Below are positions 1-64,000 of a stretch of DNA of 64,000 nucleotides, one piece after another (positions within the stretch are counted from its first letter, which is position 1; the number at the start of each line of letters is the position of its first letter). The translations under genes were made by a program, and so were the position numbers. A model generated the notes under the pieces. The model did not search any database, was not told the DNA's origin, and saw only the letters and a list, made by a program, of their open reading frames with translations. Source of the stretch: Eledone cirrhosa (lineage: Eukaryota); assembly GCA_964016885.1 (NCBI GenBank), contig OZ024740.1, positions 42,904,001 to 42,968,000 of the forward strand, written 5' to 3'.

Positions 1-297
1 TTTCATAGTGACACTTCCAAGCTACCTTCTTATCAGCGTCGGTGATGGCAAGTATGCCATCATCGTTAAGTACACACTTCTCCCCGACAATATCACGGTT
101 TTCCTTGACGCATTGCCTAGCAATCCTGAACACCTCACGTTTCTGGTCCTAGCGTTGTAGAACATGCTTGAACTTTCTTTCCTCAGCTTCCCTTCTTGCT
201 AAGTACACTTGTCTCCTAGCTTCCCTCCTGGCCACTTGATAGTCTTCTCTACTTCCCCCATCCCGCCATACTTTCCAAGCCTGCTTTTTGGCCTTAA

Positions 298-1295
298 TTA
301 CCCCTCCACCTTACTGTTCCACCACCATGTTACTCTCCTCCTGCCTACAGGCCTGCTCCAGCCACAGACTTCGTCTGTCGCCATCAGCAGGTCTGCTTTC
401 AGAAATTCCCACTGTCCCTCTATATTGTCCGACTCTAAATGTTCTTCCTTACTGTCGAAAGCATCAAGTAATATGCTTTGAAATTTATTTCTGGCTGTGG
501 GGTCCTTTAGCTTCCATATTTTTCTCCTGAGGATAGTCCTCTTCTGCTGTCGAGTACGTCTCATCCTGACTATGAGGTCGCTAATTATTAGTCTATGTTG
601 GGAGGTGCATTCTTCATGGGGGAGGGATTTAGTGTTTACAACAGACACTCTGTCACGTCTTCTGGTAAGGATATAATCTACCTGGCTTGTGTGTTCCCCG
701 GATCTATAGGTGATCAGGTGATTGTCACGTTTTTTGAAGTTAGGGTTACAGATAGTTAGGTTATTTGCATCACAGAATTCCAGGATTCTGGAGCCTTCCT
801 CATTTCTAGTACCAAACCCATAGCCTCCATGGATTTCGTCGTAGCCGTCACAATGTTGTCCAACGTGACCATTTAGGTCGCCTGCAATAATTATATAGTC
901 ACTGTCGGATATTTGGGAGGTAGTTAGCATCAGTGTCTCATAGAATCTGTCTTTTATAGTGCCGGGCAGTCCGGATTGGGGTGCGTACGCAGATATTACT
1001 GTCACCGTAGTTCTATTGAGGACAAGTCGTATTTTAATTATTCTGTCGTTCAGTCTATTTACGTCTATTATCTTATCTGCCCACTTTTCTGCTACCATGA
1101 TTCCTACTCCACCCAGCCCATCGTCGTTTCCCACCCAGAAAAGCTTATAACATCGTTTTTTACCCTCAATGAATCTAGCAGACCCACCCGTCCACCTGGT
1201 CTCTTGAATACAACAAACATCGACCTCCTTACGTTCAAGCATTTCTACAACCTCGTTAGCTCGACCCTTTAGGGTGCCTACATTTATGGTACCAA
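298..1295 (-). pseudogene. APE (exo/endo/phosphatase) domain of RTE element ORF, frameshifted near 298
   Basis: ORF 298..1242 plus in-frame upstream VGTINV motif. Confidence 0.85.
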
Positions 1296-1549
1296 CTCTG
1301 AAGTTTTGGATTGCGTTTGGGGGTTGGGGGCGGTGGGGGGGCGGTGGGCGATGGGGTTATGTTAGCCGTCCGCGGTCGAAACAATGAGGAGTGCTCGCAT
1401 TCTCGTCCACGAGGTGAATTTGTCTTTATCTTTATCTTTGGCATTGTCGCTGAGCGTCCATATTTTTCTCTCTCTCCTCCACTCTCCAGGATTCCGCAGT
1501 CCATCCATCCATCATATATCGAAAGGCAACCAGGCAAGCGATAGTATAG

Positions 1550-1654
1550 GCCCCTGGCTTCTGATTGGTCCGCGTAATAATAATACTGGTGATGCGTGGG
1601 GGCTCTGGCTTATGATTGGTCCACGTAATAACAATGGTGGTGCGTGGGGGCGGG
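1550..1654. promoter_or_regulatory. Two ~52-bp tandem units with CCAAT (ATTGG) motifs and a GC box in the RTE 5' UTR; candidate internal Pol II promoter
   Basis: ctggcttctgattggtccgcgtaataa.. repeated as ctggcttatgattggtccacgtaataa..; ends in ggggcggg. Confidence 0.4.
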
Positions 1655-1806
1655 AGGGAGAGGTGTTGGGTAGCTAGATAGAAGGTAATGATTGAATGAG
1701 GTCGATCGACTCGATCCCAGACCTCATTCGCTTAATGAGTGGAATGGAGCTCTTCAAAGGGGACCCAGAAAACAACATTTCCATTGGCCTTTAGTATTTC
1801 TATTAC

Positions 1807-1891
1807 TGTGTGCGTGTGTGCGTGCGTGTGTGCGTGCGTGTGTGTGTGTGTGTGTGTATGTGTGTGTGTGTGGGTGTGGGTGTGGGTGTGT

Positions 1892-1966
<75 letters not shown>
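1807..1966. repeat. (GT)n microsatellite
   Basis: Directly visible. Confidence 0.98.
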
Positions 1967-1970
<4 letters not shown>

Positions 1971-2017
1971 ATGGTAGTTGATCGAAGCAGGAGTAAAATA
2001 TGAGGAAATAAACATAA

Positions 2018-2126
2018 ATGTTTCTACTTTTGGAACAAGGCCAGCAATTACCCAGTGCATTACTGGTACTTTAATTTATCGACCCCGTAAGGATGAAAGG
2101 CAAAGTTAACCTCGGCGGGATTTGAA
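2018..2126 (-). mobile_element. tRNA-derived SINE family 1, 3' part
   Basis: Reverse complement of the 22920-23034 part of the SINE (ttcaaatcccgccgaggttaactttgcctttcatcc..ccaaaagtagaaaca). Confidence 0.85.
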
Positions 2127-2400
2127 TATATATGATAAATCTGTTTGAAATAACTACCATGATTTTTACTGAAAATGACAACACCAACGAATACATTGTG
2201 TGATATATTACTACAGTACGACACGCAGTCATATAAGTAAGTGGTAGATGTGTTAACAGAAGGAAACGTTACATCTCAAGTAAATACATTATGTTCAATC
2301 ATCAATTTCTAACTGTCTGGATTATTCGGCTATGAAACATTCTATATTTTAACACTCTTTCTCTTTCTTTCTGTCGCTCTTTCCCACACCCGAAACACGC

Positions 2401-2440
<40 letters not shown>

Positions 2441-2820
2441 CAAAATGTTAACAAATGAAAAATATTCGCATAAACAAAATATAAACTTTATTATATATAT
2501 TTCAAAGGTACTGTGCTGTTTTTTTCAGTACGTCCACATCAGACAAAATATATGATTTGATATATGTCATACCGCTACGGTCTTGATTATTCAATTCCCG
2601 TATTGGCATTGAAATATGTATAATAAAGTATAAATTTTGATTATGCGAATATTTTTCATTTGTCAACAATTTGAATAATATTAAAAACTCCAGGAAAACC
2701 TTGCAGTTGAGTGCTTCTAATCTATTGTAAAACTGTATTCGTTGAGTAATCAACGAATCATTTTAATCTCTGGTTATATATATATATACATTCATACATA
2801 CGTATATACATTTGTAATTA

Positions 2821-2860
<40 letters not shown>

Positions 2861-2960
2861 TACATACGTATATATATATTTGTAATTACGCATATATATA
2901 TATAACTGAAAAACACGAGGAAGTTTCGTTTACATATGAAAACATATTTATTGCGTTTCG

Positions 2961-3052
2961 ACTTGTCACGCGCGTTTCGCAGAGGATATGCTCAATGTGA
3001 CTTATAGATGTTATGGACCATAATCCAGTATAGATCTGCTCCTCAGACTGGT
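2961..3052 (-). ncRNA. Type I hammerhead ribozyme-like motif, decayed
   Basis: accagt CTGAGGA gcaga..tctgc GAAA cgcgc GTG acaagt; palindromic stem III acgcgcgt; non-permissive GUG triplet. Confidence 0.6.
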
Positions 3053-3155
3053 GATGTAGCAAAAGATATATTTTTGTTATGCTATGTGGGCCGAGAAGGT
3101 ATATATATATATATAGGCCCACATATCACAACAAAAATATATCTTTTGTAGCATC

Positions 3156-3247
3156 ACCAGTTTGAAGAGCAGATCGATACTGAAGTCGGGTCCATAACCC
3201 CTATGGTTCACATTGGGCCAATTCTCTGAGAAACGCGCGTAAGAGGT
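3156..3247 (+). ncRNA. Type I hammerhead ribozyme-like motif, decayed
   Basis: accagt TTGAAGA gcaga..tctga GAAA cgcgc GTA agaggt. Confidence 0.55.
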
Positions 3248-3458
3248 CGATACGCAATAAATATTTTTCATCTGTAAACGAAACTTCCTCCTGTTTTTCT
3301 GTTATATATACACATACATACACACACATATATACGTATGGGTTATATCGAACATTAATAATAATGTTCAATTCGTTTGTAAACAAACGGCCCGATTTGA
3401 AGCTATGTTCGATATAACCCATACGTACATACTCTCTATATATGTGTCTGTATGTATA

Positions 3459-3501
<43 letters not shown>

Positions 3502-3525
3502 ACACACATATATATATATATACAT

Positions 3526-3602
<77 letters not shown>

Positions 3603-3834
3603 TATATATATACATATATATATATATGTGTGTGTGTGTGTGTATGTGTGTACGTGTGCATACTTATATTTATGTATCAGCTGTGCTAGGACGAGAAATA
3701 AAATTCTAATTTTATTTTTAATATTCGGCAAGGCCAGCCGTAACTCACTCGGTATGCAAATGAGGCTACTCAGCCAACGTGTACTTAAGAAAATACTATA
3801 TATTTTCAACCGTTCAACACACTGGCAGAGGTAT

Positions 3835-3876
3835 ACATCCTGGTGAAGGGTAATGACCCAGAAACATGTTGATTGT
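3835..3876 (+). ncRNA. Minimal type I hammerhead-like motif (A6>G)
   Basis: acatc CTGGTGA a gggt aatg accc a GAAA cat GTT gattgt; stem III palindrome acatgt. Confidence 0.6.
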
Positions 3877-3974
3877 TCCTCAAAGCCACTGCTGAACAAA
3901 CAGGTGCCGATCGGTCACCGACACTGCACAGCTTCAAATCGAGCCGTTTGTTTACAACCAAATCCAACATTATT

Positions 3975-4070
3975 GGCAGTAATGGTAGAATGACGGACGC
4001 CATGCTTTGCAGCAAAGAGTTACGCCACTTTATGATCTGAGTTCAAATCCCGCCGAGGTTGACTTTGCCT
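3975..4070 (+). mobile_element. SINE family 1 fragment nested in the HHR element
   Basis: ggcagtaatggtagaa..gttcaaatcc (B box) cgccgaggttgactttgcct; flanked by ttatt on both sides. Confidence 0.8.
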
Positions 4071-4135
4071 TATTAATGTTCGATATAACCCATACGGACA
4101 TATGCATACGTATATATATATGTGTGTGTATGTAC

Positions 4136-4179
<44 letters not shown>

Positions 4180-4181
<2 letters not shown>

Positions 4182-4540
4182 GCAGAGGTTATATTTAATT
4201 TGTTGGGATTCAACAAGCTTTACAATTTGTATAACTGATATAAAGCACTCAACAGTTTAGTGGAGTAAATATACAATATATTAACAAATGGAAACTATAT
4301 TTATAAAACCATATTTATTCTATTATACATATTTCAACTTGCACCAAGGCAAATTATGTGCGCTTTCATCAGATAAAATACAATACAGATTTGTTTTATT
4401 AATAAATATCGACATACCCTGAAAAAAGACAACCTTAACGGTTGGAGCTTCCTGCCTTGGTGGCCCTTGAAATATGTATAATAGAATAAATATGGTTTTA
4501 TAAATATAGTTTCCATTTGTTAATATATTGTATATTTATA
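4180..4540 (-). mobile_element. HHR-bearing pLTR-like element with inverted partial copy
   Basis: 4267-4337 inverted at 4467-4539; 4180-4390 is homologous (reverse complement) to 58670-58878. Confidence 0.75.
4316..4380 (-). ncRNA. Type I hammerhead ribozyme motif, core intact, AUA triplet
   Basis: tattttat CTGATGA aagcgcac..gtgcaagtt GAAA tatgt ATA atagaata; 8-bp stem I with one GU pair. Confidence 0.7.
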
Positions 4541-4977
4541 TATATATATATGTATATATATCAACTAGGAATTGATTGACATATATATATAAAATAAACA
4601 CATGAAACAATCACAGGAGATAATTTGTAAAGTGTGTAAGCACACACAGCTTGGTAGGTAACTAATTAAAGTTTAACTAGAACTTTAAATATAGATACCT
4701 TTTAAAATGATTAATCTTCCTTGTATATATTCCATTAATGAAATATATTTCACCATTAATCGTAAATCACAGTAGTCAAATCCCGGATTTTTAACTAGAG
4801 ATAAGATTTAACTATCTGTGTTCACAGCAATTGCAAATCTTCGAATGAACCGTCGCACGTGTTGCATTTTTTTAAAAATACACACATCGTACCAGCGTCA
4901 TCCAGTGGCGTGAATATCGACAGCTAGAAATGGCAGCCGAGTCCTTTCAACTGAGTTAGCTCTACAATTATATCCCA

Positions 4978-5143
4978 AATTAAATTAAGGGTATCATGTT
5001 CTAGATATGCGCCATATCCACTGTAGAATATGCTCAAAGATTCCAAATTGATATACAATTCTCTGATCTATTCATTGGAATATTTGAGCATATTCTACAG
5101 TGGATATGGCGCATGTCTCAGACATGACACCCTTAATTTAATT
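4978..5143. repeat. ~165-bp imperfect hairpin (MITE-like or fold-back)
   Basis: aattaaattaagggtatcatg..gctcaaagattcca pairs with tggaatatttgagc..catgacacccttaatttaatt. Confidence 0.8.
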
Positions 5144-5195
5144 GTGTATATATATATATATATATATATATCGTTTACGATTTCACAGAACTTAT

Positions 5196-5239
<44 letters not shown>

Positions 5240-5259
5240 ACACATATATATACACATAC

Positions 5260-5323
<64 letters not shown>

Positions 5324-5901
5324 ATATATATGTATATGTATGTATATATGTGTATATAGATGTGTATGTATGTGTATGTGTGTACACATGGACTAGAGTA
5401 AGTATGTATATATGTGTGTGTCTATACGTGTGTATATAAAGATAAGTTGAGTATGAAAATGTATACACATGAGCGCGTATGTATGTACATGAATACATGT
5501 GTGTATATATATGTGTATGCATGTGTATATATATGTAAGTATGAATATGCGAATTGTGAGTATATGTATTTTGTAGAGGTGTGCAAATATATTTGTGTGT
5601 GAATGCGTGGGTGAAAGGATACGTACACTTGAAAGAAAAATTTAAGTCTGAATGTTAATTAAGTGCAAACACAAAACCAACCACGCATATCTTTACTATC
5701 TCTAATCCTTCTATAGATTTAGAAAAATAACCAATAATATATTCTATAAAAAATGTCAAAACAACACATGGGAATCTAATTACTCACTGCCACCAAGAAT
5801 TCTCACTGCTATCGAAAGACCACTCCTTCAACTATTCATCTAACAACTTCACCCCTCCCTCCTAATATTCTCTATAAAAACTAAATAGGTCCTCAGTAAT
5901 A

Positions 5902-6021
5902 TTATTCTGATGAAATGACAGTAAATAATAACATTGAAATATTGAATGTCTGCATAACTAAAAGTTTGTAGATAGCAGCTGTTTTAGGTTATATAACTGT
6001 TATAGAAACACGTGTCAATAA
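5902..6021 (+). ncRNA. Type I hammerhead ribozyme motif, core intact, long stem II insert
   Basis: ttatt CTGATGA a atgacagt..actgttat a GAAA cacgt GTC aataa; stem III palindrome acacgtgt. Confidence 0.8.
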
Positions 6022-6168
6022 ATTCCTTTCAACTAAACTGTATCCATTCAAATCTTTCTATTTTTCTCCGGATTACTTTTGGAACGACAACTGGAACCGT
6101 CGAGCAAACTCTACGTGAGCTGATAATCTACTGTGTGTAATATTTATATTACAACACAACGGAAAATA

Positions 6169-6202
<34 letters not shown>

Positions 6203-6206
<4 letters not shown>

Positions 6207-6418
6207 GTTGAGACAGTAAACAGAAAACAAAAAAACGTTGAAGCGAAGAGGCAGTACAAATGTTGTTATTAGTTTCACGTTTGAGAGTGGGGGTGTGGGG
6301 GGTGGGGGGCGTTTCGGGCATAAACCCTTTATCAGGAGAAAAGTGGGTGGGAAGAGAGTTCCGAGGGTGTGTGGTGGAAAGACATTTAAAAAAAGGGGGG
6401 GAGTAGAGAAAAGGAATA
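6203..6418 (-). mobile_element. Penelope pLTR-like remnant with decayed HHR-like core (6310-6336)
   Basis: CTGATAA agggtttatgccc GAAAC; no cleavage triplet; bounded by (TA)n on both sides. Confidence 0.5.
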
Positions 6419-6687
6419 TATATATATATATACACATATACATTGTGAAGGCCCCACATCGGAGATGTCCTATGGTATAGTTTACACAGGTTTGAGTCCC
6501 ATATATGCCACAGATAACCCGGTCGCTTTCCTGTCGCAACTAGAGCTTTGAGGCGTCAGTCATGGTGATAATAAACGGCCAGATAAACACATTTCCCGTT
6601 TGAAGTGGATAAGTCACTTATTAAAGACAGTACACGGTGCTAACATTATGACTTCCGCATTAATGTCTGGTGTCTCACCCTCACGTA

Positions 6688-6810
6688 CTACTCATTTTTG
6701 CCACACGGGTGGACTGGTGCAAACACGAATCGAAGTACCTTGCTGAAGGATATATTGCACTGTTGGGAATCGTATTCACGACCTGACGATCATCATCCGT
6801 CCACTAACTA
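6688..6810 (-). mobile_element. CORE-type SINE (family 2), degenerate
   Basis: Reverse complement resembles 62884-63000 (B box-like gaatacgattccc, then atccttcagcaaggtacttc). Confidence 0.5.
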
Positions 6811-8297
6811 ATAAAAACAGAGTCTTTGGGATGATGTGTTGAATAATATAATGATCATACTGCCTTTAACATCAAATATGATAGCTTTTGCAACATTAGA
6901 AACATCTCAGACATGCTGCTTAAATCCGTATGGCTGACATATTTCATCCATTTATCTTAGTAATACTCACTGTCTCAAGTCGGTGTTGATCTCTTTCTAG
7001 CTCTTTTATACACTAGTTTCTTTTCCATTGAGCTTGTTAGCTATATGCCTCATTGATTTTGTCTCATCCTTTTTTTTAGAAACAGACACATATTTGAACG
7101 TATTCAGATTGTTCAATTCCAGAAAGTTTTCTTCTCCGCGTATCTGCATTATGAAGTGTGTCTAAATATAACACAATTAATATCATTGACATATGTTTTC
7201 TTTGCTTCACTTCATCCTGAGAAACTTAATCACAGTATCTAAATTTGTTATCAACAAATATCTCCGTCGGAATATTATTTATATTTTCTTAATCTCAGTG
7301 TCTGTCTCTGAATCTTCATAGGAAACAGAAATAAGTGTTTCAATCATTACAACTCTATCTTTCTAGGTATCGTTAATTCGCCCAATCTTTGAAATACGTT
7401 TCGTTTCTTCGTATATGATGGGTCGTAATATCAAATGTGAATATATATCAATGAGATATAGGTCGTTTGTATCAAGGTCTTATTTGAACAAAACGTCACA
7501 AAGGGATTATGGCTATAGTTTGAATTCTCAATATAATTGTATAATTCCAATTCTCTGCTCCAACGAGGTTCACCTATGAACCAACAAGGCACTATACAAG
7601 CTGACATTTATTTTTACTTATACTTTGTTGTCTTTTACATATTATTTAAAACAGGTTCAATAATGGGAGGTTGATGAGAGATAGATACATGAAATAAGAT
7701 TTGGTAGCCGAGTAAGACAACCAATGAACCCATGTTATACCAAGAAATTTACATATAAATATGTCAGACAGAAACATATATAAGTTCATTACTCTACATT
7801 CAAGCAGGTGGCTGTAGTACTGTAAAAGATTCTTGTATTATATATAATAAACACAAACGACAAAATGTGATGCAAATTAAAACATTTTTATAAATCCGTT
7901 TTCTATAAATGTGCGCATTTTATTTCAGATTAAATTTCCGCTATAATTAGTTTGGCTTTCGAAAATTATACAATTATAATTTGCTTACTATAATTAACAA
8001 ATCTTCAAAGTTATTGCAATACAAATTGTAAATATGTGTCATACAAGATTTAAAAATGATACATATATTCTGATATTAGAATGTGTTTTTAAAAATGTGT
8101 AAATTGAAAATTATATCTACATTGTTAGCGATTTAGTTCATAAAAATAAAGATTAATATACACTCTATTAGTTATGTTTAAATTATGATGTCAGTGGTAT
8201 TAGTTGTTCACTTCAAATCAAAGGTCAATATAGAAAAATTAAATTAAAGTTTAATAGAATTTCTCTCAGTGATACAAACAAAATTGGTAATTAGAAT

Positions 8298-8319
8298 CTC
8301 TCTCTCTCTCTCCCTCTCC

Positions 8320-8405
<86 letters not shown>

Positions 8406-8428
8406 ATATATATATATATATATATATA
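8298..8428. repeat. (CT)n-(TA)n compound microsatellite
   Basis: Directly visible. Confidence 0.97.
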
Positions 8429-8736
8429 GTAGAAAAATCGAGTATCGAAAAATCGGCGCACGAGTTCACGATAAACAAAATTCGAGATGAGCGGCAGAGG
8501 ACTCCATAATTCAGATAAATCAGAGCTATAACTATCGTTAAAATACCGTCACACGTAGAATATGTCTACAATCAACCATACGACCGAAAAATTGCGATAT
8601 GGAAGATTCGGGACACTCAGATAAATTATCAATAAATCAATAAATCAAATGAATGTAAAAAATATATATATATTATATAGTGAAAACTTGGACGGGAACG
8701 CAAACAGAGAGGGAGACACAATATATATATATATTT

Positions 8737-9080
8737 ATGATGGCTGCCCCCTCGTTATCGAGTATGGCCATTGCACGATATACCCTCATTAATTAATTCT
8801 ATCGTGCAATGTCTGTGCATGAAGATATTTTTTAAAGTTAGGAAAGACTGTGCACTGAGCCAATCACACTCTCTGAGCGACAGTAGCTATAACCCCAAAA
8901 GAAGAAAAGATCAACACCATCGGTAACTACTGACCCGCAGGTTTTATATCGGAGTTATCCCATTTTCCTGAGTTGCCTTCTCCTAGAGGAATACCCTGAC
9001 AAAGGCTAAGGGTCCTTCACTCCCAGTGTTTTAACCGCGCGATCGGGTGTCCAGCCCGACTATTTCTATAACTCCGCGCA
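8737..9080 (-). mobile_element. GC-richer short interspersed element, possibly a non-autonomous RTE derivative
   Basis: Discrete higher-GC block between TA-rich tracts; ctaggagaaggcaactc recalls RTE 5' UTR motifs (from memory, not searched). Confidence 0.3.
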
Positions 9081-9639
9081 TATACATACACATGCACCCA
9101 TGTATATACACATATACATATACATACATATTTACATGTGCATATACATATTTACACACTTTTGGATGGCTGTTGATTCTCATGAGTTCTTCCGCCCGTT
9201 TATTATGAGTAACAATAAATAAAACCTTATAATATGTATATGGCGCTCTGCTGAAACGCCGTTATCTACATCTTCTTGGGGTCCAAAGATGTTTTATTTT
9301 ACAAATTATATTTACTTTGCTGCCTGTTTCCGATCCTCAAGCATGCTCCCCCTTAACCTTTTCCCTTTCTTCCCCCTGACCTCTTTATAATCTACTCTGA
9401 CTTCCCTGGTTGGCCATACGACTTTCTCCTCCTGTTTGTGATGCCTCTGATGCATACACTTCAATGTATTCTCTCAGCGGTCAGGAGATAATTTCCTTCC
9501 TCTTCGAGGTAAGTCAATAATTATCCTCACGTGTTTATTAATAAATGGTGCGGGGATTTTGTATGGTTCTCTCTGGAATTACCGAACTGGTTATATTGTT
9601 ATAATGAACATTTCTATTTATAATAAACATTTCTATTTT

Positions 9640-12545
9640 TTTAAAACCTATTGTCTTTTCTTTTTTAAATTAAAGAAAAGTTTTCAGGACACTTTGAGGA
9701 AATTTGGGGAAATATTCGGACTAAAATATTTTAGAAATTTGAAAATAAAATTTTTGAAGAATGTTTCGGGAAATGTTTAAACATTTTGAGAAAATTTGAA
9801 GAAACTTCTTGATGGACGTCTTTGAAAAATGTTGAAGAACGTTCTGATGAAAGTTTTGAAAATATCTATGAAGATCTTTGAAAAATTTAGGGAAAAATGT
9901 TTGAGACACTTTTAATAATTCCTTTTTTTTTTACACGTTACACATATTGCATTATCTGTTTGATTTCTATCACCGTAGACTATATCAGCACATTCACATT
10001 ATCCCCACTATCATCATCTCCAATAGGGTAGCCGGAATAAATTTTAAATTGTTTATATTCAAACGTGCCTTTGAATAAAAACGATATGAAATAAAAGTGA
10101 ATGCGCGATAGAGTGTAACAGATATTGCAGATGGTTTGATATATAAGGGACGAAAACTATTTATCAGTTATTGTAACTTTACAAATATTCCATCAACATT
10201 TTTCCCGTAACTTTCCTCATTATAGATTTTGATTTTCCTTAAAAATATCAAAAGATATTTACATCGATATTTCTTTTAAAAATCATCAAATTGTTTTCGA
10301 AATAAAATTCAGTAAAAATGTTCTCAAAAGTTTTCATTTCGTTTTTTTCCAAACTTTTTCTCGATGTTTCTGAAAATTTCCCTCAGAGGTTTTCCAAACA
10401 CTTTTCTCAAAATGTTCATCAACACATTTTAACTAATATTCTCTCAAGATTATTAACAAAATGATTCAAATTTTAACTAATATTCTCTCAAAGTTATTAA
10501 CAAAATGCTTCCATTGGTTTTCGAATAAATGTTTTCTAATTTAAATTAAAACTTTCTAAGATTTTAAAGGTTTACTCAAAAATATTCCACTAATTTTAAA
10601 AAAAATACATTCTTAAAAATGTTTCTTAAATTTCTCCAAAACCTTTCTCTCCTCAAATTGATTTTGAAAACTTACCCTGAAATATTTTCTCAAAACTTTC
10701 ACTAAACTTCTCAAAAAGATTACTTTATTATTATTACAAAATATATATTCAAATATTTCACAAAATTCTCACAAAATGAAGATTTTTGAAAATTAAAAAA
10801 AAATTGTAAATTACATTTTTTTCGAAACTTTTTCTGAATTTGTTTTTGAAAACTTTTCACAAATTTTTTCAAAAAGTTTTCTTAAATGTTTTTCTAAATT
10901 TTCTATTATAAATGAAATTCACTCTCTCACATTGTTTTTAATGGTTTTCAAAAAATGTATTTTTAATTTCGTTTAAATATTTCTCGAATTTTACTGGATA
11001 TTTTCTCAAAAACCTTTTAGATCAAAGCCTTTGTGAATATTTTAATCAATGCTTCTTTAAAAGATTATTACATGTTTCATGAGTAACATTTAAATTTTAT
11101 TTTTGCATAATTTTCTTTGTAAGTTTCCTAAATTTTAGTCAGCAATCTTATTAAAATTGCTCTTAATGAATTTTTCTTCCAGAAAATGACACAAAACTTT
11201 TCTCAAATGTTTCTCCTCCAAAGGTTTTCAAAAGTCTCTTCAAAATATTTCTCAAAATGTTCAACAAACTTCAGCGAAATTTTAAATTTCTAAAAATCTT
11301 TTAATGCATATTTCCTGGGTAACTTTGACATATTTGTCTTCCTCATGCAATCGAAATTCGTCTCATTTTACACCACAAATTTTGTTCAAAATATTAAAAG
11401 ATTTTCATCAAAATTCTTCAATCATTCCATCCAAAATGTTCATTAAGCATTTCTAGCAATTTTCAACAAACTTTTTTCATGATTTTCTAGGAATTTGTTT
11501 TCCCGAAAATTTTCCAAATAATTCCACCAAATATTTTCCCGCAACAATTCACAAACAAATTTTTTAAAGAGTTTCAAAATTAAAAAAAAAGATTTTTCTG
11601 AAAGGTTTTGGAAAGTTTCTGTTACATTCTTATCAAAATGTTTCGAAATTTTTCACTAAAATTGAAAAATGTTCCTGAAAATTGTTTCTCAAATATTTTA
11701 CTTAAATCTTTCTTTAGAATTTTATCAAAGCATATCCGAAAAACTTTTATCAGTATATTTCAAAAGTTTTACTCAAAAGTTTCACAATATGTAAGTGTTT
11801 TGAAAAAAAATAGTCACAAATTTTTCTTCAAAATTTTTCAAAATATTTCCTATACGATTTCTCAAATATTTTAGTCAAAATTATCTAAAAAAATTTCAAA
11901 AACATTTTCTCAAAATATTTTGAAACCTTTTCAGGAAAATTTTTATTTTTATTCATTTTCCTAAAATATAATCGTAATTTTTCTTTTAAATCATCAAAAT
12001 TTCTTTAAAGTTTTATTTTGTAAAATTGTTGTACAAATATTCCAAATAGGAATCGAGAAACATTTTTGAAAAATTTGTGAAATTTTTTATAGATGTTTTG
12101 TGAAATGTTTTCGAAAGCATTTTTATAAAATTTTAATGAGTAGTTTTTTCTCAAAATGTTTTTGAGAAAATGTTCATTCAAAGTTTAGTAACATTTTAAT
12201 GAAAATTAGGAAAAAAAGTTTTTTTTCATAAACTATTGAGAGTACCTTGTGAGAAAATATTTGTTGAATTTATTATGATAAAAATCTTTGAACAACAGCT
12301 TTAGAAAGACCTTGGGTAAAAATGTGCGAGGAATATTCGTGAAAATATGGAAAACTTTCGAATCAATATAACAAGTACATACTTTGAAAAAACTTTTTAC
12401 TGGAAATTTTTTCGGAAACGTTTTGATGATATTTTAAAGAAAATATTGAAACAAACTTTTGTGAAATTTTAAGGGAAAATCTCTTTAAATGTTGAATTAC
12501 TTGTTAAATTACTTGGGAAAAGTTATAATGAAAGTCTGTAAAATA
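9640..12545. repeat. Degenerate AT-rich short-unit array (ttttctcaaaa-like) in alternating orientation blocks
   Basis: 9640-9915 and 12050-12545 are rich in ttttgagaaaa; 10190-12040 is rich in ttttctcaaaa. Confidence 0.7.
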
Positions 12546-12869
12546 TTTAACAATAATACAAACATAATTGGTTGTTTGGGACCATTAAACACCTTCACTT
12601 TAAATTGTCATTCAAACCTAACCATCTGCACTCTCTCTTACAATTTTCCTTTATCGAGCGGTATTCCTCATTCCATATCCAACAATTGTCCAATACACAT
12701 ATATTGTTCCCTCTATATCAGACTATATTGGTGGCTTTGATGACGTTACATTTTGCATGGCTGTTGACTATGATATCTATTTTCTGTATATTTCGTTTTA
12801 GTTGCAACTTTCATTTCACTGTTTAGTTCATTTAAATTTAATTCTATTTCTTTCACAGAGAGATTCATA

Positions 12870-13210
12870 ACTGAAACCTTGAACAACACAAGGAAATATG
12901 GAAAATTATGTTGTGAAGAATCATTACAAAGAGAAACAAGAATAACAGTTATATTAAAGAATATTAGGAACAAAAAATGGAAGTCACTTTGGGTTTTTGG
13001 CAGGATCAAATGACAGCAGATGAATAAATCTATGAATACAAAGGAGAATGAATAAATCAATTTCAGTTAGCCGGAGGAAATACATGACGGCATATCGGAA
13101 TGAGATCGAATAATTTATGAATGTTACATCGAAGCAATCAGTACTTAAAGAAAAAATTGAGATCTGCTTCAAAGGTTTTCATCTTGCAGTGGATAGATAA
13201 TTAATGAGAA
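12870..13210 (+). mobile_element. Ancient RTE-like LINE 3' end fragment
   Basis: Degenerate IRNKKW..GFLAGSNDSR..YRNEI and terminal FILQWIDN, resembling an RTE C-terminus. Confidence 0.4.
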
Positions 13211-13461
13211 ATATATTTATTTTAAATATTTAATGTAAGTCTTATTTATCTCTATGCATCACACAAAATATACATTCACATTTATTTATTTATTTACATT
13301 TCTATCTCTATATTCTTAGGGAGTCTGTATGATGTCGTTCCACATAAAAAGATAACATCAAATCATAGTGTATCGTCCTAGGAAATGAAGGTAAAATTGA
13401 ATTAAATTCTGGCATTCAGTCGGTTATGACACGCTTAATTAAAACAAATTTCTCAGGGAGA

Positions 13462-13620
13462 ATGTGCCACAGTTTGTACAACTCATTTTGGCTAGCTGAG
13501 TGAACTGCAGCAAACTGAAATAAAGTGGCTTGCTCAAGGTCAAAATGTGCGGCCGGGAATCGAAATCGTGACCTTAGGATCATGAACCGAATACACTAAA
13601 CCCTAAGCCACCCACCTTCA
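13462..13620 (-). mobile_element. CORE-type SINE (family 2)
   Basis: Reverse complement: tggcttagggt (A box-like), atttcgattcc (B box), gaccttgagcaagccactttatttcagtttgctgcagttcactcagct. Confidence 0.75.
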
Positions 13621-13791
13621 CAATGGAATTTTAGACATCTTTAAAATATCTGTATGGCTACCACTGGCATACCTTTAAACATATGCTTGCTCAACTGGGA
13701 AAATAAATATAATAATAAAAGAAAGAAAGAAAGATAATAATAAAAAAATAAATATGGTTACAAAAATACGCATGGAGTATATTGTTGAATC

Positions 13792-13834
<43 letters not shown>

Positions 13835-13837
<3 letters not shown>

Positions 13838-14135
13838 AAAGCAAGATGGCGTAGGACAGAAAAAGAAGATGGTGTAGGAAACAAAAACAATGGCGTAGGA
13901 CAGAACAAAGGAGAGGCACAAAACAAAGAGAATAATCCCCAGTACTGAAGAGGTCACAGAATGTATGACGAAAGAACTTTGACAATATATGAACAACCGT
14001 CCGGTTGTGGAACCAACCAACCAACCAACCGGAAATTTATAAATTCTTAAATTTATAAATTTAATTTATAATAAATTGGAGTGAAAGCATCTGGTGCATG
14101 TGTTTCTTATTGGCAACATGACCCTCCCAAAGTAT

Positions 14136-14138
<3 letters not shown>
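13835..14138 (+). mobile_element. pLTR-like non-coding element with decayed HHR (13941-13983); homologous to 47330-47545
   Basis: agta CTGAAGA ggtca..tgac GAAA gaa CTT tgac; (TA)n on both sides. Confidence 0.65.
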
Positions 14139-14228
<90 letters not shown>

Positions 14229-14806
14229 ATGAAATATATATATTTTTACACACTAGTATATGTTCTTTAATATCTAATTCCACAAGAAAATGTGAAGGAT
14301 TCTCAATAGATATTTTTATCTGAAAGATTATTCTTAATGCTTTCGCATTAGAGTATATAGCTGAGGTAATCCGACTTATATGGCGTATAATTTTTAAATA
14401 ATATGTCCCCTAGCATATCTCAATCTGAAGCTCTCATAACATTCATTTCTGTTCTTGCCTACTTTGGCTATTTTTACGTGAGCAATAGTAATATTTCTAT
14501 TACTTTTATTGATAAAAGTAATACTAATACTAATATTTCTATTATTTTTATTGATAAAACCAAACAGGCAAAACGTTTTCTCTATCACAGATGCCCCTTT
14601 CTTATTTTGGGTGTCACTGATTCCCCTTTCCTAGTTCGAAGGTACTAATGATGGTCTTTTCCTTTTTTAGTGAGAAAACTACTAAATAGAGGTCTTTCAC
14701 GGGATAATGTTCATGCTGGTTACATCGTCCAGTGTCCTGTTGCTTAATTCAAATCAGCACACAATACATATACATACATATATACATACACACGAACACG
14801 CAGACA

Positions 14807-14894
<88 letters not shown>

Positions 14895-15148
14895 CCAATG
14901 GTGTAAATATGTGGTGCACTATTTAAACACATAAATAAAACAGTGCACACATGCACTTCATAAGTCTTTATATATCAAGTTCAATGGCTTCTATAGGAAA
15001 ATGAGTGATCCCTAATTATGATGTAAGGATCATGTCTCCTCTTCGACGGTGATAAATGACAGCTACCTATAACTACTGATTAACGATCAGGCCGAAAGGC
15101 GTTTGTCTCTTATTCTATGGTGCCTACCACATTTCCAGGTAAAATTTA

Positions 15149-15352
15149 TTTCTAACATTCGCACAAGATCAGCAATTTAGAGGTGAGGGCGAGTCAACTG
15201 CATTGACACCAGTACTTAATTGATAAATTATTTTATCGTCCCAAGAAGGCTGGAAAGCAATGATGAAATAGGCGGGATTTGAACTCAGAAGGTAGTCGTT
15301 GTTAAATATTTTCTCCGACTCTCTACAGATACTGCCAATCTACATCCAACTA
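15149..15352 (-). mobile_element. SINE family 1, degenerate
   Basis: ggcgggatttgaactcag and gatactgccaatc match the reverse complement of the family. Confidence 0.7.
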
Positions 15353-15954
15353 ATAATATGTACGCTCATATCGATTTACTAATGTTTCGTTATTGTTTAT
15401 TTTCTTAATAATTTGCTCGGTAATTTTCTACTAAATTTCAATATAAATATTCGAATTATGTGATAAGTATCTTGTTTCTGAAAGATTCGTTAGTAATTCG
15501 CAAGCGTTAAACATTATTTCTATCATTGTATGTGTCATACAGCAATATTTCTCGTATATCTATGCGGTTATGTCTGAGTTATGCAAAGTTGATTTGCAGA
15601 AAATCTTTATCTTGTATATAATACTTCACTCATCAAAGAAAACATTTAATGGAAGGTGAGAAGTTAATAAAATATTTCTTTAATAAATACAGATAAAAGA
15701 GTGTCCAGTTATTAATATCACTAATATTTTCATTCTGATGAATACACCTAAAAAATATAGAATGTAATTTAATGCATATCTAAATGTTTTTTTTTATAAT
15801 TTATTTTTACATTAAACTTTGTAAATAATATACACGCTTTCATATATTTAACAGTAAATTCTATTCGTAAGTAGATGATGTCTCAGATGGATATATGTTT
15901 TAACAAATTTTCTTATTCCACGCGAATAAAATACACTCTTGATTGATAACTAGA

Positions 15955-16428
15955 TGACTCTCTGGACTCTTTCGGCCTCCACCCGCTTTCCTATCGCCAC
16001 AATGCCGGCCGCCTTCCACGCCATGTTGCCCTCAGCGAGGTCATAAAGCATGGCTTGGACGCTGCAGGCTCCCCTTCCCAGCTCGAGCCGGTGGAGCTGG
16101 ACCGAGGGGACGGCAAAAGCCAGATGGCATGATCATCTTCCCGTTCCGTGGTGGCAAACCCCTCGTCTGGGATGCCACATGCAGCGACACTTTCTCCAGC
16201 CGCAACCTGGTGCAGTCTGCGACTAACTCAGGTTCTGCTGCACGTCAGGCTGAGGAGGCCAAACTCTCCAAATACCGGTCGCTCTCCGACAGATTTGCGG
16301 TCGTACCCTTGGCAGTGGAGACTTCTGGTGTCTTCAGCCCTAGGGCTACATCCCTACTCACAAGCATAGGCGCTGAGCTGGCCAGCCGCAGGTGTAAGCC
16401 TCGCGAGCTGAAATGGCTTTTCAATAAC
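15955..16428 (+). mobile_element. CRE-clade non-LTR retrotransposon fragment (restriction-like endonuclease region)
   Basis: RHVALSEVIK..LEPVELDRGDGK../DGMIIFPFRGGKPLVWDATCSDT..AEEAKLSKY..PLAVETSGV; frameshift near 16120; high GC. Confidence 0.8.
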
Positions 16429-17059
16429 GAGGTGTAGAGAACCACTAGAGTGGATAATATATAGTCTACGAAAAATGTGGAAAATATATAATAATTAAAA
16501 GGTAAATTAAAATGTACAAACCCATTTATATAAGTATAAAACACCTGGACAATCTCAAAGAAGAGAATGTTTTGCCATAAACAGTGTTGACACCATACCT
16601 TCTCAGGGCTCGTCAACAGGTGTAAAAAAGATATAGCGTGGTAGACTTTATATTCTCTACTCTAGTGGTGCACTAGCCCTCATAATTGAAACATACGCAT
16701 TTTTGTGTTTTCTTCTCCGTATACTGTATTATGAAGAGCCCGGTACTTATTCCTTGAGTTCATTAAATTACAGGGGATTAACGCAAGTCTTTAACTCCGT
16801 TTTTTACTTGATATATATATATATATATATATAGTAAGGGGCATTAGAAGAGGTAAATATTTATATTATACTAGCGGAGCTACCCGGCTTCGCTCAGTGT
16901 TAAAAAGCTTATTTAGAAAAGAATAATATTAACATTTTAATCGTTATTTAAAAACTTCTGTAATTTAGTTTCTATTTTTTAGATTTTAACATTTATCTTT
17001 AAATGACTGAATGACTGACGAATTTAAAGAAAATTCGTTATAAGAACATTTAATTTGTT

Positions 17060-18920
17060 TTACTGAAGTGCTTTTGGATACACAATGTTTTTTTGTTTTT
17101 CCTTCTGGTGCGTACACGAATAAATCAGAAGGTTTACCGACGCGTGAGAAAGCCACATACAGCTGTCCATGTGAGAAGCATGGATTTTCTAAATTTAGTC
17201 CACACACTTGTAGCGATTGTCATTGTGCTTTGTTGATAGTCATTGCAAAGGCGAGTCGCACCGGAAACTGCAAACGTTTGAAATCGAATGGCGTATCTGT
17301 TGGAATGATTGGGATGCGTGGCAAGAGTACATCTTCTCCTTTAAATTTTCCATTTAAAATTGTAGCCTCGATGATATTGTTCATCGTCTTTTTCACTGAA
17401 AGTCTGGTACCGTTGCAAAGTTGTGGTGGATTGATGTTTCGGAGAAGGATGATAGGCACGCCAATTTTCAATGTTAAAATGTGCGGTGGCATGCCTGGCA
17501 AATCAAGTGAATTCAAGAATTCAATTGGATAATTGATAATTTCATCTTGATTCATTACAGTATCGATGGACTTATACGTTATCGCTTCACCTGGTATTTC
17601 GTTTTGAATGCTGAAATTAATGGCATTGACATCGGTGTTTTTGGCTGCTAATATAGCACGTACACTGAGCCACTGATGATTTTTGTAATGCTGCGCAATA
17701 TTTGGGAACACTTTGTGAATCAGTTCGTCTCTGGTTGCCGTGATTCTACAGAAGTTTGTTGGCAATGTGATACATTTTGTGGAATCATCGATTACCATTT
17801 TCCCATTCCCAATATCCAGCAATTGTTTTGTGAAACGTTCAGCGGATGCGTCATTTTGTAGTTGTACACGCATATTGTTTTTGAAAGTTAATTTCTGTAC
17901 GTGTCGCCATAAAACTGATGATTTGAGACATGCATTAAGCTCATCAGCGGGTGTTGATCGCGGTATAACTGGTAGAGTTTGTCGAAAATCACCAGACAAT
18001 AAAATGAGAGTGACACCGAAGAGCTGTTCATTTCCTTTCAAATCTTTTAGCGTATTATTAAGCGCTTCCAATGATTTTTTGTGCGCCATAGTACATTCGT
18101 CCCATATAATGATTTTACATGATTGGAGTACTTTACCTATACCAGAATTTTTGGTAATATTGCATGTTGATGTCTCAGCGATTTGCATATTCAATGGCAA
18201 TTTCAGGGCTGAATGTGCTGTTCGGCCACCATCTAAAAGAGTTGCCGCAATTCCAGATGATGCGATTGCCAGTGCAATATTATTTTCTGATCGTATAGTT
18301 GCCAAAATAAGTGAAATGAGAAAAGTTTTGCCTGTACCACCGGGCGCATCTATAAAATACAATCCGCCGCTTTGACTTATAATTGCCTGCATAATTTGGT
18401 CATATACTATGCGTTGTTCTGGTAGCAATTTGGGAAGATTCGTTTGAACAAATGTACCCAATTCGGCGACATCAAAGTTTGTTTCTCGTTGCAAATCACG
18501 ATCGAAAATGTCGTTTACAGATCGATTCGGCGCAGGCATTCCCAATTGTACCAATGTTTTGTTAGCGATTGCTAAACATATGACCTCAATGGAAACCAAT
18601 GCTTCATTATACACATTTGGTGTGAATTGAATATTCATATTTTGATTTGTTGCACGCAAACGATGTAGGATGTCTTCACTCATGTAGTCTTTATATTTTT
18701 CCCAAAGATCTTTTGGATTTGATGGGAAGCACGTTGTCAATATTATTGAGACTAATGTGCGTATTTGCTTTGGTCGAGCAGTATTCGATGCATCAGCGAG
18801 TGAAGTGTCCCAATGTCCATCATTTTCAAGAAGATTTAATTCTTGGCAAGCTTCACGATAAGTGGCACATACTTGACCGTTTACTGTTCTCAATTCTTGG
18901 AATGATGTCGGTCCACGTAT
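17060..18920 (-). pseudogene. PIF1-family helicase of Helitron 1
   Basis: IDAPGGTGKTF, IIWDECTMAHK, GDFRQTLPV, LCNGTRL, FAMTINKAQ*QSL, HGQLYVAFSRV; premature stop at 17220 and terminal frameshift. Confidence 0.93.
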
Positions 18921-19048
18921 GTGTCCAGGTCAGGAAAATAAGGACAGACGAAATGAAGATATCAAATTACAGCACTTAGTTAAGGGCTAGCTGAAAAAGA
19001 ATTCCCTGTAATGGGAGTGGAAGGGAAGTAATGTGAAACAGACACTAT

Positions 19049-19160
19049 ACTAATTCTATTGAAATTATATTAAATTAAAGAGAGAATTTACTAATTCTAT
19101 TGAAATTATATTAAATTAAAGAGAGAATACTAATTCTATTGAAATTATCTTTAATTAAAA
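19049..19160. repeat. ~40-bp tandem repeat x3 inside Helitron 1 5' region
   Basis: actaattctattgaaattatattaaattaaagagagaat repeated. Confidence 0.9.
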
Positions 19161-19829
19161 AAATTTCACACTCGCTCTTTCACTCACTCTTTGTCTATAC
19201 GTTGATTTCTCTTTCTCCGTTTATAGCACTCTCTCTTTGTCTATACGTTGCTCTTTCACTCTCTCTTTGTCTATACGTTGATTTCTCTTTCTCCGTTTAT
19301 AACTTTAGAGACAGTCTAATATAGGGAGTGGTTCAAAGCAGCCAGACTACTCGCTCTTTCACTCTCTGTTTGAATATACGTTTATTTCTCTTTCTCCGTT
19401 TATATTTTTAGACAAACAAACAAACATACATTCATTTTTATATATATAGATTATTTAATTTATTTTGAAAAATTGGTTGAATTTTACTTGTTCTGCTTAT
19501 CTTAATATTAATGTTCTGGTATATCAAATTAATACCATTGAACAACCTTGAATCATAGACAACATATGTATTTCTAGGGGTACTTAGTATCTTTGGACAT
19601 ATTAACTTCATTCATTATACTCCGTTATGTAGAGAACAAATCTGTTGTTCTATTTAGCTGCTATTTTTTTTAGTAGTAATTATAGACAGCAAGTCTGTGG
19701 TTATTCCGCTTTTACTTCGGTCCGGTTTACATACGGGTCACTTTTACGACCTTTCAGACCTGTATTAGCTGGCAGGAGGTCATATATTTTATCGTTCCTG
19801 GGTCGTTTAGCCCTAGAAAAGGAAAATGC

Positions 19830-19907
19830 TTCTCTGATGAGCTTTGGTTTTCCATCAGATATCCATTGGATTCTGGGGTTTTACAAAGCGAAACTGATCA
19901 GTAAGGG
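19830..19907 (+). ncRNA. Type I hammerhead ribozyme, apparently intact
   Basis: ttct CTGATGA gctttg..caaagc GAAA ctgatca GTA aggg; stem III palindrome actgatcagt; predicted cleavage after 19903. Confidence 0.88.
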
Positions 19908-19991
19908 CCATTAGAAGAGGTAAATATTTATATTATATTTTTTAATTTATTTTGAAAAATTGGTTGAATTTTACTTGTTCTGCTTATCTTA

Positions 19992-20113
<122 letters not shown>

Positions 20114-20396
20114 TGCATTGGTATATCTCTTACAACATATTTGTATGTATAGTCGGCTGTGTAGTCATTGTTGTAGTTGTATGAAATTCAGGGCATTTTC
20201 ACGTAATGGAGGAATGAGGGAGAACACATAGACGAGACATAAGAGGTGTGCCCTATAGGGAGCTGAAAGGAAGAAATTAAAACAAATAAACGAGATAAAA
20301 CCTGTTTAAAATGTATACGTTTTGTGATTTATTGTTCGTTTAGGCGAAGATAGAGATATAGATAGGGGTGTATGTGAACGTTAAGGTTAGAATTAA

Positions 20397-20485
<89 letters not shown>

Positions 20486-21030
20486 GACATTTATATATAT
20501 AAGTTGTGTCATCCTGATGTTTTATTGATGTTTATAAATTATTTTGGACTTACTAGTTGAAGATTTATCTTATCTCTGTATTGGAGGTAGAAAAATAGAG
20601 TGGTATTCCCATTTAGTACTCCAGATGCATAAAACACATTCTAATTGTCCCAAGGTATACGTCTGATCTCTATGTTGTCAAGATGTCTGGAGGAATCTTT
20701 AAATAGAAGAACTACTTTTACTTTCGTGCTTTGTTACTATTTGGAGTAATAACCTAATAGATTTAGTCTATCTTACTTTACTGTTTACCCAGCCTCTATT
20801 ATATTTTTTGGATATGTATCACTTAAAAAGGTGGAAATATATGTATTCGTTGCCTAGACTAAATGAAGTATATATCTATCTTTCTTTATATTTTTCCATT
20901 TGATGCATTCAATTTGATGCATCAATAGGAAGAGAATGCAACTAGAAGGAATGGACATCAAGTTCCAAACTCATCCATATTCTCAAACGTTCTATTCATT
21001 TTTTTTATTCATTAGAAGTTATTTTCCGTT

Positions 21031-21228
21031 TGTGGATTGGTAGTAACAGTAGTGTCGGACAACATGCTTTATATCATAGAGTTACGGCCTTTTACGATCC
21101 TAGATCAAATTAGCTTTGCCTTTTATCCTTATGGGGTCGATAAAATAAAGTACCAGTGATGCACTGGGGTGGATTTAATCGAGTTCTCTCCCCTAAAATT
21201 GTTGGTCTTTTCCCTAAATCAGAAACCA
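21031..21228 (+). mobile_element. SINE family 1 variant
   Basis: gtggattggtagt..ctttgccttttatccttatggggtcgataaaataaagtaccagt. Confidence 0.8.
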
Positions 21229-21421
21229 AATTTTATCAAGTTCCTTGCCATTACATTTAATATTCTTTTCCATTTCAGTTATAGAAAATAATGTCTAGTT
21301 AAATTAAACATTAGATATTCAAAATCAAGATTGCATTGTAAGTGCTCATAGTAATTTATGTTAGCTTGGGCTCGGTCTTAACAAATTTACACACTTAATT
21401 TCATTTTCAGAGATTTATCAA

Positions 21422-21560
21422 AGTATTACTACCTCGAGGACGCACCCTAATTTTGACAACTAAAAATTAAAAAAAGAAATAATAAACAACCTTCGGCCTC
21501 CAGGACGCATGGTAGATTTTTGAGACCTATTTTAGGAAAAAAGTAGCGGGAAATACGGTA
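21422..21560. mobile_element. Tc1/mariner(pogo)-like MITE remnant
   Basis: Right end gaaatacggTA; two internal aggacgca motifs; left TIR degraded. Confidence 0.45.
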
Positions 21561-22845
21561 CATTAAGAAAAAAATCTATTTGAAGTTTCTAATGGATTTG
21601 ATGTTGTTTGTATGAAAAAGGGAAACAAACTAAAATTAAGTTGTTCAAAAATTCCGTTCCTTAAATATGAATATATATTCGTCATATGAACTTTGAAAAC
21701 ATTGGTAATAATTATAATTACAATAAAATAGTGGTGTTTTGTAGTTCAGTCAACTATTTGTGATAATGGTTGTATAAAATAAAAGGAGAATTAATCAGAT
21801 TTTAAGTTTGAATATTTTCGGATCATGTTCATTAACTAAATTATTGAAACCTTCTCTCGAACTATCAATCCGAATGTTTCTATGTTGCAACATACATCTT
21901 GTAATGAACATGATATTGAGAAAGGCAAAAGGATGGAACATTTAATCAAGCTGAGGCCAAGTCAACTATAGATGAAAGGATTTACCAACTGCCTTAACAG
22001 CGATGTTATAAAAGAGGCTTTCTATATTCCTTACTCGCTTTCTTACTCTTCAAATTAATACATTGTGAATATATCGTACAACGTTTTGTTTACTGTAATC
22101 GAAAGCCTACATGAATTGAATGTTCCCCTCGGCTTCATAATTGGCTTTACTATGAAGTATCTTCTGTTTCATACATTTCCCTATTGGGAGAATTTCATTT
22201 CCGTCGAAAGGCAATGTATTTCGGTTTTCCTTGTTTCCAACTTATCCTGTGTTATCAATTCTCTGCACCTCTCAAAGCTGGCCGTATTTGTTTTTCAGGT
22301 TTGCTTCAGGACTTTGTTCGCAATCGACTACTCTGTATTTGGACATACAATTTCTGCTGTCACCGATGTATGTAAGCATTCATAAAAAGATTATTAATGC
22401 TATATTCCTTCAGAATAATCGTAGGTTAAAATCCTTGTTTAAAGTAGATGATTTGTATATATACTTTCTATAAAATTCCCTTTTGCTAACGTTTTTTCTC
22501 AAGGGCTCTGTAACTCTGAACTAGCTCTTTGTATACCATCTTCACATAGGTTTATATGACGCTTATCTATATATCATACATTATATGAGGTGCGCTCATG
22601 ACCCGCAGTAATCACTTTAGGCAAGCTTTTTACCAAGATTGTCAACCCTCTGGAATTACGTCTTTCCTTTTGCTTAGTTTTCAACGTTTCTTAGAAATGT
22701 CCATAGCGAATATCAATTGTATCAATCACAACAGTCTTGGTAGATTGATTAACTGTGTTAGCTATTTAGTAAACTATTAAATCAATCAATAAAGAATGAT
22801 AATTTGCATCATTATTGCCTCCGAATCTCTATTATTATGTCTTCA

Positions 22846-23034
22846 GGGCGGTGGATTGGCAGTATCGGTAGAGGGTCGGACGCCATGCTTTGACGCATAG
22901 ATTTACGGCCCTTTCCATTCTGAATTCAAATCCCGCCGAGGTTAACTTTGCCTTTCATCTTTACGGGGTCAATAAAATAAAGTACCAGTAATTCACTAGG
23001 TAATTGCTGGCCTTGTGCCAAAAGTAGAAACAAT
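22846..23034 (+). mobile_element. tRNA-derived SINE family 1, full length
   Basis: A box-like tggcagtatcgg, B box-like attcaaatcc, conserved body; probable TSD attattatgtct / attgttatgtct. Confidence 0.9.
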
Positions 23035-23664
23035 TGTTATGTCTGATGTTACTTACCTCAACTACATCGCTTGTTGTTTATCATTCTTTTTATCTTTCTC
23101 GCTATTTGCATTATTTCTCGTTCCTTATGGGATACTTCTCTTATATATTTCTTTATTTTTTATTTAGGTACCTTTGTATTTTATCTTAAGTTAATTTATT
23201 GTATGGACGAGATACACTGAAGAAGGTTTGAGACTTTTTATCTTTTCAGACACCTTTAATTGACTTAGGTAACTGCCACTGTAATACATCCTTGAAATGT
23301 TTATAGTGAGCTAACATGCCAAATCGTTTTCCCAGGGTGAGGGTTTGGGCAGCTAGAACACTACAGATACTACCCGTCCCTACGTCTTGTCTTAGCGGAC
23401 TTGTTCCACAATGCAGTCGGGACGTACAGACAACATGGAGGCCCGTTATGCAATAAAGTTTTGAGTCAAGCTCAAATGATTGGATGTATAACTCCCTTGA
23501 AACATGTGTAAGGAAATAAATATGGTGTAAAAGATAAAATATAATCTTCCCGTCTTGTTAATATATAAATGTAGAAGATGTGGATGTATGTAGGTGCGTA
23601 TCAGCGTATCAACCAAGCTATAAATGATGGTATTTATCTGTTGAGTTCTCATCCGTTTTAGACA

Positions 23665-23890
23665 ATATATTCACCGTTCCTCCAGCTCACTCAGATGGTC
23701 AGAATGTATTGTGCTTGTAATTCAGTCATCTTTCTCGCACACTCTGGAAAATTGAATCTTCCTTGAAAACTAAGTGAAGGTGAATGTGGTTGTGGAATGC
23801 TCAGCCAATTATCCGCCAATTTCACAAGTAGGTTATTTCATTGTTCGATCATCTGGAACACATATCGTCGGAACCGTCGGAGGTCCAACA
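23665..23890 (+). mobile_element. Degenerate SINE body/tail (CORE-type-like)
   Basis: ttcaccgttcctccagctcactcag resembles ttcacgttgctccagt of family 2; tail assignment is from memory. Confidence 0.4.
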
Positions 23891-24848
23891 CACGTCTATC
23901 CCACTCCCTTCTCCTAAAGAGAATTAACCTTTCAATAAATAGACTAGGTGAATAAAATAAGTACTAGAGTAATTATTAGGACCAATATATTCTCTTAAAC
24001 CCCATTGATAGCGATGGCCCATAACGACAGTAGTAACATTACTGAAACCAGTTAGTGTAAAAAATAAAATGAATATCATATGAAAAGTCGTGGTGTTAAA
24101 AAAGAGTGTATTGTAAGATGTAAATCTGTGTCAAAGAAATATGACAATTCCACCTTTATACTGTAAAAGTGCCATAGCTTGTTTAGAAAATCTTCGAAAC
24201 GAAAATATTAAAAATTGGAGGGCTTGCAGATTGGTGTTTGCCTGATTCAATCCCGTGTGAAATTTCACAAACTTTTATACGGATTAGGAAGTTCACAAGC
24301 AAAGGTGTGCACATGTTCACTAAGCTAATAGAAACATTTCTGTGATACAGTCTTAAGACATTACGTGGAGGGTAACCATCCCTTAGATGATAACACGGTG
24401 TTACTGATGAAAATACATTCCCGCTTAAAAATTTTGTTAAACTTATCTCATAGTCTATAGTCAGTCGTCTTTCATATCAAGTTACTATCTAGGTATAGAA
24501 AATGTTTTAGAGAAAAACTCTACTAATTTGGTGAGTGCAACGTGTTTGAAAATTGGATTACGTATTAAAGAAGCAGATCATTTATTCAATAAGAATCACT
24601 TGGACTTTACTCACAAATTAATTTCAATGGCACCTATTAGTCTCACTGAGTGTGCAATTAAAAAATGTATGAACAGTATTAGATTTGTAATCTGTATCAG
24701 TTATAATTGCTCTTGAATATTTTAGCGGATGCTTTAATGGAAAATATATTTTCTCATTACTTAAAACGAATCTTAAATGTGTTGTAGTGTGTGTTGTTTA
24801 ACACCAAGTCCAACCAGATCCAACACGCCTATTATCAAAATGTATACC

Positions 24849-25048
24849 TGTCAAGGGTATCCGTCTGTTGCTTTAGATATAATGTAACTGAAACTACACA
24901 ACTGTCACCCATCTGTTGGTTTAGATATAGTGTAACTGAAATTACGCAACTGTCACCCCTCTGCTGCTTCAGATGTAGTGTGACTGATCTAACTCAACTG
25001 TCACCCATCTGTTGGTTTAGATGTAATGTAACTAGAACAACCCAACTA
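24849..25048. repeat. 48-bp minisatellite, ~4 copies
   Basis: ctgtcaccc starts at 24902, 24950, 24998. Confidence 0.9.
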
Positions 25049-25112
25049 AACGTGTATTTGTAATAGTTGATTTACATTTAAGCGGTATTTCTGCGTAGAT
25101 AATCTCACGTCA

Positions 25113-25390
25113 AATCACTCCAGACAGTCGGATCACACTGAATAGTCGGATCAGGTTGAATAGTCGGATCACTCTAGACAATCGGATCACGCTGAATAGT
25201 TGGATCACTCTAGACAGTCGGATCACACTGAAAAGTCGGATCACGCTGAATAGTTGGACCACTCTAGAGTGTCGGATCACACTGAATAGTCGGATCACTC
25301 TAGACAGTCGGATCACACTGAATAGTCGGATCATGCTGGATAGTCGGATCACGCTGGATAGTCGGATCACGCTGAATAGTCGGATCACCT
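25113..25390. repeat. 18-bp minisatellite, ~15 copies (gaatagtcggatcacact / agacagtcggatcactct)
   Basis: Directly visible; explains the SRITLN repeat ORF. Confidence 0.95.
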
Positions 25391-25921
25391 TAAATATGTA
25401 GATATTCGAAAAGAAAAAAAAAAGGAACATGATAAATTTGTAATAATTGGAAAAGTAAAAAGTAGTATAATATTAATGTAATAAATGCGAAAACCTTTTA
25501 ACATCTCATATATTATCGTTAACATCATTTATAATCTAATTTCATGTTAATGCATAGATGAGAGAGGATCACTGCACGTTCGGATTCATTTCTGTATAGG
25601 GAAGGAGAATCTCATGTTTTCATTTTTCCGATTATTCAACGAATAATCAAACATTCCTGCAAAAACTATTACAATGCAAGTGAAGATATACAAATATGTA
25701 TCTATACTTGAACATAAATATCAGAACATCCTTTATCTATGACCCAGACGTTTTTTTTTTTGTTGCATATCCGCAATACGGTAGATGCATTGAGGAGTGG
25801 AATTAATTGATATTTTATGACTTACACGATGGTCTGGAGAGTATTAAGCACCAGACAAAGATGTCAACGACTCAAATATCTACGACACATCAAGATGGAA
25901 GGGGATCTACACTGATACGTC

Positions 25922-26038
25922 CATGACGCAAATAACATGACACATCCAAATAACATGACACATCCAAATAACTTGACACATCCAAATAACATGACACATT
26001 CAAATAACATGACACATCCAAATAACATGACACATCCA
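25922..26038. repeat. 18-bp minisatellite, ~6 copies (aataacatgacacatcca)
   Basis: Directly visible; explains the MTHPNN repeat ORF. Confidence 0.95.
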
Positions 26039-26937
26039 GAGGATGCTATTTTCCATGCAATACAGAATGAGATCCTGTTAATGGCAAGATGGCTAATGCG
26101 TATTATCGTTGTAATCAAAACAACCAGAATCCAAAAATTACATTGTTTCTTGCGAACATTTCCCTAACTAGCAAGAAAATTTAATTATCACCTTCTTAAC
26201 GGGATGATATGTGCATTTAAATATACCGGAAGGAAATATTCCGCACACGTTATTTAGATAATTGATCCTGCATTTCGGCTTTCAACGGAAGCAAAGTAAA
26301 CACGGTATATTAGCTGTAGTTCAGCTCAATCATTATTTCTATAGATACGAAGCGAAATCTTCAATACGTGGCATTTAATCTATTCAACTATCGGGAATGT
26401 TCTTTTTATTCTAGCAAACTCTTATATAACCGAGTTAGTTAAATTGCAGGGGCAAGTAAAGTAATGTATCTAGATAAACATTAATATTAAAGTATAATCT
26501 ACATAGAATCTCTCATCTACCGGCATCCAATTACCGTTCTTAAATGTTTTGTTTCTTCACTGAACTTTGAAATAACCTTCTATAGAACCAATAAAAATGT
26601 ATTAATTATTACAAACGATAATACGAACATGAATAGATTTGAGATCGTCGATCAGTTTAATTTAAAACTCAACTATGAACTTTAATATAATGAAAGTTTT
26701 ACAGAATCTTGCATTAAGGAAGTCGAATCATCCTGATAATCATGACCCTGATGATGATGATTATCTCCATCACCATCATCCGCATTCTCTTCCTCCTCCA
26801 ACTCTTCCTCGTCGTCACATTAACCATCATCATCAACAAAGGTGTTGCCGATTTCAAGATATGCAACCATGAAGGTTTTATTACCATCGTTGTCATCATA
26901 ATTATTAATACTTCTTCATGTTCATTATTAATCGGTA

Positions 26938-27110
26938 GGGCGGTGGATTGGCAGTATCGGTAGAGAGTCGGACACCATGCTTTGGTCCCTTTATGATCTG
27001 AGTTCAAATCCCGCCGAGGTTAACTTTGCCTTTCATCCTTACGGGGTCGATAAAATAAAGTACCAGTAATACACTGGGTATTTGCTGGCCTTGTGCCAAA
27101 AGTAGAAAGA
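26938..27110 (+). mobile_element. SINE family 1
   Basis: Near-identical to 22846-23034; flanked by direct repeat attattaatcgg. Confidence 0.9.
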
Positions 27111-27118
27111 ATTATTAA

Positions 27119-27299
27119 TCGGCAGAGGGTCTGACATGCTTTCCAGCATAGTTATGTCCCTTTACGATCTGAGTTCAAATCCCACCGAGGTTAACTTTGT
27201 CTTGCACACTTACGGGGTCGATAAAATAAAGTACGAGTAATGTACTGGATAATTGCTGGCCTTGCGCCAAAAGTAGAAACAATTATTATTATTATTATT
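27119..27299 (+). mobile_element. SINE family 1, 5'-truncated, with (ATT)n tail
   Basis: gttcaaatcccaccgaggttaactttg..ccaaaagtagaaacaattattatt. Confidence 0.88.
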
Positions 27300-27302
27300 G
27301 TA

Positions 27303-30300
27303 CTTCAGTCTCAGTCATTGATGTTATTTAACTGGAAAGTTTGTTGAAATGAATATCAAGCCACTACCTGCAGCCTCAGATATTTAGGACGTATCGGAGG
27401 GTTCTTGCTGTTCCCAGCAAGCATGCCTTTTGAAGTGTTCCAAAAGGCGGGGCTGAACAAATTTTCTTTAACCATCCTTAGAAACTCTTTGAGATAGTAC
27501 CTAGTGCGCCTATGACAATCGGGACCACTTTGACTTCATGGCAGTTCCAAATCCTTTTTACCTCCCACTTTAAGTCCTGGTATCGGTTAATTTTATCCCT
27601 CTCCTTCTCTTGCACTTTCGACGTGTCGAATGGGCAGGCCACATCCACAATCAGGCACGATCTTTTTTCCTTGTCCAAAACCACCAGGTCAGGTCTATTG
27701 TGTTCCAGTTTCTTGTCCGTCTGTATCCTAAAATCCCACAGTACCTTCACCTGATCGTTTTCTATCACCGACTCTGGCTTATGCTCATACCACTTCTCAG
27801 AATGTGGTAAATTGTTTACTTCGCATAGGTGCCAGTGGATCACCCTGCCCATCACATCATATCTCCAGCCTTTATAGTGAGTCTGGGCTAGGTGTTTACA
27901 CTCGGATACAATGTGAACCACAGTATCCTCTCTCTCTCCACAGATCCTGCACAGTGGGCTATGCTCCTCCTTGTAAATATGGTGTTTCAGCCACTTCGTT
28001 TTGAGGGCTTGCTCTTGCGCAGCCATTAGCATTCCTTCTGTAGCCTTTTTAGGTCTCCTCTTTTCAACCAGTTCCATGTCTGTGGATCTTTGAATTCAGT
28101 TTTCTCAAAGAAGGTACTATGAAGGGATTTTCATGAAGGTTGCTCTTTCTCCTTGTTGTTATTTCCTCCTTGGACATCCCCTGGTCTATTGTCCTCGCCT
28201 TCAGTACAATTCTGAGCATTGGCTCCTTACTATCAGTCACGTATTTGTGTAGGTCGTTTTTCTCCATTTGAACACAGTCTTCTATACTGATAAGACCTCT
28301 TCCACCTTCAGATCTCCTTAAGTAGAGTCTATCGACATCACTCCTCTTGTGGAACATATTGTAGATAGTCAATAGCTTCCTAGTCTTCCTATCCATTTCG
28401 TTTTGTTCAGCAACATTCCATCTCAGAATTCCCGCACTGTACCTAATAATAGACACAGCTTGGGAATTTACTGCACTTATGGCATTCCTGCTGTTCCGAT
28501 GAGACCTTAATACGCTCCTTACTCTCCGAATGTATTCAGATCTTATCAATTCCTTCATTGTTTTCGTTCTTGATGTCATCAGCCTCCAGAACAGCCAAAT
28601 ACTTGTAACGTTCTTTAGTGTCAATTTCCTTTATCATCTCACCTGTTGTTACCTGGATTCCGTTGCTTATGCTCATTTTACCCCACTTCATCACAAGGAC
28701 TCCACACTTACTAATACCAAATTGCATACATATATCATTGCTGAAAATACGGACAGTGTCAACAAGCACATCCAACTCCTTCTCACTCTTCCCGAAGAGC
28801 TTAAGATCGTCCATGAAGAGGAGGTGATTGATGGTAAGCTCTCCCTTTCCCAACTTGTATCCTGCTTTCACTTTTCGCAGTATAATGGTCAGGGGCATCA
28901 GGGCAAGGACAAACAACAGAGGGGACAGATACCTCTCTTGATCTTTACGCCTCCTAAGGATTCTCCAGCTGATGTTAACTCTGTTTTCCAGGACTTCATA
29001 CTTTTGCTCAACAACTGTCTGCTGTTATCTGCCACCTTAAAGAGTGTGCCTATTCCTAATCTCATTTTGTACTGTCTCAATCCACATTGCCTGGTCATTA
29101 TGTTTAACATCCTGCTCCCATATTCCTCTCCAGAATGTCTTAGTTTGTTCCGCCTCAGGGATCAAGTCGTTGCCTCTTTCTTTCGCTTCAAGCTATCCAA
29201 ACAACATATTCTGGTTGTTGTGAAACATGCGGTTCTGTCTATACTCACTGACTCTGCTCTCGTATCGTCTAATTTTTGCACTCTTTGCTACAATGCGTTG
29301 CTTCAGTTCCTCTATGATAATATTTAGCCTTTTCCTCCTAGTTTTGTACTTTATTTCCAGTCTATTTTTAGTGTCTATGTTTTTTAGTGTCCCATTCAGT
29401 AGCGACTCAAGCTTTCCAATGTCATTTCTCATTTCCCTGATTTGACCATTCAGTCGTATCTTCCACCAAGGTTCTGATCTTTCTTGTTTGTTGTTTGCTC
29501 TCGCTTTTATGACAAGTAATTTCCTCAGCGCATTTGCTGCTGCTTTGAGGATATTGTTGCACTGGTGAAGGCTCCTCGCCTTAAGATATGGGATGACTTT
29601 GTTTACCTTAGCTGTTGTTTCTTTTAACTTTCTTCTGTCTACAAATCTTAGGTTCATACGTTTCCCACTATCATTGATCATTTCATCTACCACTAAGTTT
29701 AGGATATCAACCAAATCTTGCCCTAGCCCGTCAGCATTCATCTCCTCAATGGCCGTATCTTTGTTCCAGGTATTATTTATTTCAGCATTCAGATCATTGT
29801 CTGCTTCGGATGGTTCCTCCGTTCTCTCAACCTCTTCACCTTCATTTCCCACTGCCTCGTTTTCCTGGCATACTCCACTCTCCATTTAAAACCTAATGTC
29901 TCGGCTCAGTTCCTCCAGTTCCAGCTCGCTTATCCACCCATTAGTTCTTATTACCGGAGCCTGTCCGGCCAATTTTTGTTCATCTAATTTAAATAGACCA
30001 ATCTCGTTCCAGATGTTATGCATCCGTTTCCTATAGCCTTTTTCCTTGGGGTTACTCTTCAGGTAACATTGCATAACAGTCCTATTCAATTCTTTCGTCC
30101 AGTTAGTTCTGGTCCCTTTCCTTCTTCCTCCGACACCAGCAGTATTTGGTTGACAGCCAGGTCCCTGCTGCTGAGCCAGGGAGCACCTGCTGGGTGAGAG
30201 TCTGTCACATGACATTCCATCTCCACTTCACCGTTATTCGAACTGTTTATGTTCGACATTGAAACACTCTTATAGAGGATTGGTGAATATATGGTTACAT

Positions 30301-30506
30301 AACCACCGGTGATTTCATCACCTCCGATGATTTCATCACCTCCGATGATTTCATCACCTCCGATGATTTCATCACCTCCGATGATTTCATCACCTCCGGT
30401 GATTTGATCACCCTCGGTGATTTTAGCGTGGCACTATCACGCTGTAGACGAACATAAATAAACAAACAAACAAATAGGTAAAAAACACCAAAATAAGCAT
30501 AAGTTT
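27303..30506 (-). mobile_element. R4/Dong-clade non-LTR retrotransposon family a, copy A (frameshifted, ~0.5-kb internal deletion near 29045)
   Basis: LLFMDD RT motif, CRICGEREDTVVHIVSEC zinc motif, NRPDL..DVACP..KINRY REL endonuclease; ORF remnant 27376-30259; (ATT)n flanks. Confidence 0.9.
30306..30424. repeat. 18-bp tandem repeat (~6.5x, ccgatgatttcatcacct) in the 5' UTR of Dong copy A
   Basis: Directly visible; only ~1.5-2 units at the matching site of copy B (34098-34126). Confidence 0.92.
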
Positions 30507-30513
30507 ATTATTA

Positions 30514-30548
<35 letters not shown>

Positions 30549-30549
<1 letters not shown>

Positions 30550-33500
30550 TTTGAGTCACAGTCATTGATGTTAGTTAATTGGAAAGTTTGTTGAAATGAA
30601 TATCAAGCCACTACCTGCAGCCTCAGATATTCAGGACGTATCGGAGGGTTCTTGCTGTTCCCAGCAAGCATGCCTTTTGAAGCGTTCCAAAAAGCGTGAA
30701 GGGGCCAATTTTCTTTAACCATAGCTGGAAACCTTTTGAGATACTACCTAGTGCGTCTATGACAATCGGGACCACTTTGACTTCATGGCAGTTCCAAATC
30801 CTTTTTACCCCCCCCCCCCACTATAAGTCCTGGTATCGGTTAATTTTCTCCCTCTCCTTCTCTTGCACTCTCGTGTCGAATGGGCAGGCCACATCCACAA
30901 TCAGGCACGATCTTTTTTCTTTGTTCAAAACCACCATGTCAGGTCTATTATGTTCCAGTTTCTTGTCCGTCTGTATGCTAAAATACCACAGCACCTTCAG
31001 CTGATCGTTTTCCATCACCGATTCTGGGTTATGCACATACCACTTCTCAGAATGTGGTAAATTGTTTACTTTGCATTGGTGCCAGTGGATCACCCTGCCT
31101 ATCACATCATGTCTCCAGCCTTTATAGTGAGTCTGGGCTAGGTGTTTACACTCGGATACAATGTGAGCCACAGTCCCCTCTCTCTCTCCACAGATCCAGC
31201 ACAGTGGGCTAGCCTCCTCCTTGTAAATATGGTGTTTCAACCACTTCGTTTTGAGGGCCTGCTCTTGCGCAGCCATTAACATTCCTTCTGTAGCCTTTTT
31301 AAGGTCTCCTCTTTTCAACCAGTTCTATGTCTGTGGATCTCTGAATTCAGTTTTCTCAAAGAAGGTACTATGAAGGGATTTTTCCTGGAGGCTGCTCTTT
31401 CTCCTTGATGTTATTTCCTCCTTGGACATCCCCTGGTCTATTGTCCTCTCCTTCAGTACAGTGCTGAGCATTGGCTCCTTACTATCAGTCACGTATTTGT
31501 CTAGGTTGTTTTTCTCCATCTGAACACAGTCCTCTATGCTGATAAAACCTCTTTCACCTTCAGATCTCCTTAAGTAGAGTCTATCGACATCACTCCTCTT
31601 GTGGAACATGTTGTAGCTAGTCAATAGCTTCCTAGTCTTCCTATCCATTTCTTTTTGTTCAGCATCATTCCATTTCAGAATTCCCACACTGTACCTAATA
31701 ATAGACACAGCTCGGGAATTTACTGCACTTATGGCATTCCTAGTGTTCAGATGTGACTTTAATACGCTCCTTACTCTCCGAATGTATTCAGTTCTTATCA
31801 ATTCCTTCATTTTTTTGTTCTTGATGTCATCAGCCTCCAGAACACCCAATTACTTATATCCTTCTTCAGTGTCAATTTCCTTTATCAACTCACCTGTTGG
31901 TACCTGGATTCCGTTGCTTCTACTCAATTTACCCCTCTTCATCACAAGGACGCCACACTTACTAATACCAAATTGCATACATATATCATTGCTGAAAATA
32001 CGGACAGTGTCAACAAGCACACCCAACTCCTTCTCACTCTTCCCGAAGAGCTTAAGATCGTCCATGAAGAGGAGGTGATTGATGGTAAGCCCTCCCTTTC
32101 CCAACCTGTATCTTGCTCTCACTTTTCGCAGTATACTCGTCAGGGGCATCAGGTCAAGGACAAACAACAGAGGGGACAGACTATCTCCCTGGAAGATACC
32201 TCTCTTGATCTTCACGCTTCCCAAGGATTCTCCAGCTGATGTTAACTGTTTCCCAGGACTTCATACTTTTGCCAAACAACTGCCTGATGTTATCTGCCAC
32301 CCTGAAGATCTCCAGACTTTTGGTGATCCAAGAATGAGGCACCATGTCAAATGCCTTTTTGTAGTCTATCCATCCCATGGCAAGACCAGTGTGTCTCTTC
32401 TTGCAATTCCTCATTACCATCTTATCAATAAGTAACTGGTCCTTTGTACCACGGGACTTCTTTCGGCATCCTTTCTGTTCGTCCGGTAACAAGTTGTTTG
32501 TGTGGAGATGATGGTAGATTTCCTCAGACATAATGCTTGTCGACAGTTTCCACATTACGGACAGACATGTGATAGGTCTATAGTTGGTAACATCATTACC
32601 CTTGATTCGGTCTTTCATTATCAGAACTGTGGTACCTTTTGTCAACCACTCTGGTACCTCACCTGACATCAAACAGTCATTGAACATGGTTGTCAGTTTC
32701 GGGTGGAGGGATGTTATATTTTTAATCCAATACCCCTGCACACCATCTGGGCCTGGTGATATCCAGTTGGTTAGTTTTTTGGCCTGCCCCTTAAGAGTTT
32801 CAACTGTGATACTCAAATCAGTTTGTTGGTGTGCCTATTCACTAATCTCCTTCTGCACTGTCTCAATCCACACTGCCTGGTCATTATGTTTAACATCCTG
32901 CTCCCATATTCCTCTCCAGAATATTTTAGTTTGTTCCGCCTCAGGGATCAAGTCGTTGTCTCTTTATTTCCCTTCAAGCTGTCTAAACAGCATCTTCTGG
33001 TTGTTGTCAAACATGCGGTTCTGTCTATACTGAGAGACTCTGTTCTCGTATCGCCTGATTTTTGCACTCTTTGCTACAAGGCGTTGCTTCAGGTCCTCTA
33101 TAATAATATTTAGCTTTTTCCTCCTAGTTTTGTACTTTATTTCCAGTCTATTTTTAGTGTCTATGTTTTTAGTGTCCCATTCAGTAGGGACTCAAGCTTT
33201 CCAATGTCATTTCTCATTTCCCTGATTTGACCACTCAGTCGTTTCTTCCACCAAGGCTCTGCTCTTTCTTGTTTGTTGTTTCCTCTCGCTTTTATACCAA
33301 GTAATTTCCTCACCGTATTTGCTGTTGCTTTGAGGATATTGTTGCACTGGTGAAGGCTCCTCGCCTCAAGGTATGGGATGACTTTGTTTACCTTAGCTGT
33401 TGTTACTTTCAACTTTTTCCTGTCTACAAATCTTAGGTTCATAGATTTCCCACTATCATTGATCAATTCATCTACCACTAAGTTTAGGATATCAACCAAA

Positions 33501-34340
33501 TCTTGTCCTAGCCCGTCAGCATTCATCTCCTCAGTGGCCGTATCTCTGTTCCAGGTATTATTTATTTCAGCATTAAGATCATTGTCTGCTTCGGATGGTT
33601 CCTCCGTTCTCTCGACCTCATCACCTTCATTTCCCACTGGCTCGTTTGCCTGGCATACTCCACTCTCCATTTCCTAGCTAATCTCTCTGCTCAGTTTCTC
33701 CCGTTCCAGCTCGCTTATCCACCCATTAGTTCTTATTACCCGAGCCTGCCCGGCCAATTTTTGTTCATCTAATTTAAATAGACCAATCTCGTTCCAGATG
33801 TTATGCATCCGTTTCCTATAGCCTTTCTCCTTGGGGTTACTCTTCAGGTAACATTGCATAACAGTTCTATTCAATTCTTTCGTCCAGTTGGTTCTGGTCC
33901 CTTTCCTTCTTCTTCTTCCTCCGACACCCGCAGTATTTGGTTGACAGCCAGGTCCCCTCTGCTGAGCCAGGGAGCACCTATTGGGTGAGAGTCTGTCACA
34001 TGACATTCTAGTCTCCACTTCACCGTTATTCGAACTGTTTAGGTTCGACATTTAAACACTCTTATCGAGGATTGGCGAATGTATGGTTACATAAACACCG
34101 GTGATTTCGTCACTCCCGGTGATTTTTGTGTGGCATTATCACGTTGTAGACGAACATAAATAAACAAACAAACAAACAGGCAGCATAAAAACCCCAAAAA
34201 TGAATAAGCTTAAGTTTCATTGTAATGTAATGTTTGAATGTCTGACATTACTATGAAAATTATGCTTATTCTTTTTTTTTTTTTTTTGCCTGTTTGTTTG
34301 TTTGTTTATTTATGTTCGTCTACAGCGTGATAATGCCATT
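30549..34340 (-). mobile_element. R4/Dong-clade family a, copy B (near full length, stops and frameshifts)
   Basis: ORF remnant 30623-34051: SPGPDG, NYRPITCL, WIDYKKAFD, GIFQGDSLSP, FMDD, RHD, NRPD; highly similar to copy A. Confidence 0.92.
34130..34340. repeat. ~210-bp palindrome at the 5' end of Dong copy B
   Basis: ggcattatcacgttgtagacgaacataaataaacaaac.. pairs with ..gtttgtttatttatgttcgtctacagcgtgataatgcc. Confidence 0.88.
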
Positions 34341-34371
34341 ATTATTATTATTATTATTATTGTTGTTATTA

Positions 34372-34775
34372 CTCTTTGAGTCTCAGTCATTGATGTTAGT
34401 TAACTGGAAAGTTTGTTGAAATGAATATCAAGCCACTACCTGCAGCTTCAGATATTCAGGACGTATCGGAGGGTTCTTGCTGTTCCCAGCAAGCATGCCT
34501 TTTGAAGCGTTCCAAAAAGCGTGAAGGGGCCAATTTTCTTTAACCATCCCTGGAAACTTTTTGAGATAGTCCCTAGTGCGCCTTTGACAATCGGAAGCAC
34601 TTTGACTTCATTGCAGTTCCAAATCCTTTTTACCTCCCACTTTAAGTCCTGGTATCGGTTAATTTTATCCCTCTCCTTCTCTTGCACTCTCGTGTCGAAT
34701 GGGCAGGCCACATCCACAATCAGGCACGATCTTTTTTCTTTGTCAGGTCTATTGTGTTCCAGTTTCTTGTCCGTT
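34372..34775 (-). mobile_element. R4/Dong-clade family a, copy C (5'-truncated 3' end)
   Basis: DVACPFDTRVQEKERDKINRYQDL..LRYVLNI plus the shared 3' UTR; (ATT)n flanks. Confidence 0.9.
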
Positions 34776-34789
34776 TATTATTATTATCA

Positions 34790-34826
<37 letters not shown>

Positions 34827-35051
34827 GATTATTATCATTGGCGACCTACGTAGAAAATCGTATTATCGTGAGCTCCGCAAAGGTTTGTTATTTTCAGTTG
34901 TTTAAAATTGCCATTTATGGAAAATTTTTATTTTTATAAGTGCACATACATTGTTTTCTGAAAAGGTGAAAAGGACACTCAAAAAGATTGGGGCCTTGAG
35001 CCCAAAATTAAAACTTTTATAATTATGAAACAAAAATTTCTTTGAAAAATC

Positions 35052-36961
35052 ATGGACGACTCAGTGTCACACCTTCCTCACAAACTAACACCTCACACCG
35101 ACAACACCATTGTAAATATTACTACGTTTGCCAACAATAAAAATATAAGCAGTAGCAATATTTTAAATTTGTCTCAGGCAGACATTCATTTCCCGCCCTT
35201 ACCAATGACTGCAGGTGGTAAAGCCGCCATCCCCACCACCACCACAGCGACAACAGAAACAAAAGAAAAAAATAAATTAACTCGTGATATCGAAATGAAT
35301 TCAACCAAAATGAACTCTTCCACATCGAACACCACTCACGCCACCACCACCACAACTGAAACTAAAATTAACAATAACAAAAATAACGATAACAACAACA
35401 GCAACAATGACATTAAGAAAACTACCCTGAGTTTTGCCAGAGTAGCAAAAAAGTGCGAAGCATTTCAGGTAACTCAGTTGGAATTAGAAGAAGCCCCCAA
35501 AATGGTAAAGAAAGATGGGTACAGGGTCAGCCTCACTCCCCCATCCACACACCTAATAAAATGGAGCATTGGCGCCTATGCACCGTCTCTTATCGGACGA
35601 TTAACATAAAATCAGGCCGAGTGGAACGGGCATCCGAGTCCCAAATCCAAAAAGCTTTGGGACATGTGTGGGCAAAAAAAACCCCACATCAGACGTGGGC
35701 AGAAATATGGAATCGTGGACGTGTTCTTTGAAACACCACAGGAGGCCAGAGAACACTCTATGGCCCCATTAAGAAGTGACGACTTCACACTCATCCCAAG
35801 CTATAGTGGATAGAGATTCGTGAAGATCAGGGTGACCCACGTTCCACCGGCCATCGAAATTCCCTGGCTAATAGCTGCCGTCCTCGCCGGCATCGAGGCC
35901 AACACCAAGATAATCGAAATAGCGAAAGAAAAGCATAACTGGTCGGGATCTGGGATGGAGCTCCTGATCCAAGCGGACCAAAAAAGCATTGGGGAGATCC
36001 CAGAGGTAATAGACCTCACTGACGGCAGCCACCTCACCGTAATCGTCGAGGTCAGAAGGCCTAGGTGTGTCGTTTGTGGTGAAGGAACCAACCTAAGGGC
36101 TTTCTGCCCTCAGGCTAAAAGGTTGAGGCTACCTCTCTTACCCACCCCAGTGACTCAACCATCAACACCACCAGCCGCAGAAATGGCAGCAACAACAGAA
36201 GCAACTGTAACAGCAACAACCCCACCAACAGTAGCAAAACCACCACCACCACCACCCAACGCGCCAGAACTAGCACCAGCGCCTACACCATCCACCACGC
36301 CACAACCAAAACCAACGCCTGCGGAGGATTTTCCACTCCACGACCTATCGCAACTGGAGACAGTTTGTGACGACGAGGAGTGGGAAACGGTATCAGTAAA
36401 AATGAAAAAAAGGAAAAAGAAACCAAAAAAGAAAAAAATTCTCTTCCTTCCCCCTCCAAAAACAAAATACAGAGGGAAACATATAAACTATCAAAGAAAA
36501 AAGTTAGGACAGCTATGCCACCATCCACACCAGCATCACCAACCCCATCACCACAAACACCAATACCATCACCATCATTAACCCCAACACCACAAAACTC
36601 ACCAAAAAGCGAAACAGAAACAAACCCACAACAAACGCAAACAAAACAAAACAACCAAAACGATACACACTACACAGCATTAAATTTGAACAACAACCAA
36701 TTATTACACTACATCCAACACAACACCAGCATCACAGAAAAAGACTACACAACAACCCAAAAGTTCACACCACCTGCACACATACAAATCACTCGCATCA
36801 CACAGAAAACGTACACGACACTAAAACAAAAATTCCCCAAAGACATCGGAGACTTCCGACAAGCACTCTCCAGGAGGATTTATAAGGACATCCTTCCGGA
36901 GAGGGCCACAAGCAGTGAAAAGGATGGAGAAAGCATCCTTCCTCTACGAGAAGTAAGGTAA
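35052..36961 (+). pseudogene. Tx1/L1 ORF1 (gag-like), frameshifted
   Basis: LSFARVAK motif, degenerate zinc knuckle CVVCGEGTNLRAFC, Pro/Thr-rich tract, EEWETV..KKRKKK; split over ~4 ORFs. Confidence 0.75.
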
Positions 36962-36995
36962 GTGGTCTTTCCCATCTTTTCCACTCCATTTCAAC

Positions 36996-39900
36996 ATGAC
37001 CTCACTCAGAATAGGCAGCATAAATGCGCGTGGCTTGGTGTCGTCATGGAAGCAGGGCCACCTGCTCAACGACCCCAGGTCACTAAACATAGATGTAGTG
37101 GCCATCAGCGAGACTAGAATCTCCGAAGCACCGGCCTTCGCACCGATCTTCGGCGGTTACGATGTGTATGCATCTCCCAGCCGTCCGGGATCGGGGGGAG
37201 GAGTTGCTGTGCTTTTTCGGAGAGGTTTGGATCTCGCCATACGGGCCATCTTCCTGGACCCAGGGGGTAAGTTGGTGGTGCTGGACGTGACCAGCGGAGA
37301 CGGGCAAGCTTTCAGGCTAGTGGCCGTCTATGCCCCGACAGGAGCAGGGCGGCCTGATTTCTTCCGGCGTTTGGAGACCTTTCTTGGAACGTCCCGCTCT
37401 TTAGTGTTAGTGGGCGACTGGAACGGGATCTTAGATGCACGCTGGGACTGTGTGGGATTAGCGGATAGGGGTGGAGGGTGCAAGAGCCTCACCAACCTGC
37501 TCAGGCGTTTTGAACTGTCTGACAGGTACCGATTGGATTTCCCGAATGTGCCAATGTGGACCTGGACAAATCGGATAGGGTCATCCAGATCATATCTAGA
37601 TAGAGTATTTTGTAGGGAAATAGATAGGTCTAGCATAGGCTGTCCACAATTCAAGTTAGTCAGCTACACGGACCACAAATTCCTGATCTGTGTGCTTGAC
37701 TTAGATAGACTTCATAGACGAGGACCCGGCTACTGGAAGCTAAACGCGTCCTTACCAGCGCACAAGGCCCACAGAGACCGGATTAGCGAACTAGTTAAGC
37801 GGGCGTTGACGGGGGCCATCGTCAACAACAAGTGGTGGTTTGCTATGAAAAGAGCGATTAGAATAGAATCGATTAGGTTTAGTAAGGCTTTAGCAATAGA
37901 GAAAAATAGAGCAGAGGGAGAACTAGTTAGAAAATTAGACGAGACGCTTAGCAAAGGCATTGGGACCGACGTGCTTGCGGCAAAATTGGCCCTTGACCAA
38001 TTCTTCAATGCAAAGCACGAAGGCTGCGTTGTCAGAGCTAGGGTGCGTGCTCTCAGACACGAGGGGACGAAAGCCGTTCAATGGGCCCGAGTGGTGGAGG
38101 CGCGTCGCGGCAACAAAGCCACGATCCTGTCTTTGGTGGACCACGACGGGCGCATGCTACTCGATCCCGGGCAAATGTGTGAAGCTTTTCAGCGACACTT
38201 CGCTCAGCTGTTCGGGGGCAGCGGTGGGCCGGGTCGAGGGATGGACTTTAGTGTCTACCTCGACGGACTGCCGCGGCTCTCGGCCACTGAGGCGGAGTGT
38301 TGCGAAAAGCCGATAACAGCCGCTGAAGTAAGGGAGGCAATGACTGGCTGCACAAGGGGTAAATCGCCTGGTTTGGATGGTCTACCCTATGAACTTTACG
38401 TACAGATGCCAGACTTGTTCGGAGGCCTCTTGTCGGACGTCTACTGCAACTGGCAACAGAACGGGAGAATTCCCAGTTCTGTGAGCCGAGGAGCGGTGGT
38501 ACTGCTGAGAAAGGATCCGAACAAGGGCGATAATATAGATAATTTCCGGCCCATAACTCTGCTAAACACAGAGTTCAAGATTTTGGCTAAGGTGCTAGCA
38601 AAGAGATTGGTGCTTATCGTTTGTGGTCTGGTGGGAGAGGCGCAGACATGCGCCATTCCCGACAGACCCATCCACGACAACCTCCACCTCATGCGATACA
38701 TCGTAGAGAGGGTAGCTAGGGAACCTGGCACGGGTGGGTCCTTGATCAATTTAGATCAGTCGAAAGCTTTCGATAGTGTCGACCATCGTTACCTAGCGGC
38801 AGTCCTGATAGTGGCTGGCTTTGGGCCCGTCTTCAGAGGCTGGATCGCTGCCATGCACAGCGACATCTGCTCTGTGGTGACAGTGAACGGTCACCTTTCG
38901 GAACCGTTCAACATCATGCGCTCGGTCCGCCAAGGATGTCCCCTCTCGTCCCTCTTGTACGTATTGACTCTCGAGCCATTACTGCACAAACTGGAGACGT
39001 TGAGAGGCGTCCCGCGCGAACTAGGATGCGGAAGATCCGTGTCAGCATATGCGGACGATGTCACCGTAGTGGTGTCGAACGCCAAACACATCCAGGCGAT
39101 CGGCACTACACTAAGAGAATACGAAGCGGTGACAGGAGCAACGATCAACCAGGAAAAGACAGTGGGCCTGCAGCTCGGCAGCTGGAGAGGCAGGTCCATG
39201 CCGTCCAACAGCGTCGTCGGACGCTGGACGGACGGACCGGTTAAATTGCTAGGGGTCTGGTTCGGTCGGGACCTCCAGACGGACAAAAACTGGGACGAGG
39301 TGACGAGCAGTGTGGCTTCTCTCACCCAGAAATGGGAGGAGAGGAAGCTATCCCTGAAAGGTTGAGTGGAGATGGCTAACGCGTACATTGCGTCTGTCAT
39401 CTGCTACCGCCTGACCGTCGTACCTTGTCCTAAGCCCCGCCTGACTGCGCTGGAGCGATTGCTCTTTCGCTTTTTGTGGAAGGGACGCGCTCCGATGGTC
39501 AGGCGGTCCATCTGCTGTCAACACCCGCTACGTGGAGGGCTGGGAATGCCGTGGCTGATGATGCGCAGACACGCGCGCAGGCTACGACATCTCCACCTCT
39601 TCCTCGACGGTGATCAGGTGTGGTCACCGTTTGCTAGACACGTATTTCCCCAGCTCGTTTCCTTGACGGAGCTGCAGTCTTGGGTCAAGCGAAGACCGAG
39701 GGGGAGCACCTGGAGACTGGAATGTCTTCAGGCGCTCACAGCCCTCGACCAATCGGGCAATGTGATCGGTGGAATTACCACCTCGGCGTTCTATAGAGGA
39801 TTAGTGGAGGGGAAGAGCGACGAAAATCAACTAGCCAATCTAGTTGATCTAGGCGTTGACGAAAATCAACTAGCCAATCTCTTCGGAAGAACTTTCGGGC

Positions 39901-40432
39901 CGGGACCTATGGACAATTTCCAGAAATCTCTGGCCTGGCAGTGCTACCGAGGAGCCTTGCCAGTTCGGGATAAACTCTACAGGCATGGAGGTGCCGTCAG
40001 CCGGGCATGTCCGAGATGCGCGCAGGGCGACGAAACCGTCCTGCACGCACTCGTCCAGTGTCCGAAAATTGCTAACTTGTGGGTTTATGTCGAACACCTG
40101 CTGTCGCGTGTAGGACGGATCCGGCTATCATCTGAGTCCATCGTGAGGATTGCCCCGCCCTCTTCCTTTAGCCCTTTAGCCGGGAAGGGCAGGCAGTTTT
40201 TATCTGCCTGGTGGCCATGGCGAAAGAGATAGTATGGTGGACACGTTTGAAAAGGCTGAAGACGAGCACTTACCTCTTCGGTGATGCCCTGATTGACTTT
40301 TTCAAATTTCATTTGAAAAGGAAAATCAGAGTAGAGAGAGAAGTGCTCTCTTCCCAGCATTTTGTTGAAAGATGGGTGACAGAAGCAAGAATGGCCCGAG
40401 TGAATGGGCCAACTCTGAGTACGTATCTGTAA
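36996..40432 (+). pseudogene. Tx1/L1 ORF2 (APE endonuclease + reverse transcriptase + zf-RVT)
   Basis: GSINARG, SET, YAP, GDWN, YLDR, TDH; KSPGLDG, FRPITLL, DQSKAFD, RQGCPLS, YADD; CPRC..HALVQC; in-frame stop 39363-39365, frameshift near 40170. Confidence 0.93.
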
Positions 40433-40703
40433 ATTAAAGGTGGAAAACTGGGAGAGGGCACTTGCCTTGGTGGTCAGGGTCACTGTGGCCTTTTACTGGG
40501 CTTTCTCCACAAATGTCCCTCCGAAGTCTCCCCCCTATTGGGGAATTTTTCATTGTTATTTTTTTTGTTACATCCTCTGTTTTTGTTTTTTACAGGCAGA
40601 AATGTACCGTCCTGTATTGTCCTGCACTGTCCTTAATGTCTACTTTATGTAAACCCTTGTGGTTAATAAAGAAATCATTATTATTATTATTATTATTATT
40701 ATT

Positions 40704-43700
40704 ACAGTTGCATTTATCTTGCTTTATGTTCATACGAGTTATCACCAAGTCACAACCAGTGACCTCAAGAGACAACAAGGTCCGCCATGTTCAAGAAAGA
40801 ACATACATACTCACACATGCATCTTTAGTGTTTAGACTTGTGATGTACTTATATTGACAGAATCTTCCTTAGTATATGGGCAGTTCCCATTGGTACTATC
40901 TTTTGTATTTCTCCTATACGCGGGTTTCCTGGGATTTGCGATAAGTAATCATTAGACCCCTTAGGTATCATTCCCAGAGCGCCTACAACCACTGGTATTG
41001 TTTTAGTTCTCAATTTCCACATTTTTCTAATTTCTATCTCCAGGTCCTTATACTTGCTCAATTTTCCAAATGTTTTTATAGATACATTCTTGTCTATTGG
41101 AACAGACATATCAATTAGCAGGCATACCCTCTTTTTGAAGTCCTTCAATATTATATCAGGTCTATTTGCATCTATTTTTCGGTCTGTTTGGATGCTAAAG
41201 TTCCACAAGTTGAGATGTGATCTTTTTCAAGTATGGGAGGTGGTTGATGCTCCCACCAATTCTTTTGATGGGGCAGGTCAAAATGCTTACACATTATCCA
41301 ATGTATGTATTGTGCAGCTCTGTCATGCCTGTTTAGGTATTCGGTTGGAGCTATAGGACTGCACATTGAAATTATATGGTCAATGGTCTCTGGTTGTTTT
41401 TTGCATACACGGCATAATGGGCTGCAACCATTTTTTATTATGTTGGCTTGGTAATTTTTTGTTGGCAGACACTGATCTTGTGCCGATATAATCAGTCCTT
41501 CAGTCTCCGATTTCAGCCCAGAGGATGCCAACCACTGATGGGTGAAAGTTTTGTCAACATCAGGATTGTTAGCTCGCTCTGGGTATTTTCCATACAGAGG
41601 CTTTTCTTGCCATTTCTTAGCCAGTTTCTGTAGCAGTTCTTTCTTTGCAGTTACTTTTACCTGCTTTGCTTTTTCTGTGTTTTCCATTTCAGCAGTAAAT
41701 AGGACTTCTGAAATGTGTAGTCCATTACTGTATCTTTGTGCATCTTTTGTAATGGAATATGATCTTTTGATGCTTTCGTGTTTCAAAACGAGTTTGATCA
41801 TCCAATCATGTGATTCCCTTAGATACGTAGATAATCCAATTGTTGCAGTTTTCAACGCAATGTCTAACTGGATTAACCCACGTCCTCCTTCTTTCCTAGG
41901 GAGATATATTCTATCTATATCTGCCTTAGGGTGATGCATTCTGTGCATGGTTAAGAGTTTTCGAATTTTTGTATCGAGCCTACGGATCTCTGTGCTTGAC
42001 CAGTTGATGACATTGTAACTGTAGGTTACTACTGGTATGGCAAGCGTGTTTATGGCATCGATCCTATTCCTTGCATTCAATTCCGTTCTTAAGATTGCTC
42101 TTACTCTGCGGTAACATTCCTTCCTTATCCTTTCCCTCATTGTCGAGTGCTTGATTCCGTCTCCTTCACAAACACCTAGATATTTGTAAGTTTTTTCTTG
42201 ATCAAGTTCTCTTATCACGTTCCCCCGATCAAGATTAATGTCTGAACTCTTCAGCAGCTTTCCTCTGGTGAACGTTGCTTTGGCGCATTTGTCTAGTCCA
42301 AACTCCATTTTAATGTCATCACTGAACTGCTCCACAGTGGATAATAGCCCTTGCAATTGTTCATAATTTTTTGCAAATAGTTTCAGGTCATCCATGTAGA
42401 ACAAGTGATTAATGGTTTTGTCATAGACTTTATATCCATGTTTTGTTTCATTGAGCATTTTACTTAATGGTATAAGTGCGATGCAGAATAAAAGCGGTGA
42501 TAAAGAGTCACCCTGAAAAATTCCACAATTAATATTAACTTCTCCAGCTTCCAGTGATTTTGTTTCACTATTCAAAAGGAGTGTCGTTTTCCATGTCTTC
42601 ATACTGAATGACAAAAACCTCCTGACAACGGGGGCTATTTTGAAAATCTCTAAACATTTTTCAATCCAACTGTGTGGCAAACTATCGAATGCTTTTTTAT
42701 AATCTATCCAAGCAATCGATAGATTTTTGTGTCTATTATGACAATCTTCCAGTATCATTTTGTTAACCAGAAGCTGATCCTTACAGCCATATGAGCCTCG
42801 TTTACACCCTTTCTGCTCAATGGGAAATAGGTCATTTGTTATCAGGTGGTCATATGTGTATTCAGTTAGGACTGATGTTAAAATTGTATACATTGTGGTC
42901 AAGCAAGTTATCGGTCTGTAATTTTGGGGATTGTTTGTCCCATCATTCTTCGGAAGCAGGAATGTAATGCCGTTAACTAGCCATAATGGTATCTTTTCTG
43001 GCTCTTTAACTATTTCATTGTAAAGTTGGGTTAACAGCTCATGAGACTCTGTGAAGGCATTTATCCAAAAGTTTTGTATTTTGTCTTTCTGGGGATTTCC
43101 ATTTGCTGGTTTTTCTTAGAGCCAAGCGCAACTGTTCAACTGTTATATTTTCCCATATTTGTTCCTCAAGGTGAGCTGTATCTTTCATTTGTCTGTCTGT
43201 CCATGGGGCATGTATGTTATGAACTTTTTCTTCGGCCCAGATCTTTTCCCAGAATTCTTGCACTTCCTCCTTGGGTGGTATTAATTTAGCAGTTATTGTT
43301 GACTTACCAATTTTTCTGTAGAAGTTTCTTTGGTTGTTTTTGAACATATTATTGTCCTTATAGAATCTAGATCGTTTTTCAAAGCGCCTTATACGAGCAG
43401 CTTTGGCCGACACTTTTTGTTTGATTATTTCTATCAGCATGTCTATGTCACTTGTTGATTTTATACTGTACTTTTTTTTCAATTTTCTAAGTTTAGTTTG
43501 TTTAACATGTTCACCTACTTTATAGTTTGTTAAAATTTCTATGTCAGATCGGAGAAGGTTTATTTGGCGATTGATGTTCTCTTGCCAAGTAGATTTCTTG
43601 TGGGAATTCCTTTGTTTTTTCATCTTCACTCCACATAAGTGAGTGGTGACTTTAGCCGATGCATAATAGAGATGATTTAAATCAGTAATGTTTAGTTTGT

Positions 43701-44740
43701 TGGTGATGATAATGTTTTTGAGAATTATGTTAGTATTGTGTATTATCTGTTGGTTCTGTTTGGAGTTCTGGATCTTAGGGAGGGTGTCTCGTTTCCCCAT
43801 GTCAGATTCTTTCATTTTCGTCCATTCGATCATAATTTCATCCTCCAAGTTGGCAAGTTCATTCTCATTCATTTCTTTATCATTTACGATCTCATTATTT
43901 TCATTTGGAGTTTCATCTTGAGCATGCACTCCCTCCACTTTTTCGATCCTTTCTTTAATTTGTTCTGTTGCCAGTGATTCCGCCCCAACCCTGGGATTGG
44001 AAGTGTTACAATTTACCTCGTTTTCACTGACACATGTTTCATTTTCCCTTCGCTGACTTTGTGCTAATAGCTTGATCTGATCAATTTCTATATCAGTTAG
44101 TAACTTTTTTCTTACAATATTTCTTCGTATATTGGCTAGTTTGTTGCTGTCAATATAGCCTCTGTTTTCGGGATGTTTCTTTTTCCAGTTGATATATGTC
44201 TGTTCTGTATTCGATGTATTTGATGGGTAGTACATGGCAGTGTAGAAAGCCTCAAGGTATTCTTTATTATCTTCCCTTGACCATTTTTCTCTCTTTTTCT
44301 TTGGATTTCTTGGTGGTGAGTATGGAGGGCCAACAGTAGGAGTATTCCGGTTATGGGAGGTCTCCATCTCCGAAGTGCTGGGAAGGTTTGAACCATTAGC
44401 TGATTTTTCGACCCCAGTCTGGTTCCTCTCTGAGGGACGCGGCCCTTTTTTACCCGGGTGACGGCCGATCCGGTATGAGATTTTATCATTAGACATTTAC
44501 TTTATTTTGTCGCGTTTTATCCTTATCCGCCAAAGGGTAATCATTTCGTGTTACCACTTCTAGAACGAGTGTCAACCAAGACTAGAGGGGTCGTTCTCCC
44601 CTAGAGACACGGCTATTCCCCGCCGGCCGCCATCCCGGTATTTCTTGGTCACGGGGTTTTCTTTTTGTTGTTTTTTTTAAAATTGTTATTATCATGAGTG
44701 GTTCCTTAATGTGAGCATTGCGTGGCTTAAGAATGAAATT
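40704..44740 (-). mobile_element. R4/Dong-clade non-LTR retrotransposon family b, near full length
   Basis: ORF remnant 40849-44496: WIDYKKAFD, GIFQGDSLSP, FYMDD, CRVC..HIISMC, RHD, NRPDI..KLSKY; two frameshifts; 3' end in (TAA)n. Confidence 0.92.
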
Positions 44741-44744
44741 ATTA

Positions 44745-44794
44745 ATAATTGTCTCCACTCTAGGCACAAGGCCAGCAATCACCCAGTGCATTAC
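44745..44794 (-). mobile_element. SINE family 1 3' tail fragment
   Basis: ggcacaaggccagcaatcacccagtgcattac matches 2035-2063. Confidence 0.7.
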
Positions 44795-45655
44795 AATAAT
44801 ATAATATACTTTTTGCTGAAGTTGCCTGTTATTGTTGTTGGCTATGTCGGTGGTGGTGCTGGGGATTTTTATATTGTTGGTGAGGAAGAGGTGAGCCAGC
44901 AGTGCCATAGTTTTTGATGTTGACGTTTGGCCGGTGGCCAGGTCACTAAGTCAATCTATTTATATCTTTTGCTAGCTTCTCCCTTGTCTAGTGATACCGC
45001 CACCTTCCCCTTTCTCTCTCAAGTTAACAGGGGAATAGTGGTGGTAGCAATGAAGGAGTGGTGGCGGCGGTGATGGGATAGTGGTAGCAATGATGGATGG
45101 AGTGGTGGCGGCGGTGGCGTTGACGTTACTGAGTTTTGTGATATGTAGTATATATGAGTGTGTGTTGCGTATGTTTAATATACACTGTGTTGACATATTC
45201 CCGTAAAATTGGAATTAAACATTTTGTTATGTTAAAACTTGAGACAATAATAATAGTAATTATTATTATGATGCTGGGATTGGTGGTGGTGGTGGTGAAA
45301 TTGCCGTTATCTGGCTGTTATATTTAGTGTGATGGGGTAGGTTGTATATCAAGTTTCCGGTGTTGGTGAAATTGCTGTTATTTGGCTGTTCTATATAGTG
45401 TAGACAGAGGGTGTTTTCTTCCATTTATAACCATTTTCTTTTTTTAATACAAAATATATAATACAAAATTGAATATTTGAGCGATATAACAATATAATAT
45501 GGATCCGAAATTTTATGGGACTTGACTCGGTGGTTTATGCAACATTTGTACTAAGAATTGTTATTTCACAATTGATTTAAATATGTTAAAAATCAAAAAC
45601 TTACGGGAGCGATTTCATGACCTTCCACCACCTCGTGCGTCTTCTTCCCTATCTC

Positions 45656-45773
<118 letters not shown>

Positions 45774-46156
45774 GGTGGCAGTTGTTTTTGTTGTTGTTCT
45801 TACTGCTGTATTAGAAAACTAGATTTGAGGGAAAGTCAATTTTCTTATGGATTCAATTAAGATAAGTGCCCGAATTGGATAATCTATAAATTACGTGAGT
45901 GAAGCATTTGTGGAGAGGAAATAGAGAAGATATATCAATATACATTTTATCTAGGTAGATGTACATATAAATGAATAAATGGGTGTACACAAAGATTGAC
46001 GTACAGCATATTGGAAGACCCAAATGTAAATACACACACGCCCCCCCCCCCCCCTCCTCCCACATATATATATATATATAAACAAATATAAATTCAGCGA
46101 GAATCGCATTTCGGCGGGTAGAAAAAGCGAAACGTAACGTAAATTCCGAGTCATGC

Positions 46157-46255
<99 letters not shown>

Positions 46256-46288
46256 GATATATATATGCACATAGATATATATATGCAC

Positions 46289-46332
<44 letters not shown>

Positions 46333-46338
<6 letters not shown>

Positions 46339-46482
46339 CGTCCCTTCACGCACAAGGCGCCAAGGTACGCATGTATTGTCCAACCAAGTGCCAATGTGGT
46401 TCAATGGCGGGTTAATAAATTAGTAGGTAAAGTCAATTTTTTAAAATTTACTTTGAAACTTTTTCATTATTTACTAAACCTT

Positions 46483-46488
<6 letters not shown>
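46333..46488. mobile_element. Rearranged fragment of the ~485-nt HHR family (inverted body piece + 3' end) between (TA)n tracts
   Basis: 46333-46422 is the reverse complement of ~63575-63665; 46421-46488 matches 63977-64000 and 63515-63560. Confidence 0.8.
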
Positions 46489-46546
<58 letters not shown>

Positions 46547-47329
46547 TGGATTTACGAAAGTCACGGATGTTATTTCAGCGATTCCCGGCCATGATTCTCT
46601 CACTCAATGAAAGAATAAGGTTGCAATTGTGAAACTGCATCTCGATGTTGGAGTCCACATATAGTAGTCAAATAGCGAGCATAGTGGGTGTGCTTCTTTA
46701 ATGATACGTTATGTATCAGGCTCCTAGACGGATTCCGTTTCGTGCAATATTCGGCCCAACAACAATTATTAACCCTGCAGTTTGCAGAAAATTGTATATT
46801 ATCTGCAGATACTTCGCATTCTGGCAATTGCACTTGCTCAGCAGATGACGCCCACTCAATACATCGGACATTCATATGCGCATACTAGCGAGAATTGCCT
46901 CGATAATAAATATAGCAGTTCTACGCTATCATGACAAGTGACGTCTAATAAGAATAGAGGAAGGCTGTTGTATGAGAAAAAATACGTTATGGTGGGTGGA
47001 TTCAATGTATTTTAATTTGCATCCAAATAAGCATATAGCTAACAATTCCATACCGGTCGGGAAGAACCAGCTCATACTGAGGCTTTATGTAATTCCCAAA
47101 GACAACAGAACAAATATTCATCAAGTCACAGGACCACCAACATGACCTGTCTGTGGAGCCAATATTGCCAGCAACTTCAGACACTCGTTCTTTCTCTCCC
47201 TGGTCATACGCCTCATGATTCAAATATACCCACGGGACAGCAGAAATGACATCCTCAGTAGAATCATCGAATGCAATCTATCTGAGGATCTGTTAGGTCT
47301 TTGTTCGTTTTGTACCATCTTATCTTTGA

Positions 47330-47545
47330 CAATGCTAAGATGGTGTAAAACAGAACAAAGAGTAGACACAAAGTAACAACAAAAGTAGTCATTGTGGAGG
47401 TCACAGATTGGGTGACGAAAGTGCGTTGACAATCAACAAATAAACAAACATCCAGTTATTGGACTAACGAACCGGGAAATTATAATAATATATTGAAGTG
47501 AAACACAAGAGTTGCGTGTGTTTTTATTGGGAGCATCACCATCTC
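47330..47545 (+). mobile_element. pLTR-like element homologous to 13835-14138, decayed HHR at 47388-47430
   Basis: gtca TTGTGGA ggtcac..gtgac GAAA gtgcgt tgac. Confidence 0.6.
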
Positions 47546-47667
47546 AAAGTATCCACCTCTGTTGGTCAACACTATCAGAGAACGAAAGAAAACTTTCCTC
47601 TCTAAATATGTATGTAAAAACTTGATTATTATTCTTATAAATATGCAATTTAAATGCAGTAGGCTTC

Positions 47668-47706
47668 CGTGGTTGAAAAAGCATATAAAGCTGAAACCGG
47701 TACACG
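47668..47706 (+). ncRNA. Minimal type I hammerhead, U3-A8 core variant
   Basis: cgtg(g) TTGAAAA agc atataaa gct GAAA ccg GTA cacg; stem III palindrome accggt; AATAAA ~30 nt downstream. Confidence 0.65.
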
Positions 47707-47822
47707 ATTAAATGCAGAAATCCCTACTTTATGAATAAATTATACTGAAACGATCCCTCCAACATTTTCTACTGAATCTCCTTTTTACTATTTGTTTATA
47801 TACATCAACTATATACATATAC

Positions 47823-48309
<487 letters not shown>

Positions 48310-48342
48310 CATGAATCAAAGTTCTGTTCAAACCACTTATTA

Positions 48343-48387
48343 GCTTACAATTGTCTCGTCCAAACCGAGGTTTGGAGTCTTCGGAGC
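48343..48387 (-). ncRNA. Type I hammerhead-like motif, decayed
   Basis: gct CCGAAGA c tccaaac ctcg gtttgga c GAGA caatt GTA agc; stem III palindrome acaattgt. Confidence 0.6.
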
Positions 48388-49856
48388 AATTTTTCAATGA
48401 TTGACTACATACATGACCTCTTTTCCAACACAAGAGACATACAGATACATATGTATATATCGATGCACAGTGGGTTGACATCCATTATTATATTTTTGCA
48501 TGGCAATTTAAATTCAAAAATTAAAATAATATTAAAACAAAATTAAAGTTAAAATACAACATCGGCAGTTTACGAAGATCATTCAAGAGGATAGTTTGTT
48601 AGTCAGTTGAAGTAGTTAGTGCATGCAATAGCTACACGTGGGGCATGCACGTGTGTCTTATTTATAAAATATTATTGTGCGGCAAGATAATATGCAATAC
48701 AAGCACTTTAAACGGGTAATCAAGTGTATTATGGAGGTTGTAGTGGTAAAGAACTTTTTGTGTATGATAAAGTAGCTTGTGTGCAGAGAAATATTATAAA
48801 TGAGAAGCAAAATAATGTTATGGTTTTTGTATACACCACCATTTTCACAATCCAGGAAACGTAATATATAGTTTATATGTCCTTCACATAATTAACGATG
48901 ATTCAGTATTGGATGTTTGATGTATTAAGTTAAATTATTACAGCTTGTTGCGTCTCAGTGTTCTTTAATCCAATTTTATAGAGTTGGTTGTTTTTGTTGC
49001 GAGAATTTACATCGTTTCATTTTCCGGAAGTATGTGTGTGATTAAGGGGAGTTAATGCGTGAGGGGAGGTAACTAGCTGATTTTTATGACTATATTTATT
49101 CCAATGTACATTAAAAGGTGTCTCAATTGAGTCCCTTATATATATGGTTATATACAGTTTCCAAATTTAAGTTTCCTATCTTTAAATTACAGTCTACTCT
49201 ATCAAGAAGTACTAAAGGTATCTATATTAGGAAGATTACTCCCTATCATAGAGTGCTACAACTGAATATTGCATACGAAGAGTCAGATCTCCATATCAAT
49301 GTTCTTTGTAAATGTAGTCTACTCACAGAACCTGACAGGGTCTTATTAGAACCACGTCTATATATAACCCCTGGTAAGCTCTGCGTCAGCGCATGGCTGA
49401 TTGCATGGCAAAGTTAAATATCTCGAGGGTAGACCAAAGAGCAATTCTGACTTACAATGTCATTAATCTGTCTATCAAGTTATACATGTATGTATAACTC
49501 ATATACCACTTGTACATAATTCATTGTATTCAACATATATGTTATATAGCTCTTTTATGTTAACAAATTAATCTTCTATTTATCTAATGATAGCACTCCA
49601 TACATACAACAATTGCACAAATAATTCAGTGTTTAAAGTTTACATATAATTATATAGTGATATAATGTATTCTAAGTAATTGAAGGTAATTATACTAAAA
49701 GTAGGTGTACATGGGGATATTTCTAGGGTAAAAGGTTTTAGATAGATGTCACGAATTGTGTTAAGATAGGGTGGATCATTGAGTGTGGAGTTGCGGTGTA
49801 AGGTGTGCCCTTGAGGTGTGTTGCTAGAAGTGGGGATGGGTTCAAGTCTGACATTG

Positions 49857-52005
49857 CTATATATTGGGTTTAAAGTTTTGGAAGGAGTGTCGGAAGCGGT
49901 GCTGGCATGACGCGAACACTTCTGATGTTTTATTAAGGAGGTTATGGTTAGAGAAGATAATAGTATGGGTCTCTAGTAGACAGAGGTTACAAAATTTATT
50001 AGGTGGTTTGTACGATGTCGCTTTACCTACCACTTTCCATTTAAGTGTTTCAGATCTATTTTTAGTTTTTAGATAGTGTATGTAGCTAGATAGTGGAGTG
50101 GAATTGCCTAGACTGTGTTTTTTGAAAGAATGGAGGTGCGAATTGCATCTGGTTTTGAAGCAGTTTGAAGTAGAGCCTATATAGGTTTCAGAAGAGTTGC
50201 TAGTTGTGACGGTGCATGAGTATATGATATCATTGATTAAGCATTTTTTATCTAAAGGGCAGGTTCTATTAGAATTACAGTTACAATTATTTTGGATGTT
50301 AGCCTGCCGGTTATTATGTTGTGTAGAAGTCTGGATGGTAGCTGTAGGATTATGGTTATGGGGGTTGTCGATCCCAGCGTTATTGCTTACACTATTGCTA
50401 TTACTATTATTACTATTGTTATCAGGGATAGTTGATATAATGTTATTTTGAAGGTTTACCCCCTGTTGTGATTTTGTTTGTTGGAAGTAAGAATTAATTT
50501 TTCTTTTATTGCTACTAGCTATCTGGTATGCTATGTTAGGCGTGGTAGAGTAGGAGATTTTAATTGTGTTTTTGTTTAAAAGGCTATGGTACTTGTGGCC
50601 AGATGGGAAGTGTTTATCTAGGAGTGAGAAGAAAGCCTTAGGTAGGTTGGTAGAGACGTTTAGATTGAAAGGAGGGTTGAAAAATGTATTATTTCTTCTT
50701 CTATTTTTGTTTTTTATGTCTGGTGAGTTGTTTCCGTTTATGGTACTATGGTAACTTCTGTGGTGTGGGTTACGTTTGTTGGCATCCTTCGTATTAGTGT
50801 GTGTGTGGTTGCTATTCTTATTACTAATTTTCCTCATGGACATATTGTGCGAAATAATGTTGTAGCTATGTGTTTTTGTAGGTAGGAACTCGATCTCTAT
50901 ATTATGGCCTGATCTAGCTAATGCCTGATTATAATATTGCGAGTTTTTGCTAAATATGTTTACGTCATAGGATAGATTAGAGATTCTATTGGATACTCCC
51001 TTAGAGATAGAGTTTAATATTGATCTAGGGTGGTTAGACTTGGTATCTACGTAAATCAGTTTTTCGTTAGGTTTATGGAAAGGTGTATATGTCCTTGAGT
51101 CTAGGTAGAGGGTGGCGTCTAGGAAGTTAACGTTTTTAGTGTTTTTGACTATGGTGATAGTAAGTTTATAGTTTTTGAAAGTCTTGTGCAATAGTTTTCT
51201 AGTTCTTTCTATATTGAATTTTTTATAGTCTATAAGTAGAAGTGCATCATCGCGGAACAAACCACCGTTGAGGTATGGAAGGTCCTTATGGATTTCGTTA
51301 AGTAAATATAGGCCGACCAAATCAGTGACCTGCGCCGAGTCACTAGATCCCATGGTTATGTCGAAGTTGTTTTGCGTATCCTTGCGGGTCCATAATTGGT
51401 CTTCAAACGTGATTACGGTTTTACGGGCCGCACGTATGACATCAATCTGAGGTCTAGTCAGGTCACTATTGTCATGGCCATGATTAGTGCCTTATTTAAT
51501 AGGATAGGGGAAATAGAGGTGTAGTATGAATTGATATCAACTTGAATACATTTTTTATCATTGTTTTCCTTGATATCTTTGAACCATTCAATAACTTCAC
51601 CCGTATTTCCCCATTGTTTAAGGTATATCTTGTTTTTAATCTGTGGGATGATTTTATCTAAAATTTTCTTACTGATAATGCCAATGTCAGACTTGGAAGG
51701 GCAGATAAGTGTAATCGAGGGGTTGCTAATGAAGTCCTCCTTATAGTCCTTCAGAGAGAATCTAGGGGGGTTCAGGGTATATGGTTGTGTATGTCTCTGA
51801 AGTCCTAGTTTGGACACTATATTATAGCCTTCCATATTAATATCTTCCAAGTTTTTCATAGTAGTTTTCTTGTAGCTTTTATGTAGTTCATTATATATAA
51901 ACTTTCTATATGTATTATAATCTAGGCTGTATATGTTATTAGTTTTGTCCGCATGTACAATAATTTTATTACTAGTTTTGAATTCATTAATACAGGTGTT
52001 AAGTT
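49857..52005 (-). mobile_element. Penelope-like retroelement 1 (RT + GIY-YIG endonuclease), 5'-truncated, disrupted near 51455
   Basis: ADKT, QVDINSYY, MGSSDS, FRDD, VNFLD, SNHP; CNC..CPL..CL, IIYSC..YIGST..R..H..E GIY-YIG. Confidence 0.9.
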
Positions 52006-52278
52006 ATATATGCATGTGTGTGTGTGTATGTGTGTATTTTAGTATGTGTGGGTGCTTACTCTGAAGTGTGAGCAGACGTGTGAAGTACTGAACCCAGCAT
52101 GACTCCATTGAAATGTGTAGGACGGAAAATGGTTGATGAACCGTGTGGCAGCAGATACTGACCAGAACTTGTGAAGAGTAAAAACAGCCAATGGCATGAC
52201 AAGAATGGAAATAGGGTTGTTTGAGGGGTTTTTTGATGATAACACCCCGGTGATAAAATTTGCTCCGGACGAAACACC

Positions 52279-52374
52279 CGTGTCTGAAAGAACCCGACCC
52301 GCAGAAGTAGAATCAGACAGATCCATACAAGGACCATGACTCGAGCTACATGCCGGCGAAACATTGGTAACACG
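52279..52374 (+). ncRNA. Type I hammerhead-like motif, decayed, in a non-coding element (52040-52412) abutting (TA)n
   Basis: cgtgt CTGAAAGA acc..ggc GAAA cattg GTA acacg; perfect 5-bp stem I. Confidence 0.5.
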
Positions 52375-52411
52375 AAATGCATCAGATGCATCACTGATTT
52401 TTCGTTTTCTT

Positions 52412-53089
<678 letters not shown>

Positions 53090-53268
53090 GGTAGATGTCT
53101 GTCTGTGTGTGTGTATGATTTTTATGCATTTCCACATTTCTCTACCCATTTTGATGATTTCCTTTTTCCAATGTGCTCCAAATTTACCAGGGCAGGTCAA
53201 CGCGTAATTACTTTTGCAAAAAATGTCCTGCTTCTATGAAAAAAATCAATAAAACTAAATACATGCTG

Positions 53269-53571
53269 TAACCCTCCTCTTACACGCTTCATTCCTCTCA
53301 CTACCCTCAATCTCCTCTGCAACTCTCTTTAAAAGGTTACTGCCTCCGTTTCTGAAGGAACGCGACACAGACTTTGATAACCCTCTCTCTTACACGCTTC
53401 ATTCCTCTCACTACCCTCAATCTCCTCCGCAAATCTATTTAAAAGGTTACTGCCTCCGTCTCTGAAGGAACGCGACACAAACTTTGATAACCCTCTCTCT
53501 TACACGCTTCATTCCTCTCACTACCGTCAATCTCCTCCGTAACTCTCTTTCAAAGGTTACTGCCTCCGTCT
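53269..53571. repeat. 110-bp tandem repeat x2.8 in Helitron 2 5' region
   Basis: taaccctc..ttacacgcttcattcc starts at 53269, 53378, 53488. Confidence 0.95.
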
Positions 53572-54177
53572 CCATTACAGTTTAGAACAACGACAAATCT
53601 TCTCTCTCTATAATAGATCATTCACCCTCTTCGTTCGTCATACATCAAATATCAAAATTTAAAAAGCCGATAACACTAAATACATACTGCTCTCTCAACG
53701 TTACATTTTACATCAAATAACAAATATTCAAAAGCTACAGATGAATTTATAAAACAACAAACGTAACAATTATGACGCTTAAGCGTTCATTTACTTGAAT
53801 CTCAACAACGACATTATATTTTATTGTTGTCCTTTTTGTAATTTTCTTTCTTTGTTTTTCTCAATATGAGACAAAAAATTAATGAGAAAACTTTTTTCAC
53901 GAACGTCCGATTTTGATGATTTATTTTCCAGTGTACTCCAAAATTACGCCCCTGTTTACGCTCTTTTGTGCTATAACTCAGACAGGCTTGGCTTACAGGT
54001 TTGACCTATTATTTGACGTGCATTCTTCATAGATCTTACTTAGTACTCACTTTCCACTTACTCACCGTTCAATTGAAAGTTTTGGCTACCCCTTTCATGC
54101 TCCATTACCTGCATAAATATTTACGTGTTCGGTCCTGCTACAACATAGTTCTCACTTGAAACTAATTCAAAGTTCAT

Positions 54178-57100
54178 TTGCCAGCCAAAAAAAGACCACG
54201 ACTTAGTCGCCAAACTAAAGCTGCTTCTGCTGCCAAACGAAGAAGTGCTACAGTGTTGTCCGTAGAAAAATTGATTCGGTTGTCACAAAATTCAATTCGA
54301 AAGGCAATTACCCGGGCAACCGAAACAGAAAAATACAGGAGCATCCGCCTTTCCGGAAATGAATTTGTAACTGCAGTTGCACGTGCAGCGCAAACTTATG
54401 AACAACATTCTCGACGACGAAGCAAAAATGCGGCCTCCACCGCTGCGGCACGTGACGGTGAGGACGAAGAACACCGTTCCAGACGTCAACGTACGGACGC
54501 CGCTTCAACAGCTTCCGTTCGCGCATCAGAGACTGAGCAAATTCAATTACAAAGGCTAAACGCCAACGCACTCCGCAGGAGTGCTAAACAAGGTACACAG
54601 AGGATCAGTTGCACTCAGTGGCCTCATAAGACTTTCCACTATGACCCAACAGTAAACTATGCACTGATGCCAGAAGTTCAGATTGGATCCATGTCTGTCA
54701 TTTGCCAATATTGTCGGGCAAAAAAATAGCCTGGGGAAACTTCAGGGATGTGCTGCTCTGATGGCAAAATGAGACTGCCTCCTCTACAGGAACCACCACA
54801 ACCTTTGAAGTCTCTACTCACCGGTGCTACAGCAGAGTCGGAACACTTCCTTCGATGTTCCAGGAGGTACAACCCTGCCTTCTAAATGACCTCTTTCGGA
54901 GCTGACATACGCGAGGACGGCTTACCACAGAATCGGTTCGCTACTGCACACGACAGACGGACAGCCCCAGTTCCTACAGCTATACTTTGTCACTGACTAT
55001 TTGGACCAAGCGGAACGACGCGCTTCAATTTCGCCTGACACAGACATGAAAATTCTGTTGCAACTCGAGAGAATGCTGCACGAAAACAACAACTACATTC
55101 GCAGTTTTAAATGCGCATTGGAGGCTGCTCCGTTGCCAAATTTTGCTTTTATAATCGACGCTGACAGGAAACCACCAGGCACCCACGCCGGGCGTTTTAA
55201 CACTCCCACGTGCAATGAAATAGCTGTGCTTCTTCATGGAGAACAGTACAACACGTGGGACACCATACTTCAGTGTAGGGACAATAGTCTACAACGGATC
55301 AGCGAGACGCATAGGTCCTACGACGCATTCCAATATCCCCTACTTTTCCCATTAAGTGACGACGGATACCACTTTGGAATTCCTTTGTGCAACAGCAACA
55401 AACCTGTTTCCTCTATGCAATTCTACACCTACCGATTCATGGTCCGCGTATGCTGCTTTAACCACCTCCACCGTGCAAGAGTACTCTTCAACCAGCTAGC
55501 TGTAGACGCGTGCGCAAAGATAGAATCTGAAAGGCTGTGCTACATAAGGAACAATCAAGCACGCCTTCGTTCGGACAGCTACATTCACTTACGGGATGGA
55601 GTAAGGAATGACGTCGATCCCGAGAACCTAGGAAAACATTGTATCCTTCCGTCGATCTTCATTGGGAGTCCCCGATACATGAGTGAACGCACACAGGATG
55701 CTTTGACGTACGTGCGTCTCTACGGCAGACTGGATCTCTTCATCACTTCAACATGCAACCCTAAGTGGAGTTAAATTACCGCGGAATTATTCCCTGGACA
55801 AAGGGCGTCAGACAGACACGACCTTACGGCACGAGACTTTCACTTGAACTCCTAAAATCAGGTAAGGCCTTTGGACCTGATAGGTGCTACGTATACACCG
55901 TGGAGTGGCGAAAGAGAGGCCTGCCACACGCTCACCTACTCATTTGGCTGATAACGAAAATCAACGCAAGCAGCATTGACAGCATCATTTCAGCAGAAAT
56001 ACCCGACCCCAAATTGGGCAGATAACTCCACAACATCGTCACTGCTCACATGGTTCATGGTCCATGCGGAAACGGTTTCAACATGAATTATCCATGCATT
56101 AAAGAAAGAAGGTGCACCAAGAGGTATCCTAGGCCATTCCTCCGACAAACTCGGACAGGTGGCGACGGTTATCCATTATACCGCCGCAGGGAGCCAGCAG
56201 ACGGAGGAATTGTTGCGAAAACACCACATCACAACGTCAACAACCGGTGAATTGTACTCTACTTCCCACTTCTGATTAAATTGTTTAACGCCCACATTAA
56301 CGTTGAATACTGCCACTCCGTCAGATTGATAAAGTACGTCTGCAAGTATATCAATAAGGTGTCCGATGCTGCGTCCTTTGGTCTTACAATGGAGAACAAC
56401 CGAGACAAAGTAACTCGATACCAGATCGGCCGATACATCAGCAGCAATGAAACGATCTGGCGATTCTTCCGCTTTGCAATACCCCCAAATCAAACAGTTG
56501 GCGGTGCACCTTAAAAACGGTCAAAGAGTCTACTTCACCGCCTCCACCGCTGCTGAGATAGCAGAGAAACCCAAGAACACCACACTTACGGCATTTTTTA
56601 AGTTATGCCGAAACGATCCCTTCACCAAGACTCTCTTCTACTCTCAGGTGCCATCATACTACATGGAACACAAACAGCAGAATTTGGTTAAGAAGGGTGA
56701 AAGGACAACCCGTCGAGGGACATCCAGACATTAAAATGTCTCCTACCCTTGGGAGAGTGTACACTATTCATCCTAACCAACAGGAAGTCTTTTATCTCTG
56801 CTTGCTACTGTATGAGGTGGTAGGACAGACATCTTTTGACGATCTGAAAACAATCAACGGAAAGGTTTGTACTTCATTACGCGCAGCCTGCCTTAGACGG
56901 GTTCTACTGGAAGATGAAGCTCAATGGGCTGCGACATTGGCGGAGGCAGCTACAATACGCTTAGCGCGAACTCTTCGGCGAATCTATGCGGTGCTACTGC
57001 AGACATGCAAGTTAAGCGACCCTGCATCCTAATGGGACAAATACAAAGAGGACCTTTCCGATGACTACATACACTAAGGACAACTGCTACTCCCCCATTC

Positions 57101-58571
57101 CGACGTACGACTCAGCGACGAATTCTTCAACAAAGCTCTCATTTACATCGAAAACAAAATCCTAACTGCCGGCGGAAATGACCTTCCAACGAAAACGAGC
57201 CAAAATTGTTGCAGGACCAACGGCAGGCGTATGACACAGTTTGTACTTCCATTCGTCAACGCAGAGGAGGTATATTCTTTTTGGATGCCCCAGGAGGAAC
57301 TGGTGAAACATTCGTCAGTAAAATCCTCCTCGCCAAAGTGCGACAGCAGAAAGGAATCGCCCTGGCTGTGGCTTCTTCTGGCATTGCCGCAACTCTGCTG
57401 CCCGGAGGTAGGACAGCTCATTCCGCATTTAAACTACCATTCAACACGACTTCAGACGACACAATAACCTGCAATATCACCAAGGACTCTGTCAAAGCGG
57501 AAGTCTTGAAAATATCCCACCTAATTGTGTGGGACGAATGCACAATGGCCCATAAAAGGTCCCTTGAGGCGTTAGACATGACCCTACGAGACATCAGGGA
57601 ATGCAACCGGCCAATGGGAGGAATACCTCTACTGCTGTCTGGCGATTTTAGACAAACTCTTCCAGTTGTTCCAAAAGCCACCAGGGCCAACACTGTGGGG
57701 GCTTGCATTATGTCATCTCCCCTGTGGAAGGAAGTGACAATCCTGACCCTCACAACAAACATGAGAGCCCAACTGCTCGGCGACCCCTCAGCAGCCGACT
57801 TCTCAAAAGACCTCTTAACAGTTGGTGACGACATTGCACCTTCAGCTGCAGCTGGAGAAATGGCAGTCTCGCAAGTAGACACCGTTGTCGACACTGTTGA
57901 CGACCTCACAGCCTCTGTCTTTCCCAATATGGCGACCAACTACAAAAAACATGAGTTGGCTGTGCGATAGAGCCATATTGGCTCCCAAAAATGTCCCCGT
58001 TGCAAAAGTCAATGAGGACCTTCTGCAACGCATTCCTGGAAACCTCCGTACCTACAAATCTGTGGTCAAAGTTGTGGACAAAGATGAGGTTGACGATTTT
58101 CTCACAGAATCCTCAGTTCCTTGGACCTCTCTGGACTGCCACCTCATGAACTGCGCGTCAAAGTTGGGACTCCAGTGATGCTGTTGAGGAACCTGGAACC
58201 ACCACGTCTCTGCAACAGAACACGGTTAGTGGTAAGAAACCTCCTGCCGCATGTAATTGAAGACACAATTCTCACGGGATGCGGCGCTGGAGAAAACGTC
58301 TTCATACCCAGAATACCATAAATTTCATCAGGTACCGAATGCCCCTGTACTCTGCGCCGACTTCAATTCCCCGTTAAACTTTACTTCGCGATGTCAATCA
58401 ACAAGTCCCAAGACCAAACGCTATCAACAGCAGGCCTGCATTTAGCCCAGCCGTGATTCTCACACGGCCAATTATACGTCACATGCTCAAGAGTTGGATG
58501 CAAACAGAACTTATTCATACTTGCGCCCAAAGGCTGGAACAAAAAATGTGGTCTACAGAGAGGTGTTGTGA
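54178..58571 (+). pseudogene. Helitron Rep (HUH) + PIF1 helicase, many stops and frameshifts
   Basis: CQYC..CC zinc motif; LFITSTCNPKW, VEWRKRGLPHAHLLI, YVCKYINK; LDAPGGTGETF, IVWDECTMAHK, GDFRQTLPV, FAMSINKSQ. Confidence 0.92.
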
Positions 58572-58680
58572 CTCCTCTATTGAGCCATCCGGATAGTTGA
58601 CTATCCGGATGGCTTCCAAAAACAATGGCTGCATTTTAATAGGGTACGTCAAAGCTTATTTGTAAAACTGTTATATATTG

Positions 58681-58745
58681 TATTTTGTCTGATGAAGGCA
58701 TACCATAATTTAATTTGGTATCCCTGAAATATGTATAATGAAATA
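58681..58745 (+). ncRNA. Type I hammerhead ribozyme motif, core intact, AUA triplet
   Basis: tattttgt CTGATGA aggcatacc..ggtatccct GAAA tatgt ATA atgaaata; element runs to (TA)n at 58878. Confidence 0.78.
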
Positions 58746-58873
58746 AATATGGTTTTATAAATATAGTTTCCATTTATTAATATCGTATATCTACTCCAAA
58801 TACTTGTCGAGTGTTTTATATCAGTTATAAAAATATTTACTTGTTGTATCCCAACAATTTTAAATACAGCTTT

Positions 58874-58876
<3 letters not shown>

Positions 58877-58956
<80 letters not shown>

Positions 58957-58979
58957 TGTATATATATATACACACGCAC

Positions 58980-59018
<39 letters not shown>

Positions 59019-59076
59019 TACATATATACATATATATATATACACACACATATACATATATATATATATATATGTC

Positions 59077-59147
<71 letters not shown>

Positions 59148-59167
59148 GTACACGTATACATATATAT
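58877..59167. repeat. Interrupted (TA)n microsatellite
   Basis: Directly visible. Confidence 0.97.
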
Positions 59168-59463
59168 GATTAAAAGTTTAACAAGGTTCATTGAATTAAT
59201 CAATGAATAAAGTTTTACAATAGATTAGAAGCACTCAATAGAGAGGTTTTGTAGTTTTTTGTTTATATTTATTACTTGTCTTTATATAAAATTATTATAT
59301 TTATTATTATATATTTTTATACATTTTCATACGTGCCCTCTTTATTATATATAGTTTTTCATGTTTCAACTTATGGTATATAAATATTGACTTTTGTTAT
59401 AACTAATCACTGCCAAGACTGTATTTGAACCATCAGCACAGTCGAGGTATGTCAGACATCAAT

Positions 59464-59528
59464 TTATTTTATCTGATGAGGACGTACTGATGAAATAGCT
59501 CAGTACTGACATATGTATAATAAAATAA
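59464..59528 (+). ncRNA. Type I hammerhead-like motif with GAAA>GACA
   Basis: ttattttat CTGATGA ggacgtactga..tcagtact GACA tatgt ATA ataaaataa; perfect 9-bp stem I. Confidence 0.65.
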
Positions 59529-59746
59529 TAAAATATATTTGAGCACATGAATGTCTATATTTATTAATATTTTGAAGTAATATTATATATATATATATAA
59601 ATATATATATTAGAAAGTGAGGTTTTTTTACAAAATGAAAAATAACCGAGGTGTCCTACACGAGTGAAAGTATAAAGAAAAAAAGATGAAATCGAAAATG
59701 CAAGTGGAGTCTTATTTTAAAAAATATATATATATTTATTTGTTTC

Positions 59747-59782
59747 CTTTACCGGTTTCGCAGTTCTTCTGCTTTTCAAAAG
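59747..59782 (-). ncRNA. Minimal type I hammerhead, U3-A8 variant (3' pLTR)
   Basis: ctt TTGAAAA gcag aagaa ctgc GAAA ccg GTA aag. Confidence 0.72.
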
Positions 59783-60501
59783 TAAAGTTGAGTTGGAGGG
59801 TCTGTGGTTTTTCTCACATCTGGTTGGTCTCTGAATGTTACTTGTTTTATATTGAAAAAGTGGCTCGAAATGCTAGGTTTTTCGAGAAGTAATTTGATTG
59901 GTTGGTCAATAATTATAATAAATTACGCGCCAGTTCGCGTTACAAAGTTCTTCAAAGAAGAGGGGGGGGTGTCACAGGTTTAAAAAAAGGGGGCTCACGA
60001 AGGCTTTTTTTTAATAAACGTAATTTGATTGGTTATAAATGAAATTATGGCTGTCAAGTGAAAAAGTTTTCATTAGATTTTCGCGCCCTTATTTGGAAAT
60101 CGATTCTGTAGCCTCTTTAGAGAATTTTATGATAAGTAATAGATAATGGTCAAGAGAAATGGGATGGAAGAATTGTTCTGGTTCAATGAATATGGTTAGT
60201 TCGCTGGGGTATCAGAATTCAGATGTTATATTGAATAAAGAAAGTAAAGATATGTATGTATATTTGTGTGCTTGTGTGTGTGTATTTGAATTTCTTTTTA
60301 CTTTAAAAAAATGGGGCTCACGATGGCTTTTTTTTAATAAACGTAATTTGATTGGTTATAAATAAAATTATGGCTGTCACGTGAATAAGTTTTCATTAAA
60401 TATTCGCGTCCTTATTTGAATATGGTTAGTTCGCTGGTGTGTCACAATTCAGATTTTCTATTGAATAAAGAAAGTAAAGATATGTATGTTTATTTGTGTG
60501 C

Positions 60502-60539
<38 letters not shown>

Positions 60540-62413
60540 TGGAAGATGATTCTATTAGTAGAAATGGGGGAGGGAGTTGTGTGTGTGTATATGGGTGTTA
60601 TGTGTGTGGGAGTATGTTAAGATGGAGAGAATATATATTTTGTGTGTGTGTATATAAGTGTGTAGGAAAGTGATTCTATTAGTAGAAATGGGGGAGGGGA
60701 GTTGTGTGTGCGAGGGTGAGGGTTGTTATGTGTGTGTATGGGTGTTATGTGTGTGGGAGTATGGTTAGCATGTTAAGATGAAGAGAATATATATATATAT
60801 TGTGTGTGTGTGCGTGTGTGTGTGTGTAGGAAAATGATTCCTTGATTAGGAATATTTTTGAATAAACATATTTTCCTTACTTATTCGTATTTGTTCTGTT
60901 GTATTGTCAGTGCAAACGTATGTTAAGGTTTATTTAGTCCGGGTTTTTATTTTCTAAAGTAGAAGGTGTTATGTGTGTGTGTATGTATCTGTTTGGATGG
61001 TTAGCATGTTATGTTGTTGACATAATGTATATTAAACCATATTTAATGCTGGTCTATATTTTTGAATAAACATATTTTCCTTATTTATTCGTATTTGTTC
61101 TGTTGTATTGTTAGCGCAAAGGTAAAATGGGAAGACTTGGAATTTGGGTGTCTTATTACTTGCGCATATGTCTAGATGTGCGCTTAATGGTATCTGTCTC
61201 GTGGTTTGATCTCGTAATTGTTGGCGATGAACTGTCATTCTATTTCTGAGTGTGAGTTTAGTTTGTCCTATATAATCTTCATGGCATAAACTAGATTTTT
61301 GATGAGCAAGTGAAGTGATTTTTTACAGTAAAATTGTGTCCTGATTTAAATGTATACGTGTTGCCTTCAATGAGGTGAATGCAGGTTCCACAATTAGAGC
61401 GACCACATTTTTTGACACTTGGTTGTGGGTTTGTGGCAGGTAATTTGGCATTGGTGAGTAATGTTTTCAGTGATTTCGGTTGTCTTTTGCTTTTGATTAT
61501 TTTGTGTGTTTCAAGGGCTTTTTCACCTTGGGTTTTGTTTTAGTAGTGGGATGTTCTTGTGAATAATGTTGTAAGCTTCCGCATTTCTTGGGCTGTGTGT
61601 TGAGATATATGATAGAATATTGGACATACCTTGACTTTGTTTCTGTTTTCGTAATTCATCAATGCCTATTGCTTTAGCCCTTTCTATTCCATTATTTATT
61701 AGTAATAGTGGTTACTCTCTTTCGAGTAGAATTTCCTTTAATTCTTGAAGTCTTTTATTTCGCGTTTCATAATTGGAGACAATTGTGCAAATTCTTCTTG
61801 CTAGGTTAAAAGGAATGTTCGTCTTCGTGTGCTTTGGATGGTTGGAGGTCAATAGCAGGTATTGTTTGGAATCTGTTGGTTTGTAGTGTATGTCAGTTTC
61901 AATATTTGTGTCTTTTTTTAAGATTAAGATGTCCAGAAATGGGAGTTGATCTTGGCTGTATTCCATTGTGAATTGGATGTGGTTATTGATGCCGTTTATT
62001 AAGTTTTTGAATTCCTTCAGTTGGTCGAGTGTGTGGGACTAAAGAATGAGACAATCATCCAAGTAGCGTTTCCAATTCTCTGATAAATATTTGTAGAAGT
62101 TCAATCCGTATTTTGATTTGGACTGTTCATATATCTGGACTTCTAAGTATGCCATGACTAAGTTTTAAGTAAAAAGAAATTCAAACACTCATATATGAAA
62201 AAACAACCTGTGACCCCCCCCCCCCCCCCCCCCCCTTGTCTGAAGAACTTTTATAACGCGAATTGGCGCGAAATTTATTATAATTATTGACCAACCAATC
62301 AAATTACTTCTCGAAAAACCTGGCATTTCGAGCCACTTTTTCCATATAAAACAAGTAACATTCAGAGACCAACCAGATGTGAGAAAAACCACAGACCCTC
62401 CATCTCAACTCTA

Positions 62414-62449
62414 CTTTTGAAAAGCAGAAGAACTGCGAAACCGGTAAAG
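62414..62449 (+). ncRNA. Minimal type I hammerhead, U3-A8 variant (inverted pLTR)
   Basis: Identical motif to 59747-59782; AATAAA follows. Confidence 0.72.
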
Positions 62450-62518
62450 GAACCAAATAAATATATACATTTTTTTAAAAATAAGACTCTAGTTGCATTT
62501 TCAATTTCATCTTTTTTT

Positions 62519-62581
<63 letters not shown>

Positions 62582-62625
62582 TGAAGAATAACACGGTCAA
62601 CAGTACAAACAAGGAGATTTATTTA

Positions 62626-62734
62626 CAGTCTAACAATTTTTTCCATGATAGAGTTGTCTAGAAATTGCTAAACACTGAAGACAGCATAACTCAATTTAAA
62701 ATACATGCAACCTACATAATTTCATCAGAAACTG
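62626..62734 (-). ncRNA. Type I hammerhead-like motif, long stem II insert, partly decayed
   Basis: cagttt CTGATGA ..~80 nt.. GAAA aaatt GTT agactg, then AATAAA and (TA)n. Confidence 0.55.
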
Positions 62735-62883
62735 ATAAGAAATACCAAATACATGCGTAACGGTAAACTTATAAATTCAAATTACTACATCAATAATAGT
62801 ATTAATGAAAAAGAAATAAAGGGGGACAGATGGAAAGGAGAGGGAAAAAATATTTATATATATACATGTATACATATATATGT

Positions 62884-63165
62884 GGAGGCACGCGGCCTAG
62901 TGGTAAGAGTGTTGGACTTACGATCATAATGTCATGAGTTCGATTCCTGGGTGTCGTGTTGTGTTCTTGAGCAAAACACTTCATTTCACGTTGCTCCAGT
63001 ATACTTTCAGGACATGAGTACCAGCATTAGCTGGAGGTTTAACCCTACGATGGACTGGCGTCCTGTTCAGGGGGGAGTCTTGTACTCTCAGTCGCTTCAC
63101 GCCATGAAACCGGGATAAGCACTTGCCAAATGAGCCTTCTGGCTTAAGACAGACTTTAGACCTTT
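62884..63165 (+). mobile_element. tRNA-derived CORE-type SINE (family 2)
   Basis: A box cggcctagtgg, B box gttcgattcc, CORE-like gtgttcttgagcaaaacacttcatttcac. Confidence 0.82.
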
Positions 63166-63199
63166 TTTTATACATATACACACACACATATATATATAT

Positions 63200-63251
<52 letters not shown>

Positions 63252-63273
63252 ACATATATATATATACATCTAT

Positions 63274-63338
<65 letters not shown>

Positions 63339-63406
63339 CAAGGTTTAGCAAATAATGAAAAAGTTTCAAAATAAATTTAAAAAAATTAACTTTACTTACT
63401 ATAGTT

Positions 63407-63490
63407 ACCTTTACCGAATCGGTTTCGAATCTCAAAAATAAACGGAGACCATACGGCCTTCGTTGCAAAGAAAGATGCTCGTCAGAAGGT
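63407..63490 (-). ncRNA. Type I hammerhead ribozyme, core intact
   Basis: acctt CTGACGA gcatct..agattc GAAA ccgattcg GTA aaggt. Confidence 0.85.
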
Positions 63491-63889
63491 TCTTTTCATT
63501 CGAAGAATATAAAAAAATTTATTTTGAAACTTTTTCATTATTTGCTAAACCTTGATTATATATGTTCTGGCTCGTTAATTTATTAATCTGCCATTGAACC
63601 ACATTGACATATGGTTGGACAATACATGTGTCCCTTAGCGCCTTTTGCGTGTAGGAACACATATCCTATTATTACTATCCTCCTCTAAGTTGAGAAAAAA
63701 AATTTGGTCATTCCGACTACTGCTAGCGATAGTGGTGGCCGATTGACCTACCCCCCTCTGCCTCTATCTTTACTTTCGGCCCTTGAAAAAATTGATTCCA
63801 CTTCATTTACTCTCATCTCGGGAACAGTTTTGGATAGCGCTAGTTCGTAATTTAAATTCAAGAATTTTATATTCTTCGAATGAAAAGAT

Positions 63890-63970
63890 CCTTCTGACGA
63901 GAATCTTTCTTTGCAACGAAGGCCGTATGGTCTCCGTTTATTTTTGAGATTCGAAACCGATCGGTAAAGG
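63890..63970 (+). ncRNA. Type I hammerhead ribozyme, apparently intact
   Basis: cctt CTGACGA gaatct..agattc GAAA ccgatcg GTA aagg; stem III palindrome accgatcggt; predicted cleavage after 63966. Confidence 0.9.
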
Positions 63971-64000
63971 TAACTATAGTAAGTAAAGATAATTTTTTAA

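Follow-up and report, generated by a model that had tools for sequence, protein, structure and literature searches.

The window analysed here, a 64,000-nt stretch of Eledone cirrhosa DNA, is AT-rich and microsatellite-rich and contains many retroelement and Helitron frames; from its frame motifs, we take 54166-57970 to hold fragments of a second Helitron-like element. Element B (63330-64000) lies at the end of the window and consists of a unit with a hammerhead ribozyme (HHR) and an inverted 5' arm. The window also contains a sister element (A), a third copy in two pieces (C), and two relics of Penelope-like elements (PLEs), as listed in Table 1. A short repeat located between microsatellites (62880-63165) is 70% identical over 120 nt to 13504-13622. 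This repeat is presumably SINE-like, and ARAGORN called no tRNA in it.

Table 1. Positions of the elements, their parts and neighbouring features in the window
Feature	Position	Strand	Remarks
Element A 5' piece	16834..16870	+	begins at GUA cut triplet, preceded by (TA)n
Helitron-like insertion splitting A	16871..19450	-	ends TC and CTAG, flanked by A and T; frame for PIF1 helicase
Element A	19451..19995	+	487-nt unit 19457-19943, tail to (TA)n
Lock segment A	19708..19721	+	counterpart of B lock
Element A HHR	19830..19907	+	core 19834-19903, predicted cut after 19903
Copy C inverted piece	46329..46422	-	84% identical to 63576-63669, ends in (TA)n
Copy C tail piece	46421..46492	+	ends in (TA)n at family 3' end
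Hydra-like PLE relic	49857..52042	-	RT plus C-terminal GIY-YIG; two frames, 544 and 181 aa
Neptune-like PLE relic	59671..62525	-	broken RT and GIY-YIG frames, CX4CX2C linker; ~0.8 kb from element B
Element B inverted 5' arm	63330..63514	-	last ~134 nt of unit and first 49 nt of next, then (TA)n
Arm HHR copy	63407..63490	-	helix I of 5 bp, helix II with one mismatch, palindrome with a 1-nt insertion
Element B unit	63515..63998	+	484 nt, GC 36%, non-coding
Tail hairpin 3' arm	63538..63547	+	predicted to pair with 63977-63986, p ~0.9
UA-rich, mostly unpaired linker	63554..63563	+	family 3' end joined to (TA)n; putative priming site
Conserved hairpin (body start)	63564..63599	+	from fold and A/B alignment
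Hairpin	63626..63662	+	two-sided change in copy C; second (TA)n junction at 3' foot
Long hairpin	63706..63748	+	p 0.99; counterpart 19643-19691 in A
Lock segment B	63765..63779	+	predicted to pair with 63957-63960 and 63963-63972 across cut site
Element B HHR, type I	63890..63970	+	core 63894-63966, predicted cut after 63966

The longest ATG frame on the + strand of element B has 25 codons, and the GC content is below 50% in both units (33% in A). An HHR descriptor that demands four helix I pairs was applied to both strands of the window and matched twice, at the cores of B and A; on 200 block shuffles it gave a mean of 0.005 loose matches and no strict ones. The HHR that the initial annotation had placed at 63890-63970 is thereby confirmed as a motif. 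Both HHRs contain the type I core (CUGANGA, GAAA, UH, and three helices with helix I open), and GUA is the usual hammerhead cut triplet. The direct HHR of element B has a helix I of 4 bp, a helix II of 7 bp followed by an extended hairpin, and a helix III of 3 bp inside a 10-nt palindrome (63956-63965). Self-cleavage of the two hammerheads is predicted from the motif. Rfam called neither of them, since no match in the window reached the gathering score and the matches by E-value were microsatellite-driven or due to chance; this miss may be due to the long helix II domain. With the HHRs of A, B and B's arm taken together, pairing is seen in 41 of 45 cells. Both sides are changed in 6 of the 15 pairs, a value reached by 3 of 500 shuffles, the structure having been read from these same sequences, which represent two independent lineages only. 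The 10-nt palindromes of stem III are each exactly self-complementary, and the compensatory pair seen there earlier is indeed a two-sided change, from C-G to U-A. The palindrome is not a special feature, however, because a short palindromic helix III has already been described for metazoan and PLE hammerheads (PMC4209133).

The inverted copy of the HHR and 3' end reported in front of the unit proved to be made of two segments. When inverted, 63380-63514 is 97.0% identical to 63865-63998 over 135 columns, and 63330-63378 is 100% identical to 63515-63563 over 49 nt. The proposed period of ~484 nt is borne out by this arm and by junctions in sequencing contigs, whereas the direct repeat on which it had been based is represented in the window by only two bases of the next + strand unit (63999-64000). 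Two HHR copies are present as described, but they are on opposite strands and not in tandem. Their near-intactness holds with reservations: the arm HHR has the helix II mismatch and the palindrome insertion, and the direct HHR is without the fifth helix I pair. The base that completes this pair, as in B's arm, is present in 27 contigs of sequencing run X1. Since the HHRs of element B are arranged head to head on opposite strands, neither release of a monomer nor excision would be possible from this locus, and no locus in the window has two complete HHRs in tandem.

A read-through RNA of element B is predicted to form a 131-bp duplex between the arms that buries both HHRs, and copy C likewise has an inverted 5'-truncated piece beside its 5' end. 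The inverted arm might thus be a feature kept to make long dsRNA for editing or small-RNA control. We regard this as most improbable, since A has no arm, the length and breakpoints of the arm differ between B and C, the HHR in the arm is damaged, and the same shape is found in a PLE relic unrelated to the family. The predicted read-through dsRNA is rather a by-product of the shape of one insertion. An inverted 5' arm is the usual geometry of PLE insertions (PMC8557442) and is repeated by the adjoining PLE relic, so that the arm, which the initial annotation had singled out, is an ordinary PLE feature, as is the palindrome.

Unit B is a diverged relative of the 487-nt element at 19457-19943, as had been supposed (local alignment z 9.7, 0/1000 shuffles). 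The alignment gave z 6.9 without the HHR and z 7.1 for the body start; the middle was weak (z 2.6, 10/1000 shuffles), and the post-cut arm alone was not significant (z 0.4, 348/1000 shuffles). Depending on the aligner, A and B are identical in 49-56% of all columns. When the Helitron-like insertion is set aside, element A runs from a GUA cut triplet through one 487-nt unit into a 92-nt tail. It comprises 1.2 units with one HHR and no inverted arm, and its sequence returns to the start of the unit after 487 nt without an intervening ORF. The insertion carries a terminal hairpin in addition to its TC and CTAG ends, which we take to be Helitron termini; since it lies inside element A, it is younger than the insertion of A. 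A profile of A and B recovered A, B, B's arm and C in the window and no further family member.

Family contigs were obtained from four of 15 listed sequencing runs (X1, 795; X4, 1; X5, 2; X6, 26). X1 and X6 have a study and organism label in common, and X1 may be the source of the window. Because the X1 depth is uneven along the unit, its parts cannot be ranked by depth. Three X1 rows join 63997/63998 to 63515/63517, corresponding to a period of 484-485, and one X6 row makes a unit-to-unit junction through a diverged arm; among the contig pieces listed, none spans a whole unit. A 436-nt X6 contig with a depth of 73 follows 63701-63872 and then has 255 unlike letters in place of the HHR; it is possibly another subfamily or a flank. 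The HHR pattern had no match in metagenomes, and the body pattern had no locus in viral contigs. Body-pattern loci recorded elsewhere (14 metagenome, 16 prokaryote genomes) were rejected as chance, with a best blastn E of 0.5, no HHR and no (TA)n.

The units contain no RT plus GIY-YIG frame, and a coding remnant was rejected; 120 PLE-like proteins searched by tblastn against A, B, B's arm and C gave nothing better than E 0.13. This result bears on the possibility that the units are what remains of the pseudo-LTRs of two related autonomous PLEs, in which the fold was selected in the parents and the units were never mobile alone. The shape of the HHR, with its long helix II and short helix I, is nearer to the PLE than to the canonical retrozyme type (PMC4209133), and Xenopus retrozymes align with pLTRs (bioRxiv 10.64898/2026.07.22.740005), both of which would fit such an origin. 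We nevertheless consider it unlikely, since A closes on itself without an ORF, the unit junction is seen again in B's arm and in contigs, and PLE-like proteins leave no trace in the units beyond the above E. A Pol III B-box-like word in helix II of B was rejected, being absent from A by eye, and the window contains no tRNA gene. A splice-donor-like word was seen by eye at roughly corresponding positions in the three tail hairpins (63979-63988 in B, 19917-19926 in A, 46423-46432 in C); no acceptor common to A, B and C was found for it. PLEs can carry a 5' intron.

The 3' end of the family is fixed. In A, B's arm and C, (TA)n sets in at one and the same point, and at least 12 X1 contigs exit the unit after 63563 into (AT)n, among the 14 of 89 loose ends listed. 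A second 3' end lies ~100 nt further on, not 30-40, and is supported by copy C and one contig: the pieces of C end in (TA)n at the equivalents of both points (after 63563 and after 63661), and at least one X6 contig exits after 63661 into (AT)n, again among the 14 of 89 loose ends listed. Insertion into (TA)n is thus seen in A, in B's arm, at both ends of C and in at least 12 contigs. The first 3' end is offset from the cut by 75-82 nt in B's arm and by 88-92 nt in A, the ranges reflecting TA ambiguity. The 5' starts vary: that of A coincides with the GUA cut triplet, and those of the direct pieces lie 33 nt (B) and ~11 nt (C) past the cut. A 5' end at the cut is seen in a single instance, A, and there the G of GUA, a base upstream of the cut, is included. 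The inverted 5'-truncated arm, the fixed internal 3' end and the insertion into (TA)n are marks of PLEs. The sequences thus establish a unit with an HHR, a fixed 3' end in (TA)n, an inverted arm and many copies.

The same geometry has been reported for PLEs, which insert at (TA)n as partial tandems, with a tail and, at the 5' end, a 5'-truncated copy in inverted orientation (PMC8557442). Their hammerheads have a long helix II, a short helix I and a palindromic helix III, and occur in pairs on opposite strands 100-700 bp apart (PMC4209133). In a Poseidon PLE, the HHR cuts at +26 and the RT starts at +111 to +118, that is 85-92 nt later, and the PLE protein nicks and extends both strands (PMC11167929). 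Within the window, the Neptune-like relic has an inverted 300-bp arm of its own (62226-62525, 94%) ending in (TA)n, and its 3' end lies 76-79 nt after the cut. Its minimal U3-A8 HHR, recognized by eye and missed by the descriptor, would be cut after 59750 (-) and 62446 (+), and its GIY-YIG frame has an E of 3.2e-5, above the Pfam cut-off. This relic serves as an in-window control for the PLE geometry and represents a candidate partner clade. The Hydra-like relic, a candidate for a second partner clade, has 503 relatives, the best of which is 38% identical, and carries the motifs DKT, CxCX5C, CxxC and CxH. No CUGANGA core was found around it in 48500-53000, and no Hydra-like loci were found in viral contigs. 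The labels Neptune-like and Hydra-like rest on motifs and not on a tree. Neither of the two relics compared has a clear DNA likeness to A or B: the score against the Hydra-like relic was reached by 16-85 of 100 shuffles, and in the comparison with the Neptune-like relic the values were 13/1000 (A) and 201/1000 (B) for the tail, and 23/200 and 6/200 for the 3' region.

A and B were folded independently and gave the same helix order: tail hairpin, UA-rich linker, conserved hairpin, two long hairpins, a helix over the cut site (hereafter the lock), further hairpins and extended helix II. Folding was better than that of shuffled sequences for both B (z -2.9) and A (z -4.7), with 0/100 shuffles reaching either. 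The body of A folds well on the HHR strand and not on the opposite one (z -4.3 vs -0.7), and that of B gave -3.4 vs -2.1; among 60 control strand-windows, 6 were as low as the B body and 4 as low as the A body. The HHR regions taken locally fold no better than shuffles (z -0.49 and -1.25), and in local folds the HHR form lies above the minimum by 2.1 (B) and 6.4 (A) kcal/mol. Separately, the control windows 4801-5120, 36801-37120 and 38401-38720 showed folding z values of -10.4, -5.1 and -8.3.

The strong pairs of each unit were then sought in the fold of the other. In sequence-only alignments with a 2-nt slip, 79/121 and 88/114 strong pairs of A recurred in the fold of B, and 73/82 and 71/79 of those of B recurred in the fold of A. 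Nulls preserving identical columns, indels and substitution types retained a mean of 12-19%, and the observed 65-90% was reached by 0/30 of them in each of four tests. Two other alignments retained 71/109 and 63/121 pairs, and 60/79 and 58/85. Column-level pairing tests between A and B were mixed (P 0.0005-0.25 over eight comparisons), with two-sided changes significant at P<0.05 in one of the eight. Among the within-family variants (40 of 74 places listed), 16 fall at paired sites and 11 keep pairing; 6 break a pair vs 9.8 expected (P 0.073), and two of the pair-breaking ones fall in end pairs of the lock. Copy C differs from B at 15 positions, 4 of which are at paired sites, and all 4 stay canonical. 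The weak column-level and within-family tests, together with control windows that fold equally well, would fit a shared fold that is an artefact of AT/GU-rich sequence and alignment, with the HHR alone being selected. This is very unlikely in our judgement, since the stringent nulls never reached the observed retention, the body of A folds well on the HHR strand only, and the paired-site changes in copy C all stay canonical. Selection at the level of RNA structure, which had been suggested from helix III, is therefore supported and appears to be wider than suggested, extending over the whole unit. The evidence consists of predicted structure from two independent lineages and one fragment; at that level, a multi-helix fold shared by units that are ~50-56% identical is new here.

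In both units, the lock is predicted to cover the palindrome, the cut site and the 3' strand of helix I. Its pairing has p 0.79-1.0 vs p 0.0 for helix I, and it ends at the same offset, 266, in A and B. The 13 positions shared by the two lock helices are all paired in A as well as in B; 6 of them differ, 1 on both sides. In B, the lock is seen in the ensemble and is missing from the single minimum-energy fold. Taken by itself, the lock duplex does not exceed chance (180/1000 and 65/1000 shuffles), so its weight lies in the identical placement and the retained pairing. Once the unit is complete, the predicted shared fold would hide helix III, the cut site and the helix I 3' strand, so that the HHR would not be free to fold in either monomer. 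By contrast, the HHR is reported to stay free in most circles of animal retrozymes, with the exception of some mussel ones, and plant retrozymes and viroids block it by a complementary segment (PMC7229834).

From these results, it is quite probable that the family is a non-coding, non-autonomous, retrozyme-like element that relies in trans on a Penelope-like RT/GIY-YIG protein for its copying, with the ~485-nt fold selected for the spread of the element itself. The PLE protein would nick (TA)n DNA and prime at an internal site of the RNA, namely the unpaired UA-rich linker that follows the tail hairpin, 75-92 nt downstream of the cut. The head-to-head inverted arm would arise when both nicked strands serve as primers. 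The template may be a linear, cut 'unit plus tail' RNA, a proposal to which we give an even chance; here the upstream HHR would be unlocked and cut, while the downstream HHR would be locked. The start of A at the cut and those of the direct pieces of B and C after it fit such a template.

A circular template is a possibility that we hold with some doubt. In the classical animal retrozyme cycle, a tandem transcript would be cut by its HHRs into monomers, a host ligase would close them into circles, and a PLE RT would copy the circle for more than one round; the lock would splint the cut ends for ligation and stop the circle from being cut again. This cycle has the PLE partner in common with the explanation given above and differs in the form of the template. 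Several features of the units fit this cycle: the pairing of the lock is continuous across the cut site, the circular fold equals the linear fold, the unit length is held at 484-487, contigs contain head-to-tail junctions, and the 5' end of A takes in a base upstream of the cut. Circles have moreover been demonstrated in coral, mussel and axolotl, with ligation by RtcB in vitro (PMC7229834). On the other hand, no locus in view has two complete tandem HHRs, and a circular template would not explain why A starts within 3 nt of the cut and B 33 nt after it. We regard this cycle as possible rather than probable; the evidence between linear and circular templates is one clean case, the 5' end of A. 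With regard to cleavage in related elements, 8 of 9 retrozyme dimers tested did not cleave (bioRxiv 10.64898/2026.07.22.740005), and insertion by a PLE protein in vitro can dispense with HHR cutting (PMC11167929).

Returning to the element copied in trans by a PLE protein, a more speculative extension, rather unlikely as a whole, is that the entire 485-nt fold is a conserved switch of a Penelope-dependent RNA. The lock would silence the downstream HHR and the unlocked upstream HHR would set the 5' end (or the lock would splint a viroid-like circle), and a hairpin would offer the UA template to nicked (TA)n, in a manner resembling telomerase RNA and its primer. If this were true, PLE hammerheads would gain a definite job in vivo. 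The function of the HHR in endonuclease-bearing PLEs is called still unclear in PMC8557442, and PMC7229834 leaves unexplained how animal retrozyme circles escape re-cutting. The two half-identical subfamilies with one predicted fold, lock and priming point provide natural compensatory variants and a 485-nt test substrate.

To the initial annotation, the analysis adds a link to PLEs, the lock helix, a fixed 3' end, the Helitron inside element A and a third copy. A search of the openly available literature listed no paper on these units, nor on a fold that spans the whole unit and includes a lock conserved between distant subfamilies. A squid genome gave 235 hammerhead matches, which are counted there without analysis (PMC6962438). 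Animal retrozymes have been argued to be non-autonomous PLE derivatives, mainly on vertebrate evidence (bioRxiv 10.64898/2026.07.22.740005), and the present family adds insertion-site evidence to this link.

The units resemble animal non-LTR retrozymes (PMC7229834; bioRxiv 10.64898/2026.07.22.740005) in being non-coding, with GC <50%, a unit of a few hundred nt and one type I HHR, and in being highly self-paired and located beside autonomous PLEs. Their length of 484-487 nt compares with ~170-400 nt for invertebrate retrozymes (51-972 bp in the preprint). They differ in that no two complete tandem HHRs are in view and helix II consists of 6-7 bp and a long extension. Blocking of the HHR is also predicted, which among animals is reported in PMC7229834 only for some mussel circles. 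The family is retrozyme-like and would work like a retrozyme, but we do not class it as one in the strict sense. With Neptune, Hydra and Poseidon PLEs and their pLTR hammerheads (PMC8557442, PMC4209133, PMC11167929), the units share the inverted 5'-truncated arm, the partial tandem, the (TA)n target, a 3' end ~80-90 nt past the HHR cut, a second downstream end and the palindromic helix III; unlike PLEs, they have no RT or endonuclease frame. Their 3' end coincides with a UA-rich linker that may be able to pair with the target, whereas the RT start site of the Poseidon element in vitro is not homologous to its target (PMC11167929). As in plant LTR retrozymes and hammerhead viroids, whose finished RNA blocks the ribozyme with a segment complementary to it (PMC7229834), such blocking is predicted here, but the HHR is of type I and not type III, LTR features are absent and the ends are of the PLE type. 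Non-autonomous PLEs of Chlamys, such as MRC1, are likewise protein-less, pLTR-like, head-to-tail insertions moved by a PLE; in contrast to the present units, the host is a green alga, most Chlamys elements were found to have no canonical HHR, and the non-autonomous ones have 3' sequence in common with a known partner (PMC8557442).

What the first reader, a model, noticed from the sequence alone, without database searches (positions are those of the whole stretch)
63545..63575. 3' ends map to an internal TA-like patch: candidate microhomology-primed (TA)n targeting
Seen: in upstream repeats the sequence runs through ccttgattatata-tgttctgg (63550-63570) and cttaatat-taatgttctgg (19501-19519). 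Terminal copies stop at exactly that patch and merge into genomic (TA)n (63335, 46485, 19995). Inference: reverse transcription starts internally where the RNA's UA-rich patch pairs with nicked (TA)n DNA, which would explain the targeting and the lack of poly(A) tails or TSDs.
Basis: partly seen in the sequence, partly recalled or inferred. Interest (0 to 1): 0.7.

Follow-up and report, generated by a model that had tools for sequence, protein, structure and literature searches.

The report
Penelope element priming patch beside hairpin
Small ribozyme-carrying jumping elements of the Penelope type end at a short internal TA stretch at the foot of a conserved RNA hairpin and run into genomic TA repeats, which suggests the nicked DNA pairs briefly with the RNA to start copying, although a second end site shows that this stretch alone does not explain the targeting.

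Summary
All three named junctions (63336, 46486, 19992) leave the element at an internal TA patch and continue as (TA)n. The elements are non-coding, hammerhead-bearing Penelope-like (PLE) derivatives with 484 and 487 nt monomers. The combined P is 0.0002-0.014, or 0.016-0.13 without A. Junctions lie within -5..+1 nt of a hairpin (H1). Patch and H1 recur, read by eye, in published (TA)n-targeting Hydra-clade consensuses from three other phyla. All five such ends also join (TA)n, with no clear patch, and one 5' end does too. So the patch probably assists priming at a site set by RNA structure, while the endonuclease probably picks (TA)n. Target-site duplications are invisible here, not shown absent. 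Internal initiation and (TA)n preference are published. The patch-plus-hairpin anatomy was not found in nine literature searches, and it contrasts with non-homologous priming reported for Poseidon.

The parts
63557..63563 (+). Family A internal patch, 7-nt perfect TA alternation, +75 to +81 after the hammerhead cut site; site-1 junction
   Evidence: longest alternating run of the monomer; mean P(unpaired) 0.74-0.78
63564..63599 (+). Hairpin H1 of family A: 4-bp outer stem, 2-nt 3' bulge, 4-bp inner stem; abuts the patch
63626..63662 (+). Hairpin H2 of family A; the second end site (from copy C) maps about 4 nt past its foot (63666)
   Evidence: covariation not significant with 3 sequences (105 of 500 shuffles as high)
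63515..63998 (+). Family A forward monomer, 484 nt, 36% GC, no ORF of 120 aa or more; continues past the window end
63890..63970 (+). Type I hammerhead-like motif of the forward A copy; predicted cut after 63966
   Evidence: descriptor match with 4+7+4 bp stems; no Rfam hammerhead match
63337..63514 (-). Inverted, 5'-truncated A arm with its own hammerhead (63490-63407); ends at the patch; joined head-to-head to the forward arm over about 5 nt of microhomology
63188..63336 (.). Mixed (TA)n tract joined to the A inverted arm
46423..46485 (+). Copy C forward arm, from about cut+10 to site 1; followed by (TA)30 at 46486-46545
46333..46422 (-).
19451..19991 (+). Family B: 487-nt monomer plus terminal segment; hammerhead 19830-19907 (cut after 19903); ends at site 1 into (TA)60 at 19992-20111
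   Evidence: 52% identical to A, nhmmer E 1e-9 to 3e-7
19505..19508 (+). Family B internal patch (4-nt alternation), ending 4 nt before H1
   Evidence: P(unpaired) 0.94 circular, 0.65 linear
19513..19543 (+). Hairpin H1 of family B (same outer stem and bulge, 6-bp inner stem)
16834..16870 (+). 5' stub of the B insertion, starting 3 nt upstream of the hammerhead cut position, preceded by a 23-nt (TA)n at 16811-16833
   Evidence: 36 of 37 nt identical
16871..19450 (-). Helitron (TC...CTAG ends, between A and T, PIF1 helicase ORF) inserted later into B
   Evidence: end motifs recognised from established knowledge
2437..2774 (.). Family D inverted pair: left arm ends at site 1 (+55), right arm reads through a 4-nt patch to site 2 (+152); both ends in (TA)n
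4181..4536 (.). Family E inverted pair: right arm ends at site 1 (+56; 2 nt shared), left arm reads through H1 (4266-4247) to site 2
58641..58876 (+). E-like single arm with hammerhead and H1 (58793-58812), ending at site 2 (+139) in (TA)n
59168..59583 (.). D-like inverted pair: right arm ends at site 1 (+64), left arm at site 2; arms diverged, patch comparison ambiguous
2905..3302 (.). Family F: two 86%-identical arms pointing outward from a central (TA)8, both ending at +61/62 in (TA)n; no read-through copy
49857..52003 (-). Broken autonomous PLE ORF with Hydra-clade marks (DKT, CxCx5C, CxxC, CxH): candidate type of helper; link to A/B/C not shown
   Evidence: no nhmmer match between its flanks and A/B/C

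Best explanation
A, B and C are non-autonomous PLE derivatives, most likely mobilised by a Hydra-clade protein. Step 1 (inferred from clade data): the GIY-YIG endonuclease nicks a pre-existing (TA)n on both strands. Step 2 (two end sites shown in DNA; RNA structure predicted): the protein binds a structured module of about 80-110 nt downstream of the hammerhead and can start reverse transcription at either edge, at the 5' foot of hairpin H1 (site 1) or just past hairpin H2 (site 2, the PLE tail). Step 3 (inferred): at site 1 the RNA offers an exposed UA patch, and the nicked (TA)n end pairs with 2-7 nt of it. This sets the register and probably the efficiency but not the choice of target. Step 4 (structure shown, mechanism inferred): two cDNAs primed from the two nicks join head-to-head, giving inverted pairs with one site-1 and one site-2 end. 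More-than-monomer copies come from a tandem or circular template, so no poly(A) is copied, and any TSD is hidden in the repeat.
For: Shared alternation of 7, 4, 4 and 2 nt against null means of 0.9-2.9 nt; P(sum of 17 or more) 0.0002-0.014 over four nulls. Divergence points sit at 0, -4, -5 and +1 nt from the H1 foot but spread over about +58 to +92 from the hammerhead cut. In circular folds the patch is the most exposed alternating run in both A (0.78; 1st of 5) and B (0.94; 1st of 11). The site1-site2 module folds better than shuffles (z -1.1 to -2.9 in 7 of 7 copies). 4 of 4 same-family inverted pairs with both ends visible (C, D, D-like, E) have one end of each kind. By eye in the supplement of PMC8557442: 3 of 3 long-ended Hydra consensuses (coral, sea cucumber, sea louse) carry an alternating run of 5, 7 and 6 nt ending 16, 4 and 2 nt before an H1-shaped hairpin, and a fourth begins with H1 and ends in a 6-nt alternating run. 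Distances from hammerhead to consensus end in 24 tabulated Hydra families: 10 at 25-42 nt, 2 at 58-65, 11 at 80-148, 1 at 350. Four matching nt suffice for L1 priming (PMC3649969 abstract).
Against: Without family A, which prompted the finding, P rises to 0.016-0.13; one-per-group pairs give 0.0004-0.43. The families are related, so the tests are not independent. E shares only 2 nt. In linear folds the patch is not the most exposed run in A or B, and D's patch is paired in one fold and unpaired in another. H1/H2 covariation is not significant, and RNAalifold did not recover H1 in either group or H2 in the D/E group. The H1 descriptor gave 23 hits in the window, only 4 at the expected place in these elements, and it missed D. 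The only PLE tested in vitro starts at non-homologous RNA sites (PMC11167929). No sequence link ties A/B/C to the Hydra ORF in the window.
Confidence: 0.55

Rival explanations
1. No pairing. The protein and RNA fold alone set both start sites, as in Poseidon, and the endonuclease alone picks (TA)n. The patch is a by-product: local AT richness, an old target remnant fixed at a tandem junction, or the element's own DNA cut site used to build tandems.
For: Site-2 ends join (TA)n in 5 of 5 cases with no clear patch. Local AT content is 71-78%. E shares 2 nt. PAc primes without homology and cuts its own pLTR (PMC11167929). (TA)n bias is attributed to the endonuclease linker (PMC8557442).
Against: Combined excess of microhomology. 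Patch-to-H1 spacing is kept in A and B at 52% identity and, by eye, in other phyla, which argues for selection rather than a random-length remnant.
Confidence: 0.25
2. One reading: pairing of the UA patch with nicked DNA itself determines both the 3' end and the (TA)n targeting.
For: In A the junction is the longest alternating run of the monomer. EN-less PLEs attach to telomere overhangs assisted by complementary repeats next to a hammerhead (PMC8557442 introduction).
Against: B passes over 5- and 6-nt runs for a 4-nt run. Site-2 ends and B's 5' end also join (TA)n. E shares 2 nt.
Confidence: 0.13
3. Telomerase-like synthesis: the RT copies the UA patch repeatedly, so part of the flanking (TA)n is made by the element instead of being a pre-existing target.
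For: PLE RTs are the sister group of telomerase RTs (PMC8557442 abstract). A short exposed template bounded by a protein-binding hairpin resembles telomerase RNA (own knowledge). Some site-1 tracts are long and nearly pure (60 nt at 46486, 120 nt at 19992).
Against: (TA)n also lies at B's 5' end and between F's 5' ends. Site-2 ends have tracts without a known template. The tract at A's junction is mixed and looks old. Several tracts are shared by two unrelated insertions.
Confidence: 0.07

Closest known systems
Hydra-clade Penelope-like elements (Craig et al. 2021, PMC8557442)
   Same: (TA)n insertion, canonical hammerhead near the 3' end, short and long end classes, and an H1-shaped hairpin after a TA run (by eye). 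An ORF with Hydra marks lies in the window.
   Different: A/B/C encode no protein. Their ends lie further from the ribozyme (+75 to +89, and about +184). In the passages read, the paper attributes targeting to the endonuclease linker and does not mention the patch or hairpin.
Poseidon PAc from green anole (Frangieh et al. 2024, PMC11167929)
   Same: Internal initiation at two adjacent sites downstream of the hammerhead cut (first at about +85 to +92), both strands cut and extended, RNA determinant lying 3' of the start site, tail between the sites.
   Different: PAc starts in an AC-rich stem-loop not homologous to the cut DNA and prefers ATT; its tail is 30-40 nt. Here site 1 has 2-7 nt matching the target, the target is (TA)n and the tail is 80-110 nt.
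Non-LTR retrozymes (Cervera and de la Pena 2020, PMC7229834; Li et al. preprint 10.64898/2026.07.22.740005)
   Same: Non-coding, low-GC monomers with a type I hammerhead and more-than-unit genomic copies; proposed to be PLE derivatives.
   Different: Monomers of 484/487 nt exceed the quoted 150-450 bp. There are no two consecutive complete same-strand ribozymes in the window, and the copies have PLE-style inverted arms.
EN-less PLEs Athena/Coprina, and L1 priming
   Same: Primer-template pairing at initiation: complementary telomeric repeats next to a hammerhead; 4 or more matched nt for L1.
   Different: Athena/Coprina use chromosome ends and have no endonuclease. L1 pairs on the terminal poly(A), not on an internal patch.

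Membership tests
PLE-derived (pLTR-type) element | Type I hammerhead in the terminal repeat | tested here: met
   Core plus three stems by descriptor in A, B, D, E. Stems I and III covary across 9 copies (0 of 500 shuffles as high; related sequences inflate this). Rfam gave no hammerhead match. Cleavage untested.
PLE-derived (pLTR-type) element | Partial tandem (more-than-unit) copies | tested here: met
   A period 484 nt, B period 487 nt
PLE-derived (pLTR-type) element | Inverted 5'-truncated copy joined head-to-head | tested here: met
   A, C, D, D-like and E insertions; B has none
PLE-derived (pLTR-type) element | Optional tail at one end (30-40 bp in the literature) | tested here: met
   One long and one short end in 4 of 4 pairs with both ends visible; length 80-110 nt, longer than described
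PLE-derived (pLTR-type) element | Target-site duplication | tested here: inconclusive
   Flanks are (TA)n on both sides for B and C; a duplication would be invisible
Autonomous PLE | RT plus GIY-YIG ORF within the element | tested here: not met
   No ORF of 120 aa or more inside the A or B monomer
Hydra clade | Protein marks DKT, CxCx5C linker, no CCHH, CxxC and CxH | not testable with these tools
   A/B/C have no protein. The separate ORF at 49857-52003 has DKT, CxCx5C, CxxC and CxH; RWK lies in its missing N-terminus.
Hydra clade | Insertion into (TA)n | tested here: met
   4 of 4 A/B/C 3' ends; not specific, since many Naiads share it
Hydra clade | Terminal sequence shared with an autonomous partner | tested here: inconclusive
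   No nhmmer match to either autonomous PLE remnant in the window. Shared H1 shape with published consensuses seen by eye only.
Non-LTR retrozyme (active, Li et al. definition) | Two or more consecutive tandem units with complete hammerheads | tested here: not met
   A: one forward and one inverted; B: one complete plus a 3' stub. A runs off the window, so its full state is unknown.
Non-LTR retrozyme | Monomer 150-450 bp, GC under 50% | tested here: inconclusive
   GC 36% and 33% fits; lengths of 484 and 487 nt are slightly above the range
Non-LTR retrozyme | Expressed as self-cleaved circular RNA | not testable with these tools
   No RNA data available

The most novel reading that the evidence does not exclude
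(TA)n-targeting PLEs carry a telomerase-RNA-like module: a short exposed UA template/alignment patch bounded by a conserved protein-binding hairpin. The RT uses it to pair with nicked (TA)n, and may copy it repeatedly and so lengthen the microsatellite. PLE microsatellite targeting would then be partly RNA-programmed and retargetable by changing the patch, and these elements would be a source of the (TA)n that fills such genomes.
Probability: 0.15. Interest if true: 0.85.

Novelty: new variant of a known kind. Interest (0 to 1): 0.5.

Why it matters
How PLEs find microsatellites is named as an open task in PMC8557442. The only in vitro PLE study calls non-homologous internal priming unique to PLEs. 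A conserved patch-plus-hairpin at the start site of (TA)n-targeting families would show that at least one clade uses primer-template pairing at an internal site, linking endonuclease-bearing PLEs to telomere-attached PLEs and telomerase. It also names two small RNA features that can be mutated in an existing assay. If the patch is incidental, the finding reduces to known PLE anatomy in new non-autonomous families.

Tried and rejected
Rfam gave 0 matches at gathering scores over the window and no hammerhead family at E up to 5 in the A and B regions, so the ribozyme call rests on a descriptor. Single-sequence folds of 8 ribozyme regions were no better than shuffles (z +0.3 to -1.4). Pfam did not recognise the Hydra-like ORF. 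The homologue search gave 503 hits with no informative names, so the clade call rests on motifs from PMC8557442. nhmmer found no A/B/C copies beyond those listed and no link to either autonomous remnant. Covariation for H1/H2 was not significant, and RNAalifold failed on the D/E tails. A specificity control using (C)n- and (CA)n-targeting Chlamys consensuses was inconclusive: one supplement search showed a few ends and no read-through sequence. Inverted pairs G (4969-5152), I (3303-3463) and 34131-34338 were left out of all counts because no hammerhead was found in them. The descriptor hit at 5902-5975 was set aside as probable chance. In the table arithmetic two rows were dropped (Penelope-18_HMa, 5' motif only; the antisense row of Penelope-13_HM), leaving 24. 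Genome-wide junction mapping could not be done: the open DNA collections are prokaryotic, and the metagenome and viral collections stayed unchecked. 'No TSD' was rejected as evidence. A MITE reading of the inverted pairs was rejected because the arms are unequal, carry ribozymes and point their 3' ends outward.

Full report
Observation. The cited strings are at the cited places. At 63337-63514 an inverted arm ends in (TA)n exactly where the forward copy reads through a 7-nt TA alternation (63557-63563); the 42 nt before it are identical in the two copies. At 19992 the terminal B copy leaves the element after a 4-nt alternation seen at 19505-19508, with 51 of 51 nt identical before it. The copy ending at 46485 (C) is 57 of 63 nt identical to A and ends in the same register, but it has no read-through copy of its own across the patch.

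What the elements are. A and B are non-coding monomers of 484 and 487 nt, 52% identical (nhmmer E 1e-9 to 3e-7). Each carries a type I hammerhead-like motif with the conserved core and three stems. Stems I and III covary over 9 window copies (0 of 500 shuffles as high, a control that related sequences can beat). Rfam did not match them. They occur as partial tandems with inverted, 5'-truncated arms joined head-to-head, which is the PLE layout described in PMC8557442 and PMC3846280. B is split by a Helitron (16871-19450). Its true 5' end is at 16834, 3 nt upstream of the ribozyme cut position and next to another (TA)n. The window also holds a broken ORF with Hydra-clade marks (DKT, CxCx5C, CxxC, CxH) and a remnant with a Neptune-like cysteine linker (label from PMC8557442 passages and own reading). 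Neither shares terminal sequence with A/B/C. I suspected a cephalopod host from recalled repeat features; this was not tested.

Self-comparison and a ribozyme descriptor revealed further families, D, E and F. Their 3' ends fall at two sites. Site 1 lies +46 to +89 nt after the cut (9 ends). Site 2 lies +139 to about +184 (5 ends). This is the known PLE tail and matches the two in vitro start sites of Poseidon (PMC11167929), though the tail here is 80-110 nt. 14 of 15 ends examined abut (TA)n (the miss is a weak, old E-like fragment near 23552), against a background of 1.9%. The list is partly ascertained from TA flanks.

Is the microhomology more than chance? Four families have a read-through copy close enough to measure: A 7 nt, B 4, D 4, E 2. 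The null places a random breakpoint in the same sequence and joins it to (TA)n. The sum has P 0.0002-0.014 depending on region and phase rule. Without A it is 0.016-0.13, and one-per-group pairs range from 0.0004 to 0.43. TA content alone does not pick the site: B has 11 runs of 4 nt or more and uses a 4-mer.

Structure picks the site. Terminal and read-through copies part at 0, -4, -5 and +1 nt from the foot of a hairpin, H1, with a 4-bp outer stem and a 2-nt 3' bulge (D's version is imperfect and was missed by the descriptor). C's site-2 end lies 3 nt past a second hairpin, H2. The module folds better than shuffles in 7 of 7 copies (z -1.1 to -2.9). In circular folds the patch is the most exposed alternating run of A and of B, but not in linear folds. 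Covariation with 3-4 sequences is not significant, and the H1 descriptor is loose (23 window hits, 4 at the expected place).

Outside evidence. I read parts 1, 2, 52 and 53 of 59 of the supplement of PMC8557442; the sequence comparisons are by eye, not computed. All six new Hydra consensuses are listed as (TA)n-targeting. The three that extend far past the ribozyme (Hydra-2_Amil, Hydra-2_Ajap, Hydra-1_Crog) each show an alternating TA run of 5, 7 and 6 nt. These end 16, 4 and 2 nt before a hairpin of H1's shape, whose outer stem differs from A/B by a paired change in two cases and has one mismatch in the third. A run of 6 nt or more that close to a random position occurs 0-4% of the time in the window's elements; 2 of the 3 meet that. 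Hydra-1_Ajap begins with H1 and ends in a 6-nt alternating run. Hydra-1_Obim ends in a 5-nt run and shows no clear H1. Hydra-1_Amil is short-ended and shows neither. Tabulated ribozyme positions put consensus ends in a short and a long class.

Mechanism. My best reading (0.55) is that the endonuclease selects (TA)n, the H1-H2 module positions the RT at two internal start sites, and at site 1 a few nt of UA pair with the nicked end and set the register. Shown: the junction positions, the two sites, the (TA)n association, the tandem and inverted layout. Predicted: the hairpins and ribozymes. Inferred: pairing, helper identity, template form (circular templates were proposed in PMC4209133). Rivals are no pairing at all (0.25), patch-determined targeting (0.13) and reiterative TA synthesis (0.07). 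Absence of poly(A) follows from any internal start, and TSDs cannot be judged inside (TA)n.

Literature seen. PMC11167929: main text through the start of the methods (parts 1-2 of 4) and supplement file 1 (figure labels only); files 2-4 were not read, and Fig. S2 may bear on tail ends. PMC8557442: sections 6 and 11, passages, and the supplement parts named above plus two searches. PMC3846280, PMC4209133, PMC7229834, PMC9977147, PMC13282606, PMC12602865: passages. Preprint 10.64898/2026.07.22.740005: part 1 of 5, supplements not seen. PMC3649969 and PMC7265360: abstracts. Nine searches and these readings showed no statement of an internal UA patch or the H1 hairpin in (TA)n-targeting PLEs. Arkhipova 2006, Evgen'ev and Arkhipova 2005, Gladyshev and Arkhipova 2007 and Repbase entries were not read and may hold one.

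Verdict. Internal initiation, the tail and the (TA)n preference are known. The likely new element is a conserved patch-plus-hairpin at the first start site, which gives a direct test of an open question. New variant of a known kind; interest 0.5.

Noticed in passing
window 46333-46485: C's two arms do not overlap: the inverted arm covers only the tail (patch+13 to site 2), the forward arm cut+10 to site 1. This fits twin priming on a single ribozyme-cleaved RNA. The D and E arms overlap and do not fit it.
   Followed up: partly
window 16834 and 46423: The 5' ends of B (cut-3) and of C's forward arm (about cut+10) lie at or near the predicted hammerhead cut, hinting that cleaved RNA is used in vivo; two cases only.
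   Followed up: partly
window 63550-63553 vs 63890-63893; 19497-19500 vs 19828-19831: The 4-5 nt just before the patch repeat the 5' strand of hammerhead stem I in both A and B, so the post-cut strand can form a long alternative hairpin: a possible switch coupling initiation to ribozyme folding.
   Followed up: partly
window 16871-19450 (-): Helitron with PIF1 helicase ORF nested in family B, which dates B as older; a second Helitron-like region lies at about 54.2-58.6 kb.
   Followed up: partly
window 49857-52003 (-): Frameshifted Hydra-type PLE ORF with a long asparagine-rich insert before the endonuclease linker, like the N-rich inserts reported in rotifer Penelope ORFs (PMC3846280).
   Followed up: partly
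window 52040-52415 (+): Degenerate hammerhead-like element opposite the Hydra ORF's 5' end, ending in a (TA)n of about 670 nt; its relation to the ORF is unknown.
   Followed up: no
window 60800-62200 (-): Broken PLE ORF with a CxxC..CxxC linker (Neptune-like) and a 69-nt direct repeat at its 3' end.
   Followed up: no
window 3303-3463, 4969-5152, 34131-34338, 16419-16691: Other short inverted-repeat elements, some ending in (TA)n or (ATT)n, with no hammerhead found; possibly Naiad-type ends.
   Followed up: no
window 58583-58614: 32-nt palindrome just upstream of the E-like arm: either a head-to-head PLE junction or a Helitron-type terminal hairpin.
   Followed up: no
window 23493-23565: Weak E-like fragment (nhmmer E 0.025) ending at a different 7-nt alternating run about 10 nt upstream of where H1 would start.
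   Followed up: partly
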